A model generated the notes under the pieces. That model had not been told where the DNA came from. It worked only from the letters and a program-made list of their open reading frames with translations, and did not search any database. From Gemmatimonadota bacterium (GTDB taxonomy: Bacteria; Latescibacterota; UBA2968; UBA8231), in the NCBI GenBank assembly GCA_038153405.1, contig JAYOYH010000025.1:36416-62640 (forward strand): 26,225 nt of DNA, given 5' to 3'. The translations under genes and the position numbers were made by a program. Shown here one piece after another: positions 1 through 26,225 of the stretch; the first letter of the stretch is position 1; every line of letters begins with the position of its first letter.

Positions 1-62
1 GGGTGATCGAGTACGCCGCGGTTGACTGCCGGGCTGGGGGTACGCGCATGAGATTGTATACG

Positions 63-97
63 AAACGCGGCGCTGCCATTAGGCCGCGCCGCTTTTT
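63..97. terminator. Putative intrinsic terminator hairpin downstream of groEL
   Basis: GCGGCGC-t-GCC (67-77), loop ATTA, GGC-c-GCGCCGC (82-92). Flanked by AAA (63-65) and TTTTT (93-97), so possibly bidirectional. About 30 nt past the groEL stop. Confidence 0.6.
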
Positions 98-120
98 GCA
101 TCTGACGTGGAGGTCAGTGC

Positions 121-1800
<1,680 letters not shown>

Positions 1801-1856
1801 CTAAGATTTTGTTTTGGGTGGATATATTGTGATTTATCTCGATGTTTTTCAGGCGA

Positions 1857-1888
1857 TTTTGGCACTCTCAGCGGAGAGAGTGCCAAAA
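1857..1888. promoter_or_regulatory. CIRCE-like inverted repeat (HrcA operator)
   Basis: TTGGCACTC (1859-1867) - N10 - GAGTGCCAA (1878-1886) versus consensus TTAGCACTC-N9-GAGTGCTAA. Extends to a perfect 13-bp inverted repeat (1857-1869 / 1876-1888). Lies between the groEL promoter and start codon. Confidence 0.85.
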
Positions 1889-1906
1889 AGTCGCGCTGAG
1901 TCGTAA

Positions 1907-1935
1907 AATATAGCGAAGTCCCTATTTCCACGCAA
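1907..1935 (-). promoter_or_regulatory. Putative sigma70-type promoter of groEL
   Basis: Minus strand TTGCGT (1935-1930), 17 nt, TATATT (1912-1907). Places the start site near 1900, just upstream of the CIRCE. Confidence 0.65.
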
Positions 1936-1959
1936 GGCTGTAACGCCTATTTTGTCCAT

Positions 1960-2622
1960 ATGAACCCATTGCATATCTATGCGGCACCGCGCGTTTCTTA
2001 CGGGCGCGCGCTGCGTTGGCAGCGCGCGCGCCGCGATTGCTGCTATGCCGGTGCGGTCGGCGATGCCCTGCTGCTGCTGGAGCACCCGTCGACCTATACC
2101 TGCGGTCGGGCAACGCTGGCCGAGCACCTGCCGCCGCAGGCGTGGTTGCGCGCGCGCGCCGTTGAGGTCGTCGACATTGAACGCGGCGGCAGCATAACGT
2201 ATCACGGTCCCGGTCAACTGGTGGGGTATCCGATTGTAGATTTGCGCGCGCGGGGACGCGATGTGCATCGCTATTTGCGCGACGTGGAGGAAGTCCTCAT
2301 TGTGGCGCTCGCCGCCATGGGCGTTGAGTCGGCGCGGCGCGAAGGGTTGACCGGCGTCTGGGTCGGAGGAAAAAAAATAGCAGCTATAGGCATCCACGTG
2401 AGTCGCTGGATCACGTCGCACGGCTTTGCGCTAAATATCGCGCCCGAATTGGACTTTTTTCGCGCCATGCGTCCCTGCGGACTCAACGGCCAACAGGTGA
2501 CGACCTTGGAGGAGGTGCTGGGCTGCAGCGTGGAGCGGCCCCGCGTAGAAGAGGCGATTATCGAGGCCGTGCAAACGGTGTGGGAGACCGAAGTAGTAGT
2601 GGAAGAGATTGGCGAACTGTAG
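1960..2622 (+). CDS. lipB: Lipoyl(octanoyl) transferase
   Basis: LLLLEHPSTYT, ERGGSITYHGPGQLVGYPI, KKIAAIG, ITSHGFALN and PCG motifs. Confidence 0.95.
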   Translation: MNPLHIYAAPRVSYGRALRWQRARRDCCYAGAVGDALLLLEHPSTYTCGRATLAEHLPPQAWLRARAVEVVDIERGGSITYHGPGQLVGYPIVDLRARGRDVHRYLRDVEEVLIVALAAMGVESARREGLTGVWVGGKKIAAIGIHVSRWITSHGFALNIAPELDFFRAMRPCGLNGQQVTTLEEVLGCSVERPRVEEAIIEAVQTVWETEVVVEEIGEL

Positions 2623-2676
2623 GACGCCGACCGCAGTGAAAAATTAGCAAGTTATAACGAGCCAACGGGGCATCAC

Positions 2677-3156
2677 ATGGATGGAGAAAAGCTGACACAC
2701 CTCGACGAAGAGGGGCGTCTAAAGATGGTCGACGTGGGCGGTAAAGAGAAGACGGCGCGCCTGGCCCGCGTGCGCGGAGAAATTTGCATGCGGCCGGAGA
2801 CGGTGGCCCTGATCGAGCAGAACCGAGTGGCCAAGGGCAATGTGCTAGAGGCGGCCCGGCTGGCGGGCATAATGGCTGCCAAGCGCACGGGGGAGCTAAT
2901 TCCCCTTTGCCATCCGCTCAACATCACGGCTATCGATATTGCATTTACCGTTGGTCGGGATCGGGTGGAAGTAGAGGCCGAGGCGCGCATCGACGATCGC
3001 ACCGGCGTCGAGATGGAGGCACTGACGGCGGCCAGCGTAGCGCTGCTGACGATCTACGATATGTGCAAGGGCGTCGACCGTGGGATGGTGATTTCCGACC
3101 TGCGTCTGATGGAAAAGCGCGGCGGCCGGAGCGGCGTCTACCAGCGGTCAGAGTAA
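2677..3156 (+). CDS. moaC: Cyclic pyranopterin monophosphate synthase MoaC
   Basis: LTHLD..G..MVDV, KGNVL..ARLAGIMAAKRT.ELIPLCH, TGVEMEALT, TIYDMCK, EKRGGRSG. Confidence 0.97.
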   Translation: MDGEKLTHLDEEGRLKMVDVGGKEKTARLARVRGEICMRPETVALIEQNRVAKGNVLEAARLAGIMAAKRTGELIPLCHPLNITAIDIAFTVGRDRVEVEAEARIDDRTGVEMEALTAASVALLTIYDMCKGVDRGMVISDLRLMEKRGGRSGVYQRSE

Positions 3157-3175
3157 GCGGCCGAGCACCGCTTAC
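3153..3175. terminator. Hairpin between convergent moaC and the OmpA-domain gene
   Basis: GTAAGCGG (3153-3160), 7-nt loop, CCGCTTAC (3168-3175). No U-tract, so weak support. Confidence 0.35.
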
Positions 3176-3182
3176 CAACGGG

Positions 3183-3992
3183 TCACTTGCCGTTCTTCTT
3201 TTTCTCTTCTGCGCCGGGCTGCGCCGGGAGTTTGTCCACTAACACGATATCGACGCGGCGGTTCGCGTAGCGCCCCTCGGGTGTCAGATTGCTGGCGACG
3301 GGCCGATTCTTGCCATAGCCGACGGCGTGCAACTGGTCCAAGGGGATGCGGAACACTTCGTTGAGGAAGACGCGCACGCCCTCGGCGCGCCGCTGCGAGA
3401 GCGTCATATTCTCGTCGGCCTTGCCTCTAGAGTCGGTGTGGCCCTCAATGACGAGGGGAAACGTTGGAAACGAACGCACAAAGCGCGCTGCGTAGCGCAG
3501 GCGTTCGTACATATCGGGGTCGATGACGGGCTCTCCCGCTTCGAAATAGATCGTTTCCAACAGGACGAGCTGCGGTTCCAAGTAATAGCCCGTATTGAGC
3601 GGGTACGGCGATTTGACGTCGCTTTTGTGCACGAGGCGAACGAGGGTCAGCTCGGTCGTATCGCGCCAGGTGCGCGTTGTTTTTAGGAGGCCCATGAGTT
3701 GGCCGCGGTAGAGCGCGCGAAAAATGCTGCCCGGTTGCACGCCGTCTCGCGTGCCGAAGTTGACGATGTAGCGGCCGCGGCTCACACCGGCTTGGGGCCC
3801 GCGCTCGCCGGGAGGTAGGTGCACGCGCTGAATTCGGTAGGGCGAGGGTGTGAAGCGGAAGACCTTTTCCTCTACCTCCCCTTTGCTCGTATCGCCTGCC
3901 GCGCTGGCCGTCGTGTCCTGTTGGGCGCGCGATAGGTCCGGTGAGAGCACGCTCAGGGTCAGCAGCAGCAATAGGGCGTTGAGGGGTATCAT
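3183..3992 (-). CDS. Exported OmpA-family (OmpA_C peptidoglycan-binding) protein with an extra N-terminal domain
   Basis: Hydrophobic signal peptide (LLLLLTLSVL..SRA/Q). C-terminal IYFE, IEGHTDSRG...NMTLSQRRAEGV, GYGKNRPVASN..PEGRYANRRVDI. Confidence 0.9.
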   Translation of the reverse strand: MIPLNALLLLLTLSVLSPDLSRAQQDTTASAAGDTSKGEVEEKVFRFTPSPYRIQRVHLPPGERGPQAGVSRGRYIVNFGTRDGVQPGSIFRALYRGQLMGLLKTTRTWRDTTELTLVRLVHKSDVKSPYPLNTGYYLEPQLVLLETIYFEAGEPVIDPDMYERLRYAARFVRSFPTFPLVIEGHTDSRGKADENMTLSQRRAEGVRVFLNEVFRIPLDQLHAVGYGKNRPVASNLTPEGRYANRRVDIVLVDKLPAQPGAEEKKKNGK

Positions 3993-3994
3993 GT

Positions 3995-4921
3995 CTAGCG
4001 TAGGGCGTCGGCTAACTGTAGGAGCACGGCCTTTTGGCTGTGCAAGCGGTTTTCGGCCTGTGTGAAGATCAGCGAGCGCGGGTCGTGCAGCATTTCGCCG
4101 GTGATCTCGTAGCCGTGGTGTGCCGGCAGGCAGTGCAAAATCTTCAGGTCTAACCCCTGCACTAGCTCTGCGTTGATCTGGAACGGTTGAAAGAGGGCAA
4201 TGCGTCGCTCCTTCTCTTCGGCAAAGGCGGGATCGGTAAAAAACTCCATGTCAATCCAGGTATCCGTATAGATGACATCGGATTGTTCTAGGACGCCGCG
4301 CAGGGGCTCTGCGTCTTGGCCATATTCGTACAGACCTGCCGCGTGTGCCTCTGCGTAGAGCGCCTCGTCGCGCGCGGCGGGGTTGATTTCCGGACAAATG
4401 CAGGTGACGTGCATGCCCGTTTTTACCCCGGCTGCAATCAGGGAGTTGGCGACGTTGTTGAGCACGCCGACGTAGGTTAGGCGCACGCCGTCGAGCCGTC
4501 CCATCGCTTCGTGCACCGTCATCAGATCGGTCAGCCCCTGCAGCGGGTGATAGCGGTTGCAGCACCCGTTCATGATGGGAACCGTAGATGCGTCGGCCGC
4601 GCGCAGTACGTCGTCGTGCTGCATTAGGCGCGCGACGATAAAATCGGCATAACTGCTGAGCACGCGCACTTCGTCGCCCAGGTCGGCTAGGCCAAAATTG
4701 GTGTTGCGCCAGTCTAAGTAGAGGGCATGACCGCCCAGCTGCGTCATGCCGATTTCGCCGGCACAGCGCGTGCGCGTAGAGGTTTTTTGAAAGAGCAGGG
4801 CCAGCGTCTTGCCGCTCAGCGCCGCGCTGTAGTGGCGCGGATTGCGCTTGATATCAATGCTGCGTTCGACGGTTTGCAGGACGTCCTCCGGCGACCAGTC
4901 TTTTAGCGTTACTAAGTGCAA
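3995..4921 (-). CDS. argF: Ornithine carbamoyltransferase-family enzyme
   Basis: FQKTSTRTR (carbamoyl-phosphate binding), HPLQ, HCLP, QAENRLH. TTG start with GGAG RBS. Substrate loop reads DTWIDMEFF. Confidence 0.85.
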   Translation of the reverse strand: MHLVTLKDWSPEDVLQTVERSIDIKRNPRHYSAALSGKTLALLFQKTSTRTRCAGEIGMTQLGGHALYLDWRNTNFGLADLGDEVRVLSSYADFIVARLMQHDDVLRAADASTVPIMNGCCNRYHPLQGLTDLMTVHEAMGRLDGVRLTYVGVLNNVANSLIAAGVKTGMHVTCICPEINPAARDEALYAEAHAAGLYEYGQDAEPLRGVLEQSDVIYTDTWIDMEFFTDPAFAEEKERRIALFQPFQINAELVQGLDLKILHCLPAHHGYEITGEMLHDPRSLIFTQAENRLHSQKAVLLQLADALR

Positions 4922-4933
4922 AAGCGTCAGCTC

Positions 4934-5884
4934 CTAGCGTAAATGGCGCTTTATTTCGGCCAGTAATAGATCCGTTACTTCTGCGGCACTGCCCTGCATG
5001 CGACAGCCGGCGGCGCGCGCGTGCCCGCCCCCGGAAAATGCGTTGGCAACGGCGTTAACATCGACGTTTTCCTGCGAGCGCAGGCTGACTCGGTGCATGC
5101 CCGGTTCGTACTCTTTGAATAGCGCGGCAACCTCTACGCCCTTGACCATCAGGCCGTAGTTCACCGCTCCATCGGGGTCGCCGGCGCGCATGGCCTCGGC
5201 ATCGAGCCGCAGCACGGCAATGCGTCCATCGCAGTGCAGCGCCAGCGAATCTATGGCAGTGCCCAGTTGCTTGACCGATGCATAGGTTCTATTGCCAAAT
5301 AGCTGGTCAGAAAGCCGGTCGAGGCGGATGCCAAGGCGGACTAGCTGTGCGGCTACTTCAAAGGTCTTGGGCGTAGTCAGCGAGAAGCGAAAGCTGCCGG
5401 TGTCGAAAATAATGCCGGTGTAAAGTGCCGCTGCAATCGATGTGTCCAAGGGCCAGCCCGCGGCCTGCGCTATGTGATAGACCAACTCACAGGTCGAACT
5501 GACTTCGGTCGTGATGAGGTTCGTTTGGCCCGCCAAAGGCCCGCCTTTGTGGTGGTCTATGGTGAGAATGGGCAGACCGGCAACATGTTCTGCGACGGGG
5601 CCAATGCGCTCTAGATTGGGACAGTCCAAAATGACGACGTGGGTGTACTCGACGTCCAGCACTTCGTCAATGTGACGCACCTCGTTCCAGCCGTCGATAA
5701 ATGCGCACTGGTCGGCAGGTGGATCGGGCAGGCCGATGTGCGCTTCCTTGCCGAGCCGGCGCAGAAACTGCTGCATCGCCATGCACGCGCCGATGCCGTC
5801 GGCATCGCTGTTGACGTGCGTAGTCAACAGGAAGCGCTGCCCGCGCTGAACAAATTCTATAGCTGCTTTGAAATCGAGGTCCAC
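4934..5884 (-). CDS. nrnA: DHH/DHHA1 phosphoesterase, NrnA-like oligoribonuclease/pAp phosphatase
   Basis: THVNSDADGIG, ILD, TIDHH, SSTCELV, GIIFDTGSF, SLRS, GGGHARAAG. GTG start. Confidence 0.9.
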   Translation of the reverse strand: MDLDFKAAIEFVQRGQRFLLTTHVNSDADGIGACMAMQQFLRRLGKEAHIGLPDPPADQCAFIDGWNEVRHIDEVLDVEYTHVVILDCPNLERIGPVAEHVAGLPILTIDHHKGGPLAGQTNLITTEVSSTCELVYHIAQAAGWPLDTSIAAALYTGIIFDTGSFRFSLTTPKTFEVAAQLVRLGIRLDRLSDQLFGNRTYASVKQLGTAIDSLALHCDGRIAVLRLDAEAMRAGDPDGAVNYGLMVKGVEVAALFKEYEPGMHRVSLRSQENVDVNAVANAFSGGGHARAAGCRMQGSAAEVTDLLLAEIKRHLR

Positions 5885-5897
5885 GGCGGGTCTCCGA

Positions 5898-6665
5898 CTA
5901 AGTAACTGCGCCCGGTGCGCGCAACACGTAGTGAACGCGGTCGGAATCTTCCGAACCCGGGTTAAAGGTGAACTCGGCGAGCACGTCGATCAGCTCAAAG
6001 GAACTGGCTGCGATGCGCTGTTCTATATCGGCAAGGCGGTAGATGCGCTGCACGTGTGCTTCGGCATAGGTCGTTTCGTCGCCTTCAAAGCGAATCGAAA
6101 AATCGTTGTGCTGCAGGCGCAAATCCGTCTCGTAATAGCTGTGGCGCTCGTAGGAAAACCCCGGCCCGCTCTCGCGGTCGCGCACGTCGCGGAAGTAGTG
6201 CAGCGAGTTGCGCTCGGTGCACACGTCAAAGACAAAGAGCCCACCGGGCTCGAGTATGGAGCATACTTGATGCAGCGCTTCGTCGATATCGTCCTGCTCC
6301 AGGAGATAGTTAAAGCTGTCGTACATGCACACGGCGCCCTCAAAAGAGCCCAGCTTGGACAAGTCGCGCAGGTCGCGCTGAACGAACTCACCACCGCCGC
6401 GCAGGGCGGCCTTTTCGCGGGCTACGCGGACCATGGATTCGGATGCGTCGGCGCCCGTTACGGTAAAGCCCAAGAGGGCCAGTTCTGCGCTAACATTGCC
6501 CGTCCCACAGGCCAGATCGACCAGGCGTTGAGTGCGAGGGGCATGGCGCTGGAATACGTCGTTGATAAAAGCGGCCCACTCGTCGTAGTCGACGTGGCGC
6601 ATGACGTAGTCGTAAATGGGCGCCAGTCCTTGATAGGGAAATTGGCGCACCGCATCGCTATCCAT
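5898..6665 (-). CDS. Class I SAM-dependent methyltransferase
   Basis: LAPIYD..M..VDY..W, VDLACGTG, GADASESM, DSFNYL, LEPGGLFVFD. ATG at 6665 with GGAGG RBS preferred over the TTG at 6683. Confidence 0.9.
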   Translation of the reverse strand: MDSDAVRQFPYQGLAPIYDYVMRHVDYDEWAAFINDVFQRHAPRTQRLVDLACGTGNVSAELALLGFTVTGADASESMVRVAREKAALRGGGEFVQRDLRDLSKLGSFEGAVCMYDSFNYLLEQDDIDEALHQVCSILEPGGLFVFDVCTERNSLHYFRDVRDRESGPGFSYERHSYYETDLRLQHNDFSIRFEGDETTYAEAHVQRIYRLADIEQRIAASSFELIDVLAEFTFNPGSEDSDRVHYVLRAPGAVT

Positions 6666-6679
6666 AGCCTCGCCTCCGT

Positions 6680-6976
6680 TCAAAAGCTAAGATCGGCGAA
6701 GGGATCGATGCGCTCTTCGCTGAGTATGCGGTAGAAGCGCTGGCGATCGCGCCGGGCCGGTGTGTGCTCGGGCAGGTCGAGCACTTCGACTTCTATGCGG
6801 CGCGTCGTCGTCTCGATGCGCACGCGCTCGCCCACGTGCACCGCCTGGCTCGCTTTGGCGGTCTTCTCCCCATCCAAACCAATGAGCACAACGCGTCCGT
6901 CGTCGCAGGCGCGCTTGGCTTCGCTGCGCTGCTTAATTAGTCCCGTATTCTTGAGGAATATATCCAGTCGCGTCAT
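6680..6976 (-). CDS. S4-domain RNA-binding protein (Hsp15/YabO-RqcP-like)
   Basis: RLDIFLK..GLIKQRSEAKRACDDGRV...AKASQAVHVGERVRI. Single-domain, 98 aa. Confidence 0.88.
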   Translation of the reverse strand: MTRLDIFLKNTGLIKQRSEAKRACDDGRVVLIGLDGEKTAKASQAVHVGERVRIETTTRRIEVEVLDLPEHTPARRDRQRFYRILSEERIDPFADLSF

Positions 6977-8270
6977 GGTCTGGCTCGCGGAGGTAGTCTC
7001 CGTCTAGTCGGGTCTCGATGTGAATTTGCTGGCGATAGTCGCGTATCAACTCGCGCATGGCGCGCTCGGTGCGCGTTTCGCGTATCAAGCTTTCGAGCGT
7101 CGCTTGGTCGTCGTTGATCTTAAATAGGAACCCCTCGCCCTGTAAGAAGAACGGCTCGCTCACTTGGCCCAGCTTTAGACCGTCGATATAGGGTTTGAGG
7201 AAGGCTGGGATCTGGTCGCGGGGAAAGGTGCCCCACAGCCCGCCCTGCATGGCCGAATTGGGGTCGTCAGAATGCGCGCGTGCCAGCGCGGCAAAATCCT
7301 CGCCGGCATCGGTGCGGTGGCGCAGTTCGCGCAGGCGTTCTGCGGCGCGCTCTTTATCGCCATCGACCGTTTTGGCCAGCACCAAGATGTGACTGGCGCA
7401 GATGGCGTCCTCGCGCTTTTCATTGAGGCGGATGACGTGGAAGCCGTAGGGCGACAGCACGGGTTCGCTTATCTCTCCCTGCTTGAGTTGGAAAGCAACC
7501 TCTTCGAATTCCGGTACTAGCGTGCCGGCGGCAAAGCAGCCGAGGTCGCCGCCGTTGGCCGCTGAGCCCGGATCCTCTGAGAACTCACGGGCCAGTGCGG
7601 CGAAGTCGGCTCCGTCGCGCAGGCGCAGCTCTACGTCCAAGGCGCGGGTGCGCTTTTCGGCCAGAATGTCCTCGCTGGGGCGTATTTTGACGCGAATATG
7701 ACTCAGCGAGATTTGCAGCGGCAGCGTGTCGCCCAGCACCTGGCGGAAGGCTTCTACCTCGCGGTGCGTGATATGCTGGCGAAAGGACACGAAGTTGCGC
7801 ATCTGGCGATAGAGCAAGCGGTGGCGAATTTCCTTGCGATAGCGCTGTTTAAGCTGCCGCTCGGTGAGGCCAACTCGTCCTAACATCTCTTCAAACTCGC
7901 TGTCGTTCATATTGCTGCGCGCCATGCGGAACTGCTGAACGAGCATTTCCTCGACTTCCGTTGGGTCGATCTGCAGGCTGTCTTTTTGCGCCTTGAGAAT
8001 GAGAACCTGCTCGTCTACCATGTCATCGAGGACCTGCGTGCGCAGCGCTTCGATGGAATCGGGCGGCGAATAGACGGTTAGGTCGCGCGCATCCATCTCG
8101 AAGCGCAGGCGGTAGTTGAGCTCGGACCAGAGAATGATGTGGTTGTCTACCGAGGCGACGATGCGGTCGATGAGCTCCGCGGCTGTGCTCAGCGTCGGTG
8201 CCGAACAGAATAGGGCGGAGAGCAGTAACAGCGTGCGAAAGGTTTTCTGTATAGATCTATTGGCTGACAA
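6933..8270 (-). CDS. surA: SurA-like periplasmic chaperone / parvulin peptidyl-prolyl isomerase
   Basis: Signal peptide, IDRIVASVDNHIILWSEL (SurA N-domain), and two rotamase domains (DFAALAREFSEDPGSAANGGDLG..PEFE..GFHVI; SHIL..DFAALARAHSDDPNSAMQGGLWG). TTG start. Confidence 0.88.
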   Translation of the reverse strand: MSANRSIQKTFRTLLLLSALFCSAPTLSTAAELIDRIVASVDNHIILWSELNYRLRFEMDARDLTVYSPPDSIEALRTQVLDDMVDEQVLILKAQKDSLQIDPTEVEEMLVQQFRMARSNMNDSEFEEMLGRVGLTERQLKQRYRKEIRHRLLYRQMRNFVSFRQHITHREVEAFRQVLGDTLPLQISLSHIRVKIRPSEDILAEKRTRALDVELRLRDGADFAALAREFSEDPGSAANGGDLGCFAAGTLVPEFEEVAFQLKQGEISEPVLSPYGFHVIRLNEKREDAICASHILVLAKTVDGDKERAAERLRELRHRTDAGEDFAALARAHSDDPNSAMQGGLWGTFPRDQIPAFLKPYIDGLKLGQVSEPFFLQGEGFLFKINDDQATLESLIRETRTERAMRELIRDYRQQIHIETRLDGDYLREPDHDATGYIPQEYGTN

Positions 8271-9048
8271 CGGCCCAATCCTCGCGTTTTTTTAGCGTTT
8301 CCACTAGTTGACTCATGCGCTGGCGGTGTTTCTGCCAGACGATAGTTTCGACGATTTGCGCCCGGACTTGTTCCAGCGGTCGCGCGCTGCCCTCGTCGTA
8401 GCGCTCGAGCACTTCGATAAGGTGGTATCCGTACTCCGTGCGAATGGGGCGCGATGGCTCATTGAGCGCCAGATCTTCACAGGCGGACCACAAAGAAGGG
8501 TCATCGCTCTGCGAAAACACATCGAGTTCGCCGCCGCGGCTGCGCGTGTCGGGATCTTCCGAGTAACTGCGCGCCACTTCCGCAAAGTCGGCGCCGCGGC
8601 GCAGATCGGCGCGGCGCGCGTTGGCCTGGCGCTGGCTGGCCAGCAGTATATGGCGCACGCGCACCTCGGGCTCTTCGCGGTGAAAGAGGTCGAGATGGGC
8701 GTCGTAGTGCTGCTGAATCTCGCTCTCCGATACATCCGTCTCCCCGCGGCCAAACTCGTCGTCCAAGAGAGCGGCCAGCAGCAGGTTGCGCCGCGTGCGC
8801 TCCAACTGCTGCTTGAGGCGTATGTCCTCGTGCAGCTTGCGCTGCAGCGCCTCCTGGTAGAGTAACTCGCTGCCGATCCAATCTTCAACGGCGCGCTGGC
8901 GTTCCTCTGCGCTGGCGTCGTAGGGCAGCACAGCCTCTAGCTCGCTGGCCTTGAGGTGGGCGTCGCCGACGCGGGCGACAACCTCTTCTTGCGGTCCCGA
9001 AGCGCCGCAGGCGGCTAGCAGGAGCAAGAGGGGGACATGCGCCCGCAT
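8257..9048 (-). CDS. PpiC/parvulin peptidyl-prolyl isomerase, PrsA-like lipoprotein
   Basis: Likely start MRAHVPLLLLLAAC (lipobox LAAC) at 9048, just after the mfd stop. VRVRHILL, DFAEVARSYSED..GGEL, PIRTEYGYHLI. Confidence 0.88.
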   Translation of the reverse strand: MRAHVPLLLLLAACGASGPQEEVVARVGDAHLKASELEAVLPYDASAEERQRAVEDWIGSELLYQEALQRKLHEDIRLKQQLERTRRNLLLAALLDDEFGRGETDVSESEIQQHYDAHLDLFHREEPEVRVRHILLASQRQANARRADLRRGADFAEVARSYSEDPDTRSRGGELDVFSQSDDPSLWSACEDLALNEPSRPIRTEYGYHLIEVLERYDEGSARPLEQVRAQIVETIVWQKHRQRMSQLVETLKKREDWAVVSQ

Positions 9049-9049
9049 A

Positions 9050-12000
9050 TCAGAGTATTTCTCCCAGTGCCTCGTGTGCTTTTTCCAGCCGCTCAATTTC
9101 GTCGCGACCTTCTACCTGCAGCGAAATGTGCAGGCGCTCGCCCAAATCGAATTCGAGCGGGAAAGAGCACTTTTCGACGATCTGCTGAATGTCGCCGGGC
9201 GTGATCTGGCGCTCCTGGGGAAAGGCCATCACAAAGCGGTTCTTTTCCAGCTGGACTTTTTCCAGGCCGATTTGCCGCGCCATGAGTTTGATTTCCATGA
9301 TGTACATCAGCGAGCGCGTTGGTTCGGGCATGCGGCCAAAGCGATCTTCCATCTCCTCGCGTATTTCGAACAGCTCAACGATGCGCTGGGCGTCGGCCAG
9401 GCGCTGGTAGAACTCCATTTTCTGGTCGGCGTTGGGCACGTATTCATCGGAAATGTACGCACTGACGGCGATTTTGACATCGGGTTCGGGGTGGTCGGGA
9501 GTGCTCTCGCCCTTGAGCTCGCGCATGGCCTCGTCGAGCAGGCGGCAGTAGAGGTCGAAGCCCACGGCGGCAATAAAACCGTGCTGCTGCGCGCCGACCA
9601 GATTGCCCGCGCCGCGAATCTCCATATCGCGCATGGCAATGTTGAAGCCCGAGCCCAGATCGGAAAACTCCTCGATGGCGCGCAGGCGCATGCGGCTTTT
9701 CTTGGGCAGCTTTTTGCCCTTGGGCACCAACAAGTAGGCGTAGGCTCGCTCGTTGGAGCGACCGACGCGACCGCGGATCTGATACAGCTGACTGAGGCCG
9801 ATAGTATCGGCTCTGTTGACCAGTATGGTGTTGACGGAGGGTATGTCGATGCCGGATTCGATGATCATGGTCGATACGAGGCAGTCGTATTTCTTCTCCA
9901 TGAAATCCATCATTATTTCTTCGAGCTGGCGCGGGGCCATCTGACCGTGTGCGACGGCAAAGCGCACGTGCGGCAGCAGTTCCTGTAGATATTCGCACAG
10001 GCGGTGGAGAGGCTGGATGCGGTTGTGCACGAAGTAGACCTGGCCACCGCGCTCTACTTCGCGGTGAATCGCCTCGGTAATGCGCGCTTCGTCAAACGCA
10101 ATAATCTCGGTGTGGATGGGCAGGCGGTCCTGCGGCGGCGTGTTGATAATGGACATGTCGCGCGAGCCCATCAGCGACATATGCAGCGTGCGCGGGATAG
10201 GCGTCGCCGTCAGCGCTAACACGTCGACTAGGCGCTTGAGCTGCTTGAGTTTTTCTTTGTGGCGCACGCCAAAGCGTTGCTCCTCGTCGACGATCAGCAG
10301 ACCCAAATCGCGGAATTTGACGTCCTTGGAGAGCATGCGATGCGTGCCGATCAGAATGTCTACACCACCACTTTTGACGGCTTCGATTACCTGTTTTTGT
10401 TCCTTTGCGGTGCGAAAGCGCGAGAGCGCTTCAACGCGCACGGGCGCGTGGGCCATGCGCTCTCGAAAGGTCTGGTAGTGCTGTTCGGCCAAGATCGTAG
10501 TCGGCACTAGCACGGCCACTTGTTTCTGGTCACAGACCGCTTTGAAGGCGGCGCGCACAGCTACTTCGGTCTTCCCATAGCCTACGTCTCCGCACACCAG
10601 GCGATCCATGGGGTGTGGAGATTCCATATCGGTTCGGACCTCTTCCATCGTGCGCAGTTGGTCCGGGGTTTCCTGAAATGGGAAAGTCGCTTCCAACTGT
10701 TGCTGCATGGCGCTGTCGGTGCTGAAGCGGAAGCCGGGCAGCGCCTTGCGCTCGGCGTAGAGCTGCACCAGCTCGCTGGCCATCTTAAAAATTTCTTCGC
10801 GCGTGCGCTCCTTGAGCTTTTCCCAGGCCGTGCCGCCGAGGCGGCTGAGCGTGGGCACGTCGCCCTCGGCGTCGGAGTATTTGCGCAGGCGATCGAGCTG
10901 CTCAACCGGCACGAATAGGCGATCTGCGCCATGGTAGGTGACGGTCAGGCAGTCGTGTTCGCGTCCGCCAAGGGACAGGCGTTTGATGCCGCTATAGCGG
11001 CCAATACCGTGATCGACGTGCACGACGAAATCGCCGCGCTGCAAGGCCGCGTGGTTGGGTAGCGGTGCCGCCGAGCGAAATTTGCGATAGCGAAAGCGGC
11101 GCTTTTGACGGCTGAACAGCTCGTGGTCGTTGAGCAGGACGAGGTGTGCCTCGGGAAAGGTGAATCCCCTATGCAGCGTGCCGAGGCCGAAGTGGATGTC
11201 CGGCCAGTCGGCGAACATTTCCTGCAGTCGGCTGTTCTGCCCCTGCGTTTCGCAGCGCATGTAGATGGCGTAGTCTTGTTCGGTGAAGCGATCGATTTCC
11301 TTGCGCAGCAGAGCGACTTCGCCTTCGTAGGCACGCGCATCGCTGGCGTTGAACTGCACGGCATCGCCGCCGCGTCCCAACGGGGCGGGCCGCAGGTTGG
11401 CATACTGAGACAGGCGATCGCGCAGCCAAGCGGCATCGCGCATCAATTCGTCGGGGGGAACGAGGTCGTCGCGCTCGCCGTGGCGCTCGTACTCCTTCTG
11501 CGGCCGCGCTGCGGCCTTGTCGACTTCGGCGTATACGTCTTCTTCTTCTTCGCAGAATACGAGCGGATCGTCGAGGTATTCAAAAAGGCCGCCATCGCGT
11601 CCGTAGAGCAGAGCCATATAGCTCTCCACGCCCTCTAGCGAAGTGCCTAGTTCAAACTGATCGCGCAGCGCTTCGAGTGCGCGATCGTGGCCTTTACCGG
11701 CGGCCAAGCGCTGGAGGTAGTCCTCGTAGAACGGCGAACACAGCACGACCTCGCTCGCCGGTGGAATGCGCGCCTCTTCGCAGTGGCCGCGCGAGCGCTG
11801 CGTGCTGACGTCGAAAAGGCGAATGGATTCGATTTCGTCGCCGAAAAACTCAATGCGGAAGGGATACTCGCTGGCAAAAGGATACACGTCGAGTATGCCG
11901 CCGCGCACGCTGAACTGCCCCAAGCCGTCTACCGTCGAGACGCGTTCAAAGCCGCAGTCGATCAGGTGTGAGGCGATGTCGTCTGGCGGCTGCTCGTCGC

Positions 12001-12451
12001 CTTTTTTCAGGTGCAGAGAAGCCAGTTCCATGGCGTGCGGTGGAATGATAGGCGAGAGCAGGGCGGCAGCCGGGGCGACGACGATCGAGGCTTCTCGACT
12101 TTGCAGGCGCATGGCCGCTTCGACGCGCAGCCCGGTAATCTCGACGTCGGGAGAGCGCTTGTCATACAGGTCGGCATCCCAAGCGGGCAGATAGCGAACG
12201 ACCTCGCTGCCGGCGATGGCCTGTAGGTCGTCGCGCCACTGTTCGGCGCGATCTTCGTCGGCTGCTACCAGCAGCACGGTGCGCTCGAGCGTGCGCTGGA
12301 GATGTATCAGTAGAAAGGCGGCCAGCGCGTTGGGTAGACCGCCGAGCAAGACCTCGCGCTCACCGCTGCGCAGGCGCGAAACAACGGCGTTAAAGCTGGG
12401 CGTCTGCGCCGTTTGGCGCGCCAGCACATCGAGGGTGTGGGCGGGGTCCAT
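9050..12451 (-). CDS. mfd: Transcription-repair coupling factor
   Basis: 1133 aa with GQFSVRGGILDVYP, GDFVVHVDHGIGRY, MDRLVCGDVGYGKTEVA, DEEQRFGV, TATPIPRTL, QIRGRVGRS, RDMEIRGAGN. Confidence 0.99.
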   Translation of the reverse strand: MDPAHTLDVLARQTAQTPSFNAVVSRLRSGEREVLLGGLPNALAAFLLIHLQRTLERTVLLVAADEDRAEQWRDDLQAIAGSEVVRYLPAWDADLYDKRSPDVEITGLRVEAAMRLQSREASIVVAPAAALLSPIIPPHAMELASLHLKKGDEQPPDDIASHLIDCGFERVSTVDGLGQFSVRGGILDVYPFASEYPFRIEFFGDEIESIRLFDVSTQRSRGHCEEARIPPASEVVLCSPFYEDYLQRLAAGKGHDRALEALRDQFELGTSLEGVESYMALLYGRDGGLFEYLDDPLVFCEEEEDVYAEVDKAAARPQKEYERHGERDDLVPPDELMRDAAWLRDRLSQYANLRPAPLGRGGDAVQFNASDARAYEGEVALLRKEIDRFTEQDYAIYMRCETQGQNSRLQEMFADWPDIHFGLGTLHRGFTFPEAHLVLLNDHELFSRQKRRFRYRKFRSAAPLPNHAALQRGDFVVHVDHGIGRYSGIKRLSLGGREHDCLTVTYHGADRLFVPVEQLDRLRKYSDAEGDVPTLSRLGGTAWEKLKERTREEIFKMASELVQLYAERKALPGFRFSTDSAMQQQLEATFPFQETPDQLRTMEEVRTDMESPHPMDRLVCGDVGYGKTEVAVRAAFKAVCDQKQVAVLVPTTILAEQHYQTFRERMAHAPVRVEALSRFRTAKEQKQVIEAVKSGGVDILIGTHRMLSKDVKFRDLGLLIVDEEQRFGVRHKEKLKQLKRLVDVLALTATPIPRTLHMSLMGSRDMSIINTPPQDRLPIHTEIIAFDEARITEAIHREVERGGQVYFVHNRIQPLHRLCEYLQELLPHVRFAVAHGQMAPRQLEEIMMDFMEKKYDCLVSTMIIESGIDIPSVNTILVNRADTIGLSQLYQIRGRVGRSNERAYAYLLVPKGKKLPKKSRMRLRAIEEFSDLGSGFNIAMRDMEIRGAGNLVGAQQHGFIAAVGFDLYCRLLDEAMRELKGESTPDHPEPDVKIAVSAYISDEYVPNADQKMEFYQRLADAQRIVELFEIREEMEDRFGRMPEPTRSLMYIMEIKLMARQIGLEKVQLEKNRFVMAFPQERQITPGDIQQIVEKCSFPLEFDLGERLHISLQVEGRDEIERLEKAHEALGEIL

Positions 12452-12518
12452 GAGGATAAAGTCTGACGGTAATTTCCGCGTTGGGAAAGGTCGATTAACG
12501 GTCGGCTATAATCGGCGT

Positions 12519-12547
12519 AAAATACGTATTATTAATATTTTCGGCAA
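12519..12547 (-). promoter_or_regulatory. Putative sigma70-type promoter for the mfd run
   Basis: Minus strand TTGCCG (12547-12542), 17 nt, TATTTT (12524-12519), in an AT-rich patch about 70 nt upstream of mfd. Confidence 0.4.
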
Positions 12548-12563
12548 GAAATCGAAGCAGACC

Positions 12564-12860
12564 CTAACCCGCTCGAGCGCCCTCTGCCCGCACGGCTTGG
12601 GCCCGCAGTTCAATCGCTTGGCGATCGAGCGATTTGAGCTCGCGGCGCGTCATCCAGAACAGGTAGAGAAAGAGCCCTGTCACGATCAGCAGCATGAAAA
12701 TCATGGACAGTAGAATGGGCAGGTCTTCGTGCCCGAGCAGGACGATGCCGGCGCAGCAGACCAGCCATGCGATACCTGTGCACATGCAGAGGATGTGGCG
12801 AAAACGCTTCCACTGGGAGCGCATCCACACTATTTGTCGTAGATCGATGGACATACCCAC
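12564..12860 (-). CDS. Small hypothetical membrane protein (2 TM helices + charged C-terminal helix)
   Basis: Hydrophobic segments ILCMCTGIAWLVCCAGIVLL and ILLSMIFMLLIVTGLFLYLFW, then RRELKSLDRQAIELRAQA. Start may be the ATG at 12854. Confidence 0.65.
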   Translation of the reverse strand: MGMSIDLRQIVWMRSQWKRFRHILCMCTGIAWLVCCAGIVLLGHEDLPILLSMIFMLLIVTGLFLYLFWMTRRELKSLDRQAIELRAQAVRAEGARAG

Positions 12861-13066
12861 TAAGAACGATGTTCAACGCTGAGGCGACAACAGGTCTGCA
12901 ATTTTGCAGGCGCGTTTACACCATCGTGCGAATCGGTGCGAGGCGTGTTGTAGTTCTGTGCCATTCCAATTGGTTTTCGCTCAGAGAATAATTTATATTT
13001 TTTCGGCGTTGCGCTACATACCACAAGACAATCCGAACGACTATTGGCTGCGGAAAGGCTGTCTCC

Positions 13067-14317
13067 ATGAAGATTGTACTTGCCGAGGACTCCACTACGA
13101 TGCGCAAGATTCTGGTGAAGATCCTCAATAAACTGGGCTATAGTAACGTGTGCGAAGCGGAGGACGGCGCCCAAGCGTTGAAGCAGCTGTCGGAAGCGTC
13201 TTTTGATCTGCTGATCACCGATTGGGATATGCCTAGGATGTCGGGTTTACAGCTAATCAAGGAACTGCGTGCCAATCCGGATACCGTCGATGTTCCCATC
13301 ATTGTGTCCACGTCGCGCTCGGGGCAGGACGAAGTCATAGAGGCGATGGATGCCGGCGCCAACGATTTCATATCCAAACCGTTTAACGACGTGGAGTTAC
13401 AGGCCAAGATAGAGTCCGTCGTAAAATCGGTAAACGTCTTGATTGCCGAAGATTCAACGTCTATGATGGGCGTTGTCAAAAAGATGTTGGGAGATATGGG
13501 CTATTGCAACGTCTATGAAGCCTACGACGGCGCAAAGGCGTGGGAACTGCTGTGCGAAGGGCGTTTTGACCTGCTGATCACCGATTGGAACATGCCCAAT
13601 ATGTCGGGCTTGGAGCTAGTGGAACACGTGCGCGCCGATCCAGATATGGCCGATATGCCGATTATTATGTCGACGTCGCGCAGCAACCACGAGGACGTTA
13701 TCGAAGCGATGAAGTCGGGCGTGACCAATTACGTTTCCAAACCGTTTAAACCAAGCCAGCTAAGAGACAAGATCGCTCAAGTCATGCGCGGACAGGCTAA
13801 TAGGAAAATCAAGCAGCGGTCTTTTTCAGTCGACGCTATGCTCAGGGGATCGGCTCGTGATATGCTGTATGATCGCAGCTTTCCCTTCGTGCTCATGGTG
13901 GAAAAGAGCATCGAGTCGGCAGAGCTGCACCGCCCGACCAACGAGCGCTCCGTCGGTCTTCTCAGGACGAAAATTCAGGCCTTGGAAATAGCCAATAGCG
14001 AAATTCGCGGCGATGTGAGCTATGTGCTGGCCGATAATACGCGGGACGTTCTGCGCATAGTAGACGTCCACCGCGACGATATTCGGTTAATCATCATATG
14101 CAATGATAGGCCCGGTGGCGGCGTGACCTTAGCAAACCAAATCCTGCGCAACCACGGTGGTCGCTGCGACGTGTTGTTGTTTGTCGATTCAATTGCTAAG
14201 TTCCCCGTTGAACAGCGCGAGGTGATGAGCCATATGGGTATCAAGCTAGTTGAGAACAGACGCTGTACGCCTAGGGAGATGGACAAGCTATTTCGGGAAT
14301 GCGTATTCTCGATTTGA
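13067..14317 (+). CDS. Response regulator: two tandem CheY-like receiver domains plus C-terminal receiver-like domain X
   Basis: REC1: KIVLAEDS..DLLITDWDMPRMSG..STSRS..FISKPF. REC2: NVLIAEDS..DLLITDWNMPNMSG..STSRS..YVSKPF. No HTH or enzymatic output recognised. Confidence 0.9.
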   Translation: MKIVLAEDSTTMRKILVKILNKLGYSNVCEAEDGAQALKQLSEASFDLLITDWDMPRMSGLQLIKELRANPDTVDVPIIVSTSRSGQDEVIEAMDAGANDFISKPFNDVELQAKIESVVKSVNVLIAEDSTSMMGVVKKMLGDMGYCNVYEAYDGAKAWELLCEGRFDLLITDWNMPNMSGLELVEHVRADPDMADMPIIMSTSRSNHEDVIEAMKSGVTNYVSKPFKPSQLRDKIAQVMRGQANRKIKQRSFSVDAMLRGSARDMLYDRSFPFVLMVEKSIESAELHRPTNERSVGLLRTKIQALEIANSEIRGDVSYVLADNTRDVLRIVDVHRDDIRLIIICNDRPGGGVTLANQILRNHGGRCDVLLFVDSIAKFPVEQREVMSHMGIKLVENRRCTPREMDKLFRECVFSI

Positions 14318-14455
14318 GAGTCTTCCCTAGGTGCAATGCGCGGTTGTTTTTTCCCTAACAAATTGTTTTTATCTAAGGTCCTTTGAACGCGAATGCCGAT
14401 AGCGCTGCACAGAGCAAAGAATCAGCCTAGCTTGCCATTTTTGTAGAAAGCACGA

Positions 14456-14483
14456 TTGACCTCGCGCAGTCAAGCCCGATAAT
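14456..14483 (+). promoter_or_regulatory. Putative promoter overlapping a TTGAC-N8-GTCAA palindrome
   Basis: TTGACC (14456-14461), 16 nt, GATAAT (14478-14483). TTGAC (14456-14460) and GTCAA (14469-14473) form an inverted repeat. Confidence 0.35.
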
Positions 14484-14624
14484 TAGGATGACGCTCGGTT
14501 GTTGCTCCGCGAGGACGTATTTAGCACATGCGTCTCAGCATATACACATCCTTCCGCGCAAGGACAACGGTCTTGAGTCTGCAACAGTCGATATTTCGCA
14601 CTGCGTTTTTCGAGGTTTCTTGAT

Positions 14625-16736
14625 ATGAAGATCATGATTGTCGAAGACTCTACTTCTATGCGCAAAGTCCTCAACACAATGCTGCGTGGTTTGGGATACG
14701 CCGAGGTGTATGAAGCAGAGGACGGCGTCGAGGCGTGGGAGCATCTGTGCGATGGTGGCTTTGACTTGCTGATATCCGACTGGAATATGCCCAATATGTC
14801 GGGCTTAGAACTGCTAGAAAAAGTGCGTGCCGAACCGAAGACGGCGGAGTTGCCGGTTATCATGGCCACGTCGCGCACCGAAAAAGAAGACGTCATTAAG
14901 GCCATGAAAGCCGGTGCCAATAACTACATATCAAAGCCCTTTAACTCTTCTCAGCTCAAGGCAAAAATAGACAGAGTCATGCAGCTGACGACGGACCGAA
15001 AAGCGGAGCAAGAAGCACAGAAATTTGAGGTGATGCTCAACAGTTCGGCCAACGTGGAGGTTATGACACAGGAGCGCGTGCCCTTTGTCCTAATCGTCGA
15101 GAAGAGCATCGATCCAGTTGAGCTTAAACGCCCTGAACACAAAGAGACGGCGCGCCTGCTATCAATGAAGGTTGCGGCTTTTGAGGCCGTCAACGACCAA
15201 CTGGCCGATGGCAAGGTGCGCTATGTGCTGGAAGATGATACGCAGAGGGCGATGCGTCTGGTGCGCGCGCGCCGAGAGTCCATGCGCCTGCTCATCGTTC
15301 CCAACAATATTTCCGGCGGAGGCATAACGCTGGCCCGACTGGTCTTGCTCAACCACAAAGCCGACTGCAAAGTCTGTTTGATCGTCGATACGATGTTTGA
15401 GTTTTCGGTCACCGAGCGCAGTACGATGAGCAAAATGGGCGTCGTCCTGCTGGAAAGGGGCAAGCTCAACCCCCGTTCGCTGGAGCAGTTGTATCGCGAA
15501 AATGCCTTTTTGCCAGGTTCAACTGCGCCCGACACACCCGCTGCAGCGAGGGAGGCCACTCGGGTATCTGCCGGAGAAAATGCCTGGGATCAGGGTGGCT
15601 TCAGTTCGGATAACACCGTTTCGGAAAAGAAGTCTCCGAGCCTGTCAAGCGGCGATATGCGGCATGACACCCGACAGCTAGAAGCAGACATGGGGCGCAA
15701 TAGCGAGCTTCCAAGCGCGCCCTTGTTTTACGACCGGGTCCAAAAGATAGCGCGCGACCTTTCTGCCGATTCGATGTATTGGGTTGACGCCGTAGAGAGC
15801 GACCCGTGCTGTGAAGCCATGGTCATTGATAGGGCGCGGGCGTCGGTCCGCGGTGCACGCGACAAAGTCGAAGACATTAAGCGAGCAGTAGAACTGCTTG
15901 GCAAAGAGGCCGTTCGCGATATTGCCGCTGCTGCCGCACTAAACGAACCGTTGGAAGCTGCATTCGACGAGCGGTCCACTGTTCAGAGCTTCTGGCGTCA
16001 CAGCGTAAGTGCCGGATTCACCGCGCGCATGCTGATGATGCCCTTCGATGGTAGGAAGTTGGGCGAGTACCAGCAGCGCCTGTTTGATGAGTGGAGTCCC
16101 GAGGGACAGGTCGTGGCCATGCTAAAGCAGTTCAATATCTCGAGCCGCTTTGCGCTCGCCGATGGTGAAGTGCCCTTTGTCGGTGGCCTGATGCACGACA
16201 TGGGGCATGTCGCTGTCGCCAGCACGTACCCCGAGCAATTTGACAAGGTGCTGAGCTATATTAACGCTCAAGAGTACAAGATTTCCGTACACGCCGCCGA
16301 GATGGAGATTGCCCCGCGGTCTAACCACGCACTGGCTGGGACGATTATGGCGCACAATTGGGAGATGGGACAGCCGGTAGAAAACGCGATCCGGACCCAC
16401 CACGATCCCGAACCCGAAGATGAGTTCTCACTGCTGATCAGTCTGGCCGACTTTATTGCAGGAGCGGCGGATCCTTTTCCTCAAGACGCTCCGTATCCGC
16501 ACGTGCTGGTCGTCGAGAGCTTAGCTGGGGCGATGAATCCCATTGTCGAATTAGACGACGAAGATCGCGAAGCGCTGATGGCGCACTTCGTCCCCACGGC
16601 CGTGCTGGAACACATCAATACCAGTCTAGACCGAGTGCTTGCGCTGGCTGCGATCATGGCACCGGGCATCAAGCGAATGACGGCCCGTTTTGTGCGCAGC
16701 ATGGCAACCGCAGCGACCAAGCGCAGCATTTCCTGA
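14625..16736 (+). CDS. Response regulator: CheY-like receiver + domain X + linker + HDOD domain
   Basis: REC: KIMIVEDS..DWNMPNMSG..ATSRT..YISKPF. HDOD: ELPSAP, ESDP, AVELLG, FWRHSV, GLMHDMG, NHALAG..AHNW, AIRTHHDP, LADFIA. Confidence 0.9.
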   Translation: MKIMIVEDSTSMRKVLNTMLRGLGYAEVYEAEDGVEAWEHLCDGGFDLLISDWNMPNMSGLELLEKVRAEPKTAELPVIMATSRTEKEDVIKAMKAGANNYISKPFNSSQLKAKIDRVMQLTTDRKAEQEAQKFEVMLNSSANVEVMTQERVPFVLIVEKSIDPVELKRPEHKETARLLSMKVAAFEAVNDQLADGKVRYVLEDDTQRAMRLVRARRESMRLLIVPNNISGGGITLARLVLLNHKADCKVCLIVDTMFEFSVTERSTMSKMGVVLLERGKLNPRSLEQLYRENAFLPGSTAPDTPAAAREATRVSAGENAWDQGGFSSDNTVSEKKSPSLSSGDMRHDTRQLEADMGRNSELPSAPLFYDRVQKIARDLSADSMYWVDAVESDPCCEAMVIDRARASVRGARDKVEDIKRAVELLGKEAVRDIAAAAALNEPLEAAFDERSTVQSFWRHSVSAGFTARMLMMPFDGRKLGEYQQRLFDEWSPEGQVVAMLKQFNISSRFALADGEVPFVGGLMHDMGHVAVASTYPEQFDKVLSYINAQEYKISVHAAEMEIAPRSNHALAGTIMAHNWEMGQPVENAIRTHHDPEPEDEFSLLISLADFIAGAADPFPQDAPYPHVLVVESLAGAMNPIVELDDEDREALMAHFVPTAVLEHINTSLDRVLALAAIMAPGIKRMTARFVRSMATAATKRSIS

Positions 16737-16755
16737 CCCCATCCCTACAGCCGTT

Positions 16756-17835
16756 TTAAATTCGCCATTCCCCCCCGTTGCGCTGGTATTTTTTCACCGC
16801 ATACATGTCGAGTTCGCCGCCCAGACCCGGTCCGGTTGGCACGGCGATGCGCTCGCCCCTGCGCTCGGGCATCTGCACGACGAAGTCGTCCACGTGCAGC
16901 GGTGTCGACAATATATCGTGCGGTACCGTAGCCCCATCGGCGACGGCGGTGGCGTGAATATATGTCAAATCGAGAATGCCCAGATCGACGCCCGATCCAT
17001 GCCAGCACGGCTTGTCGGCGGTGCCAGCCGCATCGACCATGCGCACAAATTCGACCATGGAACCGGGTGAACAGTTGAAGATGTCGGCTGCGTCGGCGGC
17101 CAGTGCCTGGATGACGGCGTGCGTCGAGCCCAAGTGCAGAGCGATTTTCGCGCCGGTTTCCCCGCGCAGCTTTTTGTATAAATCGAGTCGATCTTTGGGC
17201 AGCGGATCTTCGATGCACAGCACGTTTAAATCGGCACAGCGGCGCGCCAGTTGCTCCACTTCGTCGTAGCTGTCGTAGCGCTGCATGGCATCGACGATAA
17301 AGTGCAGATCGGGTGCCACTTCGAGCATGCGCTTCAGGCGATCGACTACGTCCATGCCGTGCATCACCTTGATTTTGAGGCAGGAATAGCCGCCTTGGCG
17401 GGCGGCATCGGCAGCGGCTGGCGAATACTCGGGGCTTTGTAAGCCGGCCCAGTAGGAACAGACAACTTCGTCGCGACAGTAGCCACCGAGCAGTTCGCCG
17501 ACGCGCATAGAGCGCATGCGTCCAACCAGGTCGAAGACGGCCGTTTCCACGCAGCGATACGCGTTGCTTCCGCTGCTGGCTATGGGTATACGGCGTAGAT
17601 TGAGCGCGAGCGGGTTGGCGCCCAACAGGCTGCGGCATGCGGTCTCTAAGTCACCCAAAGCCGTGCCGCGCGGCGTTTCGCCGACGCCGTAGTGGCCGTC
17701 TTCCGCGTGCAGGCGGATCAGCAGCTTGGGGACTAGATCCCAGCGCTCGTGTACCTCAGCATATTCGGGGCTGTTGACCATTTCTTGGTGAACAAACTGA
17801 TCGACTTCCCACCATTCAATTCGATCTATTTTCAC
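16756..17835 (-). CDS. Enolase superfamily (mandelate racemase/muconate lactonising enzyme-like) protein
   Basis: DGHYGVGE, ETAVFDLVGR..VGELLGG, LKIK, IVDAMQ, IEDP, VPTGPGLG. GTG start at 17835 with GGAGG RBS, overlapping the upstream TGA (GTGA). Confidence 0.9.
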   Translation of the reverse strand: MKIDRIEWWEVDQFVHQEMVNSPEYAEVHERWDLVPKLLIRLHAEDGHYGVGETPRGTALGDLETACRSLLGANPLALNLRRIPIASSGSNAYRCVETAVFDLVGRMRSMRVGELLGGYCRDEVVCSYWAGLQSPEYSPAAADAARQGGYSCLKIKVMHGMDVVDRLKRMLEVAPDLHFIVDAMQRYDSYDEVEQLARRCADLNVLCIEDPLPKDRLDLYKKLRGETGAKIALHLGSTHAVIQALAADAADIFNCSPGSMVEFVRMVDAAGTADKPCWHGSGVDLGILDLTYIHATAVADGATVPHDILSTPLHVDDFVVQMPERRGERIAVPTGPGLGGELDMYAVKKYQRNGGEWRI

Positions 17836-18593
17836 GCTGTGTTCCCTCCGTTTTTCCGCTGATAGGCGATGGCGTAGAACATATGCGTCCGTTTGCTGCA
17901 ATTGGGTTCGGATCGGTGCCAGGTGTAGTTGCTAAAAAATAGCCCGTCGCCGGGCTGCATTTCAATGAGCATTTCGCGGTCGAAGTCGACCTGCTCGAGG
18001 GGAATGCGATGGCGCTTGAATGGCGTAAAGGCACCGTTTTCCACGTGTCCCATCGGCGGTTCATCGTAATAGGATTCGTGTTCGACGAGTTCCCAGCCGC
18101 GATGCGTTTTGGGCATAACGGCCAAGGCGCTGGCATGGGCGCCGACCTCGGTCAGCGGAATCCAGCAGTTGCAGCCCAATTCGGGCGCGATTTTCCAGTA
18201 GTACGAGTCCTGATGGTAGTAGCTGCAGCCGCCCTGCGCTTCGCTCAACACGTCGTGCTTGATGCCGATTTGGTCGGTGAAGCGCTCTACCGGACCGCCT
18301 AGCAAGGCGGCCATTGCCTCGGCTAGGTTGGCGTGATCGGCGACGTCGGCAAAGACGGTTTCCCGCGTTGCCGGGCGCTGGACTCCAGCCGGCAATGGCG
18401 TGCCGTTTCCCGAGCGATAGCGCTGTGGATCCAATACCTGAAAGTGACCGCTGGGCCACGGCGCCAGCTGTTGTCCTATGTCCAACGCGCGCCGCCGCGC
18501 CGCCTCGATAGAAGCTGGTGGTATGAGGTTGGGAATCAGGCAATAGCCCTCTTCTACGTAGTGCGTTACACTCGCGTCTGAAACTATAGACAT
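17832..18593 (-). CDS. Phytanoyl-CoA dioxygenase (PhyH) family Fe(II)/2-oxoglutarate dioxygenase
   Basis: YVEEGYCLIPNLI, YHQDSYYW (HxD), CWIPL, PKTH, PGDGLFF..WHRSEPN.S.R. ATG at 18593 with GGAGG RBS. Confidence 0.92.
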   Translation of the reverse strand: MSIVSDASVTHYVEEGYCLIPNLIPPASIEAARRRALDIGQQLAPWPSGHFQVLDPQRYRSGNGTPLPAGVQRPATRETVFADVADHANLAEAMAALLGGPVERFTDQIGIKHDVLSEAQGGCSYYHQDSYYWKIAPELGCNCWIPLTEVGAHASALAVMPKTHRGWELVEHESYYDEPPMGHVENGAFTPFKRHRIPLEQVDFDREMLIEMQPGDGLFFSNYTWHRSEPNCSKRTHMFYAIAYQRKNGGNTA

Positions 18594-18666
18594 GGGCTTT
18601 CCTCCCGCGCATAATGGGCCGTGAAATATAGGGAGAACGCAGCGGAGCGCCCAGTGCGTGCGGCCC

Positions 18667-20415
18667 TCATGCGTCCGATGTCGAGTTGGCGCGCAGCACG
18701 TAGGTGCGATCGTCAAAGACAACGTTGTTGCGCAGGGGTATGGTATGTGCACCGCCGGTGATGACGAGTCGGCCATCCAACGCGCTGGCCGCGCCCCACG
18801 CCTGCTGGGTGGGTAGATCGGGACCGCTGCGCCAACTGCGGGTCTGCGGGCTGTAGCAGCGGATGCTGCCATCGCCGAATCCGCCGATGAGCCATACTTC
18901 GCCTTGCCAGGCGGCCAGCAGTGGACCCTGGCCGATGGGCCCTGGCTGCGGCAGGTCGGTATCCCATGTGCCAGCCGCGGTGTCAAAGGCGTAGAAGCCA
19001 TCGATGCTGGCACAGTAGATGGTGCCGTCGAGGGCGCAACCGTGGCCCTGGCGCGTAGGTTCGGGCAGGGGCGTTTCGAGGCGCCAGGCATCCTCGTCCG
19101 AGCCAATGCTCTCGACGGAATCGAGCTTCGGCCCGCTGTTGTGTGCCGCGCCACCGATGGCGTAGATGCGCCCATCGCAGTGCACGACAAAAGGATCGGT
19201 GCGCGCGTGGTGGAGCGATGGCCCGGGCCGCCACGAACGGTTGGCTGGGTCGTATATCAGCACGGTGTAGAGCACCTGCCCCTCGCCGGCCCAGTGCGCA
19301 TGGCGCGTCTCGCCGCCGACGATCCACACGCAGCCGTCCAGTTCGGCAATGCCGCAATAGCGGCGTGGTTCGGGCATGCGGCTTATTACCTGCCAGTAGG
19401 TGCCATCCCAGCAGAATAGCTCATCGAGGACATGCGCGCGCGGCGGCAGGCCCCATTCGCCAGCCCAGCCGCCGGCGACGTAGAGCGCACCGCGACAGGG
19501 CGTCGAGAAGATATCGTGATTGCCGCCGCCCGGCAGGCGGCCGCGCCGCTGAGCCCAGCGCTTCTGCCAGGCGTGATGGTCCGGCTCCTGGCGATAGAGC
19601 GCCTCGTCGGTCGCCGCCCACAGGGCACCGTCCCCGTCGCTGTAGATGCAGCAGGTACCGTCGGGTAGGTCGGCTAGATGGCGCCGATGGATGGCGTCGT
19701 CTGCAGCCGTATCCACTTCGAGCAACTCGCCGCTGGAGAAGGCGACCATCAGCAGGTCGTTGGGCGATCGGCCGACGGCTGTAACGGTGGACCGCGGGCA
19801 GGGCGACTCTACCGCCTGCCAGCCCCTATGCTGTTCGCGCGGACAGAACCGCCGCCACGTCTGCGGACCAACCAGCCAGATATAGCCCATGCTGTCGGCA
19901 AATAGCACATCGCGTGGTTCGGCCGATATCCAGGCGCTCTGCCAACAGTGGGGCGCGTTGGCCGGCAGCACGAGCACGTGGCCCTTGTTCACGCTCCAGA
20001 AATTGCCGTATACGTCGAGCGCGCAGGGCGCCGGTGCGTGCGGCTCGTAGTGGTGTGGATTGGCCACATAGCGGCCGTCGAGACCGCGCCGGCTCGTGCA
20101 GCCTTCTACCCATATGTCGCCGTCGGGCGTGCAGGTAATCTGCTGGTTTCCCTGCGCGCTGCCGGCAAATAGTGCCGTGATGTCGTGTGCGGGCGATTCT
20201 CCCTTGGGCTCCGCGCTGTAAATGCGTGCGCCCTGCGTCCAGTAGATGCGTCCGTCCGGGCCGTGCGCAGCCGCATCTACGGCTGCGCGCGCAACATAGT
20301 GGAGTCGCCCATCGCGCAGACGAGCTAGCCCGTCTGCGTCGATCAGCACCAGTTCGCCTTCATCGGTTTCAAAAAGGGCACGGGGTGCCGCCGTCAGCGT
20401 GCAGATGCGTTTCAT
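18667..20415 (-). CDS. Beta-propeller + Kelch-repeat protein
   Basis: C-half Kelch blades LYVAGG, VWIVGG, IYAIGG, IYCAS, VWLIGG, LVITGG. N-half DG-x-(I/L)-W-type repeats. ATG at 20415 with GGAGG RBS. No signal peptide seen. Confidence 0.85.
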   Translation of the reverse strand: MKRICTLTAAPRALFETDEGELVLIDADGLARLRDGRLHYVARAAVDAAAHGPDGRIYWTQGARIYSAEPKGESPAHDITALFAGSAQGNQQITCTPDGDIWVEGCTSRRGLDGRYVANPHHYEPHAPAPCALDVYGNFWSVNKGHVLVLPANAPHCWQSAWISAEPRDVLFADSMGYIWLVGPQTWRRFCPREQHRGWQAVESPCPRSTVTAVGRSPNDLLMVAFSSGELLEVDTAADDAIHRRHLADLPDGTCCIYSDGDGALWAATDEALYRQEPDHHAWQKRWAQRRGRLPGGGNHDIFSTPCRGALYVAGGWAGEWGLPPRAHVLDELFCWDGTYWQVISRMPEPRRYCGIAELDGCVWIVGGETRHAHWAGEGQVLYTVLIYDPANRSWRPGPSLHHARTDPFVVHCDGRIYAIGGAAHNSGPKLDSVESIGSDEDAWRLETPLPEPTRQGHGCALDGTIYCASIDGFYAFDTAAGTWDTDLPQPGPIGQGPLLAAWQGEVWLIGGFGDGSIRCYSPQTRSWRSGPDLPTQQAWGAASALDGRLVITGGAHTIPLRNNVVFDDRTYVLRANSTSDA

Positions 20416-20436
20416 GTGGTTTGCCTCCCAACCGGA

Positions 20437-20474
20437 CAAAAGGAAGCCGGTCGAATGGTTGATCGACCGGCTTC
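20437..20474 (-). terminator. Rho-independent terminator of icd
   Basis: Perfect 12-bp stem GAAGCCGGTCGA (20443-20454) / TCGACCGGCTTC (20463-20474), 8-nt loop, followed on the minus strand by CTTTTGT. Confidence 0.8.
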
Positions 20475-20500
20475 AAGCGTGGACATCTGTCGCGCAGCGA

Positions 20501-22735
<2,235 letters not shown>

Positions 22736-22871
22736 TTATTCTTTTAGGCAGTGTCGCCTGCGGCTAGGCGATGCGTAGCAAGAGACTATAAAAAATCAGC
22801 TCGTTGGTGGATCGTCAAGGATACGCGCTGCGGCGCGCGCGTTTTCAGACCGTTCAATAGAGGAGGTACGC

Positions 22872-23672
22872 ATGAGACTATCGTGTCAAGAAGGGCTCGT
22901 TCCGGGCGAGAGTTTTGCGGAAAAGTTGCGCAATTTGGAGTCCTACGGATTTGTCGGAGTCGAACTGGCCGGCGCGCAGCTAAACGATGCCGCTGGCCTG
23001 GCCGAGCGCCGCGCCGCGCTGAAAGACAGTCCGATAAAGGCCTCGTCGATATGTGGCGGTTTTGCCGCCGAGATGGTGCACCCCGATCCCAAGCGCCGCC
23101 GCACCTGCACCGACGTGCTTAAGCACTACTTAGACCTGTCGGCCGAATTGGGTGCCGTGGGGCCGATTACCGTGCCCATTTTTAACAGCAACGATCGCCT
23201 GCCCGACCTGTCGCCGTGGAAAACGCAGCACGAAGCCGAGATCGAACTGCTGCGCCACGTGCTGGCCGAACTGGCGGCTCACGCCGAGTCGGCCGGTGCA
23301 CAGCTGCTACTCGAGCCGCTCAATCGCTACGAGTCGAATGCGCTGCGCAACGTCGAAGAGGCCGCCGAGCTGTGCCGCGAAGCGGGCAGCGGCGTGCGCC
23401 TGATGGCCGACTTTTTTCACATGCACATCGAACAGACCAACTCGCCGCAGAGCGTTGCCGCCGTGGCCGATGCACTGGGCCACGTGCACCTAGCCGACAA
23501 TACGCGCAAGGAACCCGGTTCGGGCGATATCGACTTTACCGCGTCGTTTAAGGTGCTGAAAGAAGTGGGTTTTTCCGGCTATATGGCTTTTGAGTGCGGC
23601 CTGACTTCAGCTGCCGAAGAGGCGCTGCCGCGGGCCGTAGAATATCTCAAGGCCTGCTGGGACGCGGCTTAA
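22872..23672 (+). CDS. Sugar phosphate isomerase/epimerase (xylose isomerase-like TIM barrel)
   Basis: LLEPLNRYE, MADFFHM, HVHLAD..RKEPGSG.IDF, MAFE. AGGAGG RBS. Confidence 0.9.
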   Translation: MRLSCQEGLVPGESFAEKLRNLESYGFVGVELAGAQLNDAAGLAERRAALKDSPIKASSICGGFAAEMVHPDPKRRRTCTDVLKHYLDLSAELGAVGPITVPIFNSNDRLPDLSPWKTQHEAEIELLRHVLAELAAHAESAGAQLLLEPLNRYESNALRNVEEAAELCREAGSGVRLMADFFHMHIEQTNSPQSVAAVADALGHVHLADNTRKEPGSGDIDFTASFKVLKEVGFSGYMAFECGLTSAAEEALPRAVEYLKACWDAA

Positions 23673-23974
23673 ATGGCGTAGTCGAATACGAGCACGTCAT
23701 CGGCGATGGGGCGCAGCAGCTCTCTGCCCACCGCCTTGTGCGCTGGATGGGGCAGGTAGGCGTCGCGTGCTGCAGCGTCGGCAAAGGTCATTACAAAGCC
23801 CCAGTCAAAGTCGTGCGCCTTGCTTTCGGGAGAGTTGTTGTCGCCGCCGCTGACCGACTCAATACCGGGAATTAGGTCGTCGCGCTGCAGGGCGACCAGT
23901 CCCTCGAGCAGGGCTTCTTTTTGCGCGGGGGTGGTGCCGGGTTTGAGCCTGAGCAGGACGATGTGCTGGATCAT
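23669..23974 (-). CDS. Dabb family stress-responsive A/B barrel protein
   Basis: MIQHIVLLRLK, IPGI, NSPE, GFVMTFAD..RDAYLPHPAH, LVFDY. Confidence 0.92.
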   Translation of the reverse strand: MIQHIVLLRLKPGTTPAQKEALLEGLVALQRDDLIPGIESVSGGDNNSPESKAHDFDWGFVMTFADAAARDAYLPHPAHKAVGRELLRPIADDVLVFDYAI

Positions 23975-24000
23975 GTAGTGTACTCTCCAAGAGAGGGTGT

Positions 24001-25143
24001 TTAGCTGCGTCGGCGTTCGCGCAGCTCGGCCAGCGTCGTGCAGCCGAGCTGAACCATATTGTTGACTAGGTCGGCCTTGAGCAGCTCGGCCACGTGATTG
24101 CCCCCTCTGCGGCCTAGCGCGGCCACCCCGTACATAAAGGCTCGGCCCAACAGCACGAAGTCGGCACCCAGCGCTAGGGCGCGCGCGATATCCAAACCGC
24201 CGCGCACGCCGCTGTCAAAGAGGATCTCCGCCCGCTGGCCGACCGCTTGGGCGATGGCCGGCAGCACGTCGATGGCCGCCGGCGCACCGTCGAATTGGCG
24301 GCCGCCGTGGTTGGAAACCATAATACCGTCAAAGCCAATTTCCACCGCGCGCTCGGCTTCTGCCACTGTCATGATGCCCTTGAGCACCAGCGGGCCGTCC
24401 CACTCCAAACGCACGGCTTCTAGGTAGGCCCAGTCGAGCGAGCCGCCGAGTTCGTGACCGATAAAGGTGAGCATGTCGCGCATATCGCTGCCGTCGATGT
24501 ACTTTTCCAGCCCGCGGAAGCGCGGCGAACCGGCCACTAGCGTCGCCCAGCTCCACGCCGGGCGCACCATGCAGCGGTAGAGCATGCGCGGGGTTATTTT
24601 GGGCGGCACTACGACGCCGGCGCGCACCTGTCGTTCGCGCCGGCTGGCCACCGGTACGTCGGCCGTCACCAACAAGGTGGTAAAGCCCGAGTCGCGCGCG
24701 CGACCAATCAAGTCGCGGCGGATATCGGGGCGTCGCGGCGGGTAGAGCTGAAACCAGCCCATGCCGTCGGTCAACGGGCCGATGGTTTCGGGGGCTTCGG
24801 TCGCGGCCGTGCTCAAGGTGTAGGGAAAGCGGTGCGTCGCGGCCGCGCGCGCCAAAATGCGCTCGGCGCGCGGCCACATGAGCGCGGTGAGGCCGACCGG
24901 TGAAACGCCAAAGGGCACGGCGTAGTCTACGCCAAAGAGGTGCGTTGCCAGCTGGGGTTCAAACGCGCCCTTCATAAATTCCGGCACCAGCGTAATGGCC
25001 TGAAGCGCCGCGCGGTTGCGCTGCACGCACTCATCGGCGCCGGTGCCGCTGTCGATGTATTCCCAAGCAAAGTGGGGAATGCGCCCCTTGGCCCTTCGGC
25101 GCAAGTCCTCAACGGACGGATATCGATTCAGCAGACTGGCCAT
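24001..25143 (-). CDS. FMN-dependent alpha-hydroxy acid dehydrogenase/oxidase (LldD-like)
   Basis: WEYIDSG, SPVG, WFQLY, VTADVP..RRER, LVLKGI, VSNHGGRQFD, DSGVRGG.DIARALALGA..LLGR. Confidence 0.93.
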   Translation of the reverse strand: MASLLNRYPSVEDLRRRAKGRIPHFAWEYIDSGTGADECVQRNRAALQAITLVPEFMKGAFEPQLATHLFGVDYAVPFGVSPVGLTALMWPRAERILARAAATHRFPYTLSTAATEAPETIGPLTDGMGWFQLYPPRRPDIRRDLIGRARDSGFTTLLVTADVPVASRRERQVRAGVVVPPKITPRMLYRCMVRPAWSWATLVAGSPRFRGLEKYIDGSDMRDMLTFIGHELGGSLDWAYLEAVRLEWDGPLVLKGIMTVAEAERAVEIGFDGIMVSNHGGRQFDGAPAAIDVLPAIAQAVGQRAEILFDSGVRGGLDIARALALGADFVLLGRAFMYGVAALGRRGGNHVAELLKADLVNNMVQLGCTTLAELRERRRS

Positions 25144-25191
25144 GGAGCGCCCCCGTTGGACCTCACTTCGGACGTATGCGCAGCGCTGATC

Positions 25192-26163
25192 CTAGGCGTA
25201 TACGGCTTGAATCATAGCATTGATATAGCCGAAGCAATAGGAGTACGACTGATAGTAGCCCTGCGGGTCGTCGGCGCTGCGCGGCACGTGATCGGGGTCG
25301 ATGCCGTAGCAGTAGCCTACGTCCTTTAGCGCTTTGAGCACTTTGAAGAAGTCCATATCGCCCTCATCGGGCAGTGCTTCGCGGAAGCTGTAGCGCTTGC
25401 CGAGCAGGTTGCGATAGTGCACCAAGAAGATCGTGTCGCGGCTACCAAAGTACTCGATAAACGGGAAGACCTCGGTAGCTGAGTCCTCAAGCATCTCGGC
25501 GATGGAGCCGACGCAGAAGTTCCAGCCGTGATAGGGGCTGCGCTGAATTTCGATAAAGCGCTTCATGCCCTCGAAATCGTTGAGCACCTTGTCGACGCCC
25601 TTGTAGCCGGGCGGAACGGGTGGGTCTTCCTGCGAGTTGCCCATGCGCACCTTGCACTCCTCGGCCACCGGAATCATGCGCTCGAGCAAGTACTCGATGC
25701 GCTCCCAGTGCATTTCCGCCGTGACGCGTCCGGCGTCGGTCAGCTTGGCCTGCTCTTCGGCGGGAATCTTGTCGAGTCGGAACGCCGTGTGCATAAAGCC
25801 GCCGCGTCCCTCTTCCTGTTCGGTGCGGTCAATGGGCAAGATACAGGTGTTGTAGCGCAGCGAGTCGACGCCGGCGCGCGATGCGGTGCGAATCATTTCG
25901 CAGACCAGGTCGATTTCCCGATCGCGTTCGGGACTCTTGCCGTAGTAGATGATGTTGGGTAGGTGCTCGTAGATGGGCAGCGAGGACATATCGAGCGTCA
26001 TGCCAAAGGCTTCGTGGCGCTCGCGTTCCTGTTCCAACTCGTCGAGCTTCCAGCCGATGCCCTCGTGAAAGGGGAAGCGCGCCGCCTTGTGGCGCACGCC
26101 GTTGCGCTGCAGAAAGCGCAGTTCGGCATCGCTCGAACCAAAACCCTGCGTGCGCACGTACAT
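25192..26163 (-). CDS. Mannonate dehydratase (UxuA)-like protein, divergent
   Basis: RDREID..IR...G..YN, WERIEYLLE..IPVAEE, EDPP, NFCVGS, VHYRN, EGDMD, PDHVP, FGYINAM. Confidence 0.82.
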   Translation of the reverse strand: MYVRTQGFGSSDAELRFLQRNGVRHKAARFPFHEGIGWKLDELEQERERHEAFGMTLDMSSLPIYEHLPNIIYYGKSPERDREIDLVCEMIRTASRAGVDSLRYNTCILPIDRTEQEEGRGGFMHTAFRLDKIPAEEQAKLTDAGRVTAEMHWERIEYLLERMIPVAEECKVRMGNSQEDPPVPPGYKGVDKVLNDFEGMKRFIEIQRSPYHGWNFCVGSIAEMLEDSATEVFPFIEYFGSRDTIFLVHYRNLLGKRYSFREALPDEGDMDFFKVLKALKDVGYCYGIDPDHVPRSADDPQGYYQSYSYCFGYINAMIQAVYA

Positions 26164-26225
26164 GCGCTTCTCGCCGTTGGCAGACTGTCCGGATGGGCCG
26201 GCAGCCGAAGCGGCAGCCTCACCGG

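Follow-up and report, generated by a model that had tools for sequence, protein, structure and literature searches.

What two adjacent genes rich in receiver domains do, which kinase might feed them, and whether their products act as a pair are the questions raised by this locus, which lies in a window (the whole stretch of DNA analysed) of 26,225 nt. As an earlier note on this DNA had described, the genes are adjacent and co-oriented; both are intact open reading frames (Table 1). Gene 1, which has no output domain, contains two Response_reg stretches according to Pfam, and gene 2 has one such stretch plus an HDOD domain; HDOD is found in gene 2 alone, as previously noted. The absence of kinase, Hpt, and DNA-binding domains also holds for the other main ORFs of the window when these are searched with Pfam, and it extends further, as none of the 33 HisKA and 6 Hpt matches of the genome falls on the 62.6-kb contig carrying the gene pair (C25). 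Fourteen kinase or Hpt proteins of the genome resemble this contig via their receiver domains only. Overall, these results support the view of the gene pair as an orphan, uncharacterised signalling locus. Promoter and terminator sites between positions 12400 and 17000 (4 and 5, respectively) were no commoner than in shuffled sequences (3.4 and 4.3), so cotranscription of the two genes is not shown. Two RNA runs contained short contigs (150 to 226 nt) over both genes, at a depth of 2 to 4 and with small word shares, which is no proof of transcription.

Table 1. Features of the two-gene locus (positions in the window)
Feature	Position	Strand	Residues and evidence
Gene 1, REC-REC-pseudoREC(X)	13067..14317	+	416 aa; intact ORF without output domain; Pfam
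Gene 1 receiver 1 (aa 1-120)	13067..13426	+	E7, D8, D52, T82, K104; PF00072
Gene 1 receiver 2 (aa 122-241)	13430..13789	+	E128, D129, D173, T203, K225; PF00072
Gene 1 domain X, predicted aspartate-less pseudo-receiver	13877..14314	+	Cys345 at the phospho-Asp position; column counts
Remnant of a third copy (REC-X gene intact in G001)	14394..14510	+	blastn 73.6% over 121 nt, E = 3e-16; tblastn 68% over 25 aa
Gene 2, REC-pseudoREC(X)-HDOD	14625..16736	+	703 aa; intact ORF; Pfam
Gene 2 CheY-class receiver (aa 1-120)	14625..14984	+	E7, D8, D52, T82, K104; PF00072
Gene 2 domain X, predicted aspartate-less pseudo-receiver	15069..15518	+	Pro226 at the phospho-Asp position; AF2, Foldseek, hhalign
Gene 2 HDOD	15708..16469	+	H459, H524, D525, H568, H592, H593 intact; putative two-metal site; PF08668

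The three receivers are 52 to 61% identical to one another, score above the PF00072 cut-off, and keep all five active-site residues expected of a canonical receiver (DD, D, T/S, K). The earlier count of three complete CheY-like receivers is therefore correct for the canonical domains, but the two proteins contain five receiver-fold domains in total once domain X is included. The best NCBIfam match of the receivers is the chemotaxis CheY family PRK10610, with 122 bits for gene 2, below the cut-off of 189, and 201.7 bits for gene 1, a sum over two domains. The model of the gene 2 receiver superposes on solved CheY structures with an rmsd of mostly 0.8 to 0.9 Å at 42 to 45% identity. Neither gene encodes a single-domain CheY in a che operon; both are multi-domain orphans.

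Domain X is common to both genes (42% identity between the two copies, far beyond chance), and the similarity extends to the neighbouring receiver, since REC2-X of gene 1 and REC-X of gene 2 are 48% identical over 295 aa (E = 2e-96). The earlier note treated X as an unnamed domain, but its AlphaFold2 model in gene 2 (pLDDT 91) is a (βα)5 fold whose five strands and five helices are ordered as in receivers. Among the Foldseek matches listed, all 10 with E ≤ 0.001 are structures of receivers or response regulators, and re-alignment of Foldseek's top 1000 with VIA-align gave the FleR receiver a Z score of 14.5 and an rmsd of 2.6 Å over 118 aligned residues. In the register taken from hhalign, the phospho-Asp column holds an Asp in 0 of 41 X homologues and a Ser in 32 of them; the second acid is mostly gone, the Thr/Ser is kept in 0 of 41, and the Lys position is mostly Arg. 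The receiver fold of the model, together with the loss of the phospho-Asp, makes X a predicted aspartate-less pseudo-receiver.

Sequence searches had little hold on this relationship. Pfam gives no match for X in genes 1 and 2, and across the 41 homologues no Pfam family is matched by more than one member. PF00072 recognises 0 of the 41, which places X outside the operational definition in PMC4395418; other PsR types likewise fall outside PF00072 (PMC12632262). A search of solved-structure sequences with X returned nothing (best E = 0.55), and the sequence-only profile match of X to receivers was weak (probability 9%, E = 0.0035). A sequence bridge from X to receivers is provided by the profile matches of three pseudo-receiver-HDOD proteins from family f2, in which one stretch is matched both by a receiver profile (E = 3e-8 to 9e-7) and by the X profile (4e-10 to 1e-8), and weakly by PF00072. 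The ALR and PsR domains described previously have a (βα)5 fold without phospho-Asp, and their ALR-HDOD fusions are reported to be common and of unknown role (PMC4395418, PMC12632262). X differs from these in being too diverged for PF00072, in having mostly Ser at the Asp position, and in forming a small, lineage-restricted family of its own (93 representatives among 1.84 billion, a few repetitive spurious ones included). A domain without a Pfam entry can now be given a name, and pseudo-receivers can evidently hide below profile thresholds.

The HDOD domain of gene 2 scores 94.5 bits against PF08668, for which the gathering cut-off is 22.9. Six of its His and Asp residues (five His and one Asp) are invariant in 26/26 rows of the alignment. 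They align, as putative ligands, to His and Asp residues of PDB 3HC1, a Geobacter HDOD protein described as di-iron with five His and one Asp (PMC12075610). On the basis of these alignments, gene 2 would carry the full, putative two-metal site; the description of HDOD as often non-catalytic finds no support in this case, in which all six putative metal ligands are retained. The domain is otherwise divergent, with 32% identity to 23 canonical members that share 48% among themselves. Whereas 3HC1 is a 305-aa HDOD protein, the gene 2 family has an insertion inside HDOD and N-terminal regulatory domains. Assignment to the HD-GYP (RpfG) c-di-GMP phosphodiesterases was rejected, as gene 2 has no GYP tripeptide and matches Pfam HDOD, with HD below the cut-off only. 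The HDOD may hydrolyse a phosphoester or may serve only to bind a partner protein or ligand, and c-di-GMP is not favoured as its substrate.

The order of receiver, pseudo-receiver, and output in gene 2 is that of Caulobacter PleD (PDB 2V0N), which is switched by repacking of its receiver and PsR (PMC12632262). Activated PleD is the top Foldseek match of the full gene 2 model (E = 1.2e-8, 292 columns), although the REC-X arrangement deviates from that of PleD by an rmsd of 18 Å over these columns in what is a low-confidence model (pTM 0.55). The output of PleD is GGDEF, whereas that of gene 2 is HDOD and its receiver is CheY-class; X is also unlike the PleD pseudo-receiver in its long α1, preceded by an extra short helix, and in its invisibility to PF00072. 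Receiver-controlled HDOD domains are found in Xanthomonas GsmR and Desulfovibrio DVU0330, as in gene 2. GsmR is described as linked to the expression of flagellar genes and as having neither the active-site His nor any activity, and DVU0330 keeps the HD residues, as gene 2 does, with weak activity on bis-pNPP and none on c-di-GMP (PMC4114195, PMC11004494). Unlike these two proteins as described there, gene 2 has an extra pseudo-receiver between REC and HDOD.

The distribution of X points to motility. Among 61 genomes, with the limitation that kin are not independent, flagellin is present in 21/21 X-positive genomes, X is found in 0/27 flagellin-less genomes, and X is found in 15/18 CheW-positive genomes. 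A CheR gene follows 7 of the 25 complete REC-X-HDOD genes, and 6 of these have a CheZ-like tail in view; this tail was recognised by ESM Atlas only, as Pfam PF04344 did not match it and a PDB sequence search returned nothing. X is also found fused to an FKBP domain, and four such REC-X-FKBP genes have receptor-type genes just downstream of them, with CheA in view at three. The genome itself encodes a cheA-W-R-D-Y-X-B operon with its own CheY (contig C17), a CheV, and nine flagellin matches. The motility link that was suggested earlier is supported by the restriction of REC-X-HDOD to flagellated genomes, where CheR-CheZ-like or CheA genes are frequent neighbours. The REC-X-HDOD locus is likely linked to motility, and genes 1 and 2 are likely an offshoot of the chemotaxis pathway in this uncultured flagellated bacterium. 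The window copies are divergent and lie in a non-chemotaxis neighbourhood, so that context borrowed from their paralogues may not apply to them.

We tentatively favour a reading in which gene 2 is a PleD-like phospho-switch on an HDOD with a predicted two-metal site, fed by CheA, and gene 1 is an output-less tandem duplicate acting as a sink for phosphate from that kinase; this is a serious possibility rather than a probable outcome. CheA would donate phosphate to the gene 2 receiver, phosphorylation would repack REC against X and so switch HDOD, and the HDOD output would in turn affect flagellar motility. Gene 1 as a sink would drain phosphate from the donor, for which physical pairing with gene 2 would not be needed. 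Of the roles considered for gene 1, that of a phosphate sink is the most plausible. CheY phosphate sinks, such as Sinorhizobium CheY1, consist of a single domain and are encoded in chemotaxis operons. Gene 1 in its proposed role would resemble them as an output-less protein of the CheY class competing for CheA phosphate, and it is unlike them in having two receivers plus a pseudo-receiver and in being an orphan.

Alternatively, the same switch could be fed by hybrid histidine kinases or through an Hpt phosphorelay, and not by CheA, with HDOD affecting motility only indirectly. CheW is absent from 6/21 X-positive genomes, including G006 (94% complete) and G030 (93%), and these two retain the full REC-X-HDOD with its phospho-Asp; the family therefore does not require CheA as a partner. 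Some homologues adjoin hybrid kinases with Hpt domains (three loci, L056 to L058) and others GAF or other hybrid kinases, and the genome contains, besides its 33 HisKA matches, three hybrid-kinase Hpt matches (contigs C16, C45, and C48) and one stand-alone Hpt (C30). We nevertheless consider a donor of this kind unlikely, given that the receivers most resemble chemotaxis CheY and share 48% identity with the stand-alone CheY of the CheR-CheZ-like locus, and that 11 loci have direct chemotaxis neighbours.

A wider and rather more speculative version of the CheA-fed switch is that it represents an undescribed side branch of chemotaxis in flagellated Latescibacterota. CheA would phosphorylate REC-pseudoREC-HDOD and a CheR-CheZ fusion would reset it; the conserved Arg/Ser surface of the pseudo-receiver might recognise a further input, for instance a nucleotide messenger; the intact two-metal HDOD would be a switchable hydrolase; and output-less duplicates like gene 1 would tune the branch as sinks or dominant-negatives. 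If true, this would offer a phospho-switchable handle on HDOD function.

Whether the two genes work as a unit can be judged from their distribution. The REC-X-HDOD architecture recurs across one family of what are probably Latescibacterota. A REC-REC-X gene stands beside it in 3/8 genomes of the genus (G000, the genome of this DNA, and its relatives G001 and G002) and nowhere else searched, and 23/25 complete REC-X-HDOD genes lack such a neighbour, against 2/25 that have one. Two receivers in one protein occur in 0/68 scanned family representatives. These counts do not bear out a conserved two-gene module, as REC-REC-X and REC-X-HDOD mostly do not co-occur in relatives. The eight rows from tandem arrays form one clade (SH-aLRT 99, in a quick tree with no bootstrap), sister to the single REC-X-HDOD of G011, and array copy number varies, with three copies in G001. 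The variable copy number and single clade explain the adjacency of the genes by tandem duplication, and the pair is most likely a local duplication within one genus from one REC-X-HDOD ancestor. Values of dN/dS against the G001 orthologues are 0.12 for gene 1 and 0.14 for gene 2, within the range of four control genes (0.05 to 0.19). Both genes are under purifying selection, and pseudogene status was rejected on these ratios.

The model of the earlier note, in which gene 1 serves specifically as an adaptor or inhibitor and heterodimerises with gene 2 via X, appears improbable in light of these counts, and duplication accounts for the adjacency. Moreover, the two near-invariant Arg of X (38/41 and 34/41 homologues) are Asn in gene 1, and X orthologues diverge fast (42 to 43% identity between G000 and G002, where mfd has 86%). 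In its favour, the genes are adjacent, co-oriented, and under purifying selection in G000, G001, and G002, and PleD-type REC-PsR stems are described as dimerising, so an output-less paralogue could poison the dimer (PMC12632262). A complex prediction with alignments for gene 2 aa 1 to 296 and gene 1 aa 122 to 416 gave an ipSAE of 0.00 in two runs in which the controls did not fold, and it is counted neither way. Pairing of genes 1 and 2 through X is unsupported by conservation.

It is more doubtful still that gene 1 is a multi-domain CheY that functions without gene 2 and binds either the flagellar switch or some other target of CheY, X being a module for localisation or scaffolding. Its CheY-class sequence and fold would suit such a role, as would the reuse of X with FKBP and the occurrence of REC-X without HDOD elsewhere (6/43 genes, three of them broken), but the genome already has its operon CheY, and REC1 evolves faster than the gene 2 receiver (dN/dS of 0.12 versus 0.03). 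A reading of the extra copy as a non-functional relic of gene birth and death is very unlikely: the third copy is deleted here to a remnant, another paralogue has shrunk to an 80-codon remnant on contig C6, and the array site is empty in G006 and G005, but both gene 1 active sites are intact and dN/dS (0.07 to 0.16 for its three domains against G001 and 0.23 to 0.24 for its two receivers against G002) largely refutes it.

The locus is a lineage-specific, undescribed variant in which all parts are known folds. In the literature covered on HDOD with response regulators or receivers, with chemotaxis or CheA, and with motility, which takes in little from subscription journals, no listed title or abstract opening describes a REC-pseudoREC-HDOD architecture, and no literature on Latescibacter response regulators with HDOD was found. 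The lineage is uncultured, and the pair in the window is most likely a recent local duplication rather than a conserved system. The biochemical function of HDOD is a long-standing gap, as is the regulation of bacterial pseudo-receivers (PMC4395418, PMC12632262). Since the gene 2 family combines a canonical CheY switch, a pseudo-receiver, and an HDOD retaining a full putative metal site in one protein, its activated state could be imitated in vitro and HDOD assays run with and without activation.

The GC3 of the gene pair is 0.66, compared with 0.71 to 0.78 in four neighbours. A recent foreign origin, considered because of this low GC3, was rejected as the explanation, since no homologues occur outside this lineage and G001 and G002 show synteny at the locus.

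Genes 1 (REC-REC-X) and 2 (REC-X-HDOD) are, as the earlier note described them, two real, intact, and co-oriented genes, 307 bp apart, with three active-site-complete receivers, a common domain X, and one HDOD domain, on the evidence of the open reading frames, Pfam, and the sequence. Pfam recognizes two receivers in gene 1 and one receiver plus the HDOD domain in gene 2. The five active-site residues are kept in all three receivers (sequence and alignment), whose best NCBIfam match is chemotaxis CheY, and a model of the gene 2 receiver matches solved CheY structures at 42 to 45% identity and an rmsd of mostly 0.8 to 0.9 Å. The neighboring genes are housekeeping or metabolic (groEL, lipB, moaC, argF, surA, mfd, and genes for an enolase-superfamily enzyme and isocitrate dehydrogenase). 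The reported absence of a kinase or Hpt domain from the window extends to the whole 62.6-kb contig.

Domain X had been regarded as unnamed; it is indeed common to both genes and lacks a match in Pfam, as it does among PDB sequences, but modeling and Foldseek assign it a receiver fold. In the AlphaFold2 model (41 homologues; pLDDT, 91), five strands and five helices alternate in the order of a receiver, and one short extra helix precedes a long alpha-1. Receiver domains head the Foldseek results (the best 10 of 11 matches with E ≤ 0.001), and structural realignment with the FleR receiver gave a Z score of 14.5 and an rmsd of 2.6 Å over 118 residues, with ComE and Spo0F tied. ESM Atlas points in this direction too, to the decarboxylase N-terminal domain PF03709, which has a CheY-like fold, and to a cluster with Response_reg in 22%. 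The profile-profile match to true receivers, which sets the register, is weak (probability, 9%; E = 0.0035), and three pseudo-receiver-HDOD proteins of the sister family f2 form a sequence bridge, being matched by the X profile and the receiver profile over the same stretch. At the phospho-Asp position in this register, Asp is absent (0/41) and Ser predominates (32/41), with Cys345 in gene 1 and Pro226 in gene 2. Most members have lost the second acid, none has the Thr/Ser (0/41), and Arg mostly takes the place of Lys; conserved instead are the first acid (39/41) and three arginines (38/41, 37/41, and 34/41), two of which are lost in gene 1. With this fold, no phospho-Asp, and most other active-site residues lost, X as modeled falls within the definition of an aspartate-less pseudo-receiver in PMC12632262. 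All parts of both proteins are known folds.

A single-query search located X in 21 of 61 related genomes and a profile search in 41 of 168 genomes of the phylum, with strong matches confined to one family (f1); against 1.84 billion representatives, the profile gave 93 matches. The architecture count draws on 40 fetched regions, which take in 43 of the 49 single-query matches. The 43 X genes comprise 25 complete and 2 frameshifted REC-X-HDOD genes, 8 REC-X-FKBP-like genes (FKBP confirmed by Pfam in three of four scanned), 6 REC-X genes (three broken or cut), and 2 REC-REC-X genes. Scanning of 68 of the 93 representatives revealed HDOD in 29, FKBP in 8, and the two-receiver architecture in none; one more REC-REC-X protein is on record, 72% identical to gene 1, with no context available. 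The REC-pseudoREC-HDOD family is of more interest to us than the pair, and it offers for assay a putatively switchable HDOD domain whose putative metal site is complete. PMC4395418 already lists ALR-HDOD fusions (ALR, a receiver fold lacking the phospho-Asp) as a class of unknown role, and its supplementary architecture table may list related layouts; our literature searches turned up no account of the REC-pseudoREC-HDOD family or of signaling in this lineage. The first-receiver phospho-Asp is lost in 4 of 25 REC-X-HDOD homologues (three Asn and one Glu; alignment A2), which indicates that the family includes fully phosphorylation-independent members.

Across the 26 aligned full-length proteins, six residues of gene 2 (H459, H524, D525, H568, H592, and H593) never vary; they align to His or Asp residues of Geobacter 3HC1, which, according to PMC12075610, binds two irons via five His and one Asp. 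By this alignment, the HDOD domain of gene 2 is of the metal-binding type, with a putative two-metal site, whereas those of SadB and GsmR are not. It lacks the GYP motif. The nearest tested case is Desulfovibrio DVU0330, a REC-HDOD protein with an intact HD, for which PMC4114195 gives weak activity on bis-pNPP and none on c-di-GMP. Apart from the ligands, gene 2 is divergent: its identity to 23 canonical homologues is 32%, compared with 48% among the canonical set, and it has replaced both the Ser-Pro-x-Tyr-Gly-Phe motif conserved in the family and the Lys that follows the HD motif.

Beyond domain content, every step of the mechanism proposed here is one that we infer. A kinase, most likely CheA, would phosphorylate D52 of gene 2; X would relay the receiver change to the HDOD domain, as in PleD; and the HDOD domain would bind two metals and act on a phosphoester or a protein partner affecting motility. 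Lacking an output of its own, gene 1 would compete for this same phosphate through its two phosphorylatable receivers, which belong to that class. Receiver phosphorylation in PleD alters the receiver/pseudo-receiver contact and drives dimerization (PMC12632262), and effects of HDOD proteins on motility are described for Xanthomonas, Campylobacter, and Pseudomonas (PMC11004494). Activated PleD is the top structural match of the full-length gene 2 model (pTM, 0.55), but at an rmsd of 18 Å and with an uncertain domain arrangement, so that domain order alone is shared for certain. Gene 2 resembles PleD in layout and GsmR/DVU0330 in output but belongs to neither family. Taken whole, a CheA-fed, PleD-like HDOD switch accompanied by a phosphate-competing gene 1 is a tentative reading, with somewhat less than an even chance of being correct.

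The genome of the window (G000; 93% complete) has 33 HisKA, 6 Hpt, 12 HDOD, and 9 flagellin matches and a cheA-W-R-D-Y-X-B operon on its contig C17. Its lineage is probably Candidatus Latescibacterota, the label borne by named NCBI members of one orthologue cluster; of 13 related records, depositors assigned six to Latescibacterota, six to a Gemmatimonadota-type group, and one to Planctomycetota. The 998-aa CheA of G000 (C17:68441-71434) has two Hpt domains, which could serve separate receivers. Flagellin was found in all 21 X-positive genomes and X in none of the 27 flagellin-negative genomes; X was present in 15 of 18 CheW-positive genomes, and 6 of the 21 X-positive genomes had no CheW match. 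Because the genomes are kin, these co-occurrences are suggestive and are not a statistical test. Among the 25 complete REC-X-HDOD genes, 7 are followed by a CheR gene, sometimes with a PilZ gene between. Where the end of the CheR gene is in view, it has a 150-aa tail with a DxxxQ motif, the catalytic motif of CheZ; Pfam does not recognize this tail, but ESM Atlas groups it with CheZ (0.92; 194 shared features). A literature search on such a fusion yielded, by title, E. coli papers only. A stand-alone CheY, 48% identical to the gene 2 receiver, then follows in three genus members. A donor other than CheA, with which the many HisKA matches and the X-positive genomes without a CheW match are compatible, is unlikely beside the CheY-class receivers and this CheR linkage. 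Between the CheY and CheR-CheZ-like genes lies a conserved 397-aa protein (81% identity across three genomes).

Less likely again is a dedicated heterodimer pairing through X, as the earlier note proposed. REC2-X of gene 1 is 48% identical to REC-X of gene 2 over 295 aa. The domain-architecture and neighborhood checks speak against a conserved two-protein module. Among the genomes searched, REC-REC-X adjoins REC-X-HDOD in G000 and two related genomes (G001 and G002) alone, at the same site beside mfd, and copy number varies, with three tandem copies in G001. The site beside mfd is empty in G006 (94% complete), where the small membrane gene and the enolase-like gene adjoin, and is taken up by other genes in G005; G004 starts there directly with gene-2-like sequence cut by the contig end, and G003 and G007 have another neighborhood and no X. 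A quick maximum-likelihood tree (67 REC-X rows; midpoint root; no bootstrap) groups the 8 rows from the tandem arrays in a single clade (SH-aLRT, 99), with a lone REC-X-HDOD of G011 as its sister. The simplest history is that a REC-X-HDOD gene was duplicated and one copy lost HDOD and gained a second receiver. That gene 1 works as an independent multidomain CheY, as its receiver class would allow, is improbable. A neutral leftover is very improbable, as purifying selection acts on both genes (dN/dS versus G001 of 0.12 and 0.14 for genes 1 and 2; 0.05 to 0.17 for four control genes). Over the longer distance to G002, they diverge faster than their neighbors (47% and 51% identity versus 86% for mfd).

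Coordinates of the pair and of related features in the window, in G000 contigs (C), and in fetched homologue regions of related genomes (L)
Feature	Location	Strand	Remarks
Small membrane protein	window 12564-12860	-	98 aa; upstream of mfd; no significant Pfam match
Gene 1	window 13067-14317	+	416 aa; intact
Remnant of G001's middle gene	window 14394-14510		117 bp; between genes 1 and 2
Gene 2	window 14625-16736	+	703 aa; intact
CheR-CheZ-like fusion	L031:2099-3460	-	3' of canonical REC-X-HDOD
CheR-CheZ-like fusion	L034:8708-10054		3' of canonical REC-X-HDOD
CheR-CheZ-like fusion	L039:3979-5364	-	3' of canonical REC-X-HDOD
CheR-CheZ-like fusion	L040:710-2095	-	3' of canonical REC-X-HDOD
CheR-CheZ-like fusion	L027:4556-5968		3' of canonical REC-X-HDOD
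CheR-CheZ-like fusion	L089		3' of canonical REC-X-HDOD; another copy, decayed, in L036
Conserved 397-aa protein	L031:877-2067		no Pfam match
Conserved 397-aa protein	L034:10098-11288	-	no Pfam match
Conserved 397-aa protein	L036:3502-4698		no Pfam match
REC-pseudoREC-FKBP	L050:6078-7358		peptidyl-prolyl isomerase
REC-pseudoREC-FKBP	L053:6470-7729	-	
REC-pseudoREC-FKBP	L057:6444-7760		
REC-pseudoREC-FKBP	L052, L058, L051, L059, L056		
HDOD, atypical receiver-like N-terminus	C84:7259-8980		matches X profile, E 3e-9
HDOD, atypical receiver-like N-terminus	C26:15498-16880		
HDOD, atypical receiver-like N-terminus	C6:132362-133741		
HDOD, atypical receiver-like N-terminus	C15:69856-71130		

The small membrane protein is kept at the site in G001, G002, G004, G005, G006, and G011. 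In G011, a frameshifted REC-X gene of another clade (L060:832-1605) has this membrane gene and mfd as neighbors and is oriented opposite to the window's array. The assembly of G000 breaks between contigs C28 and C71 at the CheR-linked REC-X-HDOD paralogue locus (~5 kb); of a second paralogue, an 80-codon remnant is left (C6:8731-8970). Flagellated members of the class have an expanded set of HDOD matches (up to 26 in one genome), whereas non-flagellated members have weak matches only. Four REC-X-FKBP genes lie directly upstream of receptor-type genes, with CheA in view at three; another three face hybrid kinases that carry Hpt domains. For a peptidyl-prolyl isomerase, phospho-regulation together with a tie to chemotaxis arrays would be unusual.
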